Of a stretch of DNA of 64,000 nt, positions 1 through 64,000 are shown one piece after another; the stretch's first letter is position 1, and every line of letters starts with the position of its first letter. The translations under genes and the position numbers were made by a program. Source of the stretch: a virus (Duplodnaviria; Caudoviricetes); IMG/VR virus record IMGVR_UViG_3300029305_005724, positions 159,866 through 223,865 of that record, one strand, 5' to 3'. The notes beneath the pieces were generated by a model. That model searched no databases and was not told the origin of the DNA. It saw only the letters and a program-made list of their open reading frames with translations.

Positions 1-3000
1 TACTGTAAAGACCCGTATGAAAAAGGGTGAAGTAGTTCCTACAGGAGAAGTTGTTGAAGCAGCTAAATCTGGAGAAGATGTTGTTGATACTAATGCTCGC
101 GGAACTTATGCAACCAAGCGTGGTCTTACCATGGTATCTCCTGGCGAAATGATTATTCCTGCTTCTTTCGATCCTAGAGAGCAGCAGGCTATGGAGGCTC
201 TTGAGAGAAGAGATCGTAGAAGAATAATCAATGCTATTGGATTAAATGCTAAAGGTACTGTAAATACTGATCAAATGAAGGCAAACCTTCGTAAGATCAT
301 GGAAGAGAATAAAGGTAAAGGTGCTAGAACTGCCGCAAGTGGTATTCTTGGTGGAGCTGCTGGTCTTTTGACCGGATTCAACCCTCTACTTGGTGCTATG
401 GCAGGTGCTGGTATTTCTATTATCGAAAGTTCTGATACTCTCAAGACTGCTCTCTTTGGTAAAGAGATGGAAGATGGTACTTATAAGAAGGGCCTGATGC
501 CTAAGGGTCTTGTGGATATGTTTAAGAAATCTGGTAAAGATATGACAGATCTTGGTATAGCTGGTGGTCTATTGGGTCTTGTGACTCCTCTTGGACCTCT
601 TGGCGGTGCTATTATCGGTTCTTCTATCGGATTCTTAAAGAATAATGAAAAGTTTAAAGAATTTGTATTCGGTGACAAGGATGGTAAGGGTGGATTCTTA
701 AAGAAAGAATCCTTTGATAAGTTTAAGAAACACCTTAAGAAAGCAGCTCCTAGTATGCTTATTGGTGCTGGTGCTGGTATTCTTATGGGGCCCTTTGGTC
801 TTCTTGGTAATGCAATTATGGGTGCTGGAGTTGGATTGCTTTCTAGTACTTCTGCTTTTCATAAGTTTGTATTTGGTGATCCTGACGATCCTAAGAAGGG
901 TAGCCTTGTTGGTGCAATGAAGAGAGGTATTCTTGAACCTGCTAAAGAAAAGATTAATGAGATTCTTGAAGGATTTAAAGGATATGCTAAGAAGCATCTT
1001 CTTGAGCCTCTTAAGAATTTCTGGGAGCCTTTTAAGCAAGGTCTAAAGAATATGATAACCTCTATCGGCGATGGGGTTAAAGATGCATTTAATCGTGTTG
1101 CTGAAAAATATCTCGGAATCCCGATTCATGATTTCCTTCAGGAGAAAGTCTTCAAACCGATGACTAAGTTGTTCTTCAACATCTTGAAGTTCCCTCTTAA
1201 GATTGCTAAAGTTGCTGTAGCAGCTCCTTTCAAAGCTCTTGGTGCTATTGGCAATTCTATGAGAATGGGGCAAATCAATAAGGGTAAAGCTAGAGATATG
1301 ACAGCACAAGAGCGTCTAGACTTTAGAAAGAAGCATGGCGTTCGTAACTACTTTTCCAAAGTACGTGGTGCTGATAAGATGCAGAAACAAGACGAGTATC
1401 TTGCAAATGCTTCTCTTGAAGAACTTCAAGCAATGTCTGCTCAAGCTGGCGGAACTCTTGAAGGTCGTCAAACTGCAAGTAAAGCTGTAGTTGAAGCTAG
1501 AGGTGCGCTTGGTCGGGAAATCTCTGCATTCTTTAACGAAACAAACCCTGATGGCACATTAAGATATGATGTCACTAAGTTTAAATATGTAAAGAAGATT
1601 GCTCGCGCTGGAGCAGACGGAGATCTTGAAGAGATGCACCGTCTTATTGATGCAGAGCCTAATCTCACTCCTGTAGAAAAAGCAGATCTTAAGCAGCGTC
1701 TCGGGGCTAAAGTAGAGGCTGCTGAAGGCGCAAATGCAGAGCTTAAGAAGGCTAATGCAGATCTTAAAAAAGGCAATAAGGGACTCTCTAAAATTCTTGG
1801 TCATAAGGTTAAGGATAAGAAGGGTCTTAGAGATGTCAAGAGATCTGTAGATGCAGAAATAGCTCTTCGTACCAAAGCTGCAGAAAAAGAAAAGAAAAAG
1901 AAAGAATCAGATGCAGCAGCTGCGGCTGCAGCAGATGAAGCTTTCAAGAAAGAGCATCCTGCTGAAGCAGCTATATTAGATGCTACTAAGCAGCAGACAG
2001 ATGTTGTTTCTCAGCAATTCCAGAGTGCTAACAGCAAAATCGATGAAATCATCAAATTGATCAAGATTCAGCTTGATCCTACTGGAGAGGCTGAAAAAAC
2101 TACACCTCCTGGTAATGAAGAAGGTCAGCAGAAGGGTGTTCCGCAATTAACTGATGGAAAATCTGGAGTTCCTGCCACTATAGAAGCTCCTAAGGGACCG
2201 GCATCTTCTGAAATTGCAAAGATTGCAGATGCTGCTGGAGAAAAAGCGGAGAAAGAAGAAGCACAGCAAGACGTTATAGCTGCTGAAGCAGCTGGGGTCG
2301 ATGGATCTGCCAAGCCTACTCTTGTCCAGAGAATGCTTAATAAAGCAAAAGGCAGTAAAGTTGGTCAAGCAGTTACAGGCTTTGCTTCTAAATTTATTCC
2401 TCATCATGATGAAGACTCTAAGGAAGCTACTGAAGCTAGACAAGCTGCAGAGCAAGAAGAGGCTGAAGAGGATGAGAATGATGCCAATACCAGAGAATCT
2501 GCAACATGGCTTCAACGTATTGGCGAAGGCTTAGGATTCGGCAAGAAGAAGAAAGGCAAAGATGATGAAGAGGGAGGTGGCTTCCTTGGAAAGATCTTTG
2601 GCGGCATTGGTAAAGGTATTAAGGGTATCTTTAGTTTCCTTACTGGTGGTCTTGGAACTACTGCTGGCAAGATAGCTCTTGCAGCCGGAGGACTTTCACT
2701 TCTTGGATGGGGTTCTGAATGGATTAAAACATCCGTATGGCCTAAATTAAAATCTTTCCTATTTGGAGAGAAAGATGCTGATGGTAACGTTGTAAAGAAT
2801 GGTCTTCTTGGTGGCCTTGGTGATAAGATGAAACAAATCTTCTTAGGCACTGGTGGTGTTGTTGAGAAGATCGGAGGATTCTTTACCAAGATCAAAGATT
2901 GGTATGAAGGTAAGGGTGGAATTTCTGGCATTCTTGTAAATGACGTTGTTCCTAAGATTATTGCCGGTTGGGGTCTTGCAATGGATAATATTGTAACTCC

Positions 3001-6000
3001 TCTTGTAGCAATACTAATCAAGAACTTGCCTAGCATGTTCCTTGGTCTTGTAAAGGGCGTTATTAATGGTATTAAAATTGCAGTACTTAATAAGGGTATT
3101 GTAAGAGAAAAGAATACTACAATTGACACGGGTAATGCACTTAAAGAGCTTAATGGTGGTGTTGCAAATTCCAATGCTATGTATAATGCTCTTGGAGATG
3201 CTAAAGGATCTGTGAAAAACATGTTCAGTACAGCTAAGAGCTCTGCCGCATATACTGCAAATAAGGCTGCTGAAATCAATTATGGCTCATTGTTTGGCGT
3301 AAATGATGCTAAAGCAGATGAAACTTATGATGCAAATGGCAATAAGCTTAATAAGTCTGGACAGGATATAATGTATGAGGATGGTTTCCTCGGTTCTAAG
3401 AAATCAACTAATCAGCTTTATTATGATGAAAATGGTAATATAGCAATAGATCAGTATGATACTTGGAATACAACCGATAGTCTTGCAAGTAAAGGTGCTA
3501 AGGTTGCCGGTAGAGGATTCCTGCATGGACTTCTTGGACGTAAGAATCCTATATTTACAGCTCTTGGTAAAATTAGCGGCAAGGGTATTGGAAAAGGTAC
3601 AGCTAAAGTTGTTACTGGCGGTATGGGCAAAGCCGCTAAATGGTCTGGAAAGATCTTTGGTGGATCGAATAAGCTTGGTCAGAAATTAAATAGCTGGATG
3701 ACAAATACTCCTGTATATACGGCTGATGAAGTTGCTAAGGCTTTTGGAACATCTGCTGATGATATTGCAAAAGCTATGGGCAAGAAGGCCGGATATAGTG
3801 CCGATGATATTGCCAAAGCATTTGGATCTAATGTCGATGACGTTGGTAAATTTATGGCTAAGAATGCCGATGACGTTGTAGAAGGCGCTGCTAAGTCTGC
3901 AACTAAGAGCAAAGGTGTTCTTAGTAAGATTAAAGATAAAATATTCGGCAAAGCTGGTAAAGAAGCTGCCGAAACTGCAGCTACGAAAACTGGTTCTAAG
4001 GTGGCCAAAGAAGTAGTTGAAGAAACTGCTGAAAAGGTCGTTAAGAATGCAGATGATGTAGCTAAGCATGGCCCTAAGATTATTGCTAAGATTAAGAATT
4101 TCTTTACTGAAATTGCTGGCAATAGTAAAATTATCGGATTCATTAAGAAGGCTTGTAAGAAGGCCGGTACTGATGATGGAGTTATTAAGAAAGCTCTTAG
4201 TGCAATTGCTGATAAGATTGGTAAAGTTGCTACAAAGATTGGTAAATCTGGTGTTGGTAAGCTTGCTGGTAAATTAGCTAAGTGTATTCCTTATTTGAAT
4301 ATAGCTCTTTATGTAGCAGACTTCTTATGGGGTTATAACAATGCTGATACAATTCTTGGCGTTGCTAAAGGAGATGAATCTTTTAAGGTTGGATTTGGCC
4401 ATAAGGTTCTTTGTGGTTTGTTACATCTTATAACTACCAACTTAACCTTTGGACTAGTTCCTACAGAGACTCTAGTTGATATTATTGTCGAATTCTTGTT
4501 CCCGCTCTTTGGTCTTAGTGCTGACGAGCTTATGGCAGCAAGAGAGCGTGCAGATGATATCATGGATGCTTGGAATGAAGCTCATCCTGATGATACGTAT
4601 ACTAACCTTGAAGACTTTAATAACAAAGACAAGTGGTGGTTTAAAGCTAAGAAAGCTGTTAAGGGTGCTCTTGGCAAAGCCGGAACTTGGATCAAAGATA
4701 CAGCAGGAAAAGCATGGTCTGGAATAAAATCCGGTGCTTCTACTGCATGGGAATGGGCTAAAGAAAAGGCTAGCAATGTTTGGGAGGGCGTAACAAGCTT
4801 CTTCTCTAACGTTGGCAGCACATTTGGCAAACTCTTTGATGGATTCAAAGATACTTTCTCTGCCATTGGAAAAGGAATCGGAAAAGTTCTATCCTTTGCA
4901 TGGAAGGGAGATCTTAAGGGAGCATATAAATATTCTGTAGAGGAAAACAAGGAATCCCCTGTAACCTCTAAGATTGCGAATATTATACTTGGAATCGGAA
5001 AAGTATTCTATACTCCTGTAATCCTTATAACTTCTCTCGTAGGTAAAATTAAAGATGTATTCGTCAAACTCTTTGATGCTGCTAAACAGGTAATACCTGC
5101 TGTTGGTCAAGGAATGGCAGATACATTTAAGGGAGCTTGGAAGGGCGAATTCTGTAAGGGTCAGATTAAATCTACCGGAAATGAAATGCTCGATAAAGTT
5201 TCTAATGCAATTCTCTTTGTCGGAAAGATCGTTACGCTTCCTGTACAATTTGGTGCATTCCTAATTGGTAAGGTTGTTGGAGCTGTTAAGAAGGTAATAG
5301 ATGCTGCAAAGAATGTATTACCTAACGTTGGCCAGGGAATGGCTGATACTCTTAAGAAAGCTTGGAATGGAGAATTCTGTCAAGGACAAATTAAGCCTAC
5401 TGGCAACGATATGCTTGATAAGGTTTCTGAAGCTATACTTACTGTCGGAAAGATCGTTACGCTTCCTGTACAGTTCGGTGCATTTGCTATCGGCAGTGTA
5501 GTAAGAGGAGTCAAGAAAGTTATTGACGTTGCTAAGGAAATCGTTCCTAATATTGCCTCTGGTACAGGACAACTATTTGCAGCTGCTTGGAAGGGTGAAG
5601 ATGCTGATGTTCAACTTAAATCGACCGATAATGATCTTCTGGATAAGATTCAGAATGTAGTATTCGGTATAGTTAAAGTTGTAACATTTGTACCTAGAAC
5701 TCTAACTTATGCTGTAGGTCGTGTAGTAGATGGTGTTAAAGCAGTTATCAATGCTGCTAAAGTCATAGTTCCTAATGTAGCCAAGGGTACTGGACAATTG
5801 TTCAAGGATGCTTGGAAGGGTGAGGATAATGGCGGTGAGCTTGAAAGTACTGGAAATGATCTTCTGGATAAGATTCAGAATGTTGTCTTTGGTATTGTAA
5901 AGGTCGTAACATTTGTACCTAGAACTCTAACTTATGCAGTTGGAAGGGTTGTAGATGGAGTAAAAGCAGTTATCGATGCTGCTAAGAAAATTATTCCTAA

Positions 6001-9000
6001 TGTAGCAACTGGTACAAAGAATTTGTTTGTAAGTGCATGGAAGGGTGAAGATAATAATTCTACATTGCCTTCTACAGGAAATGATCTGCTCGATAAGATT
6101 CAAAATGTGGTATTTGGCATTGTCAAAGTTGTCACGTTTGTTCCTCGTACGTTAACCTATGCGGTTGGTCGTGTAGTAGATGCAGTCAAATCCGTAATTA
6201 ATGCTGCTAAGCTTATTATACCTAATATTGCAAAAGGTACTGGAGACTTATTTGTTTCGGCTTGGAAGGGTCAAGAGAATAATAGCGAGCTTCCTAGTAC
6301 AGGAAATGAGTTGCTTGACAAAATTCAAGGCGGTATCTTTGGGGTAGTTAAGGTGATGACATTCGTACCTAGAACTTTAACCTATGCTGTAGGTAGAGTT
6401 GTAGATGCTGTTAAGTCTGTTATCAATGCAGCTAAACTCATTATACCCAACGTTGCTAAGGGTACTGGGCAGCTATTTGTAGATGCTTGGAAGGGTCAAG
6501 AGAATAATAGCGAGCTTCCTAGTACAGGAAATGAGCTTCTTGATAAGATTCAGGGTGGTATCTTTGGAGTTGTTAAGGTTATGACCTTCGTTCCTAGAAC
6601 CTTGACTTATGCGGTTGGTCGTGTAGTAGATGCTGTTAAAGCGGTAATTGATGGATCTAAAAAGATTATTCCTAATATCGCTACTGGAACGGGTAACTTG
6701 TTCAAAGATGCATGGAAAGGTGAAGATAATGATCGCACTCTACCTAGCACTGGTACAGATTTGCTCGATAAAATCCAGAATGGTATCTTTGGTGTAGTTA
6801 AGGTAATCACATTTATTCCTAGAACTCTAACTTATGCAGTCGGAAGAGTTGTCGATGCTGTTAAGACAGTTATAGATGGAGCTAAGAAGATTATTCCTAA
6901 TATTCTTTCTGGAACTGGTAATTTGTTTACAAGTGCTTGGAAGGGTGAAGAATCTGATGAAAGTCTACCTACAACTGGAGTTGATCTGCTCGATAAGATT
7001 CAGAACGTAATATTTGGAGTTGTTAAGGTGGTTATGTTTGTTCCTCGTACGTTAACCTATGCTGTTGGACGTGTAGTCGATACAGTTAAGGGATTCATCG
7101 ATGGATCTAAACTAATATTCCCTAAAGTCGGATCTGCATTTGGCACTTTATTTACTAAGGCTTGGGCGGGAGAAGAGCTTCCGAGTAAAGTTGAATCTAC
7201 AGGCAATAGTACTTGTGATACAATTGCTAATGTAATATTTAATATCGGTAAAGTTCTTATGACACCTGTAACTCTTGTTATACAGGCTATTGGAAAGATT
7301 AAAGAAGGAATCACAACAGCAATCCAAAAGGTAAAAGATGGATTCACTTTCAAAGATCTTACTAGTGGAATTACAGAAGCCGCATCAAATCTTGGAGAAA
7401 AGATTAAAAGTGGTATTAGTGGTGCATGGGATAAAATATCTGGAGCATTTAGTAGTGCTTGGGATACCGTAAAAGGTTGGTTTTCTTCTAATGCATCTGA
7501 TGATGCTGCAAAAATGCGTGCCCATTATGGCTTAGGGCATAAATATCAGTCTGGACCTGAACTTGCTGGAATGCCTTATGGCGACAGTACAATAGGTAAA
7601 GCTGGATGTGGTCCTGTAGCCGCTACAAATGCTATTAATCGTCTTCGTGGCGCAGGCTCTATGTCTGTAAGAAAAGCTGCAGATTATGCTGAAGACAAAG
7701 GTATGACAATTCCTGGAGGAGGTACCGATATAGGTTACTTTAAATCCTTCTTGAATTCTCAGAATATTGATGCTACGAATACGACAAATAGAGGCGCTAT
7801 AATGGAAGCTCTTAAGAATGGACAGCAGGTAATTATGCTTGGACAGGATAAGACTAACAAACATGGTGCAACATTTGGAACTACTCCTCATTTCGTAACT
7901 GCTATTGGTCTTGATGCGAATGGTAATATTGTTGTCGAGGATCCTGATATGCCTCAGAGCTCTCTTGTTTACAAGAAAGATAAGGTATTGAATTCTATGA
8001 TGACTTCTACCATTGTTAGCGGTAAGGGCCGTGGACGCTATGGATTAGGTGATGGGGAAAACGGTGAAGAAGAAGGAAGAAAGACGAGCTTCAATGCTCT
8101 TATGTCTAGTTTCGGTTCTCTTACCAGTTCTCTTGTAAAGTCGATGTTTGGAGAAGATGCATATAATGCTATCTCTGGATCGACAAGCGAAGCAGAGTTT
8201 GAAAACCCTGAAATCGCTGCAAAACTTTGGAAGTATTTGAGATCTAAAGGTTTCTCTGAACATGGTGCTGCTGGTATTATGGGTAATATCTATAATAGCT
8301 CCAAGTTTAAGACTGCAAACCTTGAAGATTCTAAGGAAGAAGATCTTGGTACTGACGTTGGTTATACTTACATGGTCGACAGAGGTCAGAAGACTAGGGA
8401 GCAGTTTGCTACTGATGGTTCTGGCTATGGTATGACAATGTGGCATTCAGCAAATAGAAAACGTAAGCTCTATGATGCTACTGTTAAGAAGGGTGCTTCT
8501 ATCGGAGATCTTGATGCTCAGATGAAGTTCCTTGTCGATAACATGAAATCCGAAAGATCTAGTCTATATTCTGCACTTCGTGGTTCTACTGATCATGCTG
8601 CTGCTTCTGATGCATATCTTAAGCAGTATCATATGGATGATAAAACTGATGAATCGCTTGATTATGAGACTCCTAAGGGTTATGCTGCTACAATCTACGA
8701 TACTTATCATGGATCGGCTCATAATGCTGACTTTAAGAAGAATGCTGGACGTGCTAGAGATGCTCTGAATTCTTATGAGACAGAGGATGCTAGAACAAGC
8801 AGGATTATGACATCGGCTGGTAGAGCTAATGCTATGGCTAAGACTGTTGATTATGCGACATTCTTGCAGACAATTGTAACTCTTCTTATGAATATTTCTG
8901 ATAATAGTGCTCTGCTTGTTAAGATACTTGATATCTTATCTAGCAAGTTCAATATCGATATTGATCCTGAAGAGGTGAATAAAGCTGCTAATCAAGGAAA

Positions 9001-9133
9001 GGCTAGAACTGAAAGAGCTCTTGCTGATCTTATAAAGAAAGGCGGCGGCGATGCTGGAAGCGTCTCTAAGATGCTGAATGGCTCGGATAATGAATATATC
9101 CTCACAGCAATGGCTGCAATCGCTAAAGAATAA
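1..9133 (+). CDS. Giant tape-measure-like virion protein with C-terminal C39-like peptidase and phage tail lysozyme-like domains (probably 5'-truncated)
   Basis: Frame is open to the window edge; >3038 aa. Contains Gly-zipper TM-like repeats, 11-residue Trp periodicity and 75-aa tandem repeats. QxxxxxxGMPYG..IGKAGCGP..H motif is C39-like; LWKYLRSKGFSEHGAAGIMGNI is Phage_lysozyme2-like. Confidence 0.75.
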   Translation, partial: TVKTRMKKGEVVPTGEVVEAAKSGEDVVDTNARGTYATKRGLTMVSPGEMIIPASFDPREQQAMEALERRDRRRIINAIGLNAKGTVNTDQMKANLRKIMEENKGKGARTAASGILGGAAGLLTGFNPLLGAMAGAGISIIESSDTLKTALFGKEMEDGTYKKGLMPKGLVDMFKKSGKDMTDLGIAGGLLGLVTPLGPLGGAIIGSSIGFLKNNEKFKEFVFGDKDGKGGFLKKESFDKFKKHLKKAAPSMLIGAGAGILMGPFGLLGNAIMGAGVGLLSSTSAFHKFVFGDPDDPKKGSLVGAMKRGILEPAKEKINEILEGFKGYAKKHLLEPLKNFWEPFKQGLKNMITSIGDGVKDAFNRVAEKYLGIPIHDFLQEKVFKPMTKLFFNILKFPLKIAKVAVAAPFKALGAIGNSMRMGQINKGKARDMTAQERLDFRKKHGVRNYFSKVRGADKMQKQDEYLANASLEELQAMSAQAGGTLEGRQTASKAVVEARGALGREISAFFNETNPDGTLRYDVTKFKYVKKIARAGADGDLEEMHRLIDAEPNLTPVEKADLKQRLGAKVEAAEGANAELKKANADLKKGNKGLSKILGHKVKDKKGLRDVKRSVDAEIALRTKAAEKEKKKKESDAAAAAAADEAFKKEHPAEAAILDATKQQTDVVSQQFQSANSKIDEIIKLIKIQLDPTGEAEKTTPPGNEEGQQKGVPQLTDGKSGVPATIEAPKGPASSEIAKIADAAGEKAEKEEAQQDVIAAEAAGVDGSAKPTLVQRMLNKAKGSKVGQAVTGFASKFIPHHDEDSKEATEARQAAEQEEAEEDENDANTRESATWLQRIGEGLGFGKKKKGKDDEEGGGFLGKIFGGIGKGIKGIFSFLTGGLGTTAGKIALAAGGLSLLGWGSEWIKTSVWPKLKSFLFGEKDADGNVVKNGLLGGLGDKMKQIFLGTGGVVEKIGGFFTKIKDWYEGKGGISGILVNDVVPKIIAGWGLAMDNIVTPLVAILIKNLPSMFLGLVKGVINGIKIAVLNKGIVREKNTTIDTGNALKELNGGVANSNAMYNALGDAKGSVKNMFSTAKSSAAYTANKAAEINYGSLFGVNDAKADETYDANGNKLNKSGQDIMYEDGFLGSKKSTNQLYYDENGNIAIDQYDTWNTTDSLASKGAKVAGRGFLHGLLGRKNPIFTALGKISGKGIGKGTAKVVTGGMGKAAKWSGKIFGGSNKLGQKLNSWMTNTPVYTADEVAKAFGTSADDIAKAMGKKAGYSADDIAKAFGSNVDDVGKFMAKNADDVVEGAAKSATKSKGVLSKIKDKIFGKAGKEAAETAATKTGSKVAKEVVEETAEKVVKNADDVAKHGPKIIAKIKNFFTEIAGNSKIIGFIKKACKKAGTDDGVIKKALSAIADKIGKVATKIGKSGVGKLAGKLAKCIPYLNIALYVADFLWGYNNADTILGVAKGDESFKVGFGHKVLCGLLHLITTNLTFGLVPTETLVDIIVEFLFPLFGLSADELMAARERADDIMDAWNEAHPDDTYTNLEDFNNKDKWWFKAKKAVKGALGKAGTWIKDTAGKAWSGIKSGASTAWEWAKEKASNVWEGVTSFFSNVGSTFGKLFDGFKDTFSAIGKGIGKVLSFAWKGDLKGAYKYSVEENKESPVTSKIANIILGIGKVFYTPVILITSLVGKIKDVFVKLFDAAKQVIPAVGQGMADTFKGAWKGEFCKGQIKSTGNEMLDKVSNAILFVGKIVTLPVQFGAFLIGKVVGAVKKVIDAAKNVLPNVGQGMADTLKKAWNGEFCQGQIKPTGNDMLDKVSEAILTVGKIVTLPVQFGAFAIGSVVRGVKKVIDVAKEIVPNIASGTGQLFAAAWKGEDADVQLKSTDNDLLDKIQNVVFGIVKVVTFVPRTLTYAVGRVVDGVKAVINAAKVIVPNVAKGTGQLFKDAWKGEDNGGELESTGNDLLDKIQNVVFGIVKVVTFVPRTLTYAVGRVVDGVKAVIDAAKKIIPNVATGTKNLFVSAWKGEDNNSTLPSTGNDLLDKIQNVVFGIVKVVTFVPRTLTYAVGRVVDAVKSVINAAKLIIPNIAKGTGDLFVSAWKGQENNSELPSTGNELLDKIQGGIFGVVKVMTFVPRTLTYAVGRVVDAVKSVINAAKLIIPNVAKGTGQLFVDAWKGQENNSELPSTGNELLDKIQGGIFGVVKVMTFVPRTLTYAVGRVVDAVKAVIDGSKKIIPNIATGTGNLFKDAWKGEDNDRTLPSTGTDLLDKIQNGIFGVVKVITFIPRTLTYAVGRVVDAVKTVIDGAKKIIPNILSGTGNLFTSAWKGEESDESLPTTGVDLLDKIQNVIFGVVKVVMFVPRTLTYAVGRVVDTVKGFIDGSKLIFPKVGSAFGTLFTKAWAGEELPSKVESTGNSTCDTIANVIFNIGKVLMTPVTLVIQAIGKIKEGITTAIQKVKDGFTFKDLTSGITEAASNLGEKIKSGISGAWDKISGAFSSAWDTVKGWFSSNASDDAAKMRAHYGLGHKYQSGPELAGMPYGDSTIGKAGCGPVAATNAINRLRGAGSMSVRKAADYAEDKGMTIPGGGTDIGYFKSFLNSQNIDATNTTNRGAIMEALKNGQQVIMLGQDKTNKHGATFGTTPHFVTAIGLDANGNIVVEDPDMPQSSLVYKKDKVLNSMMTSTIVSGKGRGRYGLGDGENGEEEGRKTSFNALMSSFGSLTSSLVKSMFGEDAYNAISGSTSEAEFENPEIAAKLWKYLRSKGFSEHGAAGIMGNIYNSSKFKTANLEDSKEEDLGTDVGYTYMVDRGQKTREQFATDGSGYGMTMWHSANRKRKLYDATVKKGASIGDLDAQMKFLVDNMKSERSSLYSALRGSTDHAAASDAYLKQYHMDDKTDESLDYETPKGYAATIYDTYHGSAHNADFKKNAGRARDALNSYETEDARTSRIMTSAGRANAMAKTVDYATFLQTIVTLLMNISDNSALLVKILDILSSKFNIDIDPEEVNKAANQGKARTERALADLIKKGGGDAGSVSKMLNGSDNEYILTAMAAIAKE
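4860..7330 (+). repeat. About 11 tandem coding repeats of 74-75 aa (222-225 nt)
   Basis: AWKG motif recurs at about 4900, 5137, 5360, 5585, 5810, 6035, 6260, 6485, 6710, 6935 and 7160. The central units (DKIQ..FG.VKV.TFVPRTLTYAVGRVVD) are near identical. Confidence 0.95.
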
Positions 9134-9144
9134 CTAAAATGAAG

Positions 9145-9174
9145 GTTGGAAGGGTCATTTTAGACCCTTCCAAC
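9145..9174 (+). terminator. Hairpin after the giant gene, overlapping the next late promoter
   Basis: GTTGGAAGGGTC-ATTTTA-GACCCTTCCAAC; AACT-N6-TA at 9172-9183. Confidence 0.65.
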
Positions 9175-9219
9175 TATATATTAATTGAATAGAAAATATT
9201 GAATAGGAGGTAACAGTAA

Positions 9220-10893
9220 ATGGCTAAGAATTCAACTTGGACTGTAACATCTTCTTCTATTTATATAAGATCTGGGTATAGTGAGACTTCTTTAGTTAGA
9301 GGAGCTCTATCCCAAGGAAAAGTTATTATTGAACAAGAATCAAAAGAAATTGATGGATCTTTATGGATCAAGCATTCAGAAGGATGGTCTTTAGCATATA
9401 CTGCTGAAGAGACTTATATGGAAATGGGTGCGCCAAGAATAATGATGCGAGCTGCTTCTTCTGGAGGATCTGCTGATGAAAGTAGCGGATATCTTCCTTC
9501 TACTTCAGATATTCTTGCAAGCCAAAATACTAATATAAATAACTCTGAATTTGTAAAGATTAAGCATGTGGCCGGTGTTTTTGGTCTGCCCTATCAATTT
9601 CTTCCAAACACTGACCCACGTCTCGATGGTTCAAGCTCTACAGAAAACATTGGTTATGAATATGGAGAAAGAATTATTGAGCGAATACCATTACTCTTCA
9701 TAGCCCCAGGAAAAGCGAATTTCATGAGTAAATATTCTGAAAGTTCTAAGAAAAATATTCTTAGTAAATTGATCAATGCTGGTGCCGGAAATCAGACCGG
9801 GAGTATTGATGATTTGCTTAAAGGAGCTGGGCGTTATTATACTTTTGAATATAATCCTAAACGCTATTATAAATTTGTCAACCCAATGTGCAGAGCTGCT
9901 GCAATTTTTCTAGGTATTGGAGATGTCTATCTTAATGGCACAAAAATTAGAAATATGAACTGGGAAACATATACAAAAACTGGTTTGAAATCTATTGCTG
10001 ATTTTGGTACATATACTTCTATACCTTTTTATATGGATACAGATACTTCTGTAAGTGAAAGTTATAGTAATAGCACAACACAGTCTATGATAGCTGGAAC
10101 AATTAATCAGGTATCTGATATGGGTAGAGAGATTAATTTCCTTCTTGGATATGGTTCATCTGCTATTAATCTGAATGCTCTCAATGATGCTGATGTCGCA
10201 TCTAATATCGAAAATGTAACCGATACTGTAAATAAGCTTCTTGGAAAAGGAAACTTCCTTAGCAATCTTTCCAATCATCTTGTTACAGTTGCTAGTGGTG
10301 GTAAACTTACTTTCCCAGAAATATGGTCTGATTCCTCTTTCTCTAGAGAATATAGCTGTAAATTTAAGTTTATAGCTCCAGACCCTTCAAAACTTAGTGT
10401 CTATCTTAATGTAATAGTACCCCTATTACATCTACTTGCACTTGTAGCACCTCAGACGGTTGAGGCAAATCCAAATGGATATACAAACCCATTCCTAGTT
10501 AGAGCTATCTATAAAGGATTCTTTAATGTAGATATGGGAATTATTACAAGTATGAGTGTAAATAAAGGTGCCGAATGTCAATGGACTCCTGATGGAATTC
10601 CTACGTCTATCGAAGTAGATATTTCTATCAAGGATCTTTATTCTGCAATGTCCGTTACTGCAACAAATTCTACTTCATGGAAGTATGATACCTTAAATAA
10701 TACTGCATTAATGGATTATTTGGCTAACCTTTGCGGTATTAATATATATAAACCTGAAATTACTCGTATGATTGATATGTGGTATACATTGAATGTCTCT
10801 AGTAGACTTCAAGACTTCTTCCAAATTGATATATGGGGAGGAATTCAGGAAAAGGTTCAAAATTTGGTTATGGGTATCTATAGAGGGGATTAA
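9220..10893 (+). CDS. Putative virion tail/baseplate structural protein with SH3b-like N-terminus
   Basis: GGAGG RBS and late promoter; N-terminal IYIRSGYS..W SH3-like segment; directly follows the tape-measure-like gene. Confidence 0.55.
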   Translation: MAKNSTWTVTSSSIYIRSGYSETSLVRGALSQGKVIIEQESKEIDGSLWIKHSEGWSLAYTAEETYMEMGAPRIMMRAASSGGSADESSGYLPSTSDILASQNTNINNSEFVKIKHVAGVFGLPYQFLPNTDPRLDGSSSTENIGYEYGERIIERIPLLFIAPGKANFMSKYSESSKKNILSKLINAGAGNQTGSIDDLLKGAGRYYTFEYNPKRYYKFVNPMCRAAAIFLGIGDVYLNGTKIRNMNWETYTKTGLKSIADFGTYTSIPFYMDTDTSVSESYSNSTTQSMIAGTINQVSDMGREINFLLGYGSSAINLNALNDADVASNIENVTDTVNKLLGKGNFLSNLSNHLVTVASGGKLTFPEIWSDSSFSREYSCKFKFIAPDPSKLSVYLNVIVPLLHLLALVAPQTVEANPNGYTNPFLVRAIYKGFFNVDMGIITSMSVNKGAECQWTPDGIPTSIEVDISIKDLYSAMSVTATNSTSWKYDTLNNTALMDYLANLCGINIYKPEITRMIDMWYTLNVSSRLQDFFQIDIWGGIQEKVQNLVMGIYRGD

Positions 10894-10983
10894 GTGTAAA
10901 ATTCTATACATCCCGAAACATATCAATGAGGATACAGGGTTATTCCTGTATCCTCAAAATCTTATAAAAGTTGGTGAAGATGA

Positions 10984-11697
10984 ATGAAAAGAAAAAATCG
11001 AAGCCAAAAACATACAGATTATGTAAATAAATTCGGAGATATTCCTATAGACTATAAGGAACGTCTCGAATGGCTGTATGATAAATATAAGATAACTGAA
11101 AGCCAAGCATTTGAAATATTGCATAAAAGAGACATGATGATGGATAGTTTGAATTATTTCAGTACAGAGATTATATTATTTGAAGTCCCAGAAGGATCTC
11201 CGCGTCCACGATTTCGATTAGTAAATCGCTCCAATCTGTCGAATATGGCAATGTCCAATCCAAATTTTGTTCATGTATATTCATTAACTGGTAAAGAAGA
11301 CAATATGTTTATGAAACGGTTAATGAGTCAGGAAGAATTTGACGCTTTAGATTCTATGATATGCACTCCGTGTATTATAGACATTCACGCATTTCTGAAG
11401 ACCCCTTCTTATTATAATAAAGAAGATACTATACTTGCAGAAATTGGATTACATAGACCCATATCTAAACCAGACTGGGACAATTTAGGCAAAAAATATA
11501 GCGATATGTTTAATGCTAATGTCTGGTTAGACGACACACTGGTTATAGATGGGTCTATCCATAGATATTATTCGGTGTTGCCTCGTGTTGAAATACGGGT
11601 CAAATATCTGAATATGGTTTATAACAAGCATCAATATTCTAGTATTATTAATCGTACAGATTACAATGCGGAATATGACTTAAAGTATTTTCACTGA
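10984..11697 (+). CDS. rusA: RusA-family Holliday junction resolvase
   Basis: PRPRF and KPDWDNLGKKYSD...WLDDTLV catalytic motifs. Confidence 0.85.
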   Translation: MKRKNRSQKHTDYVNKFGDIPIDYKERLEWLYDKYKITESQAFEILHKRDMMMDSLNYFSTEIILFEVPEGSPRPRFRLVNRSNLSNMAMSNPNFVHVYSLTGKEDNMFMKRLMSQEEFDALDSMICTPCIIDIHAFLKTPSYYNKEDTILAEIGLHRPISKPDWDNLGKKYSDMFNANVWLDDTLVIDGSIHRYYSVLPRVEIRVKYLNMVYNKHQYSSIINRTDYNAEYDLKYFH

Positions 11698-11713
11698 AGG
11701 AGGTTAATTAATC

Positions 11714-12118
11714 ATGATTGTCAATAATAATAATTATTATACGAATCTTGCAAATCTAAATAAGATGAGATACATACTTTTTACTAATTTCTTTAATAGA
11801 AATGAATGTATTCAAGAGCTTACTGGATATATATCTACGAATATTGATAGTCTTTCTATAGACTATGATGCTATCCAGTATCAATTCATTATTAAGATTA
11901 AGAAAACTGGAATGAGAAAAATTCGCGGTTTTCATCATGCTTCTGAATTCTATTATAATCAAATCATTCCTAATATTTTTAGGAGTTTTATTCAGAATCA
12001 TCATACAGAACTTTGTTCCTTCTTCGGAGGAGCTATCCCAGAAGAAGTTTATACCAATCTATCGAATTTTTGTCATGTGTCTTGCTTGGCAGATAATATT
12101 CTGGTTATCAAGCTTTAA
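11714..12118 (+). CDS. Hypothetical protein
   Basis: AAGGAGG RBS; followed by a terminator. Confidence 0.75.
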   Translation: MIVNNNNYYTNLANLNKMRYILFTNFFNRNECIQELTGYISTNIDSLSIDYDAIQYQFIIKIKKTGMRKIRGFHHASEFYYNQIIPNIFRSFIQNHHTELCSFFGGAIPEEVYTNLSNFCHVSCLADNILVIKL

Positions 12119-12123
12119 AAACA

Positions 12124-12155
12124 AATCCCCTATAGCCGATAAGCTATAGGGGATT
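12124..12155. terminator. Bidirectional intrinsic terminator
   Basis: AATCCCCTATAGC/GCTATAGGGGATT between convergent genes. Confidence 0.85.
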
Positions 12156-12162
12156 ATTATTT

Positions 12163-13095
12163 TTACTTCTTAAGACTTGCAATGGTATTCTCGATAAAGG
12201 AAGCATTAACTTTCTCGAGACGGCTAGTATTAAGCATTTCCATAAAAGTATACATCAAAGAAGTACGAGAAACAATCTTATCAATATCAAGATGCCCCTC
12301 ATTCATAAACTCTGCATGCATATCCTTATTCTTGAGAACACTTTCACACATAGCAGAAACCATTCCATGGAATACACTCTTAGGAGCTGTTCTGATTGCA
12401 TTAGTCTTACGCTTTGCAGCAATCTGATAGCTTTCCTTCAGGCTTGCATCAGAAGTAGAATCGATCTTTTCCTGTGCACTCTGAAGAGTTTTAGTGATAT
12501 CTTCATGGTCCTTAGTATTAGCTGCAACGAAATCGTTCATTGCATCAGCAACTCTATCGTGAATAGCAGCTGCTACAGATTCAGTATCAGCATAATCAAG
12601 CTGCTTAAAGAATTCATCCTTCATATCGGATGTAATAGTAAAGGTATTAGGATCCTTTCTATCAACAGACTCTCTAATAGCTTCAGAAGCTGTAGTAATT
12701 ACATTATACATTTCAGATAGAACAGCAGAACCATGCTTCATTCTATTAAGAATCTCATAGTATCCATTCTCCTGAACGTACTGATTGGTCATTGCTCTAA
12801 GAATTGATCTGCTCGTATCATCTGCACGAGCTTCATCCGAAATAGACTCGGAAAGAATTCTGTAGAGGGCTTCAACGACAAGAGATCTATTTACCGTCTC
12901 AATAAAGCTTGTATAGCGATTAGCCACGCTTGCATGGTGGTCTCTAGCTTCAAGATAAGCTTTAGTTTCCGCAGAGAACGGGAGATCAAAATTTTCTTTT
13001 GTGACTTTATGCGAATTATTATAATTCTCGATAGCTGCCTCAATGAAAGCTTTATTCTTTCTGGCAACTTTCTCAGAAACCTTAAAATCGTTCAT
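12163..13095 (-). CDS. Putative virion (head) protein
   Basis: GGAGG RBS; late promoter at 13124-13135; several xxE-S/A sites. Confidence 0.55.
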   Translation of the reverse strand: MNDFKVSEKVARKNKAFIEAAIENYNNSHKVTKENFDLPFSAETKAYLEARDHHASVANRYTSFIETVNRSLVVEALYRILSESISDEARADDTSRSILRAMTNQYVQENGYYEILNRMKHGSAVLSEMYNVITTASEAIRESVDRKDPNTFTITSDMKDEFFKQLDYADTESVAAAIHDRVADAMNDFVAANTKDHEDITKTLQSAQEKIDSTSDASLKESYQIAAKRKTNAIRTAPKSVFHGMVSAMCESVLKNKDMHAEFMNEGHLDIDKIVSRTSLMYTFMEMLNTSRLEKVNASFIENTIASLKK

Positions 13096-13135
13096 GATAT
13101 ATTAACCTCCTCGAAGAATTTCTTATTATTATGTT

Positions 13136-16100
13136 TTATACCATTTGTATCGTGATGTCCGGAACCCACTTACCTTCTCTATTAAGAATCGTATGAATAC
13201 TAAGGAATTCTGGAACAACAACACTGTCTGGCATGGTTTGAGCATGAAGATGCTGAACACTTGTACCATAATCATTTATTCCAACAAATTCGAAGTATAC
13301 AATAGACTCTCTATATTTTGAAGTAATTTCCGTAATAAGGTTCGGAATATGAAGGGACTCGATACTAGTGATATCCTCGACATAATTCTTGATGTCTTCG
13401 GTAATTGAATTAACAACGTTCTTATTATAATTTGCTCTAAGTTTAAGTCTAAACTTTAGAGATATATTTGTTCTATCAAGACAAGTTTGTTCAACTTCAT
13501 CTGTGACAAATAGCTTAGAAGGTCCATACGTATTAAAGAATTTAAAGTCTATACCGAAAGCATCCTCAAGGATAGTTACAGCATAATCAATATAATTCTT
13601 ACGACGAACAAGCTCTCTACAGAGCTCGATAGCTTTATCTTCAGTATCGAAATAGTTATATTTAACTACAGGCATACCTTTGATAATAAAATATTCTCCA
13701 TTTTCATCACTATTGATTACAATAGGAGAATCAATAACCTCAGAATAGTTATAAAAGAAATCTACTCCTTCAGTTACATTATAGGTATTCGCAAGAGTAT
13801 AATCTCTAATATTAGCGACTTTATCAAATACGTATCCTGTAACAGGAGCTTCTGTTTCAACCCAATCTGTTCCATTATACTGATAATAGGTTTCCCCAAT
13901 AAGAGCATACTCTCCTTCTACAGGTTTTTCTACCTCTTGAAGTTTTTCCATAGATTCATAACCAGTAATCTTTGGATTCTCGTATTTATATGCATTAAAT
14001 TCAGGGATTATAGCATCAAGTCCCTGCCAATCAATTGGCATTTCTCCATCGGCTTTATAAAGCATATAGAGAACGCATTTGCAATTTGCGGGCACATAAG
14101 ATTCATTAGTGGAGAGCTTCATAGTTTGCTTAATCCACTCTGTACCATCATACTTATAATATTCCCCAGCAGCAATTGCATAATCGCCGATAACAGGATC
14201 TTGAATAGTTTGGAACTCTTCTACAGTATCATATTCTCCTCTTAAAGGATTAGCCATACCTTTTACAGTAATGCCTTTATCAAACATGCCTTCTGTAATA
14301 CGAAGTCTTCCGGATGTATCCATATAGTTATCGGTCTTGAATTTGAATTTATATGTGTATACAACGGCAGTAGATTCTGCAACATTTACACATTCTGCTT
14401 GAGCCCATGTATAAGGAGTTCCTTCACTGTCGTAGAATACAGCAAACACCTGAAGGGATTTGTCGTTTTCATTTGCATTTGAAATATTCTGCTCCATTTT
14501 AATTGTGAAAGAATAATCATTTGATTCTTCCTCATTTGTACCTCTATAGCAATTCATAACAGTAGCTATATATTGATACAATGATTTATCATTGATATGA
14601 GAGAACTCAAGGAATTTCTTAGAATCCATAATTGTAAGATTATAGGTTCCATAAGCAGGACTATGATTGATCGTGAAGTTATATGGAGATGTGTAATAGA
14701 ATAGGAATTTCTTGTAATCGAATCCATCGGCATCTTTAGCATCTTCAGTTTCCTTATACGGATCAAAGTCTGCAGGAATATTGTCTTTGCTTATAAGCAT
14801 ACACGTTCCATCATCAGTTAGCTTAAGAAGCTCGCCTCTCGGAAGAGTATACCTTTTATTACCATTTTCATTAGACACTACAAGATCATTAACGTATGCC
14901 TTAACATCAACGGTATTTGTCGGAATTATATTATTATATGCATCTCTTATAAGAATAAACGAATAGTATAATCTTTCAAGCGCATTATCACGCTTCTTAT
15001 AAAGATAAATCTTAGAATCATCTGTATCAAGAGCATTAAAGAAGTTTTCCAAATCGGTCAAGTTCGTAATAGCTCCTCTAGCAGATGCTTCCCTCGGAAT
15101 CAGTTGCTGAAGTTCCTCAATTGTCTTTTTATTAGATCCATAAGAAGATTCTCCATCAACAGGTCTGACTTCACAAGCTATATTTGCATAACCATACTTT
15201 TCAGATTCGCAAGCAAAACCAGGGTATACTTCGGGTGCATAACTAAAGTTACCTCCTTCGCCCTCAGTCGTCCAAATATTTATCTTTACCTCGCTATTTA
15301 TTCTAGGTGCATAAGAGGAACGATCAAATTTAATTCTAATCGTTTTAGAGTCTAGATAGCTATAGTAAAAATAAGGGTACTTTTTATTCGAAGAAATTAA
15401 GCCTTCATATACAGGAATGAGGTGTGTGACTTTATCACCTTCAGTTACATCTATATTGAATGCTGCAAGTTGTCCTTCAAATTCAAAAGTAAGAGTTTTA
15501 GAAGAAATAGAGTTATCACTTAAAATCTTCTTAACGATATTCGTCTTCATAACTTGATGAAGTTTTACAGGCATAAAGATAATACTTTTATTACTTACCA
15601 TCATCTTTACAGGAGACGAAATACAAGGGTTGGTAATATCAGAGATAGGATTATCATCATCAATAATATACTTTGCAGTATATGTAAAGTCTTCAATAAT
15701 ACCACTATTCTCTAATCTAATTTTTTGGATTTCGATATCATAGTCTACAAAGAATGGATATTTTCCAATATATATAGCAGTGTCTTTATCAAAAGTAAAG
15801 CTCCAACCACCATCAGGATTCGTTCCAATTGCATTCTCGATATCTTCTTCAACGAAAGTTAATAGTACTTCCATTGTGGCAGGAACTGCATCAATTCCTG
15901 TAATTCCAAGGCCTCTTGCATGAGCAATAACATTCTTTTCGAATTTAGCCTTAGTTGCAATCGACTCATTAGAAAATTCAGAAGCCATAACAATACTATT
16001 CTGCATAAGATCAGAAAACATTTGTCCAGCATAACCGAATATTCCAAGCATTAAAGTCTCTTCATTAGCTGTAGGAGTAAAGTTTTTCTTAATTTCATTG

Positions 16101-16165
16101 ACGTAGGAGTTTATACCATAGACGTCAGATGTAAGATTAGTACTTTTATCAATACTTTGTGCCAT
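13136..16165 (-). CDS. Baseplate wedge-like protein (T4 gp6/baseplate J-like)
   Basis: N-terminal AKFEKNVIAHARGLG..AVPA; TTEGEGGN and GS.KKTIEELQQ..ITNLTD motifs typical of wedge proteins. Confidence 0.7.
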   Translation of the reverse strand: MAQSIDKSTNLTSDVYGINSYVNEIKKNFTPTANEETLMLGIFGYAGQMFSDLMQNSIVMASEFSNESIATKAKFEKNVIAHARGLGITGIDAVPATMEVLLTFVEEDIENAIGTNPDGGWSFTFDKDTAIYIGKYPFFVDYDIEIQKIRLENSGIIEDFTYTAKYIIDDDNPISDITNPCISSPVKMMVSNKSIIFMPVKLHQVMKTNIVKKILSDNSISSKTLTFEFEGQLAAFNIDVTEGDKVTHLIPVYEGLISSNKKYPYFYYSYLDSKTIRIKFDRSSYAPRINSEVKINIWTTEGEGGNFSYAPEVYPGFACESEKYGYANIACEVRPVDGESSYGSNKKTIEELQQLIPREASARGAITNLTDLENFFNALDTDDSKIYLYKKRDNALERLYYSFILIRDAYNNIIPTNTVDVKAYVNDLVVSNENGNKRYTLPRGELLKLTDDGTCMLISKDNIPADFDPYKETEDAKDADGFDYKKFLFYYTSPYNFTINHSPAYGTYNLTIMDSKKFLEFSHINDKSLYQYIATVMNCYRGTNEEESNDYSFTIKMEQNISNANENDKSLQVFAVFYDSEGTPYTWAQAECVNVAESTAVVYTYKFKFKTDNYMDTSGRLRITEGMFDKGITVKGMANPLRGEYDTVEEFQTIQDPVIGDYAIAAGEYYKYDGTEWIKQTMKLSTNESYVPANCKCVLYMLYKADGEMPIDWQGLDAIIPEFNAYKYENPKITGYESMEKLQEVEKPVEGEYALIGETYYQYNGTDWVETEAPVTGYVFDKVANIRDYTLANTYNVTEGVDFFYNYSEVIDSPIVINSDENGEYFIIKGMPVVKYNYFDTEDKAIELCRELVRRKNYIDYAVTILEDAFGIDFKFFNTYGPSKLFVTDEVEQTCLDRTNISLKFRLKLRANYNKNVVNSITEDIKNYVEDITSIESLHIPNLITEITSKYRESIVYFEFVGINDYGTSVQHLHAQTMPDSVVVPEFLSIHTILNREGKWVPDITIQMV

Positions 16166-16184
16166 ACGTTATTTCCTCCTTCCA

Positions 16185-17288
16185 TCAATTAACCCATCTG
16201 AGGAAATACTCACGACGGCCATTGATAACTTGTGTATGAATATATGGCGTTCTAGGCCACTCTCCATTAATTGCATGAATAGTAGTATCAAACAAAGGAG
16301 ATTCTTTAGTTCCTTTAAGCGTACCCTTTTTATATGCAAGAGAGAGTTTATTAAATTGACTTAGAATAATAGGATCCATGTCTCTTACAAAATGGCCTTT
16401 AAAGCCAACTGTAAGTTTTTGACCAGCTTCACTAATTCTATTCATATCGCTAAAAGCATCTCTAGGAATACTAGTAGGATAACAACCAGTGATTCTAGCA
16501 AAGTAAACAATACGATAGCCATCTTCACCAACGACTATCTTATAGATACTAAATTGATCATGCAGAACTCTATTTAGAATATAATTTTTCCATCTATCGG
16601 TTTCTGCATTTACAAAATCGATAGCACCATTCCATTTAAGCTTCTCATATTCGTCGTACATTTTGAAAAGCATATAAATATCAAGACGCTTAGTATCTTC
16701 AAATTCAAGATTAAAATCAAAGTCCTCATCAGACTTATAAGAAGTACCTCTATAGTTAATCTTGGTTCCCATAACGTTTCCAGCCGATTCAATGTTTTCA
16801 GCACTAAGTCCAGGAAGGTCAAGAGTCGAGGTAACGCTATTCGATAATACATTCATAAATGGATAATCTTGTTTATAGGAAGACTGTAGTTGTTCAGCCA
16901 TATCTCTATAACGATTAATAGCATCTACAAAGAATGCATTATTCGAAAGAACTTTAGTCAAAGGCCAATATGCACTATTAGTAGCATTTTTTATTTGCGT
17001 TGTTAATAGGCATAAATCAGGCTTTGTAAAGAATAGATACTCTCTTGTATTTGTAAGAGTATTAAATGGGTCAAGAACACCAAATCTGGAGAATTTGTGT
17101 GTCCAATCCATATTATATCTATCGACAATTCCATGAGACAGTATAAGATTACTTATTTGCTGAGTCTCAGCTTTTAAGCGTTTCTTTTCTGCTTTTTGTT
17201 TTGCATTTCCACTAAGACTTATATCATCTGGATTGGTAAAAATGCTTAGATTCTCATTATTTTTGAAAGTCTGGGATTTATAAGCCAT
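16185..17288 (-). CDS. Tail tube-fold virion protein
   Basis: LDLPG..FNLEFED..ARITGCYPTSIP pattern; late promoter at 17324-17335. Confidence 0.55.
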   Translation of the reverse strand: MAYKSQTFKNNENLSIFTNPDDISLSGNAKQKAEKKRLKAETQQISNLILSHGIVDRYNMDWTHKFSRFGVLDPFNTLTNTREYLFFTKPDLCLLTTQIKNATNSAYWPLTKVLSNNAFFVDAINRYRDMAEQLQSSYKQDYPFMNVLSNSVTSTLDLPGLSAENIESAGNVMGTKINYRGTSYKSDEDFDFNLEFEDTKRLDIYMLFKMYDEYEKLKWNGAIDFVNAETDRWKNYILNRVLHDQFSIYKIVVGEDGYRIVYFARITGCYPTSIPRDAFSDMNRISEAGQKLTVGFKGHFVRDMDPIILSQFNKLSLAYKKGTLKGTKESPLFDTTIHAINGEWPRTPYIHTQVINGRREYFLRWVN

Positions 17289-17479
17289 TGAAATAATCCT
17301 CCTTTCAAAGCGTTATATTTCATTAATTTGATGTTGCGAGGTTAAAATAAGGCATAATAATATAATATAAATATGAAATAAAGGGAAAGAATGCCGAGCA
17401 ACTACGCTTACAAGTTTCTACTCCTCTACTCACTTTATATGAAACAAACCAAATTAAATTCTTTAAGGAGTGAACTTGA

Positions 17480-17824
17480 ATGGGACGAAAAGTAAAAGCA
17501 ATGCAAGGCGGACTTCTACAGCTAATTCGAAATGAAGAGGAAATGGAGCAGCAGAAGTTATATAATAGAGAAGATACACTTATTACTAGATCGGAGAATT
17601 TTGAGCGAGAACAACTAAAATATCGTCTTGATAGAGAACAGGAGTTTGAAAGAGAGATGGTTGGACAAAAAGTTCAAGCTATAAATAATCTAGCCAATAG
17701 TATTAGTGGATTATCTCTTGCATTAATGAATGCGGCCCATCCAAACATGCGAATGGTGTCGGAAATTCCGACTACAAACCAATTGATAAGTCCAATTATC
17801 TATTTTAATGAGAAACTAAATTAA
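17480..17824 (+). CDS. Hypothetical coiled-coil protein
   Basis: AAGGAG RBS; early-type motif near 17360. Confidence 0.7.
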   Translation: MGRKVKAMQGGLLQLIRNEEEMEQQKLYNREDTLITRSENFEREQLKYRLDREQEFEREMVGQKVQAINNLANSISGLSLALMNAAHPNMRMVSEIPTTNQLISPIIYFNEKLN

Positions 17825-17937
17825 TATGAATCTAATTTGTATTGATAGTTCCTCAGGTGGTTCAATTGCCCTTTATTTTTTATTTTTTAGCCTTGAACAT
17901 ACAATTAAAAATTTATAAGAAGGAGGTCACATCTTCT

Positions 17938-19317
17938 ATGAATAAAGATTGCAAAGCCATTCATGAGACCTTTCTGAAGGACATTATGGATCTTTGGGAT
18001 GGTTTCAAATCTATGAAAGACGAGATTAAAGATAAGAAGTTTAGCGATAAGTCCAATAGCCCTCTTGGCAAAATGAATTCGACTTCTATAGCTAAGGCTA
18101 ATTCTAATCTTGTCATGGTATTTCCTGTAATTTGTAGCCGTGGCATTAGCATAGAAACCGCATCCATGATTAGTAAAGCAGTTGAGAAGAACGCCGTATC
18201 GATGCTTCAGAGACTATTTGCTGCATGGCAGATTACCGATGCTGAAAATGTGCATGACTATATTGGTCTTTTCCATAAGAATATTTCTTCTAAAGTAGCT
18301 TCTTTGGATGATGTTTTTGATGTAGCGACTAGAATTGATGCTAGAAATGAATCGGCACTTAGTGCTGGTCAGATTTATGCATATGAGTCTGCTGTTAAGA
18401 ATGATCTTAGAAATAATCTTAATTGTTATTTGCCTACATCCGTTAACGAATCTTCTCTTAATGAGTATATCATTTATGAAGATGGAAGTGCAGATAAAGC
18501 AAGCGGTAAAGCAAATGTAGATGGAGGAACTGAAGCTGATAAAGTTGGAGGTTCTGAAATCAAGAAAGCTTCTGGACTTGCAGATATTGCTAAGTCTCAG
18601 AATGACGTATTCAAGAATCAAGTTCTTGATTCTGATTATAAGAAGGCAAATGAGCTTATGCCCACTAGCCTTGTAGTTAATTTCAAAGCATATAAAGATA
18701 CCGATGATGAAGGAAATAAACTTTCTGCTCCGATTGTTCATGATTATACAAATGCAATTGTTGGAGTTAAAGCAAAGTTGTACCCTGTCGGTTCTGATGA
18801 CATTGTAACTCATATTGCTGACAAAGCTCAGTCTAAGAATTGGCTGACTAATTTCTTTAGAGCTACTACTAGAGAAACATCGTTTATGAAAGACTTTGTC
18901 CTTGCCATTGATAAAGCTAAAATCGATGCCATGTCTCTTTCTACTCGTAAGAGCACTTCTGATAAGATGTGGAAAGTTCTTGAGCGTCGTGCAACTGTCT
19001 CCAGACTTAAGAGAGCTATGAGAGATAATAACAGCTCTGCTGCTATCACTACTCTTGTTGTATCTCAGGAAGAGGTTGAGTATCTTCGTAAGAATAATTT
19101 GGCAGATCTTGAGAGAATCAGCACTGTACTTGGTCTCTTTGATTCGCTAAATCTTATGTGCATCTGCATTGTTGATGAATCGCTTGAAGTAGCGAAGTTC
19201 ATTTACGATGAAGAAGATCCTACTTGGGAGACCATCTCGTTCACTCATCTTGAAAGAGAGTCTTCCGACAATACTTATAAGCGCGTTGTCAATCTTATGA
19301 CAAAAGTTGCTCGCTAA
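17938..19317 (+). CDS. Putative virion head/structural protein
   Basis: ATG at 17938 follows AAGGAGG; late promoter at 17896-17907; NES sites. Confidence 0.6.
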   Translation: MNKDCKAIHETFLKDIMDLWDGFKSMKDEIKDKKFSDKSNSPLGKMNSTSIAKANSNLVMVFPVICSRGISIETASMISKAVEKNAVSMLQRLFAAWQITDAENVHDYIGLFHKNISSKVASLDDVFDVATRIDARNESALSAGQIYAYESAVKNDLRNNLNCYLPTSVNESSLNEYIIYEDGSADKASGKANVDGGTEADKVGGSEIKKASGLADIAKSQNDVFKNQVLDSDYKKANELMPTSLVVNFKAYKDTDDEGNKLSAPIVHDYTNAIVGVKAKLYPVGSDDIVTHIADKAQSKNWLTNFFRATTRETSFMKDFVLAIDKAKIDAMSLSTRKSTSDKMWKVLERRATVSRLKRAMRDNNSSAAITTLVVSQEEVEYLRKNNLADLERISTVLGLFDSLNLMCICIVDESLEVAKFIYDEEDPTWETISFTHLERESSDNTYKRVVNLMTKVAR

Positions 19318-19337
19318 CTGAAAGGAGGATATAGACT

Positions 19338-20540
19338 ATGATTTATTCTTCTAAGAAAAGAGAGCCTGTAACTCCTGTTCAGGAGGCAGCTGCTTTCGAA
19401 ACTGAAAATCATTTCCATACTGAAGATGAGCCTATGACTCTCGAAAAGTTTTATGGATTTGATCCTGATGCTATTGGCCTTGAAGCTGATAAGGATTATA
19501 AGAATTTCTTCAGAGATCCTAAAATCATGGCTACGTTTACTGAGCATTTCGATATCACTGATAGAGAAACCCGTAAACGTTTAATGTCTTTGGATGAAGC
19601 TGAGCAGGGAGGCCTTCTTGCTACTCTTACATCTAAACTTTATGACAATATCATTTCTAAGATTGATGATATCGACTATGGCGATATTCCCAATTCTAAG
19701 GGTGATATTACTGAGTTGACCAACTATGATAAGCTTGTTGAGTGTACTACTCTTCTTCGTGATATCCTTGTTGAGTTCAAGCAGGATACCAGCCCGATCG
19801 ACGAGATTTCCATGGCTATTGATAATGTCAGAGGCCGTAAAGATCTCTTCGGAAGAGCTTTTAAATATAACGTAGAAATGCCGATTGTTATGTATAATAA
19901 CATTGTGCTGACTATTATCAGCTCGGTTTCCTACATGATTGCTACTTGTATCGAGTTTATGAAGACTCCTAATAGAGATTCTTTCCAAATTACTCTCGAC
20001 AAGGTTGCATTCACCAAAACAAAGAATAATATGCTCTATTCTAACCTTAAGAAATTCAATAAGATTTGTAAATCTGGAGAATTTGATAAGGCAATGGAGC
20101 ATGTTATTCAGCACAGAGTTGACAAGATGGCAGAATCCGCTGGGCTTGTTTTCGGTCTTGGTGCCGTTTCCATTGTTGCAGCCGGAGGTATCTTCTTGCT
20201 TATTATGAAGTGCATTATTCCTCTTTTAAGAGAAATGGTATTCTTCTTCTATTATACTAGAATGAGGGTTTCCGATTTCTTCGATATACAGGCTGACCTT
20301 CTCCAGATGAATGCTCATAACGTGGAGAGCAATGAAGCCAAGAGTGAAGATGAAAAGGAGCGTATCGTTTCTAAGCAGCTTAAGATTGCTGAACTCTTTA
20401 GAAAGATTGCAAATAAGATTTCCTTCACTGGACGTAAAGCTGAAGTTGAAAGCACTAAAGCCATTACAGCTGAATCTAGAAAGATGAAGCTTGGAGATGA
20501 TGGCATCGAGATGCCTAATACCGGCTCTGCGTTGTTCTAA
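19338..20540 (+). CDS. Putative virion inner-head protein
   Basis: AAGGAGG RBS; MAES site followed by a hydrophobic segment. Confidence 0.55.
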   Translation: MIYSSKKREPVTPVQEAAAFETENHFHTEDEPMTLEKFYGFDPDAIGLEADKDYKNFFRDPKIMATFTEHFDITDRETRKRLMSLDEAEQGGLLATLTSKLYDNIISKIDDIDYGDIPNSKGDITELTNYDKLVECTTLLRDILVEFKQDTSPIDEISMAIDNVRGRKDLFGRAFKYNVEMPIVMYNNIVLTIISSVSYMIATCIEFMKTPNRDSFQITLDKVAFTKTKNNMLYSNLKKFNKICKSGEFDKAMEHVIQHRVDKMAESAGLVFGLGAVSIVAAGGIFLLIMKCIIPLLREMVFFFYYTRMRVSDFFDIQADLLQMNAHNVESNEAKSEDEKERIVSKQLKIAELFRKIANKISFTGRKAEVESTKAITAESRKMKLGDDGIEMPNTGSALF

Positions 20541-20568
20541 TAAGGTTTGCTTTAAGAAGTTAAATGCA

Positions 20569-20580
20569 AACATTATAATA
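20569..20580 (+). promoter_or_regulatory. Late (nvRNAP-type) promoter AACA-N6-TA, representative copy
   Basis: AAC[A/T]-N6-TA also occurs on + at 9172, 17896, 22982, 35597, 47134, 52866, 57963, 59325 and on - at 13135, 17335, 31280, 35351, 35558, 61705, 62453. Confidence 0.8.
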
Positions 20581-20638
20581 AAATCTCAATAAACAAAACA
20601 AAAGTTTATAGGTTAAATCTAAAAGGAGGATTTTACTC

Positions 20639-21730
20639 ATGTCTATTTATTCTAACAATAGAACTGGTGTAGCTACCACTGCAACTCTTGTTGCAAATGA
20701 GAGCTACAAATCCAATGATATTGGACGTATTCTCTATGAGTCTGCTGTGAATGATATGGCATTTTTCGAGGCTGTAATTGCATCGGATTTCAATGAGATT
20801 AAGGGCCTTCGTGAAGGTACTCTTCTCGAGGCTGAAGTAGCTGCTCTCAATGAAGCTTCCGCTAAGGAGTTCTTCAAGGGAATGGCTGAAAGAGTTAAGA
20901 AGTTCTGGGCTAAGATTAAGGGCGCTATCAAGGCAGCTGTCAATAAGCTTGCTGCATACGTTCTTAAGGATGGTAAGGCTTTTGTAGCTGAGTTTGAGGC
21001 TGCTGAGAAGAAGTACGGTAAGTTTGCTGGAAAGATCGAAGGCGTTAAGCTCTACAATGGCGGTATCACTATTCCGACTTACGATACTATCGATGGCACC
21101 ATTAAGGCATTTAAGGGTGAAGAGGGTACTGAGAAGGCTTATGTTCTTGGCGCTGCTCTTGGTGAGTGCCTTGGTGAGAAGGGCGATCTCACTCCTGCTG
21201 ACTTCAAGAAGAAGGCAGTTGAGAAGTGCATGGTTCCCACTGACGTTACTGCTGCACAGATCGATGATCTTAAGAAGCGTATTTCTAGCGCTCCTGACAC
21301 GATCAAGGGTCTTAAGGAGAACGAAAAGTATATTGACAAGTGCATGGGCGCTCTTGAGGCTGGTCTTAAGGCTGAGGAGAAGAATGCATTTGATAAGGAG
21401 AACGGTGATAAGTCCGCTCTCGCAAGCACCATTAAGCGTATCAGCATGCTCGTAAGTGTTTATGAGACTGTTGTTGCTACGTCTACTGCTGCCGTTATCG
21501 GTTGCACCAAGGCTACTGTTGCTCAGTCCAGAAAGGCTCTTTCTCAGGCTATGTCTGAGATGAAGAAGGAGTCTGCTGAGGCTAAGCATGAGGCTGCTGC
21601 TGTTGCTGAGGATGAGGTTGAGGTTGCTCTTGACGATGCTTCTGAGGTTGAGGTTGATATCGATACCCAGGATGCTATCGATCAGGCTGTCGAGGCTGTT
21701 GAGTCCGAAGAAGCTGCTGCTAACGCTTAA
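20639..21730 (+). CDS. Abundant inner-head (ejected) protein, paralog family
   Basis: Late promoter at 20569-20580; strong codon bias; ANES/LYES/LLEA/LNEA sites, then an amphipathic FFK...KKFWAKIK helix. Confidence 0.65.
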   Translation: MSIYSNNRTGVATTATLVANESYKSNDIGRILYESAVNDMAFFEAVIASDFNEIKGLREGTLLEAEVAALNEASAKEFFKGMAERVKKFWAKIKGAIKAAVNKLAAYVLKDGKAFVAEFEAAEKKYGKFAGKIEGVKLYNGGITIPTYDTIDGTIKAFKGEEGTEKAYVLGAALGECLGEKGDLTPADFKKKAVEKCMVPTDVTAAQIDDLKKRISSAPDTIKGLKENEKYIDKCMGALEAGLKAEEKNAFDKENGDKSALASTIKRISMLVSVYETVVATSTAAVIGCTKATVAQSRKALSQAMSEMKKESAEAKHEAAAVAEDEVEVALDDASEVEVDIDTQDAIDQAVEAVESEEAAANA

Positions 21731-21748
21731 GGAAGGAGGAAAATTATA

Positions 21749-22906
21749 ATGATTTATACTTCTAGATATATTAAGACCGAGTCTGCTATTGAGGATGCAA
21801 TTCAGACTCCCGATGAAGTTGGCGTAGATCTCGACCAGGTCGAGAAGGATATTGCCGGCGATGAAGGTATCGAGGCACATGCTGACGAGGTTGAGGCTGC
21901 TGAGGAGGGCACCGTTGGTGATCCTATCGAGGAGGCATTCAACATCATGTTTGAGAGCGAGTATAACTTCAACTCTATTATGAGTGCTATTGGAGTTGCT
22001 GAGCTCAGAGAAGCTGCTATGGGTCGTGAGCTCGTTATGGAGGCTGCTGACGTTAAGGGCTTCTTCCAGAAGGTCAAGGATATGCTTGCGAAGATGTTCG
22101 CATCTATCACTAAGGCAGTTAAGACTGTTCTTTCCAAGATGGATGTTCAGGCTAAGCTTGACAAGAAGTTTGTTACCAAGCACGAGAAGGAAATCCTTAA
22201 GGGTGCTGAGGGTGCTTGGGAAGCTAAGGGTTATGTTTATGGCGAAGACCTTAAGAAGTTTGGCCATCTTCAGAACTCTGATGCACTTCACAGTGCAAAG
22301 AAGTATACCGATGCTGTAGAGAAGGCTATTGCTGCTGCAGCTAAGGGTGCTACTCTTGAGGAAGCTCGTGCAGATGTCCTCAAGGTTACTGGTAATGGTG
22401 AGGATATGCGTGGTCATATCATTAAGACCGTTGCTGGTGTTGATGCTGGAAGCATCGAAGATATGACCACTGAGCTTGTTAAGAAGATCCGTGGTGAGAA
22501 GGTTGATCTTAAGGGTAAGGTTAAGGCTAGCGATGTTATCGATATTCTTAAGAACGATAGAGAGACTGCTACCATTCGTGCAACCTACAATGAGATCAAG
22601 AAGAGCTACAAGGAGAGCCTTGCTATCATTACTAAGTGGGAAAAGGAAGGCCATGAAAAGTCCTATGCTGGTATTGTTGCCGGTGTTTGCATTCCTGGTA
22701 TCTCTGCAGTTAAGTTCGAGAAGAATGCACTCCATGCTACCTATGCTGTATACATGAAGATGGCTCGTGCTAAGAGAGCTCAGGCTCGTGCACTTGCTCA
22801 CAAGTTCTACAGCCAGGCTGGTAAGGATGATAAGGCTGCAAAGAAGGCTGAGAAGGGCGCTAAGAACGAGTCCGCTACTATCTTCGGTGGCATTACCATT
22901 CTCTAA
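21749..22906 (+). CDS. Abundant inner-head protein, paralog of 20639..21730
   Basis: Acidic propeptide; VMEA followed by FFQKVKDML helix; same codon bias. Confidence 0.65.
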   Translation: MIYTSRYIKTESAIEDAIQTPDEVGVDLDQVEKDIAGDEGIEAHADEVEAAEEGTVGDPIEEAFNIMFESEYNFNSIMSAIGVAELREAAMGRELVMEAADVKGFFQKVKDMLAKMFASITKAVKTVLSKMDVQAKLDKKFVTKHEKEILKGAEGAWEAKGYVYGEDLKKFGHLQNSDALHSAKKYTDAVEKAIAAAAKGATLEEARADVLKVTGNGEDMRGHIIKTVAGVDAGSIEDMTTELVKKIRGEKVDLKGKVKASDVIDILKNDRETATIRATYNEIKKSYKESLAIITKWEKEGHEKSYAGIVAGVCIPGISAVKFEKNALHATYAVYMKMARAKRAQARALAHKFYSQAGKDDKAAKKAEKGAKNESATIFGGITIL

Positions 22907-22939
22907 TATAATTCTAGCTTAAACTAGATTAAAATAAAG

Positions 22940-22965
22940 GCACCGTAGGAGAAATCCTACGGTGC
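22940..22965 (+). terminator. Intrinsic terminator
   Basis: GCACCGTAGGA-GAAA-TCCTACGGTGC plus T-rich tail. Confidence 0.85.
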
Positions 22966-23020
22966 TCTTCTTTATTAGCCGAACTTATAAATAAACGAAT
23001 TAAAAGTGAGGTATACAGCT

Positions 23021-25126
23021 ATGTTTAATTCAATATTCCTAAGCTCAATGCCCAAAGATAAGGCATTGACTGAAAATGTATTAAAGAAAGATCCTGTATC
23101 GACATATATGGAAGCAATTTTTGAGCATAACTTTGAAATGCAAACTATTGATGTCGATGAAAAAATTAATTATTATAGATCTCTTAAAGAACAGGCTTTA
23201 AATGAATCTACATCTCTTGTAGTTCATGAAGGCATTATTTCTGGGGTTAGAGATTTTATTGCTAAAGCTATTCAGGCTATTATTGATTTTATTAAGAAAA
23301 TAGTAGGCTTGTTTAGAGGAGCCCATGATAAAAATGCCCGTAGAAATTACGAGGCTAATAAGAGTGCTATTAGACGTGGTAATGCTATCTATAGCGATAA
23401 GAAGTACAATTTTATTTTCTATCATATTCCATGTAAAATTGATGATTCGTCTATAAGAGCTGCATCTCAAAATATTACAATGCAGATTGATAATATTTGT
23501 AACGGCAGTTCTGTTGATGCAGATAATTCTCTTGTTGAAACTGCATATATCGCTATGGTTAGGCTTATCTCCAAAAATAGAAGTCGTAATACCTATAATG
23601 AAACAGTTATTAACCATGAAATGTTTAAAGCATTTATTACTGCCGATATGATTTGGGCTGAAAAGAAAGAGGCAACTGTAAAGGAATTCGCAGATCATTA
23701 TTTCGATATTTCTAAAACTCCTCTTACAGAGCAGGATACAGCTAAATGCCTTGATGCTATTACCAAAGAACTTGAACGCTGCCGTAATAGAGTAAAGAAT
23801 GCAGATAACATCGGGGCTGATCAGAGGGAAAATGCTCAAAAGCTTGTAGCTATGCTTGATAGTCTTGTTAAGTCCTGGACTTGGTATTGCAATGAGATTG
23901 TTAAGAAGACGAATATGTTCATTAGCTATGCTAATAAAGCTGCTAATAAATTTACTCGCAATGTGAAAGAGTCAGCTTCTATTCATGGTGAAACATTTGA
24001 TGGCGATACCCTATTCACAAATGATGATATCAACGATTTTAATCCTACTGAATGGATGGATCTTGAGCTTACAGCTGAATGTTATGCTGCAGCATCTGAA
24101 ATGCTTGAATTTAGAAGAAATGTTGCTTGCCTTGAAGCTTCGATTATGGCTGAAAATTCTGCAGATACCTGGAGAAAACTTATTGCTATGCGTGAAGAAG
24201 CTGAAGAGAAGGCTGGAAACAAGATTCAGAATATTCTTGCTACTATTAAGAGAATTATTAATGAGTTTATTAATAAGCTAATAGGCGGTAATAAACTTCA
24301 TCTTAAGTATCTTAATGATAATAAAGAAACAATTGCTAAGCCTTTCAATTTCACATCAAATCTTATTGCAAGTGGAGATGTATTTAATGGAGCTCAGAGA
24401 GTTCAGACCAAATCTAATTTCTCATTTGATTATAATCGTATGAAGGAATGCGATAGTGACAGAGCTGTCTTTGAAAAGTTTATGCTTAGTAGCATGAATA
24501 GCGGTCTTAGGCAGGGATTGAAATGGGATGATGAGATTAGTATTTCGGAGTATTGTAAAGGATACTTTGGTGGTAAAATGCCTAAAGATAAATATCCTGA
24601 AATCACCATTCCTGCAGATAAAGTTAATGGATCTAAAGATGAAATGATTAGATTTATTAATAATGCTAAAGCAATTCAGGCAACTGTTAAAGCAGAACTT
24701 TCAAAGTTAGAAGCAGATGCTAGACAGGCACTTGGTTCTACAATGGGTCAGGCTGCTGCTAGTGCACAGGCCGATAACACTGATGCTAAACAGGAGTCTA
24801 TGTACTACTCCTATCTGTATGATAGATGGTTTACAGAGGCCGAATTTGAAGGTGGATCTGAAGAGAAAAATAATGAAGGAAACGCTGGAGCTGCTACTGG
24901 AAATGCTGAGTCCAAGGATAACGGTGAAAAAGATAAAGCCGCTGCATTTAAGAATTATATGAATGCATGTAAAGCTATTATGCTTGCAAAGGCCACGGCT
25001 ACTGAATTCATTACTAATGAATTTATGTGGATTATTAAACAGCATGTTTCTAAGAATGGACCTAAGAAAAAAGCAACTGCTGATGGTAAAGGAAATGCTG
25101 AACCTGCAGCAGAAGAAAATAAATAA
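23021..25126 (+). CDS. Inner-head protein with two paralogous modules
   Basis: GAGG before ATG 23021; LNES/VHEG and MREE each followed by an amphipathic helix; promoter at 22982-22993. Confidence 0.55.
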   Translation: MFNSIFLSSMPKDKALTENVLKKDPVSTYMEAIFEHNFEMQTIDVDEKINYYRSLKEQALNESTSLVVHEGIISGVRDFIAKAIQAIIDFIKKIVGLFRGAHDKNARRNYEANKSAIRRGNAIYSDKKYNFIFYHIPCKIDDSSIRAASQNITMQIDNICNGSSVDADNSLVETAYIAMVRLISKNRSRNTYNETVINHEMFKAFITADMIWAEKKEATVKEFADHYFDISKTPLTEQDTAKCLDAITKELERCRNRVKNADNIGADQRENAQKLVAMLDSLVKSWTWYCNEIVKKTNMFISYANKAANKFTRNVKESASIHGETFDGDTLFTNDDINDFNPTEWMDLELTAECYAAASEMLEFRRNVACLEASIMAENSADTWRKLIAMREEAEEKAGNKIQNILATIKRIINEFINKLIGGNKLHLKYLNDNKETIAKPFNFTSNLIASGDVFNGAQRVQTKSNFSFDYNRMKECDSDRAVFEKFMLSSMNSGLRQGLKWDDEISISEYCKGYFGGKMPKDKYPEITIPADKVNGSKDEMIRFINNAKAIQATVKAELSKLEADARQALGSTMGQAAASAQADNTDAKQESMYYSYLYDRWFTEAEFEGGSEEKNNEGNAGAATGNAESKDNGEKDKAAAFKNYMNACKAIMLAKATATEFITNEFMWIIKQHVSKNGPKKKATADGKGNAEPAAEENK

Positions 25127-25142
25127 TGTCCTCCAAAGCAAA

Positions 25143-25172
25143 AGACGAGTACAGATTTCTCTGTACTCGTCT
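25143..25172. terminator. Bidirectional terminator
   Basis: AGACGAGTACAGA/TCTGTACTCGTCT with A and T tails between convergent genes. Confidence 0.9.
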
Positions 25173-25180
25173 ATTTTTTT

Positions 25181-26386
25181 TTAGTATGGAGCTTTATCGA
25201 ATAAGAGCATTACGTTAGCTATAAATTCTTCATCTTGCCTAATATATAACTCTCTTTTTCTAGCAAGTAAATACCTTCCATTATATATATCATTATTGCG
25301 AACTTCTTTTGCATTAATGATATACTCTTTATTCAGTGTTAATACCGATGCATCAATATCTGCTTTCTGTACCATTATCTGAATAGCTGAAGAATTAATA
25401 GAAGAAACTGTATTATCAAGTATTCCTTCATTATCATTCATAATTCTAATAAATCTATTTTTTGCATTAACATTAGAATCTTCGCTAGTTCGAATAGATT
25501 TATTAAAAGACTGCCCAGATGCATTGACGGCGGTCACTTTAGAATATATCTTTTCTGAAAAATGATTATCTGAGATTTCACAGTCTTCCTCATCATCGAT
25601 CTCTATTTGATACATAGTGCGAGCTTCATTCATTGTCATACCTTGCTGCTTGGACTCAGTATTGTATGTCTGTCTTAGATTGATCATAACGGTATTAATC
25701 TCCTCACCTTTCTTGGTTATGCCCTTGCCAGATGAAGAGATTAAATAAGCACAATCAAAATCTATAAAAAATCTATATGGAGTATCATAGAAAGTTGCCA
25801 AATTATTAATATATTCAATAGATTTAGCAACACTATTCATAGGCGGTAAGAATTGATTTACAAAATTTATATTCTTTCTAGGCGGCTCAAGTACAACAGG
25901 AATATGCCCTGTAATATAATACATGAGAGAGCTTAGATTGCCATTAATAACTCCATTAAGATGCTTTTTATTTTTGTTTACGCAATCAAGACTAAGTAGA
26001 CCAATGGTAACAGTTCTATTGACATCTTCTTCTGCACTATATTCTTTTCCTCCATCATTTATATTGATGAAGTAGATAAATTTATCGGAAATATAGTTTG
26101 TATATAAATTTGGCATATCAGAGCTAACATTTGCCCTTTTAAGTTCAAAAATAATAGTACCACTATCTTGATTTCTATCCATTCGTTCAGCCAACTGATC
26201 TTCTAAAACTGCCGTTAAGAATATCATAGGCATATTCATTTCTTTATAATTATAGTCTATAGCAATAGAGCGTATTCTGTTATTTTCAATATTGAATACT
26301 TCTCCATCGTGTATAAATCTCATAGATGCGGTATATCTAAATACTGATGTATTTTGTGAATATGTTTCTTTTACAGTATTAGCCAT
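25181..26386 (-). CDS. Putative baseplate hub-like structural protein
   Basis: GGAGG RBS; beta-rich with YRFFIDFD and YNGRYLL motifs. Confidence 0.45.
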   Translation of the reverse strand: MANTVKETYSQNTSVFRYTASMRFIHDGEVFNIENNRIRSIAIDYNYKEMNMPMIFLTAVLEDQLAERMDRNQDSGTIIFELKRANVSSDMPNLYTNYISDKFIYFININDGGKEYSAEEDVNRTVTIGLLSLDCVNKNKKHLNGVINGNLSSLMYYITGHIPVVLEPPRKNINFVNQFLPPMNSVAKSIEYINNLATFYDTPYRFFIDFDCAYLISSSGKGITKKGEEINTVMINLRQTYNTESKQQGMTMNEARTMYQIEIDDEEDCEISDNHFSEKIYSKVTAVNASGQSFNKSIRTSEDSNVNAKNRFIRIMNDNEGILDNTVSSINSSAIQIMVQKADIDASVLTLNKEYIINAKEVRNNDIYNGRYLLARKRELYIRQDEEFIANVMLLFDKAPY

Positions 26387-26411
26387 ATATCATCACCTCC
26401 AAAAAAAAATA

Positions 26412-26440
26412 AAAGGTAGTACTAAACTTGTACTACCTTT
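26412..26440 (-). terminator. Intrinsic terminator
   Basis: AAAGGTAGTAC/GTACTACCTTT with a long U tract on the minus strand. Confidence 0.8.
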
Positions 26441-26459
26441 ATGTTCAGGCTGCTCTCTT

Positions 26460-27560
26460 TTACACTCTGTTAAGGTCTAACGGATACTCTTGGAAATATC
26501 TATTATTAATATATCGAACTTCATCAGGATTATAAAGATTTATAAGTCCTGCTGTCATATCCATAGATGCAATAGAATTTTCAAATAGCATAGTTTGATA
26601 ATTTAAATCAATAGCTGCAAATCTATTTGTGACTTCAGCTCCAGTTATACCTTTTATATTTTCTAGTAAACAGAATGGATTAGGCTCCATGAAAAAGATT
26701 GCATTGGCATTATAGCCATTTGAAAATATATTAGAAGCAACAGCATTCTCTAAAAGTTTGATAGCATTGTTTGCATTCTTTAAAGCATTCATACTACGAT
26801 CTCGAACTCCAGATACAGCTTGAAATATACTAAACATACGAAAGTCTAGAATAGTTTCAATTTGCTTCTTTACCCCAAGCTCTCCATATCTATATGCATT
26901 ATACAATGTGCTTTTTGTTGCAACCCAAGATACGTCTTCTTGCATTCTCTTTTTAGGTCTATACAAAAAGGTTCTTGGTTTAAATGCTACTAGCTGGTAT
27001 GCTAGATCATCTTTGCTATAGATGAGATTTGGAGATTTGTCTTCTTTATTTTTATTAATGATAGAAGATACAATTACCGAAAATTCATTTTCTTTATCAA
27101 TGACATAAAAAATATCATATAAATATGGAGTAAGAACTTTTATCATGTTTAGATTATCATCAATGAGATTACTGAGCATGATATTAGAATTTTCCATAAA
27201 AATATTCTTCTCATTGTATCTATAATAATTCACGAAAGCCTCTTTTGGTCTAGCTCCCCCATATACTATATAGACTTTGCTAGTAGTTTTATGGCGAGTT
27301 TCAAAATAAGCTCTTAGATGAATGGCAAGGTTGATCAAGGAGGATGCTATAACGCATGAGTCCTTGACAGAGATGTTTGAGCCTTGCCTATAGAGGCTTC
27401 TCAGGATAGAATAAGCATCTATAAAAATATTTATATCTCTTACATCAGTAGCTCCATATAATGCAAACTTAGTCATTTCATACATCCTATCATATTTGAT
27501 AAAAGATCCATACAAAAGGTCTGCAATATTTGGGTTGTACGCCTGAAAATTATCCTGCAT
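26460..27560 (-). CDS. PIN/FEN-like (RNase H/5'-3' exonuclease-like) protein
   Basis: IFIDAYSIL, VYIVY, ENEF and LIYSKDDLAYQL motifs. Confidence 0.5.
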   Translation of the reverse strand: MQDNFQAYNPNIADLLYGSFIKYDRMYEMTKFALYGATDVRDINIFIDAYSILRSLYRQGSNISVKDSCVIASSLINLAIHLRAYFETRHKTTSKVYIVYGGARPKEAFVNYYRYNEKNIFMENSNIMLSNLIDDNLNMIKVLTPYLYDIFYVIDKENEFSVIVSSIINKNKEDKSPNLIYSKDDLAYQLVAFKPRTFLYRPKKRMQEDVSWVATKSTLYNAYRYGELGVKKQIETILDFRMFSIFQAVSGVRDRSMNALKNANNAIKLLENAVASNIFSNGYNANAIFFMEPNPFCLLENIKGITGAEVTNRFAAIDLNYQTMLFENSIASMDMTAGLINLYNPDEVRYINNRYFQEYPLDLNRV

Positions 27561-27608
27561 TATCTCATCCTCCTCTCTCGGGTTTATATATACTCAAGGA
27601 GAAGTATA

Positions 27609-28022
27609 TCAAATAATGCTCTTAGGATCATAGAAACTTTGATCAAGAGAATCGATGCTTGCCGATGCAATTGAATCAAGATCTACTCCAGACTCCTCAA
27701 TAATCTCTTTAACAGCAGGGAAGAAATCTTCTCTATCTTTAAGGCCATTGAGGGTTTTTCTTGTGTCGCCATAACCATTTGTCAGAAGTGCCTCAATAAG
27801 ATTATCGGGCCCTTCTTCAGTCATGAATGCTACACCCTTTCCTGCGATTTCTTCTCCCTCACTATTCGTATACCATTTACGAATATCGAGTTTAAAAGGT
27901 CCGCTAGGAGACCATCTTAGTTTTCTCAAAGCCAAGAAACTATTCCCAGGGATCTCATCAAATACAACATTGAGAGATGGATCAATTTCTAGCTGAAATT
28001 CTTTCTTTCCACCAAATGCCAT
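27609..28022 (-). CDS. PC4/YdbC-like ssDNA-binding protein
   Basis: W..KLDIRKWY..GKGVAF signature; acidic tail. Confidence 0.8.
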   Translation of the reverse strand: MAFGGKKEFQLEIDPSLNVVFDEIPGNSFLALRKLRWSPSGPFKLDIRKWYTNSEGEEIAGKGVAFMTEEGPDNLIEALLTNGYGDTRKTLNGLKDREDFFPAVKEIIEESGVDLDSIASASIDSLDQSFYDPKSII

Positions 28023-28050
28023 TTTATTTATCCTCCTAATGATTAAAAAA

Positions 28051-28082
28051 GAAAGGCATGAAGAATAAACTTCATGCCTTTC
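28051..28082 (-). terminator. Intrinsic terminator
   Basis: GAAAGGCATGAAG/CTTCATGCCTTTC plus U tract. Confidence 0.8.
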
Positions 28083-28112
28083 CTATTATACTCAGAGACT
28101 AACCGTTTCAGA

Positions 28113-28883
28113 TTAGCGAGTATAACGATGGAACTGAGGAGCAGATGCCGCATAGATTCCGAGACTTCTCTGAATCTCACGAACAACACCAGTGTCAAGC
28201 TGGCAAACCTGCATGATGAACTCATTGCTCTTACCGGGAATCATGGTAGAGGGAGTTGCTACGTACTCGAAGCGACCATCATCAGTCTTGTCACCATAGA
28301 TCTCGGTGATAAGCTTGTTAAGGTCAAGACCGGATACGCATACAACAACTTCTTCCTTGCCATATGCAGACATAGGGGTGCTGATCTCCTGGATGTGCTC
28401 ATTCCAACGAGTACGATCGCCAGAACGCATGAACACTTCGAGAGCTTCCTTGGTGTCCTTGGTAACAACGAATGCATGGCCAATGCCTGCACCAGCTACC
28501 TTGTTATAACGCTCAGCAAGGCTGGGCTTGGAATCTTCCTTCTTCTCTGCGGCCTTCTTCTCATCATAGCCGTAGGGACGGAGGTTCTTGATTTCACCCT
28601 TGGACTCATCGCCCTGATCCTTGAAGTAAAGATCGACGTAGAGAGTTCCGATGGGCATAGATGCGGCTACAGTGGGAAGCGCAGATCCGTCATTGATACG
28701 GATGTTGCAACCATAGTAGTCATGGAATACGGGAGCGAAGAGCTCAGAAATAACCTTTGCCATATCGATAGTCGAAATGATATTGGTCTTCATGTCGCCC
28801 TTAAACTCGGGATGGTCCGAAACAGTGATTCTGCACTTTTCGGTCTTTGCGGTTTCGGTTTTCACGATTTTGCTGTCTGTCAT
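28113..28883 (-). CDS. Highly expressed hypothetical protein
   Basis: AAGGAG before ATG 28883; strong codon bias; early-type motif near 28971-28983. Confidence 0.75.
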   Translation of the reverse strand: MTDSKIVKTETAKTEKCRITVSDHPEFKGDMKTNIISTIDMAKVISELFAPVFHDYYGCNIRINDGSALPTVAASMPIGTLYVDLYFKDQGDESKGEIKNLRPYGYDEKKAAEKKEDSKPSLAERYNKVAGAGIGHAFVVTKDTKEALEVFMRSGDRTRWNEHIQEISTPMSAYGKEEVVVCVSGLDLNKLITEIYGDKTDDGRFEYVATPSTMIPGKSNEFIMQVCQLDTGVVREIQRSLGIYAASAPQFHRYTR

Positions 28884-29025
28884 GATACTTTCTCCTTGTA
28901 AAATAGTTTTTTTTGATTTTAATTCAGTGTTATGGATATTGTAAACTTCTATCCCTTCCACGTCATCACTATAATATTATATGTCTATTATTAAGTTTAA
29001 TTCTTTAATAATTAAACGTAAATAA

Positions 29026-29937
29026 TTAGATTTCACTCATAGATCTGGGAAGGTACTTTCCGTCTGCAGCATCATAACCACAAATATAAACTTTATTGAA
29101 ATTATCCTGAGCAGAAGAAATAAGCAAATATTTTCTATTGATCTTGCTTAAATCAATTTCTCTAGAATATTCTACAATATAAGTTTCCATAATATTAACT
29201 TTGAGTTCGTTCTCTAAGAAAAGAATATTCTCCATACTGAGACATTCATCCTCAGCATTTACAGAAAACGGTACTTCGGTAATGTCGAAACACTTTCTAA
29301 AGTCATACATAAAGTTATTTGTTATAAGAAGCTCTTTAAGACTAGAGCATATACCACAAACTTCTTTATCTTTAAATTGACCCACGAGAGCAGACGACAT
29401 TTCTTTAATTGAGTTATCATACTTGACATTGCTAAACAAAGAAAGAATATCTTCGAGCGTATCGTCAAGATATACTGCAATAGGTTGTGCAGATTTCAGA
29501 GCTGTGCATGTAAGCACAAGCTGAAAATCAAGATTAGCAGGACAAGTGTCCTGATTAACCGATACTCCAACATGAATAATCTTGTCAGGATTATTATTTG
29601 TAATATTTGTAAAGAAATCATAGATTCCCTGTCTACATACTGCAAAAGGTAGATCAGGTCTCTTAGGTTCTTTCTTAAAACTCTTGAGCGCTACAATTGT
29701 ATCAGATACTTCGCTATTCTTAACAATTGATAGCATAAAGAGTCCATCCGGTTTAAGCATATGATAATTGGATGTAAGGTATTCAGAAGACATAGATTTA
29801 TTTGTACCATCAGCCTGTTTATACTTAACCCTGTCCTTTTTATCAATATTTACTACACGGATTATCTCAAGTTCTTGATTATCATTAAACTTGAAGAATT
29901 TGCTACCCGTATAAATTGTAGGTTTCTTTTCATCCAT
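29026..29937 (-). CDS. Hypothetical protein
   Basis: GGAGG RBS; coupled to dcd. Confidence 0.8.
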   Translation of the reverse strand: MDEKKPTIYTGSKFFKFNDNQELEIIRVVNIDKKDRVKYKQADGTNKSMSSEYLTSNYHMLKPDGLFMLSIVKNSEVSDTIVALKSFKKEPKRPDLPFAVCRQGIYDFFTNITNNNPDKIIHVGVSVNQDTCPANLDFQLVLTCTALKSAQPIAVYLDDTLEDILSLFSNVKYDNSIKEMSSALVGQFKDKEVCGICSSLKELLITNNFMYDFRKCFDITEVPFSVNAEDECLSMENILFLENELKVNIMETYIVEYSREIDLSKINRKYLLISSAQDNFNKVYICGYDAADGKYLPRSMSEI

Positions 29938-29938
29938 A

Positions 29939-31237
29939 TTAAATATCCTCCTTAGGCTTATAAAATCTACTTGCTGTAGCTTCTTCCTGTTTATAATATC
30001 TGCCTCTATAAAGTTTTCCTACCTTGCCACAAGGCTTAAAATAACAAACCTGAGCAATATCAGTATTTGCATATATACGAATAGGCTCTACAACAGTAAT
30101 CTCAAGCGTCCATGTGCCATCAAATCCAATATCTCCAAATCCTGCACAAACATGAACAGAGATACCAAGACGGCCACCAGATGAACGGCCATTAATCATA
30201 GGAATAAATTTATCACTCCAAGTTCTTTCAACTGTACGCCCAATATAAAGAACTCCAGGCTGAAGAACAAGACCTTCTTCAGGAATTGTCAATTCAATAG
30301 TCTTATTCTCTTTCATCATATCAAGAGGAGCAAGAAAATCTTTCTTAACAAAGTTATTCTGAATATAATCACGAAGCGAAGAAATATAGTATTCAAGTCT
30401 TTTTGTAATATCAGAAATCGATCCGATAAACTCATTTCTAAGCTTAGTATCAGCTTGCTTTCTAGCAATATCCGTAGAAATGATCTTTTTATCTATAGTA
30501 TCGAATGCTTTATCAATCTGCTCAAATTCATTTTCAATATGAGCTGTAATATCATTAATATTTCCGCTGAAAGAATCTTCTAGCAAATCGATCTTATTAA
30601 GAACATCATCAATTCTATTTGTGACTGCATAAGCAACAGGTTCTACTAGATTCATAATTCCATTTTCTTTGGCATAAATATTGCCTTTAGAATCTTCATA
30701 TAGTTGTTTATCATTAACAAATTCATATGCTGTCTTAGCATTTTCAGAATTATTAATTCCATCTGCTTCTGTATTTTCATGGAAAAAGCTTAATTGCTCG
30801 TTTTCTATTTCCGAAGATTGAGTTTCTTTCTTTTGGCAACTCGTTTTAAGAAGAATTGTATCGAACTTTCTAAACATTTCAGCTTTAGATTTGTTCTTAA
30901 TGCTCTTCATAATTCTATTAGACTTATTCTCAATACCACTAGCATCAATAGAATTAAATGAATTTCTTGATTCAATAGCTGTAATTCTAGAATCTAGAAT
31001 TGAAAGAATAGATTCAAGATCTCTAATAAAATTAGGATCTTGGAATTCTGCATCAGGTTTTAGGATGTCTGACCTATCAGAATCTCTTGCATATATAAGT
31101 AGCTGGGGGTGTAGCTTAAGATTATAGCTATTTGGGTTCAAAGCCACAGGATCATAGGGAGTTATTCCTATATGACCTTTTTTTATTTGCTTTTCAATTT
31201 CGGCACCTGTTAGCATGCCACCATTTCTAAAACACAT
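29939..31237 (-). CDS. dcd: dCTP deaminase (trimeric dUTPase superfamily) with ~250-aa insertion
   Basis: MLT..EI..I..ITPYD..LNPNSYNLKL, GRSSGGRLG, AGFGDIGFDGTWTLE, IAQVCYF and YRGRY motifs. Confidence 0.9.
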   Translation of the reverse strand: MCFRNGGMLTGAEIEKQIKKGHIGITPYDPVALNPNSYNLKLHPQLLIYARDSDRSDILKPDAEFQDPNFIRDLESILSILDSRITAIESRNSFNSIDASGIENKSNRIMKSIKNKSKAEMFRKFDTILLKTSCQKKETQSSEIENEQLSFFHENTEADGINNSENAKTAYEFVNDKQLYEDSKGNIYAKENGIMNLVEPVAYAVTNRIDDVLNKIDLLEDSFSGNINDITAHIENEFEQIDKAFDTIDKKIISTDIARKQADTKLRNEFIGSISDITKRLEYYISSLRDYIQNNFVKKDFLAPLDMMKENKTIELTIPEEGLVLQPGVLYIGRTVERTWSDKFIPMINGRSSGGRLGISVHVCAGFGDIGFDGTWTLEITVVEPIRIYANTDIAQVCYFKPCGKVGKLYRGRYYKQEEATASRFYKPKEDI

Positions 31238-31305
31238 ATTTATCTCCTCCAAATATGTAAATTTTGATTATTACTAAGTTTAGGCTCTATTATTTTATAA
31301 AAGAA

Positions 31306-31335
31306 AATGGGATATCTATTTCTAGATATCCCATT
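31306..31335 (-). terminator. Intrinsic terminator
   Basis: AATGGGATATCTA/TAGATATCCCATT. Confidence 0.75.
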
Positions 31336-31341
31336 AATTAT

Positions 31342-33912
31342 TTAGAAGGATTTAATCAATTTCTTAATTAATCCTACCATTGTAGTCATTGTTGTAGCAT
31401 TAACTTTAATTGTAGCAGAACTAAAAGGACTTGCTTCATAATATTCTGTAAAATTAAAATCATTTTCCACTTTCATGACTTCAGATAAATAGTATTTAAA
31501 ATCATTTAAAATCTTGGCTCTTGCTTTATGAGCAGAAGAAGATTCTATTGCAAATGAAGGAAGTTTTTGGAACTTTTCAGAATGAAGCTTTTCTTCAATA
31601 AGACAAGACATCATCCATAATTTAGATAGCTCATATTTAATTCCTTCATAATTCTTAGCTTGATGATATTGTTTTAGAAGCTTGTGAGATTTTGCATATT
31701 CAGCTTCAAAATCAATCTTCTTGATATTCTTAATCAAAAGATTTCCTTCTTTATCAAACTGAATTGGAAATTCTTTGGCTTCTCCAAAAGGCCTAATATC
31801 AATAGCATCGAATAATACATTTTCTAGAATACGTCTAATAACAGGATTAGAAACAATATCAATATCCTTTTGCATTTCATATAAAGCTGAGAGATTATTG
31901 ATATTATTTATAATAGCTGTAGCGTATCCCGTTTCATTCTTAATATAAAATAGCTCTTGTTCTTTAAGAGGAGTAGCTCTTTTCGAAAGAGCATTAATAA
32001 GATTCTTCATCTTTCCAACTTCATATTTTGAAGCAAGCCCAGAATAGACAGAGTAAATTCTTTGTTCAGCACTAAGAGCTTTATTCATATCTGAAGGAGA
32101 TACCTTAGAAGGATCCTTTCCGGTAATATTAATGTCTGCAGCTTGTAGGCATCTACTTACAAATTGAGAACAGATTAGACTCCATTCCTTGTTATAAGGA
32201 ATATTGAATAAGTAAGTAAATAGGTTGATATATGAATAGCTGGTCTTTTCAGCATTATCGACAAATTTTTGAATAAATCCTTCGATATTAGCATATGCTT
32301 CTGGGCCAACAAAGAATGTATAAACGCCAATTCTACCACCTATCGGCAAATCATCAATATCTTCTTTTCTAAACCCTTGTCTTTCGTTAGTACCTTTCTT
32401 AGCAATTCCAAATGAATACATATTGTGTAACGAAGGATCAAGCGATATAGCAATATGAGAATAAATATCATGCGTAATAGTTTTGATAGCGTTAGAAAAG
32501 TAAGACTTTCCTTCTATCATGACTACATATACAGGTTTAAGATTCTTTCCACCTTCAACTACTGCTTCAGTAAGGATTTCCTTGGCCTCACAATTTTCAT
32601 AAAATTCTCCAAGGTTAATTACTTTAGCTCTAGGCTTAAAGTTTGGATTAAGACGCTGCGAAGTAATTTCTCTAGCAATCATTCTATTCCTGTCATTGAA
32701 TTCTACCTCAGGATTCCATCCTAGTTCAATAATAGACTGTTTTCTAGCATTTATCTGTGCTTCTGTAGCCGTCTCTTTCATCAAACTCAATTCATGCATT
32801 AACTGTCTAACTTTATTTATCCAGTCAGATGCATAATTAGAAAATTCTGTATAGTATCCTTTTCCTAAATGGTAATAACTATTAAACCATTCCTTTACAG
32901 TAATATCGGGAGTTAGTTCAGCATTATCGGCAATAACTCCATAGAAATTTTCTTCTGGATTGCTAGCATAAACGCCTTTATCAATCATATCGTCTGGACT
33001 AAGGAAAGGAAGTTCTCCACAATCAATACCATAATTAACTGCAGGCAAGGATCCAATATCCATTCCATCAATTACATCAGATATAATTCTATTAGTTAAG
33101 AGCTCTTCATAGATACTCTTTCTAGGAATAACTGCTTCTATAAGAGATTTTGCGGCCATATTTACAGATTCATTTTCAAGTATAGATTTGAGGTAGTTTT
33201 TCGTATCAGTACTTGTACCAGATTCTATCATATAGCCATATTTATCTGTATCATTATCAGAAAGGTCGTCTCTTAAGAATTCTCTCTTTAAATATTCATA
33301 ATGGCGAAGATTCGTTACTCCAAACAGCTCTTCACTCATCCAGTCAGATTCTCTACGATGCTTCTTAATCATCATATTAAATGCATCCCACAAAGCTTCA
33401 AGCTCTTCAATAGTTCTTGTGGGTACAATAATAGTTCTATTGGATTCTTCAGCCCATTCTTTTGCTTTTTCTACATCTTCTGTAGAATATTCTATACTAT
33501 CCAAAGGATAATAAGAATTACTATAGTCAATATACGACTCTGTAACTGGAGAAGAAGGATCTTGAATGGTTCCATTATCTTCAATGAAATCATCTAATTC
33601 AAAACTATCTCCTCCAGCTAAAGCAACTGCTCTCATTTCTTCATAGAGAGTTTGATTGGTACAACCAAATATCTCGAGGCACTTCCAGTCAGATTCTCTA
33701 CGCAATTTTTTATGCATTTGGTTAAATCTATTCCACTGCTCCTCCAAATCTTGAAGGTCTGTAGTAGGAATCATTATAACTCTATTTGCTTCACGAGACC
33801 ATATAATAGCCTCTTCAATTTTAGCCGAATCATCAATAATTTCCGGCTTCTTTTCTTTACTCAGATATTTTTCAATTCTGAGATCATCTTCCAAAATATC
33901 AAATGGCATCAC
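31342..33912 (-). CDS. Large virion-associated protein with a permuted papain-like (YiiX/NlpC-P60) amidase domain
   Basis: IKTIT..YSHIAI ... YSY ... LICSQFVSRCL; duplicated N-terminal RESDW module. Confidence 0.7.
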   Translation of the reverse strand: MMPFDILEDDLRIEKYLSKEKKPEIIDDSAKIEEAIIWSREANRVIMIPTTDLQDLEEQWNRFNQMHKKLRRESDWKCLEIFGCTNQTLYEEMRAVALAGGDSFELDDFIEDNGTIQDPSSPVTESYIDYSNSYYPLDSIEYSTEDVEKAKEWAEESNRTIIVPTRTIEELEALWDAFNMMIKKHRRESDWMSEELFGVTNLRHYEYLKREFLRDDLSDNDTDKYGYMIESGTSTDTKNYLKSILENESVNMAAKSLIEAVIPRKSIYEELLTNRIISDVIDGMDIGSLPAVNYGIDCGELPFLSPDDMIDKGVYASNPEENFYGVIADNAELTPDITVKEWFNSYYHLGKGYYTEFSNYASDWINKVRQLMHELSLMKETATEAQINARKQSIIELGWNPEVEFNDRNRMIAREITSQRLNPNFKPRAKVINLGEFYENCEAKEILTEAVVEGGKNLKPVYVVMIEGKSYFSNAIKTITHDIYSHIAISLDPSLHNMYSFGIAKKGTNERQGFRKEDIDDLPIGGRIGVYTFFVGPEAYANIEGFIQKFVDNAEKTSYSYINLFTYLFNIPYNKEWSLICSQFVSRCLQAADINITGKDPSKVSPSDMNKALSAEQRIYSVYSGLASKYEVGKMKNLINALSKRATPLKEQELFYIKNETGYATAIINNINNLSALYEMQKDIDIVSNPVIRRILENVLFDAIDIRPFGEAKEFPIQFDKEGNLLIKNIKKIDFEAEYAKSHKLLKQYHQAKNYEGIKYELSKLWMMSCLIEEKLHSEKFQKLPSFAIESSSAHKARAKILNDFKYYLSEVMKVENDFNFTEYYEASPFSSATIKVNATTMTTMVGLIKKLIKSF

Positions 33913-35311
33913 TACTAACCTCCTTCTTTGAATTATTGGAATAGATATTGTTCATGATGTCTATAATGCCAGAAGCTTCAAGACTTTCGAGATCAGAAAA
34001 ATACTCGCTAGCCATATAGAAGTCTCCATTAGTAATAGCATAGTATCCTTTTTCAGAATGACAGATAATTACATGCTCGCCGTCAGTACGAATTATATTC
34101 TTATCAAAATCCTTATCAAGCATATTTACCATAGCATTTTCAATAAGTTTACATTTCAGTTTCTGCTCTTCAGCGTCATAATACCTAAAACATTCTGTGC
34201 AAAGGATCTGATTGTTATCGATAATTTTTGAGCCTGTTAAGACTCCAATAATATCTTTAACCGTTTTAGGCGGATTAGATATTAAATCATGAATCTCTCT
34301 AATCTTATACTCTACATCAGCAGCTTCATAAACAAGAAGAGGTCCAAGCTCATATTTTGTGCGAAATGCATCTTCAACAAGAGGAAGCATTCCCTCGTCA
34401 TCATCAATGATATATTTATCAAGCTCGCTATCTGTATATGCAAATCCCGAAAATACTCCATTCATTCCATAAGGAACCACATAAGCAACAGGAGGTCTAT
34501 GCGGAGGCAATCCTCCAACCTCTTCATTTATATGAATCTTCATATTGGGATTGTCTGAAGTTATAGCTTCGTTTTTAATATCTGCTAAAATATCAAGGAG
34601 CTGGGCAAAATTATTATCAGTAAGTCTGACATAATTGAAAGTCCCTAGCTTTGTTATCATGACTTCTTTAGCAGCTTGCTTGCTTCTATAAACAGGCATA
34701 CTTCTAGTATTAGGATTTGAGCCGCCGTCTTTAACTTCTATAAGAAGATTTGCTGGTATATAGTAGATATCAGTAATCCACTTATGAATTTGGCCCTCAA
34801 ATTCATATTCTAATACTGGTCCAGGTGCTTGAATGTCTTTAGAAGGAATATTAAGGACCTTATCCATAAATTCAAGAGCATTCTTTTCGTATAATCCTGT
34901 ATACGTCATCTTAGCTCCATCAGTAAATGTATAAGTTCCGGAAATACGTCTGCCAGCAAGCATTTTTTCTTGCTGTTCAGGCTCATTTAAAAGAGTAGGT
35001 TTGTTATAAACCCTAAGATGTCTTTCAAGAGCTATTTCTCTAACTCTTGCCTTACATTTAGGATTATCACAAAGATTTCTATATCTATTGATTTTATCAT
35101 TCCACTCATATACAGGCTCTTTGCAAATCATACATAATCCATAATTTTTACCATTTATAGAATCGTATACCGCTCTAGCTGCCGTATAATTATCGGGAAT
35201 GAGATCATCATGCAGCTTATCTACATGCTCTACAAGTTCACCCCTAGTAGCTTTAAAGTTACAGTATGGACACTTGTATTTTCTTGAGGTTTTATAGTTT
35301 GGTTTACTCAT
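33899..35311 (-). CDS. Zn-finger plus PD-(D/E)xK (TnsA/T4 gp4-like) nuclease
   Basis: CPYC..H..H, CMIC and CDNPKC; YE..H.WITDIY..LIEVKD; late promoter at 35340-35351. Confidence 0.7.
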   Translation of the reverse strand: MSKPNYKTSRKYKCPYCNFKATRGELVEHVDKLHDDLIPDNYTAARAVYDSINGKNYGLCMICKEPVYEWNDKINRYRNLCDNPKCKARVREIALERHLRVYNKPTLLNEPEQQEKMLAGRRISGTYTFTDGAKMTYTGLYEKNALEFMDKVLNIPSKDIQAPGPVLEYEFEGQIHKWITDIYYIPANLLIEVKDGGSNPNTRSMPVYRSKQAAKEVMITKLGTFNYVRLTDNNFAQLLDILADIKNEAITSDNPNMKIHINEEVGGLPPHRPPVAYVVPYGMNGVFSGFAYTDSELDKYIIDDDEGMLPLVEDAFRTKYELGPLLVYEAADVEYKIREIHDLISNPPKTVKDIIGVLTGSKIIDNNQILCTECFRYYDAEEQKLKCKLIENAMVNMLDKDFDKNIIRTDGEHVIICHSEKGYYAITNGDFYMASEYFSDLESLEASGIIDIMNNIYSNNSKKEVSSDAI

Positions 35312-35364
35312 ATCTCAAACCTCCTATTATTTTAATTATTATCAGTATGTTGAGGGTGCCAAAA

Positions 35365-35547
35365 AGAAAAAAGAAGAGACAGTTATACCGTCTCTTCCTT
35401 GACAAATGAGATATAAAAGCGGAGATATATCGAAAAAGGAGGTCTACATGAACAAAAATGAGCAGGAAAATGTCACATATCCAAACACAACGAAAGGAAA
35501 AACAAAACTTTGCAAGCAAAACGTAAAAACTCGATTATCTCTCTTTT
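35365..35547 (-). ncRNA. Candidate small RNA
   Basis: Late promoter AACA-N6-TA at 35558-35547; terminator 35373-35397 with U tract; no RBS-supported ORF on this strand. Confidence 0.5.
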
Positions 35548-35639
35548 ATTTATATGTTATAATCATTCTTTTACGTGTGTATTTTTTAACAACTACAACA
35601 CAATATTAAAAATTTACCAAAAATTTAGGTGGTGAATAT

Positions 35640-36020
35640 ATGGCAATTCAAGAATTTTTATTTTCAATTGATGACTTTCAAAATCCTAAGATTGTTGAAG
35701 GTCCTGAAGCTGTAGCCACTCTTCTTGTAAGATTGCTACTTCTTGAACCTGGAACTATTCAATCTCACCCCGATGCTGGAGTTGGACTTATGTCTAGATA
35801 TAGATATAGTCAGGAAGGCATTGCGGAAGAACTCAAATCTGATTTTAAAAATCAGATCGAAACCTATTTACCTCAATTTTCTCAAACGCAGATTACTGTA
35901 ACAGAACGAGATAAACAGTTGCAGATTACTGCAGAAATTGATGGAAATCTTTATGGTATCAATTATGATTCAGATACAAACGAAATCAAAACAAATTATG
36001 CAAGTTTGAATGATCTTTAA
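35640..36020 (+). CDS. Baseplate wedge gp25-like protein
   Basis: LLLLEPGT..HPDAGVGL..QIETYLP; late promoter at 35597-35608. Confidence 0.75.
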   Translation: MAIQEFLFSIDDFQNPKIVEGPEAVATLLVRLLLLEPGTIQSHPDAGVGLMSRYRYSQEGIAEELKSDFKNQIETYLPQFSQTQITVTERDKQLQITAEIDGNLYGINYDSDTNEIKTNYASLNDL

Positions 36021-36034
36021 GGAGGAAATTAATC

Positions 36035-37696
36035 ATGTCTGAGAACAAGAATGTTTCGCTGGGTGATATGATGGACAGAGCTCCTCGTACATCCACTATT
36101 GATCTCACTGTTAAACCTACGAAGCCTGCAGAAAGTGCAATTCCTACTCCTGTATCTCTTGATAATATGGAGAGAGTTGATGTGGCTTCTATTCTCCCTA
36201 AGAAGGAGGAAGTATCCGATGCTGGAGATGAGCTCTTTGCAGAGCTTGATGCAGCTGTCGATAAGGAATGCCAGAGTATTACTGAGCGCATGGAAGCAAT
36301 CAGAGAAGCTCAGGCAGATGAAATTGATCGTAGAGATGAAGAAGCTTATCTAGCCGATGTAGATAGCAGCGATAAGACCAGTACTACTTCTACCTCTACA
36401 AATGATGATGAGGATTTTGGTCTTTATGATGATAAAGATGTTGAAATCCCTGCAGTTAAGACTTCTGTAACTAGAGCTGCTATTAGAGTTCCTCAGAAGG
36501 AGGAATCTACTACAACTGCTACTGAAGAATCTGCTACTGTAGTTGCAAATACTGCAGATGATGAAAAGGCAGAAATCGAATCTGAAAGAGCATCTATTCT
36601 GGCGAATACTAAGGATTTTGATCTCTTTGGTGATGATGATGAAGATGATGCTGATTCTACTATCGATGACGGTTCTAATGAGAGAAGAATCGAAGAGCTT
36701 AAGGCTGAAGTAAAGGAGAAGATTCAGCCTATTAAGAAGGCTTATGACCTTTCCAAGTTCTCTATTTCTAAGAAAGCTGTAAGTATTTCTAAGGTTATGA
36801 AGATGGCTACTCAGGGTAATGTAAATGTAGCTGACTGGGTTCTGTATGGAGCTAAGCGTCCTTTCTCTGCTACCGCTTTGTCCGGACCTGAGATTCTTAA
36901 GCTTAACCCTGATAATACAAATCGTAATAGACTTAATACTTTCCGCGATATGTATCGTGTTATTTATGATCATATTCTTGATGCAAATAAGCCTGACTTC
37001 GAAGTTTGGCTCAAGCAGACAAGATTTATTGACATGACTCATATTTATTTCGGTCTTTATAAGGCAACCTTTGGTGGCTCTAATTTCGTAAACTACAGCT
37101 GCCCCAATTGTGGTAAGATCTTCCTTAGAGACGTAAGTTTTGAGGATATGATCGTATACGCCGATGATAAGGTTAAGAAGGAAGTTCAGGATATGCTGAA
37201 GATGGATACTACTTCTGCTAGCAATGATAGTTATGAAGTTGACCTTGTTCAGGTATCTAATGATTATGTATTTGCACTTCGTACTCCTTCTATCTGGAAT
37301 GTTATTATCGAGACCGCAAGCCTCAATGACCAGTTCCTTGAGAAGCATCAGGATCTCATCGATGTTGTGGCATTTATCGATACCATTTACGTTATTGATG
37401 AGGCTAATGAGACCCTTATTCCTATTGATACTAAGCCGGATCCGAATGACCAGGCTAAGACTTCCGCTCGTCGTGTGAAGGCTTTCTATGATGTCATTCG
37501 CACCCTTAGCTCCGAGGACTTCTATCTCCTCAGAAGCAAGATTAATGGCTATGATAATGACAGTAGTGCCATTTCTTATCGTATTCCCGCTACTACTTGC
37601 CCCGAGTGTGCAACTGCTATTCCCGAGAATACTGAAATGACGCCTGACGGCATGCTTTTTACACGGCATCAGTTGGCAGCTATCGGCAGTATGTAG
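36035..37696 (+). CDS. Tail/baseplate assembly chaperone (gp26/gpG-like) with acidic disordered N-terminus
   Basis: D..IYFGLYKATF, CPNC and CPEC zinc motifs; C-terminal LF. Confidence 0.65.
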   Translation: MSENKNVSLGDMMDRAPRTSTIDLTVKPTKPAESAIPTPVSLDNMERVDVASILPKKEEVSDAGDELFAELDAAVDKECQSITERMEAIREAQADEIDRRDEEAYLADVDSSDKTSTTSTSTNDDEDFGLYDDKDVEIPAVKTSVTRAAIRVPQKEESTTTATEESATVVANTADDEKAEIESERASILANTKDFDLFGDDDEDDADSTIDDGSNERRIEELKAEVKEKIQPIKKAYDLSKFSISKKAVSISKVMKMATQGNVNVADWVLYGAKRPFSATALSGPEILKLNPDNTNRNRLNTFRDMYRVIYDHILDANKPDFEVWLKQTRFIDMTHIYFGLYKATFGGSNFVNYSCPNCGKIFLRDVSFEDMIVYADDKVKKEVQDMLKMDTTSASNDSYEVDLVQVSNDYVFALRTPSIWNVIIETASLNDQFLEKHQDLIDVVAFIDTIYVIDEANETLIPIDTKPDPNDQAKTSARRVKAFYDVIRTLSSEDFYLLRSKINGYDNDSSAISYRIPATTCPECATAIPENTEMTPDGMLFTRHQLAAIGSM

Positions 37697-38037
37697 AATA
37701 CGTCGAGACGATTGCCACCTATTTAAAAGGTCGTGTAAGCGTCTTAGATTTAATGGAACGCCCGTTCCGAGAGCTGCATGAACTCTATAAAATTGTCCTT
37801 GAAAGAGCTGAGGCACAAGCTAAGGCTGAGGAGGAAAGAAAGAAACAAGAAGAAGAGGAACGTAAAGCTGAAGAACGGGCTAACCGTGGAGGAAAGCCGT
37901 ATATTCCAACTAGGCCGTATAATCCATCTGATGAAAGACAACAAACGAAACCCGCAGACAAAGCTCCAATCGCGGCTCCATTAGAAGCCGAAGCCCTCGA
38001 AGATGCCTTCGAAGACATGGCAGATGGAGGATTTTAA
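37648..38037 (+). CDS. GT/gp51-like chaperone extension, probably reached by -1 frameshift
   Basis: The -1 frame is open from 37648; CTTTTTA at 37655; S..DLM..PF.E..LY pattern; ATG 37753 lacks an SD. Confidence 0.6.
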   Translation, partial: RHAFYTASVGSYRQYVEYVETIATYLKGRVSVLDLMERPFRELHELYKIVLERAEAQAKAEEERKKQEEEERKAEERANRGGKPYIPTRPYNPSDERQQTKPADKAPIAAPLEAEALEDAFEDMADGGF

Positions 38038-38055
38038 AATACAATAAGGAGGCTA

Positions 38056-38367
38056 ATGAAGCCGATGAATACAGCAAATTTTATCCAAAACTTCAGTTCG
38101 GATAATCTTTCGCTTGTTGTAACCAGATTTTTTGATGAGATAATGGTTCTTTACAATCTTGTCGGTCATAGACAGGATTTGAATATATATGCAGATAATG
38201 ACTCTCCAGTAGCAACCTTTACAATTGTAATGGATAGCGAAGAGGATGCTGATGCTCTATTCAACAGTTTAAATGGATCATCGTTCTCTGTCTATAATAA
38301 TGATTACAATATCGATATGACATTATCCGGCGTTAAAGTAATCACAACTATTAAAGCTGCCTCTTAA
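38056..38367 (+). CDS. Hypothetical protein
   Basis: AAGGAGG RBS; terminator at 38353-38379. Confidence 0.8.
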   Translation: MKPMNTANFIQNFSSDNLSLVVTRFFDEIMVLYNLVGHRQDLNIYADNDSPVATFTIVMDSEEDADALFNSLNGSSFSVYNNDYNIDMTLSGVKVITTIKAAS

Positions 38368-38439
38368 TGAGGCAGCTTTTTGCTTTTGTCAACGTCGCGA
38401 TTTAATGTCTTCACATATTATTAAGAGAGGTGATGCAAA

Positions 38440-39903
38440 ATGGCAGATATATTTTCTGGTGATCATCTCAGAGTTAATCTGATAGATCCTGAAAGATTAG
38501 TCAAAGTAAATGATCTTAAAGAGATTACAAATCCTGTTTTCTTTGTAAGGAATTCTGTTCCTACACCAGATGGATTGCTATCTAATGAGATCTTTGGAAT
38601 TACTAAGTATGATAGAGCTAATACCTTTGCATATATTGATCTTGGTGAATACTTCTTAAATCCTTTAATTTATAAAATGTGGGTCAAGGTAGATTCTGCA
38701 ATTAAAGATTGTATTCATGGCATTAAGACCTTCAAGATCAATGATAAAGGTGAATTAGTCGAAGACCCTGATGGAGAAAATGGTATTGCATTTCTTCATA
38801 AAAATATTGATAAGATAAAATTTAAACGGACAGATTCTAGACAGCGTGATATGAGAGTTCAATTTCTTGAAAAGTATATTGGACAGCCGGAAATGTTTAT
38901 TAAGAAATTTATAGTATGTCCTGCATACTATAGAGACGTTAATACAGAAAAAGGCCATGTCTCTGTTGGAGCTATTAATGAATTATATAGAAATCTTCTT
39001 ATTTTTGTTAAAGCTCTTAAAGAATCTTCAGAATATGGATTAAACCTCAATGCAGCTACTCGTGGTCGTGTACAAGAAACGCTTGTACAAATCTATGATT
39101 GGTTTGGATCTGGTACTACTATTGGTGGTGAGAAAACCACTAATATTATTCCAGGAAAGACTGGCGTACTTCGTAGAGCTGTTATGAGTAAAACAACAGA
39201 CTATGCTTCTCGTCTTGTTCTTTCGGCTCCTGAACTGAAGGTTGAAAAACTAGATGATGTAGAAGCAGATTTGGATTATTCTGTTCTTCCTTTGGCTTCA
39301 GCATGCGTAAATTTCCTTCCCTTTATGGTTTATAATGTAAGGCGTTTCTTTGAGAATGAATTCTCTGGAGATGCTGTTATTCCATATGTCAAAGGAGGTA
39401 AAGTTACATACTTACATCCAAAGGATTACCAAGTAGAATTCTCTGATGAGAGAATTAAGAAAGAGATTGATAGATTTTGTACAGGCTTCTCAAATCGTTT
39501 TATTCCTATCGAAGTTCCTACTGTAGAAGGAATTACCGTAAGACTAAGATTTAAAGGCCATAATATGACCGCAGAAGAGTATGCAAAATCTGATGTTGGA
39601 AAATTGCCTATAATGGAAAGAGATTTAACTTGGTGCGACATATTATATCAAGCAGCAGTGGAATCTGTGAAAGATAGACATATACTAATTACCAGGTATC
39701 CTATAGATTCCTATTTCAATCAGTTCCCAACAAAGGTTAAAATTTCTTCAACAACAATTACTGAGCCAATGGTACTTGGTTCTAGGTTTTATAAAAATTA
39801 TCCAAAAATCCGTCAAGATGATATAGGAAAAGATACATCAAATAGATTTATTGATACACTTAATATAAGTAATTTGTATCTTGAAGGTATCGGCGGCGAC
39901 TAT
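38440..39903 (+). CDS. rpoC: RNA polymerase beta' N-terminal subunit (probably virion RNAP), exon 1
   Basis: DGLLSNEIFG, AYIDL, GKTGVLR..MSKTTDYASRLV, ITRYP and GGDY motifs; spliced product would be 555 aa. Confidence 0.9.
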
Positions 39904-40794
39904 AAACCTCACCATTGTAGTCGTAAAACCTCTTGAATTGCTGGAAACCTAAACATGTCTATATATTATAATATAGAATGCATGGCAATCAGCAGCTAAG
40001 GATCAAGAAAATGGAGGTGATATATAGATGCTAATACAACCCATGATATTCGAAGAATGGAAAGATATAAATTTTCTCGGAATAAAAGAAAATCAATATT
40101 TGATTAGCAATTTTGGTCGAGTATTTAGCAAAGTAATTAATCGACCACTAAAACCAGCTATAAGTAATGGATATTTTACAGTGCAATTATCATTACAAAA
40201 AGGCGGAAGAGCATCATTTTATATCCATAGATTGGTTGCAATAGCATTTATTGAAAATTCAAATCCTACATTATTAACTGAAGTTAATCATAAAAATTTA
40301 AAAAGATATGATAATTTATCTGAAAATTTGGAATGGGTTACTAAAGAAGAAAATATTTTACATGAATTAGCTAATAAAAATCATAATCAAGATCAGCTAC
40401 AAGCGTCCAAATACTGGTCTGATGGTTATTCTACTTATGGAGAAAATAATGGTATGTCGAAATTAAAAGAAGCAGAAGTTCGAATAATGTTATCAGCTAT
40501 CGAAAATGGAGCTTCTTATAAGGATGCTATTATTGCCGCAGGATTAGAGCCTACGGAAAATATGAGATATAATTTATCGCATATAGCTAGAGGCCACAGA
40601 TGGAAGCATGTAAGCAAAGAGTACAATATTCCAAAAATAATACCATTCAGTTAAAATTGATCAAAGTTCAGAGACTATCCGTAAGGAGTAGGAATACAAG
40701 CATATGGTATTTCGAAGCAGGAGGGCAGAAATGCATGATATAGTCCGACACTCATAGAAATATGAGATTGATTTTGCGAATCATAAACTTTTAG
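39904..40794 (+). mobile_element. Group I intron (IA-like) within the DYDGD motif, carrying an HNH endonuclease
   Basis: P1 CGACTAT/GTAGTCG with U-G at the splice site; P10 TCACCAT/ATGGTGA; P 39936, Q 39987, R 40667, S 40735; terminal G at 40794. Confidence 0.95.
40028..40654 (+). CDS. NUMOD4-HNH homing endonuclease (intron-encoded)
   Basis: EEWKDI..YLISNFGRV; HRLVA.AF..VNHKN..DN..NLEWVT..EN..H; GENNGMSKL. Confidence 0.95.
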   Translation: MLIQPMIFEEWKDINFLGIKENQYLISNFGRVFSKVINRPLKPAISNGYFTVQLSLQKGGRASFYIHRLVAIAFIENSNPTLLTEVNHKNLKRYDNLSENLEWVTKEENILHELANKNHNQDQLQASKYWSDGYSTYGENNGMSKLKEAEVRIMLSAIENGASYKDAIIAAGLEPTENMRYNLSHIARGHRWKHVSKEYNIPKIIPFS

Positions 40795-40998
40795 GATGGT
40801 GACCAAACAACTGTAAAAGGCGTTTTCTCTGAAGAAGCTAATGAAGAACTTGCAGAACAACTTAATAGCAAGGCTCATTTCTTTACTCTTGGAGGAAGAG
40901 GCATTAGAAAGTCTGATAAAGAAGCTATGCAAAGTTTGTACAATCTTACCCTTTGTCTTGATGCTGACAAATCTAAACTTTCCGATCCTGTATTTTAA
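40795..40998 (+). CDS. rpoC: RNA polymerase beta' N-terminal subunit, exon 2
   Basis: Reads DGDQTTVKGVFSEEANEELAEQLNSKAHFF...PVF*, completing DYDGD in frame; terminator at 41006-41033. Confidence 0.92.
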   Translation, partial: DGDQTTVKGVFSEEANEELAEQLNSKAHFFTLGGRGIRKSDKEAMQSLYNLTLCLDADKSKLSDPVF

Positions 40999-41094
40999 AA
41001 TATTTAAGGCTAGCATTTTTCTATGCTAGCCTTTTATTTTTTGACTATATACTATAACTATGAATAAAAATAAATTTCAAAGGAGAATGAATTT

Positions 41095-41517
41095 ATGAAA
41101 TTAGTAGCAAAATTTGTTAACAAACGAACAGATGAAACAAAAGCACAAATTCTATTCTTAGAGGATAGCGATTTGCAGGGTATGATTGTAGAAGGTCATA
41201 TTCCTCCTAGATACCTTGTAGTTGATTTTGAGCTAGAGTCAAAAGACGTAAATGACTACAAGACATATTTTTCCAAATCTGTTGTTGAAAAGAAGCTGTT
41301 TAAGCTTTGCTCATCATTGTGTGAAGCGAAAGAATATTTAGCCGCAGCTGTATCTAGTACAGCAAACTTAAAAGCTAGAAGGATTCTCTTTGAGCTAATG
41401 AATACGTGGCATACCGCAGACGATAGCGCTAAAGATTTACAAAAAGTTCAAGAGATGATCGGAAATGCTTTTGATGAACTAAATTTTGATTGTTATTTTA
41501 AGGAGTATCTATACTAA
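41095..41517 (+). CDS. Hypothetical early protein, paralog array member 1
   Basis: AAGGAG RBS; early motif at 41045. Confidence 0.8.
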   Translation: MKLVAKFVNKRTDETKAQILFLEDSDLQGMIVEGHIPPRYLVVDFELESKDVNDYKTYFSKSVVEKKLFKLCSSLCEAKEYLAAAVSSTANLKARRILFELMNTWHTADDSAKDLQKVQEMIGNAFDELNFDCYFKEYLY

Positions 41518-41930
41518 TGAAACCTGTATCAAATTTTGTAGATAAAGATAATGGAATTATCTTTGCTAGAGTTATGTATTTGGAAGATATTGATATTGTA
41601 GGTCTCAATATTCTTCCTGGAAGGGAAGCGGCAAGATATCTTGCAACAGATATTATGCTTAAAGATGGAGCAACTCTTGCTAATTATACAGCAGCAAGCC
41701 ATACTCCTGAATGCAAAATTTTTAAAATTTGCAATTCTGAAGAAGAGGCAAAAGCTAATATTGTTTCTCACACAAGAAATGCTATTATCGAATTTGCCAA
41801 ATCTTCAGTGTGCGAAATTCTTAATAGTTTTAATGCAATGTCTAGAGAGGATATTGTATTAAGACTTGTTGGATTGCATCAAACTCTCCATGATAACAAA
41901 TATTATTTCGATGAGGTATTTAAATCATGA
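41517..41930 (+). CDS. Hypothetical early protein, paralog array member 2
   Basis: TAATG coupling; similar to 41095..41517. Confidence 0.8.
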   Translation: MKPVSNFVDKDNGIIFARVMYLEDIDIVGLNILPGREAARYLATDIMLKDGATLANYTAASHTPECKIFKICNSEEEAKANIVSHTRNAIIEFAKSSVCEILNSFNAMSREDIVLRLVGLHQTLHDNKYYFDEVFKS

Positions 41931-42355
41931 AACTATCGAAAAGAATCTTAGATGGCAATGAGGGCATTGTAGTTGCCTATATTTTCAAACTCGAGCAGCA
42001 CGAAATTAAAGGTAAGGGAAAATTTCTTCTTATCGATGCCTATACTGATTTCAATGGTGCCCAAAGAATCGATTTTAATGATATCTTAAAAGATAGAAGA
42101 AAAGGAGATATCGCATTATATCATATTTTCGATACAGCTCAGCAAGCAATTGACTTTTTCACTATGAAGACTGTATATGATAATACTGAAAATTGTATTA
42201 TTGCTTTGAGAGCCGAACTCGATAAAATCGAAAGTCTAAAGTTTACTGTAAATAGCCTCAAATCCAATCTTAGTACTATCATAAATATTCTCGCATACTA
42301 TCAGAATATTAAAGTAGAAGATATTGGAGGAGCTACTGGATTATTGGGTCTGTGA
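41927..42355 (+). CDS. Hypothetical early protein, possible paralog 3
   Basis: ATGA coupling. Confidence 0.75.
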   Translation: MKLSKRILDGNEGIVVAYIFKLEQHEIKGKGKFLLIDAYTDFNGAQRIDFNDILKDRRKGDIALYHIFDTAQQAIDFFTMKTVYDNTENCIIALRAELDKIESLKFTVNSLKSNLSTIINILAYYQNIKVEDIGGATGLLGL

Positions 42356-42372
42356 TAGGAGGGTAAATTATA

Positions 42373-42753
42373 ATGGCAAACTCCGATCAAATTTACGAAA
42401 CTCTTCATAGTCCTTTCTCTATTGAAAGGCATAAGAAAACATTTACAGCTTATTTAGAGGCTGTTATGTATGAAGATGGTACGGTAGAATATGCTGTACC
42501 ATCTCATCAAAATAAGCTTATTGAAATCTGTATGAAAAAGCTTAATCTTACAGATAGAAAACAACTTTCTGATATGTGCCCACCCGAATGGTATGCAGAC
42601 TTTACAGAATGGTTGTGCAAGATAAGCGGTTGTATTTCTATATGGTTTGATTTTCATATGGGGAAATGTAATGCTATTCAGGCATCTAAACTCAAAGAAT
42701 TTCAAAATCATAAAATCTATATTGGTCCTATTAAAATGAGAGAGGATGAGTAA
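42373..42753 (+). CDS. Hypothetical protein
   Basis: GGAGG RBS; terminator at 42739-42765. Confidence 0.8.
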   Translation: MANSDQIYETLHSPFSIERHKKTFTAYLEAVMYEDGTVEYAVPSHQNKLIEICMKKLNLTDRKQLSDMCPPEWYADFTEWLCKISGCISIWFDFHMGKCNAIQASKLKEFQNHKIYIGPIKMREDE

Positions 42754-42820
42754 TTCATCCTCTCTTTCTATTTTTATATGATCGCTCACAAACAAGTAAA
42801 CAAAAATAAGGAGAATAAAA

Positions 42821-43870
42821 ATGGAGAATATTTCTTTAATGAAAAAGAAAGTTTATGCAAATTATCTTCATAGACAAGGCAAGTCCAATGAATATATTTC
42901 AAAACTTTTAGACTGTAGTCAATCACAAGCAAAATCTTACGTAGTATCTGGCTATGATATTATGTATAACTTCAATATCAAATATCAGCAAGTTATATAC
43001 AGAGATGGTTCTACTATAAAAATAGAACCGGATGCAATGTTTGTATTGCCCGCTAAGCTTTATGAACAGCTTATCAAAAACTGTAAGAAAAATTTCCGAG
43101 ATCTATATGAAATGAATATAGATGAAGTTGTTTCTATGATAGAAGAAAAATGTGATATTCTTCCATCATCTAGAAACGAATTAGTCTATTGGCTTATCCA
43201 TAAAGGAGAGCTTGAAAAGATTTATCTTTATCATGCTCATCAGCTTATGGATATTGCTGAAAATGGCATTCCTGAGTTAGAAGAGTTATCTGATTATAAT
43301 GCTGTCCAGGATAAGCTTCAATCTATTATCAATCCGGACTTTGATGAAGTCTTAAGAATGTATAGCAATCAAGGTGTAAATAATCTTTTAAGAGATGAAG
43401 ATTATTTAACCACGTTAACCAAGATGGCTATTTTTTACAATCTTTACTATAATGGAAAAATGTCAGTTCCAAGAATTGTAGAATTATTTAACTCTTCCAT
43501 TGGATGGGGCAATTCATATCTTAGAAAGATTGAAAATGAAAATCTTAATTTTGAAGAATGGACAGATTATAAATTTATTCTTAGCTCACATATTCAAAAT
43601 CTTTTACTTATTCCGCAAGGAGTTATGGATATTCCATATATATGCAGCCAAAATAATTATGGAATTTATAAGCTTCTTAAGCCTAGGACTGGCTTGGGCA
43701 CAAAAGCTATGGCTACGATGATTGCATATAAAGACAATCCTAAAATGGTACAGGCTTTGTATAATCTTCGTCAAAAATCTCTTATTAATATCCGTGATCA
43801 TTTCCATGAAAAACTTATTGGAAAATCCGATGATGAGATAAAAGAAATAATCAAAAATCAACGCATATAA
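42821..43870 (+). CDS. Hypothetical protein with N-terminal HTH-like segment
   Basis: LHRQGKSNEYISKLLDCSQSQAKSYV. Confidence 0.65.
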   Translation: MENISLMKKKVYANYLHRQGKSNEYISKLLDCSQSQAKSYVVSGYDIMYNFNIKYQQVIYRDGSTIKIEPDAMFVLPAKLYEQLIKNCKKNFRDLYEMNIDEVVSMIEEKCDILPSSRNELVYWLIHKGELEKIYLYHAHQLMDIAENGIPELEELSDYNAVQDKLQSIINPDFDEVLRMYSNQGVNNLLRDEDYLTTLTKMAIFYNLYYNGKMSVPRIVELFNSSIGWGNSYLRKIENENLNFEEWTDYKFILSSHIQNLLLIPQGVMDIPYICSQNNYGIYKLLKPRTGLGTKAMATMIAYKDNPKMVQALYNLRQKSLINIRDHFHEKLIGKSDDEIKEIIKNQRI

Positions 43871-43886
43871 TGAAAGGAGAATTATA

Positions 43887-44417
43887 ATGCATGAATTCGA
43901 TGGACACAAAATCATTGGCAAGTTCGAGGGAGAATATTACTTCCTTAGCAACTTTTATCCAGCTAGGGTTACTTACAACGGACGAACTTATCTCAATTCT
44001 GAAGCTGCATTTCATGCTCAAAAAGATCCAAGTCGCGCTGATGAATTCGTTAATCTTGATCCTTCAGCAGCCAAACGGCTTGGAAGATCTGTTAAAATTA
44101 ATGTCGAAGAATGGAATTCAATAAGATTCCATACTATGCTCGATATTCTTTACAAGAAATTTGAGCAGAATCCTGATCTTAAACAAAAGCTTATTGATAC
44201 AGGAGATGCCCTTTTAGTAGAAGGGAACACATGGGGCGATAATTACTGGGGTATGTGCAATGGTAAGGGACAGAACTGCCTTGGCATTGCCTTAACTTTT
44301 GTAAGATGTAGTCTTGCCAACAGAAGCACTATAGAAGATATAGGTATTCTTACAGATTATATAGGCTATTGTAATATATGTGAGTTATATGAGGAGGATG
44401 GAACGCCATGCGATTAA
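43887..44417 (+). CDS. NADAR (YbiA-like) ADP-ribose/N-glycosidase
   Basis: FLSNFY, SEAAFHAQK, AKRLGR, KFEQNPDL..L..TG..LVEGN.WGD.YWG..G.N.LG. Confidence 0.92.
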   Translation: MHEFDGHKIIGKFEGEYYFLSNFYPARVTYNGRTYLNSEAAFHAQKDPSRADEFVNLDPSAAKRLGRSVKINVEEWNSIRFHTMLDILYKKFEQNPDLKQKLIDTGDALLVEGNTWGDNYWGMCNGKGQNCLGIALTFVRCSLANRSTIEDIGILTDYIGYCNICELYEEDGTPCD

Positions 44418-45613
44418 TTGATCTACTCGCCTATGATAAAGGCAATATACGATTTGATATCAATATAAACGATTCTAGAACAGAATCGCTTTATACAAAG
44501 TATCTTAAAGATAAAGAATCTGAAGGACGCTATTATCCAACGGCGATTGAGGTTTTTGAATTCTTCCATGGACTTTGTAATTATAGTTTGCTAAAAGATG
44601 TTTATATTAGCTCTATTTATATTGGCCAAATGAAGGATAATAATGGTACAACTATTGTACCTATTTGTGAACTTGAAATCGTTGAAGACTTTAATGATTA
44701 CGAAATTTATCCTGAATATCAAATCAAAGTCATTAGAGATGGACTTTTTAATGTAATAGTGGATGCTCATAGTTATAAAATGGATGTAATTCATTTTAAA
44801 CGAGTTATGCATCACTTTACCGAATTTCTTAGAGATTTATGGGAGCATGAATACAAAGAAGAAAACTATGAGGGAACAAGAGATATTATTCATCTCATAA
44901 ATGCTTACTATAAGCTCGTTGAATATTTTGACGATCACGGATATGTAATTCCTAGTATATATCATGCGACTGAATTTAAGAATGATCCATATAACTGGAT
45001 TCTTGAATATGATATTATTAAAAATTGCAATCCGGGTAGCTGCAATAAGATGCGACTACATGAGTTTTTCTTTATTCTTGCAAATGCTAGATTTGATAAT
45101 ATTCATTATGGATCCCATAAGCAACCAGATAGAATTAGTTCTTCCCAAAGAATTAGAGATTGCGTAAAAGATTATGTAGATGGTCAATTTGATTTCCCTA
45201 CAATTCTTAATGGATATAAACAAGATTTGGCATGTCTCGAGCTCGATGGTAATAGTATAAATATAGCTATCGATTGTGAAGCAAATCGCGGAGATCTCTA
45301 TTATGGAATTATCAAAGACAATAGATTTAAAGAACAAAACGGCTCTCTTGTCGAAAACAAATCCTATAGATGTCATGGATTCAATGTTTATGATGAAGAT
45401 GCTATTGATAAGATTAATTCTATTTATAAATATTTTAAATCAGTCAATCCAGACATTGATCTTGCAATTGGTGGATTTAGCAATGAATCCGAAGGTATTA
45501 CAATGCAGTATTTGCATCATGATGGATATGTATATCTTATTGTCCTTCAAACCAAAAGATTAAGTATTGTTATATATAATCAGACAGCTGATTGCATAGA
45601 TACGGAGGAATAA
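44408..45613 (+). CDS. Hypothetical protein
   Basis: GGAGG RBS; long ORF in the operon. Confidence 0.75.
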   Translation: MRLIDLLAYDKGNIRFDININDSRTESLYTKYLKDKESEGRYYPTAIEVFEFFHGLCNYSLLKDVYISSIYIGQMKDNNGTTIVPICELEIVEDFNDYEIYPEYQIKVIRDGLFNVIVDAHSYKMDVIHFKRVMHHFTEFLRDLWEHEYKEENYEGTRDIIHLINAYYKLVEYFDDHGYVIPSIYHATEFKNDPYNWILEYDIIKNCNPGSCNKMRLHEFFFILANARFDNIHYGSHKQPDRISSSQRIRDCVKDYVDGQFDFPTILNGYKQDLACLELDGNSINIAIDCEANRGDLYYGIIKDNRFKEQNGSLVENKSYRCHGFNVYDEDAIDKINSIYKYFKSVNPDIDLAIGGFSNESEGITMQYLHHDGYVYLIVLQTKRLSIVIYNQTADCIDTEE

Positions 45614-45614
45614 T

Positions 45615-46415
45615 ATGGAAGCTAAAGAAACAATTATAAAACTAAAACCTGAAGAGGAATTAAACTTTGCATCTCAATTATTGCTAAAATACTGGATACA
45701 AAGAGCTTTAATTCCTCGTAAAAGCCCTATGCGAGAAATCTCAAGTGTAGGACTTAAGAATTTATTTATCTATGCTACTGGTCTGGATATTTCTCATGAT
45801 CAGTTTAAATATGCAATGGAGCTTGCTGGCTATGAACCATCTAACCAAAAACAAGAAAAATGGTATTTTGGCATTAGTAAAAATAGTCCATGTCTATTGC
45901 AAATGAAAGAAAAGGTTGAACCGGTTAGAAAAGTGACACAGGAGGAAGTGGCTTTTGCACTTGAGCATCATGGTATAGCATGGCCGTATGCAACACCCCT
46001 CAAGCGTGGTTATTTCCTCAATATGTCATTTGAAGATGAGCTCAAACTTTATGGATATGTCCCAGTAATGTGTTACGAGGAATGGACTATATTCAAAAAG
46101 CTTGATTTTCTTGAGAGAGTTAAGAAGAATCCTAACTACAATCAGTATTTGGTTGTGGATAAGGATAATTATGAAGGTCCTAAGAAGCTTGAATGCATAA
46201 AAGTTGATGTCTTAGATCCGTCCAAATTTAATTATGATGACTGCCATGCATTGTATGACAATGATTATTTTGGAGAGTTCGATTATGAAGTAGAACAGGA
46301 ATTTAGTTCTCTTCATAAAGAATATTGGGATATAAGAACGAAGCAACTTCTCGATTTGCACGGAAAAGATCCATTCCAAGCGACATTTGTAGGATGGTTC
46401 AAATTTGTTGAATAA
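45615..46415 (+). CDS. Hypothetical protein
   Basis: GGAGG RBS. Confidence 0.75.
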   Translation: MEAKETIIKLKPEEELNFASQLLLKYWIQRALIPRKSPMREISSVGLKNLFIYATGLDISHDQFKYAMELAGYEPSNQKQEKWYFGISKNSPCLLQMKEKVEPVRKVTQEEVAFALEHHGIAWPYATPLKRGYFLNMSFEDELKLYGYVPVMCYEEWTIFKKLDFLERVKKNPNYNQYLVVDKDNYEGPKKLECIKVDVLDPSKFNYDDCHALYDNDYFGEFDYEVEQEFSSLHKEYWDIRTKQLLDLHGKDPFQATFVGWFKFVE

Positions 46416-46426
46416 GGAGAAAGATA

Positions 46427-47080
46427 ATGAAAGCAAAACATTATTTTGCAAAATTCCTTGAATGTAAAACTAATGAAGAACTTGAACAAGAGTTTTTAGT
46501 TTGCATTCAAGATCTTATTAAAGATACTGATAAGCTTATCGATCAGCGTTGCGCAAAACGTCGAGAAGCAATTGCTTCTATAATCAAAGAAGTTAATCAA
46601 AAGTATCTTGCTATTGTGAGAATGCAAAAGGAATGGAAAGAAAAGCTTCCTCCTTTTGAATTTTCAGACCATCCATTGGCAAATATTACATTTACCGATG
46701 ATGGTTTCCAAGCTTGCTATGTACATGAAAGGCCTCAATATTCTTGGGCTTTTGATTTAGATAAGCATAAGAAATTTATTGAAGAAAAGAATAAGGCTGA
46801 AGAAAGACGAGCCGAATTTGTTAAGAACTTTACACCAAGCCCTGTTATTCCTTTAAGAGAGATTACTCAAGAAAATCTTATGAAAGAAATCTTAAGTAAT
46901 ATTTATCATCTTGGTGTTTATTTCAATGAATTCAAAATGCCTATTGAAATGATTAAGCCTCTTGCAAGAAGAATTGCTCTTCTCAGATATTGGGCTGCTA
47001 AAGGTATTAACTATGATGATATAGCAGAATTTGAGGCTGATGAGGATGCATGGGTAATGACACACCAGTATGCTATTTAA
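46427..47080 (+). CDS. Hypothetical protein
   Basis: AAGGAG RBS; terminator at 47084-47112. Confidence 0.8.
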   Translation: MKAKHYFAKFLECKTNEELEQEFLVCIQDLIKDTDKLIDQRCAKRREAIASIIKEVNQKYLAIVRMQKEWKEKLPPFEFSDHPLANITFTDDGFQACYVHERPQYSWAFDLDKHKKFIEEKNKAEERRAEFVKNFTPSPVIPLREITQENLMKEILSNIYHLGVYFNEFKMPIEMIKPLARRIALLRYWAAKGINYDDIAEFEADEDAWVMTHQYAI

Positions 47081-47175
47081 ATTAAAAGAAGAGGGGCATC
47101 CCCTCTTCTTTTTTTGTTTTATATAAAATTTAAAACTAGTTAATAAAACTATGATAAATTATGGAGGTAACTTAT

Positions 47176-47856
47176 ATGCTTACATATAAATCGAGCATTA
47201 CACTTTCTGAATATCTAAAAATATTTTCTCGATTAAGTGGAAATTTTATTAAAAACAAAAAAGATGATAAAGAACTTATTTTATCTACTATGAATGAGAC
47301 ATTTCCCTCATCTCTACGTTTTGATGGTGGTGCTCATATTGCTAATGGAGCATTTATTGAAAACATCTTTCGTAAAAAAGGATATGAAAATATATTAAAT
47401 GCTGAAATCGAATCGGTTATTCCCACAGAAGCTTTTTCTCATGATTATCCTAATAATAAATATTTTATAGATGGCGATAAAATATTTATCGATAAAGATG
47501 GTTTTGCATATCGTAAAATTTATACATCAACAAAAGTCGAATTTGAAAAATTAGATACGGTCTATGAGATTCGTCTTAAAAATAATAATTTTGCCTCCAG
47601 AATTAAGGAAGAGGCCTCCCCTCTATTTTCCAAAATTCGTATATATGAATTTATTGATTATATCAATGACGCGCATGAAACTAATGCTAAATTTGTTATT
47701 ATAGATGCCCAAAAGGTCAATGCGCCAATTCATATCTTAGATTCTATAAAATCTTTAGAAGAAAGATTTGAATCTGATTTGGAGCGTTTTATATTTCATA
47801 TAGTAAAAGCAACATCGACAGATGATAGTAATCCACTATACTTTATTTATTATTAA
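47176..47856 (+). CDS. Hypothetical protein (paralog of the next gene)
   Basis: GGAGG precedes ATG 47176; shares N.TFP...F..I..K.G..L...V.SV with the next ORF. Confidence 0.7.
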   Translation: MLTYKSSITLSEYLKIFSRLSGNFIKNKKDDKELILSTMNETFPSSLRFDGGAHIANGAFIENIFRKKGYENILNAEIESVIPTEAFSHDYPNNKYFIDGDKIFIDKDGFAYRKIYTSTKVEFEKLDTVYEIRLKNNNFASRIKEEASPLFSKIRIYEFIDYINDAHETNAKFVIIDAQKVNAPIHILDSIKSLEERFESDLERFIFHIVKATSTDDSNPLYFIYY

Positions 47857-47870
47857 TGGAGGATAATATA

Positions 47871-48284
47871 ATGGTCGAAAAAATTACACTAGTCCAACTA
47901 TTATTTGCTCTATGCCCAGATGATAAACATAAAGACAATGGAACTGTATATGGTTTTATTAATACAGCTAATGATACATTTCCAAAAGAATTCCGTTCTT
48001 ACTGCATAACCCCAGCATCATTATTTGCTGATATTTATGAAAAACAAGGTAGAGAAAGCCCACTTCTAGAAACCAAAGTAGATAGTGTTGCTTTCAAGGT
48101 ACATCCATTTCCAAATGATAATGACATAGAGAATATCTATAATGGAACTCAGCGTGTTTGTTTTAATATGCAATATGGATACTATATTGAAAATGGTATT
48201 ATTCCAGAGACTGGAGAAGAGATACATCGTCCTATTCCGGTTGTAATGGAAATATTTCTTATAAAAGAAGAGGAGAACCATTAA
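47871..48284 (+). CDS. Hypothetical protein
   Basis: GGAGG precedes ATG 47871; terminator at 48269-48295. Confidence 0.7.
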   Translation: MVEKITLVQLLFALCPDDKHKDNGTVYGFINTANDTFPKEFRSYCITPASLFADIYEKQGRESPLLETKVDSVAFKVHPFPNDNDIENIYNGTQRVCFNMQYGYYIENGIIPETGEEIHRPIPVVMEIFLIKEEENH

Positions 48285-48438
48285 GGTTCTCCTCTTTCTA
48301 ATTTAACTATATACTATATTTGTATCAAGCTCTAAAGTGCTTGATTTGTGTTAAATTGTAAACTTTTACATTAACTTTTTACATTTTTAACATTTATTTT
48401 ACAATACATTAAGTCCTTTTAAAGGTGGTGAATTAAAT

Positions 48439-49224
48439 ATGGATATGACTTTCCAACAATACATAGATAATCCTATGGGAAAACATAATGCTGTATTTTC
48501 TCAAAGAGATATGTATAAGCAACTTTATACAGAAAAGTTTGATAAAGTATTTCTAAGAGAGGCTGGTAAAATAGAGTACACTTTGTATGTAGATAAAAAG
48601 AAGGATTTTTATGTAGCACACATTAAGGTACCTTCTGAGACTGTAAAGAAGTTCTACTATGATGCTGTAATTCTATTTTACACAAATGATGCGGCTAAGA
48701 GGACGTCACCCAGCCTACAGGACTACTTTGTTAAGTTCTTTTCAAATGATCCAGCATTTGTATTTACATACTTACGCGTATTTTTGAAGAATGGTTTATT
48801 TATTGAAGACTTGAAATCCAAGTCTTCCAAACTTGCTCTCAAGAAAGATCCTAAAGAGAAGAACCCATATGAAGTTCCTGGCTATAGCAAGATCCTCTAT
48901 TTTGCTTATCTTTTTATGAAAACTAAGAATTTGTTTTCTAAGGCAATGTATGAATCATATGGAGTAGAATATACTCCTGGTAAGCTAGCTTCTAAAGTTA
49001 TGCATACAGATGATAAGATTGCTCTAAGGCAAGAGCTTGGTGAAAAGGAGGCAAAAGAAAGAGCTAAAGAGAAGAGAGAAGAAGCAAAAACAAAAAATGA
49101 AGAGCATAGAAATGCGCTATCTGCTTTAAATAAAACTATCGGTTCTGCTCCTTCCGTGAGGACTTCTCCAATGGCTAAAACCGTATCACGAGCCAAAACT
49201 GTTAAAAGGGTAAACAAGAAATGA
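48439..49224 (+). CDS. Conserved-looking jumbo-phage hypothetical protein with basic tail
   Basis: RBS; lies directly upstream of the sigma-like gene. Confidence 0.75.
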   Translation: MDMTFQQYIDNPMGKHNAVFSQRDMYKQLYTEKFDKVFLREAGKIEYTLYVDKKKDFYVAHIKVPSETVKKFYYDAVILFYTNDAAKRTSPSLQDYFVKFFSNDPAFVFTYLRVFLKNGLFIEDLKSKSSKLALKKDPKEKNPYEVPGYSKILYFAYLFMKTKNLFSKAMYESYGVEYTPGKLASKVMHTDDKIALRQELGEKEAKERAKEKREEAKTKNEEHRNALSALNKTIGSAPSVRTSPMAKTVSRAKTVKRVNKK

Positions 49225-49225
49225 A

Positions 49226-49237
49226 ATATATAATATA
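49226..49237 (+). promoter_or_regulatory. Early (vRNAP-type) promoter ATATA[A/T/C]TATA, representative copy
   Basis: Similar motifs at 39961, 41045, 48307, 51544, 52290 and 53013. Confidence 0.65.
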
Positions 49238-49268
49238 GATATGAAACAATTTGGGGAGGTAACTAACT

Positions 49269-49751
49269 ATGAGTACGCAACAACATGAACTTTTGGAACC
49301 TATGGAGTTCCATGACCCCATACCGTTTGAACCTATTGATACATGGGAACCGAAGTGTCCTGAGGATGAAGTCTTTAAGACCATCCGAGGGGCAATTATG
49401 CTCGATGTATCTTCTTTTTATGGTATGGAGCCAAATGCACAACTTGATGCATTCATTATGAGTGCTAAAAGATCATACAATAACCCTGAAATGCGAGCTC
49501 ATACAGTTCAGTACCTAAACTATTTTGAGAAGTTCTATGATAAAGAACATGAACTTCCTATGATATATTGCCGTCTTAAATATCTTATTGATGTAGAGCC
49601 GGCATATAATAGAGATGCATTTCTTTATGATCTTACACGTTATATTATGAATGGATCCATTTCTCTTAAGATTGGGTTTATGAATAGAGATAACTACTCT
49701 CTTAATTTGACGTATAAGAATTTAAAGAATCCGAATCTGCAATATAGTGAT
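49269..49751 (+). CDS. Sigma-like promoter-specificity subunit of non-virion RNAP (AR9 gp226/phiKZ gp68-like), exon 1
   Basis: GGAGG RBS; early motif at 49226. F....KRSY.N and LQ..D resemble AR9 gp226 as recalled. Spliced product would be 512 aa. Confidence 0.75.
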
Positions 49752-50413
49752 TGAGAGTCAGTCACCCTGATATAGAAATATAGCAGGAGAAACTCCTTTA
49801 ATTGCTGGGAAATCCTAAAGCTCATCTGCTACCGGAGAAGGCATAAATAGTCAAGCTCCCATAGAAGAGAAATCTAGAAAAGAGTGATGAGATGATGTAT
49901 GATGAAAGTCTAACCATTATTGACAATGAATAACCAGCAGCCAAGCACCGCGTCAGCCTATAAAAAAAGAAGATGTGTTTTTGATGTGGTATTTAAGCGG
50001 ATATGGTGGAATTGGAAGACACGTAGCACTTAGGATGCTATGAGTTTATTCGTGTGGGTTCAAGTCCCACTATCCGCACCAGAAACTTTTAAAACGATTT
50101 ATTTTCCACTAGCAAACAAAAAACACGTATTACTTATTTTCGCACAACCCCATCAATCCCTAGCAAATTTTTATGGACGTTTACATAAGACCAGGCAAAG
50201 GCGCGCAAGAAGGTTCAACGACTAACGAAAACATAATATAAGTAGCCACCTAGCAACTTATATTGTAGTGAGTAGAGTAGGGCTCAAGCTGAGTTCCGAA
50301 ATGGGGAGCGCCCTAACAGGCAGTGCTGAGGGTGAAGATATAGTCTCGTCTCTAAGCAAATCTTGGAGAAGTTGATGACAACTGTACAACTTGCGATGTT
50401 GTATGAAGTTACG
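49752..50413 (+). mobile_element. Group I intron (IA-like) without an ORF, containing a tRNA gene
   Basis: P1 GTGAT/GTCAC with U-G at 49751; P 49800, Q 49932, R 50214, S 50335; P9 hairpin; terminal G at 50413 restores the frame. Confidence 0.92.
49997..50081 (+). tRNA. tRNA-Leu(UAG), nested in a group I intron
   Basis: Acceptor GCGGATA/TATCCGC; D-loop GG; anticodon arm TAGCA-CTTAGGA-TGCTA; long variable arm; GTGGG-TTCAAGT-CCCAC; A73 plus CCA. Confidence 0.96.
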
Positions 50414-51469
50414 AGGCATGGCCAGATAATGATGAAAGTATCTGCCATAATGAATTGTATGATTCCACTTATGTGTCATTTCATGTATGCCCGTAGAATT
50501 ACTAATTCTACAGAGTTTATTCTTAGCGTTTATGATATATTGATCAATCAATATAATCAGCAATATGGTATTGATATCTATAGTAAGTTATATGAAACAG
50601 CTATTTCAAATGTCTTGAGAACTGCAAAAAGAAATCAAGGTATTTGGAATATGCAAGATATTAGAGGTATTAATACTACAATTCACACTCTGCAGTCTGT
50701 GCAGAATGTATTAATCAACATTATGCCTAAGTATCGTTATGATGGAAACCTTGTGCATCTTAACTATAAAAGTATTTTGCGTAATACAGGTTTCCAGATT
50801 TTAGATATAGAGTATGAATATTCATTTGTAAGTCTTTCTTCGTCTAGAAGAGATGAGGATCTTAATTCTGAGTTTGATAAATTTGAAAGCTTTTTGCAAA
50901 AGAGCGATGAATCGTTGCTTTTATTAAATCAAACAGCAAGTGATGATGCAATGAATCAGATTCGCATGATGTATGGTCCTTTCGATGAAGAAGAAATTCA
51001 ATTCTATAAGCATCGTCTTTCTAATGGTGCTAAATGTACAGTAAACTCATTCCAGAGAGATTTAGTATTTAATTTATTTTTCAAGTACTTTGGAGATACG
51101 AATACTATTAATGCTATTAACTTGGATGATTATATTGTGCTTATTATTGCAGCAAAACGTATTTTAGAAGCTTCTGGAATGGTTCTGCTGCCTTATATTG
51201 CCAGTTCTAAAGTTACAAGATTGGCTACTCGCAAGAATGTCAATAAAAAAGAACTGACTAAACTTGAGTCCTCTCCTCTATGGGCTAAGATAAAAGACAA
51301 ATATCGTAATGATAAGATTGAAAAGCATATCCTTAGTTTGATTGCTATCATTCTTAGTTCTGAATTTGAAATTATCGACCCTGAGGATGAGTGTTTAGAT
51401 GGACAGCCTATCTCGATTATTCCAGAATTGATTTGTGAAGAAATCTTGATGTATATTAGTCTGATCTAA
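50414..51469 (+). CDS. Sigma-like nvRNAP subunit, exon 2
   Basis: RHGQIMMKVSAIMNCMIPLMCHF..SKLY..IW..PKY..LSSSRRDED..LICEEILMYISLI; no RBS for an independent start; terminator at 51476-51512. Confidence 0.75.
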   Translation, partial: RHGQIMMKVSAIMNCMIPLMCHFMYARRITNSTEFILSVYDILINQYNQQYGIDIYSKLYETAISNVLRTAKRNQGIWNMQDIRGINTTIHTLQSVQNVLINIMPKYRYDGNLVHLNYKSILRNTGFQILDIEYEYSFVSLSSSRRDEDLNSEFDKFESFLQKSDESLLLLNQTASDDAMNQIRMMYGPFDEEEIQFYKHRLSNGAKCTVNSFQRDLVFNLFFKYFGDTNTINAINLDDYIVLIIAAKRILEASGMVLLPYIASSKVTRLATRKNVNKKELTKLESSPLWAKIKDKYRNDKIEKHILSLIAIILSSEFEIIDPEDECLDGQPISIIPELICEEILMYISLI

Positions 51470-51611
51470 ATTATTAAAGAGACTAGCTTCTAATAATGAA
51501 GCTAGTCTCTTTTATTTTTTTTTGTAAAGGTGTATATTAATAGATATATAATATAATTATGAGTAGCAAAATAAACCACATTAAAGTTGCTACTAGAAAA
51601 GGAGAAATAAA

Positions 51612-52247
51612 ATGAAATATCTTACAGTAAATGAAGCAGCTAAAAAGTATGGAGTTAGTACTGCTACATTAATTCGACGCTTAAAAGATATTTTTCAATA
51701 TGAAAAATATCCAAATAAAAATATAGATGGAATTTTATATAATAAATCCAATGATCAAGAACATAGGTTTTCTATTCCCGAAACTTGCAGCTATATTCCA
51801 ATGCCATTAAATGAACGAAGGCAAATAATAAATAAAAGATTTATAAAGTTAAATTCTGGGCTTTTCGTATATGGGATAAAATTTGATATTTTAGAGGATA
51901 TCGAATTTATCATTCCAATAAAACATCATATCGAGCAGTCTTCTACAAAAAATCATTACACTATACATATCATATCAGAAAATAATCGAAATCGTTATAT
52001 TCCGGATATATCTTGGATTGATAAGTTCTTTAAAGCTATTTATATTGATAATGAAGAGCTTTTAGAAAATATCGCTTCATTGTCAGAAACTTGTTCAGAA
52101 CTTGAAATAACTTTTGATAAAAACTGGAGATTGGCACAGATTACTTATTTATATCCAAATAGTATTTATCGATTTACTGCTGTTTCTTTGATAGGTAGTA
52201 ATCTTAAATTGCTAAATAATAGATGCCTACTCAGAGAATACTATTAA
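51612..52247 (+). CDS. Protein with N-terminal HTH_17/excisionase-like DNA-binding motif
   Basis: YLTVNEAAKKYGVSTATLIRR; early motif at 51544. Confidence 0.75.
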   Translation: MKYLTVNEAAKKYGVSTATLIRRLKDIFQYEKYPNKNIDGILYNKSNDQEHRFSIPETCSYIPMPLNERRQIINKRFIKLNSGLFVYGIKFDILEDIEFIIPIKHHIEQSSTKNHYTIHIISENNRNRYIPDISWIDKFFKAIYIDNEELLENIASLSETCSELEITFDKNWRLAQITYLYPNSIYRFTAVSLIGSNLKLLNNRCLLREYY

Positions 52248-52331
52248 TGAAAAAAAAATAAAAGGGAATTCCCTTTTATTTTTTATAAGCATATATTATA
52301 ATAGTAATAATACAGAAGGAGGAGTGTTACT

Positions 52332-52817
52332 ATGAGTAATGCAAGATATTTAAAAGAAGAACCTGTAGAACCGTTGATTCTTGAACCTGAGGATTGGTCT
52401 CCTGAAGAATGAAAAACAATTCTTAAGCTTTTCGGAATGGAATCTGCTGACAGAATCAAAATTAGTGATTATGTTTTTGAAGCTTATGGGGTTGAGAAAG
52501 ACACTAATAAAGATTCTATTATTGAAGAGCCTAAGCCCGATATGGGAGTTCTTGAAATGTGCGATCTTCTCGATTCAATTCGCAAGTCTTATGAGAAAAA
52601 GCTTTGTAGTGATGTGAAGAGAGAAGTATGCATCAGAGTTCCTAATTCTCAAGAAAAATTACGAATTGGTAATAAGATTCATAACCAGCTTGTTGGAAAT
52701 CAAGATTATATCGGTGATAGAATTATTCTATCAATGTCACAGGATACAGAGCCGAATGATACTGTAGTTCTTACAGTCTTTAATGATTCTGAAACAGATC
52801 CTGAAATCAAGATCTAA
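52332..52817 (+). pseudogene. Hypothetical gene with an in-frame TGA at 52410 (nonsense or readthrough)
   Basis: AAGGAGGAG RBS at ATG 52332, in frame with ORF 52437..52817; reads EDWSPEE*KTILKLFG. Confidence 0.7.
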
Positions 52818-52878
52818 GAAAACAGAGGGAGGAATATCCTCCCTCTTAACTTTTATATTATGCATAACTATTTATTAT

Positions 52879-52955
52879 GGGCCGTTAGCTTAGATGGTTA
52901 AAGCACCTGACTCATAATCAGAAGACCGTGAGATCGTGCCTCACACGGCCCACCA
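52879..52955 (+). tRNA. tRNA with CAU anticodon (Ile2-like, or Met)
   Basis: GGGCCGT/ACGGCCC acceptor; CAT at 52913-52915; A plus CCA; atypical T-loop ATCGTGC; own promoter at 52866 and terminator at 52959-52988. Confidence 0.9.
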
Positions 52956-53087
52956 GCATAAAGGAAGAGATTTTAATCTCTTCCTTTATTTTTTTTTGAT
53001 GATTATTTTAAGCATATAATATAAATATAGAAAGCTGTGAAGTTGTACAATAACTTCAACTAAAAAATAAGAAAGAGGTGTTAAATA

Positions 53088-53582
53088 ATGAAATTTACCA
53101 CATCCAAAACAAAATTTCAATTAAGCAAAATTCCTATCATATTAACATTGATAATTCTAGTTGGAATACTAGTAGTATCAATGTGGTTTGATTTTTGCAC
53201 TCTACCTATACCATATATTATTATGGCTATAGTATTAACAGAGTCTGCATCTGTTATTCAAAAAGGATTAATATTTCTTATATTTTCAAATAGAATTTCT
53301 AAATTACGGCCATTCGATGGTGTGGCCAATAATATTCGAATTTCTATTGTGGATGATAATTACGATTTCTTTGGAATGATTTTCGTAATTTCTGCGATTA
53401 TTCATATATCTATCATCACATTTATATTATTTCTACAAAATCCAAATATGATATGGCCTCAGATACTTATTGTAAGTTTAATATCGATACATATTTTTAT
53501 AAATATGAAATTAGCTAATAAGTATTTTGATCTAGAGGATATCATAAAAGAATATAAATCAAAAGGAGTTTATTGGAAATGA
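53088..53582 (+). CDS. Membrane protein (about 4 TM)
   Basis: Hydrophobic helices; early motif at 53013. Confidence 0.75.
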   Translation: MKFTTSKTKFQLSKIPIILTLIILVGILVVSMWFDFCTLPIPYIIMAIVLTESASVIQKGLIFLIFSNRISKLRPFDGVANNIRISIVDDNYDFFGMIFVISAIIHISIITFILFLQNPNMIWPQILIVSLISIHIFINMKLANKYFDLEDIIKEYKSKGVYWK

Positions 53583-54417
53583 TTATTAATAAGTCTAAAG
53601 AAAAGAAGATTGCCCGTTACCTTACAATTATATCAAGTGCAATATTCATTATCTCTTGTCTGATTACAAGATTTTATGGGGGAGATTGGTATATTGCTTG
53701 TGCTTATTTGTGTAATATAATTCCTGGTTGTGTTTGGGTAATTACAAACCTTATAAACTATATACACTTGCATAAAATTGAGCAGAAGCCTCGGTTGTAT
53801 GAAAATGATATTAGAGATGTACTTATTGAGGTGTTTAAACCTAGTATTACCTCATATATCCCTATTACACTTTTGCTTGCTCTTTCTGCTATTATTCTAA
53901 CCAGTAGAGCAGAAATTAATCATGCATTCTTTATTATGATTATTGAGTGTGTAATGCTTATGACTGGTTGAGCATTTGGCATATGACAAATAATCTTAAA
54001 GCGATTCTTAGAGCTCGCCATATTAACCAAAATAGGGTTCCTAAAACTGCTATTGATAAGACGAGACCTGGGATTATAATTTACTTTGAGGATGGTCCTC
54101 TTGATTTCGAAACGCCTAGCGATATTATTAAACTAGATGCCTCTATGGGATTTAGTTATTGTGAAGGTGTTCTTGAAAATGCTCGTATTGCATCTAAAGG
54201 AAATAGAAGTAAATATTTCATAATTTATACGAATTATCTTGCTGCTCTTAATCCTTTATTTACATGGAATGAAGAATCAAAAATGTATCAAGTTCTTATT
54301 AAGCTGTCTTCTGGTGAATGGAGGCTTATTCAAGATTTGACGCAACGTGAACTTAGACCGGCCCATAATATCGAAAAGATGTATATAGCCGGAGAATTTA
54401 GACTTCAAGGAGAATAA
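53579..54417 (+). pseudogene. Membrane protein plus soluble domain, apparently split by a 1-nt frameshift near 53968
   Basis: The fourth TM helix continues in the other frame (MLMTG/LSIWHMTNN); the second ORF lacks an RBS. Confidence 0.5.
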
Positions 54418-54419
54418 AA

Positions 54420-54974
54420 ATGAATACATACAAATTAACAGAGCTTAGAAATGATTTCTTTAAATCTACTAAGCAAAAGATATTTATTTATCTTAATATT
54501 GCTATACTTATATTTGATGTCTTTTATTATATATTTAATATAGAAGCACCAAAATGGAATATAGCATTATGGTATTTAGCAATAATTATCATTTTATCAC
54601 AATTACTTATTTTCTGTTGTAGTCCCCTTATTCAACTTAATGAGCTATTGAAAGTTACAATAGAAAATTGCGAATTACCTACTGCTACTGTCGAGGATAA
54701 AAAGTGGGCTATAGGCAATGCAGAAACTTGCTATAATGATTCAACCTGCGGGCTTTGTTGTATAAGCATTATTTTAAAAGATATAGTATTTCTTATATTC
54801 AATATCGTAGGTATTATAAGATGCCCTTGGTGGGCAGACATTATTCTGGTTATTTTAACACTTGGAATTTGTCTTTTATTTGCAGCTGAAATTGCATTTA
54901 TAAGAGAAGATATCAAGTTTATGAAATCTTTAAGAAAGGTAAAGAAAGAAATTTATGGGGAAATTAAAAATTGA
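54420..54974 (+). CDS. Membrane protein (about 4 TM)
   Basis: AAGGAG RBS; hydrophobic helices. Confidence 0.75.
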   Translation: MNTYKLTELRNDFFKSTKQKIFIYLNIAILIFDVFYYIFNIEAPKWNIALWYLAIIIILSQLLIFCCSPLIQLNELLKVTIENCELPTATVEDKKWAIGNAETCYNDSTCGLCCISIILKDIVFLIFNIVGIIRCPWWADIILVILTLGICLLFAAEIAFIREDIKFMKSLRKVKKEIYGEIKN

Positions 54975-55383
54975 ACCTGGGTTGATTTGTTCTTTCGATC
55001 CGACTAATAGATATAATAATAAAGAGCAAAGCGTTGATACTGTTATAGTTATTAAACGTCTTAGCTGGAAGCCTTTTGGTAAAAGTTTGTGGGAAGTCAA
55101 AGATAAAGAAAATGATAATGCACCTACAATGTGTTGTCTCGAGAGTGATCTCAAGCCTAGAAATATGTGCATTGTTCGTTATCCTGCAGATCTTCCAATA
55201 TTCAATGATACAGATAAAGTTGCTATAGATAGTACCATCGAATTTCTTGAGGAACTATTTCAATTAGCAAAAAATGATCAGCCACTAATAGTTGGCGGCA
55301 AACAGTTTTCAACAAAAGATCTTAAAAGACTTAAGGCTATTAAGTCTAAAATAGATCTTGGATTAAGCCTAAGGGAGGTATAA
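54955..55383 (+). CDS. Hypothetical protein
   Basis: Overlapping operon ORF. Confidence 0.7.
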   Translation: MGKLKIEPGLICSFDPTNRYNNKEQSVDTVIVIKRLSWKPFGKSLWEVKDKENDNAPTMCCLESDLKPRNMCIVRYPADLPIFNDTDKVAIDSTIEFLEELFQLAKNDQPLIVGGKQFSTKDLKRLKAIKSKIDLGLSLREV

Positions 55384-55385
55384 TC

Positions 55386-55670
55386 TTGACTGAGGATAAG
55401 AGCAATAATAATGTAGAACTCATTGAACCTATGGTTTTCCTAGATCCAATGGAGAACTATATTTCTACCCGTTTGACTAAGATGCAGCTTGCAGATCTTC
55501 GTAAGTATAAGCATCTTACGCAAAAAGAAGTTGCAAGCATGACTGGATTATCTATTCAGTGTATTTCTGATATTGAAAATAGTGGTAGTGGTAATCCTAC
55601 ACTTAAGAGTCTTATTAAATATCTTGAATGTATGGGTTATGAAATCTGTTTTCAAAAGAAACAAGTATAA
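55386..55670 (+). CDS. XRE-family HTH protein
   Basis: LRKYKHLTQKEVASMTGLSIQCISDIEN..NPTLKSL; GGAGG then TTG start. Confidence 0.9.
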   Translation: MTEDKSNNNVELIEPMVFLDPMENYISTRLTKMQLADLRKYKHLTQKEVASMTGLSIQCISDIENSGSGNPTLKSLIKYLECMGYEICFQKKQV

Positions 55671-55682
55671 GGAGAAAGACCA

Positions 55683-56246
55683 ATGAAACAAATTGGAATA
55701 ATATCTCAATGCGACAATAGCAAAATGCATAAAGAGATTCTTTCAATAATAACTGATAAAGACTTAGATCAGGAAAAGGAGAAAGTAAAAATCAATGTTC
55801 TTTTTCTTGATTATGATGGAGTCGTAAATACTCCAATGTGGAATGAAGATGGAACACATTGCAGCTTTGCTACAAGAGTTGTTAATAACTTTCAGGCATG
55901 CCAGTGGGTTTCAGAATTCTGCAAGAAATATAATTTCAAAATAGTTGTTACGTCAACATGGCGCGTTTCCGATGATTATAAAGAAGCTTTATACAAAGGA
56001 GGACTTCGCCAATCAATAGAGGTAATCGATAGAACTCCTGTATTACGGACAATTCGTGGAGATGAAATTCAAGCATGGTTGGATATGCATCCAGAGACTG
56101 ATAAGTTTATTATTGTAGACGATGATACGGATATGGGTAATTTAAAAGACCATTTGCTTAAAACTGATTCTTGTGTAGGATTTACAATGAGATCTTTTGC
56201 AAAGATTGAAAAGCTATATAAGAATTTATATGAAAGGCAAGAGTAA
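55683..56246 (+). CDS. HAD phosphatase (Swiss-Army-Knife RNA-repair type)
   Basis: FLDYDGV, VTSTWR, RGDEIQAWL and IVDDD motifs. Confidence 0.88.
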   Translation: MKQIGIISQCDNSKMHKEILSIITDKDLDQEKEKVKINVLFLDYDGVVNTPMWNEDGTHCSFATRVVNNFQACQWVSEFCKKYNFKIVVTSTWRVSDDYKEALYKGGLRQSIEVIDRTPVLRTIRGDEIQAWLDMHPETDKFIIVDDDTDMGNLKDHLLKTDSCVGFTMRSFAKIEKLYKNLYERQE

Positions 56247-56285
56247 TTCTTGCCTTTCAGTTATTTTATAAAGAAAGGAAAAATT

Positions 56286-56822
56286 ATGTATATTGATGGA
56301 AATTTTAAAGTATTTCAATATTTAGAAGATGAGAGAATAGTGGGTCCTATTTTCGAATGCGATGAACTTATGGCTCCAATTATCTCACTTCTAAATAGAG
56401 CTGGCTTAAAGACAGTGTATTGCTGTTCTGGTCATGCTTGCGATCATGCCCTTAAAGGTAAAGACGACAACAACAATGATATCGTAGAAATTGTTCCTGA
56501 TATTGGGGCATATATTGCTTTTGAACTAGATCCTGCAATGAAACTTTTATTAAAATCATTTGGGTTGCCAAATGATTTTTACTATGATGAGAATAATTAT
56601 ATCTATGAAAATATAATTTGTATTCGCTATGATTATAAAAATCTTAATGATATGGATACATATTTTATTGAGCAATTAGATATGGTTAAATCTCTATTTC
56701 TATGGGCTAAAGATGTGCATAATAAAATAAAAGATGAAACCTATGACAAAGTTTCTAAAATAAGTGCATCTGGTAGCTTTGATTCTATGAAAGAATTCAA
56801 AGAGTTTAATGTTTTAAATTAA
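56286..56822 (+). CDS. Hypothetical protein with TYW3-like motif
   Basis: DELMAPIISLLN..G..T..CCSGH. Confidence 0.55.
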   Translation: MYIDGNFKVFQYLEDERIVGPIFECDELMAPIISLLNRAGLKTVYCCSGHACDHALKGKDDNNNDIVEIVPDIGAYIAFELDPAMKLLLKSFGLPNDFYYDENNYIYENIICIRYDYKNLNDMDTYFIEQLDMVKSLFLWAKDVHNKIKDETYDKVSKISASGSFDSMKEFKEFNVLN

Positions 56823-56874
56823 CTAAGCTTTAGACATACAAATAATTAGTTTATGAAAGGAGGTATCTTTAGAG

Positions 56875-57921
56875 ATGGCTCAAAATGAAACAATTGAAGC
56901 GTTTGAGGCTTTGAAAGCCTATATGAAAGAAACAAGAAAAGGTAAACTTGTGAGTGGCGGAAAAGAAATTCTTAAAAGATGTCATATCTGTGGTGACTCT
57001 AGAGATTCCTCTAAAGCTCATATGTATATAGGAATTCGAAATGGGCTTCTTATGTACAACTGCTTTAAGTGTAATAGCGGAGGAGTTGTAGATGCTAAGT
57101 TTCTGAAAGATATTGAGATTGAAGATGATCGTATCATTAATGTCTGTCAGGAGCATAATAGTAAAGTTATTGAAACTAACTCAGCACAATTTGGTCAACT
57201 TGGAAAGGGTATAAAACAAAGGCATCCTCTTATACCTCTTTCCAATAATGAATTTGCTCAAAAGAAATTATCTTATATATCGAATAGAATGGGTCACTTA
57301 TTCAATACTAATGATGCTGCTAAATTTAAAATAATTTTGAACCTTAAAGATTTTCTAGATATCAATGGTATTGAAAAATATACTCGTCATCCGGATATGA
57401 TTGATCTTATCGATAAATTCTTTGTCGGATTTTTATCGATGGATAATAGATATGTAATGCTTAGACGTCTAGTGCCCGAAGGAAAGTTGCCAGAATTTAT
57501 TGATTATAGATATATCAATTATGATATATTAGGTTCTGGTGATGATGCTATGAAGTATTACATTATCCCAAATATTATAAATCTCAACATGCCTTTAGAT
57601 ATTCATATAGCTGAAGGAGCATTTGATATATTGTCGATATATCTTCATGTAGCACCAATGGGAGCAAATGCAGTATATGCGGCTATCGGTGGCAAGTCTT
57701 ATTTTAATCTTATAAAATTCTTTATTATGCAATATGGATTTCTAGGGTTTAATCTCCATATTTATCCAGATGCTGATATAGATGATAGAGAGTTTAGAAG
57801 GATTAAAGAAATATTGCAACCATTTAACATTCCTATCTGGATTCATCGCAATAGAGCTGATGGCCAAAAAGATTATGGCGTTAGAATGGATCAGATAATT
57901 GATATGAAATATAAGTTATAA
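56875..57921 (+). CDS. DNA primase (Zn ribbon plus TOPRIM)
   Basis: CHICGDS..CFKC; IAEGAFD; YPDAD; KDYG. Confidence 0.88.
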   Translation: MAQNETIEAFEALKAYMKETRKGKLVSGGKEILKRCHICGDSRDSSKAHMYIGIRNGLLMYNCFKCNSGGVVDAKFLKDIEIEDDRIINVCQEHNSKVIETNSAQFGQLGKGIKQRHPLIPLSNNEFAQKKLSYISNRMGHLFNTNDAAKFKIILNLKDFLDINGIEKYTRHPDMIDLIDKFFVGFLSMDNRYVMLRRLVPEGKLPEFIDYRYINYDILGSGDDAMKYYIIPNIINLNMPLDIHIAEGAFDILSIYLHVAPMGANAVYAAIGGKSYFNLIKFFIMQYGFLGFNLHIYPDADIDDREFRRIKEILQPFNIPIWIHRNRADGQKDYGVRMDQIIDMKYKL

Positions 57922-58005
57922 GCCTTAGGATTTTGCTATGATCCTAAGGCTTATTTCTTTTTAACAATTTGATAATGGTTATTTTTTTATAAAGGAGGAT
58001 TTACC

Positions 58006-58827
58006 ATGGAACGTAAGTTTGGAGCTTTACTTCCTGTGATTGATGTACGAGACTATCAATATACTCCTGCAAAAGTTTGTGCAGTTGAAGAACTTCCTAA
58101 AGAATTTTCTCTAATCACCGCTGATGTTAGAGATCAAGGATCTGTAGGTTCTTGCGTTGCTCATGTTGCAGAAGAAATAGAGGAATATTTCAATCTTAAG
58201 CAGCATAATAGAACAGACAGGCTATCTCCTGGATATATTTATGGATGCCGTTATACATATAAGGGTGAAGGTATGTATCTTAGAGATGCTCTTAAAACTC
58301 TCCAAAAGCGTGGAATTGCTAAATGGGATGAATTCCCATACAATAAGGAAGTTCCTGATATTATTGATCTCTTTGAAGAGGTTGATGAATTTGAAACTGA
58401 CTCTCCGAATAAGATTTCTACTTATTTCTCTATTAGTGCTGATGATAGAGAATATAAGATTAAGAAAGCTCTTATGGATCATGGACCTGTAATGGTTTCT
58501 GTCAAATGGTATAGGGATATTAAGGTTAAGAATGGTATCATGACCACTTCGCAAACTGGTAATTTTGGATATCATTGTATTATGATCTATGGATGGAATG
58601 AAAAGGGATGGCTTATCCAGAATTCTTGGGGCAAGCTTTGGGGTAATAGAGGAAAAGCTGTATACCCTTATGAGTATCCTTTCGTAGAAGTATGGGGCAT
58701 TACCGATACTATTTATTCAGATGATATTAAAAAGAAAGATACCAAGAACAAATTTATTCAATGGCTTTATAAGATTTGTAATAAAGTTATTAATTTCTTT
58801 AAAGAGCTTTTTAATAAGAATAAGTAA
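58006..58827 (+). CDS. Papain-like C1 cysteine peptidase
   Basis: DQGSVGSCVA, GYHCIMIYGW and QNSWG..WG; late promoter at 57963-57974. Confidence 0.92.
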   Translation: MERKFGALLPVIDVRDYQYTPAKVCAVEELPKEFSLITADVRDQGSVGSCVAHVAEEIEEYFNLKQHNRTDRLSPGYIYGCRYTYKGEGMYLRDALKTLQKRGIAKWDEFPYNKEVPDIIDLFEEVDEFETDSPNKISTYFSISADDREYKIKKALMDHGPVMVSVKWYRDIKVKNGIMTTSQTGNFGYHCIMIYGWNEKGWLIQNSWGKLWGNRGKAVYPYEYPFVEVWGITDTIYSDDIKKKDTKNKFIQWLYKICNKVINFFKELFNKNK

Positions 58828-58926
58828 AAAATAAACGGCTAGAGCAATCTAGCCGTTTTTCTATTCGTTACTATTATACATTGAGTACACTTAAGTAAAA
58901 GAAAATATATAAGGAGAACTTGAGCA

Positions 58927-59286
58927 ATGAAAGATGTATATGATGTCGATTCATATCAACTGGTGAATCTATTTGAAAGACCAATGCTTTATACTGAAGA
59001 AAGAATTGATAGGGATAGCGTTCCTTATGAACTTTATCATTATGAGCTTAAAGGTTCTGATGTAGATCCTGGTAGATATGCTTCTATTGAAGAAGATTTT
59101 GTTTCTCGCAACTATACCGGTTGTGTTTTATCACTAGCCGAAATTGATTTCAGAGGCAGAGGATATGCTGATATCGAAGATATGATTGATTTCACTGGGG
59201 TAGAATATGAAGATCTTGATAGATTTATAGATGATTTTGATTCTCGTGAAAATGCGGAGCTCATAGATCCATTTATCTATGATTAA
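58927..59286 (+). CDS. LPD28-like domain protein
   Basis: LFERPMLYTEERIDRDSVP..LY.YELKGSD.DPG..IE..V..NYTG pattern, as recalled. Confidence 0.7.
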   Translation: MKDVYDVDSYQLVNLFERPMLYTEERIDRDSVPYELYHYELKGSDVDPGRYASIEEDFVSRNYTGCVLSLAEIDFRGRGYADIEDMIDFTGVEYEDLDRFIDDFDSRENAELIDPFIYD

Positions 59287-59364
59287 TATAAAGAGGAGCT
59301 TTCGAGCTCCTCTTTAATCTTGTCAACTTATTAATAATGAAAATAAATGCGGAGGTATCTACTT

Positions 59365-60576
59365 ATGGGAAAATTTACAGATACTAAGTATACAAATACT
59401 ATAGATAGCTTGGTGTCGGCCACCAAGTCCAAAATCAATAATCCATATTATATCTTTTCCGATAAGAAACCTACAAAGGTAACTTATTATTCTCAAAATA
59501 TTGAGAAATCTACTCTTGATGAGGCTTCTGGCCTGTATGAAGCTCATTTGGGAGGTCAATCGCCATTTAAGTATAATAAAATTTCTGACTTTATTGTTTA
59601 TGGAATTGAAAAGATTGCTACAGATTATGATCTAAATGACAATAATGGAATTGAAGCAAATGATATTACTGGAGAAGCATATATTCTACCAAATACTATT
59701 ACGCCTAGGCCTGGAGATTTCTTTTCTATAGCTCATATTAGCGAATCTATTCTTTTCAAAGTTAATTCCGTAACTGCAGATACTCTTGACAGTGGAGCAA
59801 ATTTCTATAGAGTAGAATATGCTCTTGAGAAGACAGATTCTACTGGTCAAATAGAAGATCAGGTTGAAAAGAATTTCAACTTTATTGCTACAAATATTGG
59901 GACAGATTTCAAGGCTATTGTTCAAGATTGTGATTATAAGATTATTGAAAATCTTGAAGTTTTGATTGAGAGGCTTATCACTTATTTCGAGAATATCTTC
60001 TTTGATGCAAGGCTTCAGACATTTGTATATAATCATGATGGGTGGAATATGTATGATCCGTTCTTGATTGAATTCCTTATTAGAAATAAAGTACTCGACT
60101 ATGCCGATAAGTTTATTTATGTAGCTCATGCAACTACCACAAATAAAACTTTTGGAATGGACTATTCTAGAACCTTCTTTAATGCTCTCGAGAATTGCAG
60201 TGTAGAAGATATAAGTATGAATATGACAGCAACTGCGGACCTTATTAATGATCCAAATTCTCTATTTGTAACCAAGATGGATTATTACTATGCAGTAAGA
60301 TATTTCGATAAAACTCCATATAAAACTAGATTTAATTCTATAGATCCAGATGTCATGGAGCATATTAAAAATAATAAAATGTATGAAAAAGGAAATAATA
60401 AAGAAATCTATAACCTTTGGATTGCATACTTTAATAGTGATGATGACTTTATTAAAGGAGATATTATAAGTCTTATTAAGAATGCTGATTATATGGATAA
60501 TCTTGAGCATTTCTATATGCTTATTATATCTATCTTTATCATCGAACAGTTTATTCAGAGATTGCTAAAGAAATAA
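59365..60576 (+). CDS. Putative virion neck/head-tail structural protein
   Basis: GGAGG before ATG 59365; late promoter at 59325; ILPNTI.PRPGDFF. Confidence 0.55.
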   Translation: MGKFTDTKYTNTIDSLVSATKSKINNPYYIFSDKKPTKVTYYSQNIEKSTLDEASGLYEAHLGGQSPFKYNKISDFIVYGIEKIATDYDLNDNNGIEANDITGEAYILPNTITPRPGDFFSIAHISESILFKVNSVTADTLDSGANFYRVEYALEKTDSTGQIEDQVEKNFNFIATNIGTDFKAIVQDCDYKIIENLEVLIERLITYFENIFFDARLQTFVYNHDGWNMYDPFLIEFLIRNKVLDYADKFIYVAHATTTNKTFGMDYSRTFFNALENCSVEDISMNMTATADLINDPNSLFVTKMDYYYAVRYFDKTPYKTRFNSIDPDVMEHIKNNKMYEKGNNKEIYNLWIAYFNSDDDFIKGDIISLIKNADYMDNLEHFYMLIISIFIIEQFIQRLLKK

Positions 60577-60580
60577 AATA

Positions 60581-60609
60581 AGTGGATAAGGAGAAATTCC
60601 TTATCCACT
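60581..60609. terminator. Bidirectional terminator
   Basis: AGTGGATAAGGA/TCCTTATCCACT between convergent genes. Confidence 0.8.
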
Positions 60610-60615
60610 ATTCTT

Positions 60616-61266
60616 TTATGCTTCTTCTTTTTCTTTCTCAAGAAGTTCTGTCATCACATTGCTAGAAAAATGAGCTTTGATGGGACCATACTTGAATGTC
60701 TTGCCCATCTTATACATTGTTCCAGCATTTCTAAATCCGAAACATATGGGTGGTACATGTGTTACCAAATCCCCTTTATTTCTGATTACTTCATAATTCC
60801 TAAGGCGATATTTAACTTCTTTAGGTATGATACCCCATATAACTCTGGGTGCTTCAAAGCCATATCCTTTGACATTATATTCTTTTCCATATCGATATTC
60901 CATATCTTCTGTTGCCAAAAGAGATAGAGCTCCACCATGAGAATATCCTATGCAAGTAATATTCTTTATCTCATTCTCAGCATCCAAACCAAGAAGTCTT
61001 CCAACAGTAAACACGATAGCATCTTGCATGTCTTTCCATGCATTAAGGAATCCTCTATGGCATCTCCACTTAGGATGGCAATCTTTATAAGGAGTTGCTG
61101 GAAAATTAAAATTATCTATCCAGTCTTCTTTTTCATCAGATCCTTCAAAAAATATATAAATTGTATCTCCAATTAATTGAATGTCATAATCACTGGGCCC
61201 TTCTGGGTCGTAATCTGCATGTAAGCATCTATTAAACATTTCAGATCTAAGCATAATACTCACCAT
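60616..61266 (-). CDS. Class 3 lipase (alpha/beta hydrolase)
   Basis: HRGF, GYSHGG nucleophile elbow, FEAPRV, DLVTHVPP and a C-terminal H. Confidence 0.9.
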   Translation of the reverse strand: MVSIMLRSEMFNRCLHADYDPEGPSDYDIQLIGDTIYIFFEGSDEKEDWIDNFNFPATPYKDCHPKWRCHRGFLNAWKDMQDAIVFTVGRLLGLDAENEIKNITCIGYSHGGALSLLATEDMEYRYGKEYNVKGYGFEAPRVIWGIIPKEVKYRLRNYEVIRNKGDLVTHVPPICFGFRNAGTMYKMGKTFKYGPIKAHFSSNVMTELLEKEKEEA

Positions 61267-61670
61267 TCCTTTCCTGTTTTATTATAAAATTCTACATAAT
61301 AATATCCATCATCATTGACTTGTTTATCATGAACTTTGCCAAGTCTTTTATAAAGATTTATTGCTCCAGTATTCTTAGGATCTACATAGCAGTATATAAG
61401 GTCATAATTCTTTTTATAAGTTTTGATGATATGCTTTATAGTGGCCGTCCCTAATCCTTGGCCTCTCAACGAGGAATTAATTTCTAGACTTCCAATACCA
61501 ACTGCTTTAATATCTTCATAAAAAGAAAGTCCTACTTTACCAACTTTTTTATCATTATTCATTATATCATAAAAGCTTCCGCCTTTAGATTTTAATTCTA
61601 TATGTAATTTATCTTTTTCATCTATTTCAGATTCATTAATGAATCTTATTCTATCAAATAAGATGCCCAT
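61260..61670 (-). CDS. GNAT acetyltransferase
   Basis: RGQGLGT and N.GAINLYKRLG; late promoter at 61694-61705. Confidence 0.9.
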   Translation of the reverse strand: MGILFDRIRFINESEIDEKDKLHIELKSKGGSFYDIMNNDKKVGKVGLSFYEDIKAVGIGSLEINSSLRGQGLGTATIKHIIKTYKKNYDLIYCYVDPKNTGAINLYKRLGKVHDKQVNDDGYYYVEFYNKTGKEW

Positions 61671-61754
61671 ATTTACACCTCCTTAATTTTCTTTATTAAA
61701 AAGTTAAGAAGATGGAGAATGGTTCTCCATCTTCTATTGTAAAAATCTATAAAA

Positions 61755-62414
61755 TTAATCCTTTTTCTTATCATCTTTGGACTCTTTTGATGCTTCCTTT
61801 TCAAGAGCCTTTTCTAGCTTATCTGCCTGCTCTTCGAGTGATTTTTTCATCTTATCATCATTAATTTCAGATGCTTTATCTCTAAGCTGTTTAATAATGT
61901 CTTTAGCATCTTTCTTTGCTCTAGCGCCTTCAACTTTATCTACTAATAGGCGAAGAAGCTTAACGCAAATAAATGCGATAAGAAGCCTAAGAGCAGGTTT
62001 AAGTACAACAGCTATAAATGCAGCAGCAGGAATGCCTCCAAACATAATTGTAGCAATAGTGCCACCAGTGACAGCTCCAATTGTTCCTCCGGCTAATGCC
62101 GATCCTGCAAGATCAAGACAAATTTGAATTCCTCTTTTACAAGTATGAAGAAATCCTTCTCCTTTAGACCTAAGCTTAGAATCATCAAGCTCGTTTGCTT
62201 TAATAACATCTTTTAATGTTGAACGAAGTTCTTTTACTTTAGAATCTTCTCCGCCATATTTACCAAATATAAACTTTTCAAGTCCTTTAGGTTCTTCTAC
62301 AGCTCCTTCATACAGAACGTTGCCAGAAAGACCCATGTCATTTATGAAATCTTCTAGAAGATTATTATAAGTTTCATCATTTAAGAATCTTACATTTTCA
62401 AACATAATAGCCAT
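61755..62414 (-). CDS. Putative virion/ejected membrane-associated protein
   Basis: Late promoter at 62442-62453; LYEG site; Gly-rich hydrophobic hairpin. Confidence 0.55.
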   Translation of the reverse strand: MAIMFENVRFLNDETYNNLLEDFINDMGLSGNVLYEGAVEEPKGLEKFIFGKYGGEDSKVKELRSTLKDVIKANELDDSKLRSKGEGFLHTCKRGIQICLDLAGSALAGGTIGAVTGGTIATIMFGGIPAAAFIAVVLKPALRLLIAFICVKLLRLLVDKVEGARAKKDAKDIIKQLRDKASEINDDKMKKSLEEQADKLEKALEKEASKESKDDKKKD

Positions 62415-62573
62415 TTTAATAGCCTCCTTATAAATATTATTTATTAAAATGTTTCGGGGGGGGGGGTAAATGCCTTTAAAACAATACTTTTATCCTCGAA
62501 ATTACAAAAAAATGGTGGAGGATATACTATGATATCCTCCACCATATAATTTTATTAATATGTTGGAATAGAG

Positions 62574-64000
62574 TTATTTAACCTTTACATATGCATTCTC
62601 ATCATTAAGATTTGGATAACATGGACAGACTAATTGCTTATTACAATATAAATACTTAGCATTGTTAAACTGGCCGTGGAATCCGACTAATTCTGTTTGA
62701 ATAGCAGATTCAGTATAATTTGCCATTTTGTCTACATATCCAGAATCTGTAGTAGAAATCTCAATCATATATTTATCATAAATTAAATAATTTCCATAAA
62801 TTGAAGTTATTATTTTCCATTCTGGTATATCACCATCCACTGGATCTACCCCAACAGTAAACTCTTGACTTATACTGTCTGGAGTTAAAAAGACAACTGT
62901 ATTCATTCCTGGTTCATTTAGTATAATAAATGAATTCTCATTATTATCAATCATTGGTATTATAGTAGGATCTTCCATCATATGATCAGAACCATTAAGC
63001 ACTGAATAAAAAGAAATTCCTGTAGAATTTATAAGAAAACTATAGCCTTTGTCATCATCTTTGCTCCATATAAATAAAATCATATCATTTTCTGTTGTTA
63101 CAATACATCCTTTATTATATGAAGTAACTCCATCCCCATATTCTTGGCCTGTAATAGTATCTGAATTTATAATCGTGCTATCAGTCCATCTATTACCAAC
63201 TCCCGAATGAACATGAGCATGCATTGCTTCGAATGAATTAATTTCATTTTGTACAACATATGAAACTGCAAATTCACAGTTATTAGATATTTCATATAGT
63301 TCAAATTTAACATCAGGAGGAAGCGAATAGCCAGCACCTCCAAAGCTATATGTAAAACTTTTAGTGCTTAAATCTATTTTTATGAAAAATGTATGTAAAC
63401 CGCCATCTTCCGATTCTTGAAAATCTGGGCATTGAAACATACTATCATAATCACGGCGTATTAATAGAGCTAATGTATTATTATTGCATTTAACCGATTT
63501 AAGGTATATATCTTCTTGAATCCAAAATGTCCATAAATCTTCTGTATCTTTGTATTGTTCATACAATTCTTTGCTAAAATCTGAACGTCCTATAGATAAT
63601 ATTTTATGATCAACTATAGAATTATCATGATATTCTATAACTATATTTAATGACATTTCAAAAGTTGTTGCACTAACTTCTTTAGTATATATAAATCCAC
63701 TTCCAGATTGCTCTCCATTATCCCAGAAGAAGATATTATTATCATTTGTATATTCTTGCTGATCATACAAGTCCTTCATCGGTTGAGATAGCCTCTCATA
63801 ATTACTGCCGTATTTTATAAATTGATCTGTTTCTAGTGGATTTGTGCATAATTCACTATACTTTCCAGATACCACATTAGGATCTACCATCGATCCATCA
63901 CATTTTACCCAGTCATCATTCAATTCTCTCTGAGTAAATTTAATATCTCCGATTTTATCCCCGCTAGCAGCAGGGTTATTTCGGCTAATTATACTTTGTC
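62574..64000 (-). CDS. Tail fibre/collar-type protein (5'-truncated)
   Basis: Frame is open to the window edge; KIGDIKFT....DWVKCDG resembles the tail-collar motif. Confidence 0.55.
   Translation of the reverse strand, partial: QSIISRNNPAASGDKIGDIKFTQRELNDDWVKCDGSMVDPNVVSGKYSELCTNPLETDQFIKYGSNYERLSQPMKDLYDQQEYTNDNNIFFWDNGEQSGSGFIYTKEVSATTFEMSLNIVIEYHDNSIVDHKILSIGRSDFSKELYEQYKDTEDLWTFWIQEDIYLKSVKCNNNTLALLIRRDYDSMFQCPDFQESEDGGLHTFFIKIDLSTKSFTYSFGGAGYSLPPDVKFELYEISNNCEFAVSYVVQNEINSFEAMHAHVHSGVGNRWTDSTIINSDTITGQEYGDGVTSYNKGCIVTTENDMILFIWSKDDDKGYSFLINSTGISFYSVLNGSDHMMEDPTIIPMIDNNENSFIILNEPGMNTVVFLTPDSISQEFTVGVDPVDGDIPEWKIITSIYGNYLIYDKYMIEISTTDSGYVDKMANYTESAIQTELVGFHGQFNNAKYLYCNKQLVCPCYPNLNDENAYVKVK

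Follow-up and report, generated by a model that had tools for sequence, protein, structure and literature searches.

Introduction

Group I introns of phages are thought to persist through homing, with nuclease genes lodged in the loops of the ribozyme; in the td intron of phage T4, for example, the I-TevI gene lies in L6. Group I introns also occur inside the genes for tRNA-Leu(UAA), other tRNAs and tmRNA, and twin-ribozyme introns contain a lariat-capping ribozyme. tRNA-like structures act as processing signals in mitochondrial tRNA punctuation and in the mascRNA of MALAT1. Some group I introns are composite, among them the IStrons and an intron of Clostridium difficile with a c-di-GMP riboswitch, and in bacteria and phages the cargo known from group I intron loops consists of nucleases, transposases and regulatory RNA modules (PMC3984707). 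A tRNA inside a group I intron has its nearest precedent in the mitochondria of hexacorals and corallimorpharians, where the P8 loop of the ND5-717 intron holds up to 16 genes, one of them for a tRNA (PMC6545197).

Here we describe a jumbo phage intron in which a complete tRNA-Leu occupies the P6 loop. The DNA analysed, referred to below as the window, comprises the final 64 kb of a single-contig record of 223,865 bp; this 224 kb phage is present in bovine gut and faecal metagenomes, none of the sequencing runs listed as containing it being of RNA, and its strong Shine-Dalgarno signal suggests a possible host among the Bacillota. A sequence-only reading of the window had regarded a tRNA inside a group I intron as being without a known case. 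The coral intron narrows that claim, which stands for phages in so far as a literature search, with subscription journals mostly outside its coverage, turned up no account of a phage group I intron that has a tRNA as the cargo of a loop.

Results

A group I intron splits the gene for a sigma-like RNA polymerase subunit

The features of the locus, in window coordinates, are as follows.

49269..49751, + strand: exon 1 (161 codons) of the gene for a predicted sigma-like, AR9 gp226-type non-virion RNA polymerase subunit
49747..49765, + strand: P1, in which 49747-49752 pairs with the internal guide 49760-49765; U49751 opposite G49761 is the 5' splice site
49752..50413, + strand: group I intron, 662 nt, terminal G at 50413, placed from RF00028 and the junction of an intron-less allele
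49793..49942, + strand: 5' core part, with the P3 5' strand at 49793-49799, an extended P5 and the P6 5' strand at 49940-49942
49800, 49932, 50214 and 50335, + strand: P, Q, R and S elements of the intron core
49803-49808 with 49934-49939, + strand: P4, fully paired
49946..50211, + strand: P6 extension (the L6 cargo site), 266 nt, containing P6a, P6b and then the cargo
49949-49954 with 50200-50205, + strand: P6a, within the L6 extension
49956-49959 with 50193-50196, + strand: P6b, within the L6 extension
49975-49989 with 50106-50126, + strand: possible inner stem around the tRNA, from folding; weak here and stronger in relatives
49990..49996, + strand: AU-rich unpaired 5' leader, from the family leader consensus, with the putative RNase P cut between 49996 and 49997
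49997-50081, + strand: tRNA-Leu(UAG), 85 nt, with anticodon 50031-50033, long variable arm, discriminator A and encoded CCA at 50079-50081
50212..50413, + strand: 3' core part, with the P6 3' strand at 50212-50214, P7.1/P7.2, the P3 3' strand at 50300-50308, P8, P9 and P9.0
50218-50224 with 50341-50346, + strand: P7, fully paired
50414..51469, + strand: exon 2 of the sigma-like subunit gene, 351 codons plus stop
51476..51512, + strand: terminator-like hairpin at the transcript end, from a consensus scan only

The group I core that the sequence-only reading had drawn at 49752-50413 is recovered by the Rfam model RF00028, which aligns to 49742-50368 over all 253 model positions (38.9 bits, E 6e-8). 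The score lies under the gathering score of 50 because of the inserts in the intron; a search at the gathering threshold misses this intron, whereas one by E-value recovers it. The tRNA sits within a stretch of 261 nt, between Q and R, that the model skips. The orthologous intron in L035 scores 50.5 bits. P3, P4, P6 and P7, the P, Q, R and S elements and the G-binding pair in P7 are all present. Among the orthologues the internal guide of P1 is kept in most, a CG terminus is found in all complete introns, and the G-C pair of P9.0 is seen in 10 of 11, with its second pair in 6 of 11. The interval between P7 and P3 folds as two hairpins, an anatomy that would be IA2-like.

Excision of 49752-50413 in silico fuses the ORFs at 49269 and 50363, as had been predicted, into an open frame of 512 aa, which can be aligned over its whole length with homologues that have no interruption (38-52% identity). 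An intron-less relative (P0003/L329, exon 1 84% identical) reads QYSD|KHGQ and is continuous exactly at the 49751/50414 junction. A chimera across 49950-50200, the artefact that might have produced such an arrangement, can be dismissed: each of three independent assemblies (ENA, JGI and Logan) holds the whole intron, and a 1770 nt contig from run X12 spans 49200-50332. No endonuclease ORF of the kind that marks a homing group I intron was found in L6, where the longest ATG-started frame has 57 codons. By all the criteria computed the element would be classed as a group I intron, yet not as a homing intron. Approximately three quarters of 100 exon 1 homologues end at or just past the intron-site codon, which makes the intron a widespread one.

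The split gene encodes a homologue of AR9 gp226 and phiKZ gp68; in AR9, gp226 is the sigma-like subunit that gives the non-virion polymerase its promoter specificity (PMC9209446). Positions 32-468 of a profile built from relatives align with residues 26-445 of AR9 gp226 (7s01_A) at E 1.5e-21, and the top Foldseek matches of a model of the intron-less relative L022 (mean pLDDT 69) are 7s01_A (E 9.5e-11) and phiKZ 8que_B (E 1.1e-4). Searched alone against the PDB, exon 2 gave no match to AR9 gp226, although the profile does match. The gene is an intron hot spot in L018, L020, L050, L058, L068 and L329, where the introns number as many as five or six and exons measure 20-30 codons. In P0075-P0088 and in L064 (2501-3277) exon 1 is about 100 residues longer (258-261 aa) and ends at the same codon.

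The window contains an adjacent group I intron at 39898-40803, which interrupts the DYDGD motif of a beta'-type subunit gene (labelled 'beta subunit' by PHROG). Its 208-aa HNH ORF lies between Q (39987) and R (40667), and the tRNA does indeed occupy the same P6 loop as the nuclease gene of this neighbour.

The P6 loop contains a complete tRNA-Leu(UAG)

That the intron carries an intact tRNA-Leu(UAG) with an encoded CCA was borne out by both programs used: ARAGORN reports tRNA-Leu(tag) at 49997-50081, and Rfam RF00005 matches at 58.4 bits (cut-off 29). The cloverleaf, long variable arm, D-loop GG, an anticodon of the UAG/UAA pair, discriminator A and CCA are those of a bacterial type II tRNA-Leu. 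The stem that was said to flank the tRNA can be drawn at 49975-49989/50106-50126, but it is no more stable than those of shuffled flanks (p 0.40). Of 16 relatives tested, 8 have a similar stem that is significant at p<=0.05. The cloverleaf is absent from the minimum-energy fold of the whole L6, the stability of which is not above that of shuffles (z -0.52). Downstream of the CCA (50082-50195 and its orthologues) there is a conserved T run followed by AAACG, together with CCCTAGCA and ACATAAGA; motifs of this region are shared by introns at sites 161 and 310.

Only two intact tRNAs were found in the genome, the intron tRNA-Leu and a Met/CAT tRNA. The latter is free-standing, with a CAT anticodon, at window positions 52879-52955. 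The same pair, an intron Leu tRNA and a free CAT tRNA, is seen in G002, and G001, which is 75% complete, has no intact tRNA. The cognate codon CTA makes up only 10% of the leucine codons of the genome (CTT makes up 46%). Simple codon compensation is consequently a weak reason for the tRNA, and a benefit from it would need wide wobble or a defence context. Leucine codon use differs little between genes with late and early promoters, the share of CTA being 10.7% and 6.3%, respectively.

Introns of related phages carry tRNAs or reduced tRNAs in the same loop

Relatives were found by protein-anchored searches. At the insertion site of the window intron 14 lineages were recovered, with exon 1 70-90% identical, and a tRNA or tRNA-like element lies between Q and R in every one of them: eight have Leu-UAG, two Leu-UAA, two have wrecked anticodon arms and two carry minihelices. 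It had been envisaged that this site might elsewhere be occupied by an empty intron, an HNH intron or other tRNAs; neither an empty loop nor a nuclease ORF was seen in any of the 14. The minihelices, in L035/L050 and L066, are 48-49 nt long and consist of the acceptor stem, a short linker, the T arm and ACCA. L057 has an extra T arm where the anticodon loop would be, L060 has a short variable loop with a CUA-type loop, and the cargo of L064 ends in A-TCA instead of A-CCA.

The same cargo is present in introns at approximately codons 273, 288, 310 and 389 of the sigma-like gene. It also recurs in a second intron of the same genome, outside the window at about 137,230-137,670 (G000:C1), which interrupts the catalytic ADFD|GD motif of the beta' gene. 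The L6 of that intron holds a 135 nt tRNA-like element whose ends are perfect, although its anticodon arm is swollen and it has an additional hairpin resembling a T loop. Homologues are present in the sigma-like gene of L020 (3304) and L070 (2087). The loci fetched yielded 61 distinct introns, in which L6 is short in 20, contains an ORF in 14 and contains a non-coding insert of 149-266 nt in 27 (about 20 of them independent); as the sampling was targeted at the sigma-like gene and the insertion site, these counts are not unbiased frequencies. A strict rule demanding an acceptor stem, T arm and NCCA is passed by 24 of the 27 non-coding inserts, and the other three show these features by eye, as compared with 2 of 540 shuffled inserts and 0 of 13 nuclease-ORF loops. 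In the fourteenth ORF-bearing loop the ORF is that of a further intron, which interrupts a tRNA-Leu(UAA) in its anticodon.

That nested arrangement is found in L068 (4458-5190), where a 643 nt group I intron with a 154-aa HNH-like ORF follows U34 of a tRNA-Leu(UAA) that itself lies in L6 of another group I intron. The outer intron is in the sigma-like gene, and ARAGORN calls tRNA-Leu(taa) once the nested intron is removed in silico. Two cargo introns share one gene in L058 (Leu-UAG and Leu-UAA) and again in L060, where the first intron has the degenerate CUA-type element and the third an intact Leu-UAA. In L028 (11210-11290) and L031 (1401-1482) a tRNA-Met(CAT)-like element lies between R and the P3 3' strand, in the P7.1 region of group I introns. 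The two copies differ by two-sided changes, ARAGORN calls them only at a 70% threshold, and a pattern scan detected no third copy; they are possibly a separate origin of tRNA cargo.

Searches elsewhere returned no further example. When bacterial genomes were scanned for a T loop downstream of a Q element, 33 matches resulted, none with a tRNA in L6; nearly all are group I introns within a tRNA-like 3' domain, probably of tmRNA, in Patescibacteria, which is the reverse topology. Two Patescibacteria contigs (L218 and L242) have a copy of a tRNA 3' end, comprising the T arm, acceptor strand and CCA, in the P8 loop of a group I intron, and in L242 this copy duplicates the downstream exon. The 87 matches of a loose viral scan were mostly due to chance and contained no new case, and a DNA pattern scan of metagenome contigs gave no match. 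Among cultured phage records none matched the intron over 80% of its length, and L6 is short in the intron of Listeria phage LPJP1. An unrelated viral contig, L026, contains two twister-P5 ribozymes (6167-6225 and 6949-7007).

The acceptor and T arms are retained when the decoding arms are lost

The 14 full tRNAs that could be aligned are all leucine tRNAs (UAG or UAA), mostly 55-80% identical pairwise. In this alignment 99.1% of cells are paired and two-sided changes are seen in 19 of 23 pairs; none of 500 shuffles scored as high, and slid structures were 30-47% paired. Since tRNAs of any source covary, this establishes an ancestry as working tRNAs and not by itself selection inside the intron.

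A second allele of the tRNA of the window phage has a different, perfect 5-bp anticodon stem with the same loop and anticodon. Nine of the 18 differences between the alleles are concentrated in 28 of 1133 nt (rough P 1e-7), as if a block had been exchanged with another tRNA-Leu(UAG). The block corresponds to 50016-50043 (L335, L333 and run X12); it gives a rebuilt anticodon stem and a shorter variable arm in phages that are otherwise near-identical. Variants of the anticodon loop are also found among the cargo tRNAs.

In the exon tree and in the intron tree alike, the L050 minihelix and the L070 full tRNA are sisters (100/100). The flanks of the two are nearly identical, the D, anticodon and variable arms have been lost from L050, and the T stem shows a two-sided change. 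Apart from this pair the trees resolve little, and the count of independent reductions is thus a minimum; reduction to a minihelix took place at least twice at the site of the window intron and probably three times overall. The minihelices show that something besides decoding is selected, and selection on the half recognised by RNase P appears stronger than that on decoding because this half survives loss of the decoding arms. Decoding would be selected yet dispensable, with the RNase P-recognised half never lost in the sampled cargo.

RNase P determinants are conserved and no late promoter lies at +1

The phiKZ late-promoter motif is TATG with G at +1, and some intron endonuclease genes carry late promoters. 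In the window genome the upstream motif AAC[AT]-N6-TA is enriched, its AACA form being present in 42 upstream regions against 8.5 expected, and it is the AR9-type late promoter of this phage. It is found at +1 of none of the 27 elements, only two of which have one farther upstream, and neither a late nor an early motif is present in the L6 leader of the window intron. With no phage promoter motif in the loop, the tRNA must derive from the intron-containing transcript. A leaderless promoter for the cargo was examined and rejected.

Bacterial RNase P needs the acceptor and T stems, the T loop and RCCA, and prefers U-1 and A-2 (PMC11221534). Scored by these criteria, the top half of the tRNA is present in all 27 inserts, with U-1 in 18 and A-2 in 21. 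The leader reads ATAT at -4 to -1 in 12 of 20 elements, as compared with a background of 1.5% in the flanks; that of the window intron is off the family consensus, ending in TTAA, with A-1 and A-2. The proposal that RNase P cuts within P6 is thus well supported, as an inference, by retention of the top half and by the conserved AU leader. Group I introns tolerate a break best in L6, where the T4 and Anabaena ribozymes are conventionally split and with the highest efficiency (PMC13522490).

Discussion

A probable tRNA carrier processed by host enzymes

We consider it on balance probable that this intron is a tRNA carrier which is cut by host RNase P and 3' nucleases. A tRNA cassette would occupy the P6 loop that is otherwise used by homing-endonuclease genes and, having no promoter of its own, would be transcribed within the pre-mRNA of the sigma subunit. 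The ribozyme core is expected to fold around L6 and then to splice; host RNase P would cleave at the AU leader and host 3' nucleases would trim the product to the encoded CCA, releasing a tRNA-Leu that could then be charged. The most likely source of the released tRNA is the excised intron. If the cut came first, splicing could still proceed, since the two halves would be kept in contact by P6a, P6b and the core. Here and in most relatives the product would be a working Leu tRNA that aids phage translation, probably against tRNA-depleting defences. Phage tRNAs have been proposed as a counter to host tRNases (PMC10264068), and replacement of a tRNA cut by a defence system fits the fast-changing anticodon arm better than does codon compensation. 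The benefit of the tRNA, rather than homing, may be what retains these nuclease-less introns in the genome.

The part of the sequence-only reading that saw the intron as a tRNA delivery vehicle is supported for most lineages, by a full-length cargo that is always a leucine tRNA, by its covariation and by an anticodon that survives a swap of its stem. It is incomplete in that several lineages have lost the decoding arms while keeping the acceptor stem, T arm and ACCA, so tRNA supply is not the whole story. A broader possibility, which we hold only tentatively and regard as somewhat unlikely, is that these introns form a class in which a substrate of host RNase P is kept for its own sake. The enzyme might cut the intron, giving a natural two-piece ribozyme or steering an RNA polymerase-subunit pre-mRNA between splicing and decay, or it might release a CCA-ended minihelix with a non-decoding job. 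If this were true, the tRNA cassette would replace the homing nuclease as the reason for persistence of the intron.

In its narrower form, where the cut and not the product matters, the tRNA shape would be a cleavage signal on the intron and decoding a by-product. Cleavage might open L6 to give a two-piece ribozyme, commit the excised intron to decay and block reverse splicing, or compete with splicing and thereby determine how much sigma subunit is made. Minihelices of 48-51 nt, which arose by three or more separate reductions (L050; L066; the site-310 group L019/L072/L076), would be explained in this way, as would the swollen or doubled arms with perfect ends in L057, L020, L070b and the beta' intron of the window genome, and long flanking stems that are significant in half of the relatives tested could hold the halves together. 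We nevertheless think this unlikely, given that a complete Leu tRNA is kept in 10 of 14 lineages, that the 20 introns of the same loci with a short L6 presumably splice uncut, and that the anticodon was preserved through the allele swap, which a mere cleavage signal would not need. Nor is the cargo specific to control of the sigma subunit, being present at other sites and in the beta' gene; together with sister introns that have short loops, this leaves the earlier suggestion that late transcription is tied to tRNA maturation unsupported. We give a distinctly smaller chance to the idea that the released RNA is a decoy in trans, in which defence enzymes that attack tRNAs, such as anticodon nucleases and enzymes that modify 3' ends, or else tRNA-sensing proteins, are titrated by a CCA-ended tRNA or minihelix, and only the features bound by these are kept. 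It accounts for both full and reduced forms of the cargo and for the rapid change of the anticodon arm (loop variants and the block swap), and it has a parallel in the proposed action of phage tRNAs against host tRNases. Two papers report tRNA-based evasion of retron and PARIS defences (PMC11555353, PMC11464382), but in the published cases the cut tRNA is replaced and no decoy is involved. A sponge would moreover be poorly supplied by a regulatory gene, each mRNA of which yields a single intron RNA.

Two further accounts appear very improbable. If the tRNA were an independent gene with its own phage promoter in a merely tolerant loop, many elements with TATG and G at +1, as in the phiKZ late-promoter motif, and a one-mismatch AR9-type motif with the right spacing in L018 would find an explanation. 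The TAT before +1, however, matches the preference of RNase P too, and the late promoter of the genome itself is missing from +1 of every element and, like the early motif, from the leader of the window intron. The tolerance of L6 for nearly any insert, and the several degenerate forms seen, would similarly suit a tRNA that was captured once as a neutral passenger and is now decaying, an account to which we give just as little credence. Decay is restricted to the D, anticodon and variable arms, whereas the acceptor stem, T stem and ACCA remain paired in 27 of 27 inserts even though exon 1 is only 70-90% identical; and the cargo has been shed in no sampled intron at the site of the window intron, though short loops are common elsewhere.

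Comparison with known systems

In this jumbo-phage family a tRNA takes the place of the nuclease gene in the loop, in two genes and at no fewer than six insertion sites, which offers an alternative answer to why nuclease-less introns stay. The series from full tRNA to minihelix (the L070/L050 sister pair, and two alleles in one species) separates decoding from processing, and such a natural cargo series makes the purpose of phage tRNAs directly testable. Standard annotation misses both these tRNAs and the split genes. Opening of the intron at L6 by host RNase P would bear on the engineering of split ribozymes and circular RNAs. A conserved tRNA-in-intron arrangement is likely to surprise specialists in introns and in phage tRNAs alike.

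Compared with AR9 and phiKZ, the interrupted gene is homologous to those for gp226 and gp68 and the genome has AR9-type late promoters; it differs in being split, with up to five or six introns in relatives. The introns of phages that carry homing endonucleases (T4 td and the HNH intron at 39898-40803) have the same core, use the same cargo loop between Q and R and likewise interrupt conserved codons of an essential gene, whereas the cargo here is a non-coding tRNA or minihelix without an ORF, which cannot drive homing and is apparently handled by the tRNA-processing enzymes of the host. IStrons, the riboswitch intron and twin-ribozyme introns resemble this intron in having a second functional module embedded in, or coupled to, a splicing ribozyme; their modules are transposases, aptamers or ribozymes, with neither a tRNA nor a host RNase P substrate among them. 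The introns of tRNA-Leu(UAA) and tmRNA genes involve the same two partners in the reverse topology, the tRNA being inside the intron here, and L068 has both. Retention of a reduced tRNA shape for recognition by RNase P recalls tRNA punctuation and mascRNA, which belong to linear transcripts of eukaryotes or organelles and not to a self-splicing phage intron. The ND5-717 intron comes nearest, with a tRNA gene in a peripheral loop and splicing that must coexist with the processing of embedded genes. That intron reflects mitochondrial genome rearrangement and back-splices from a permuted transcript (PMC6545197), whereas here a lone tRNA is found in P6, at several insertion sites and as a minihelix in some lineages, as a dedicated cassette that alternates with a nuclease gene.
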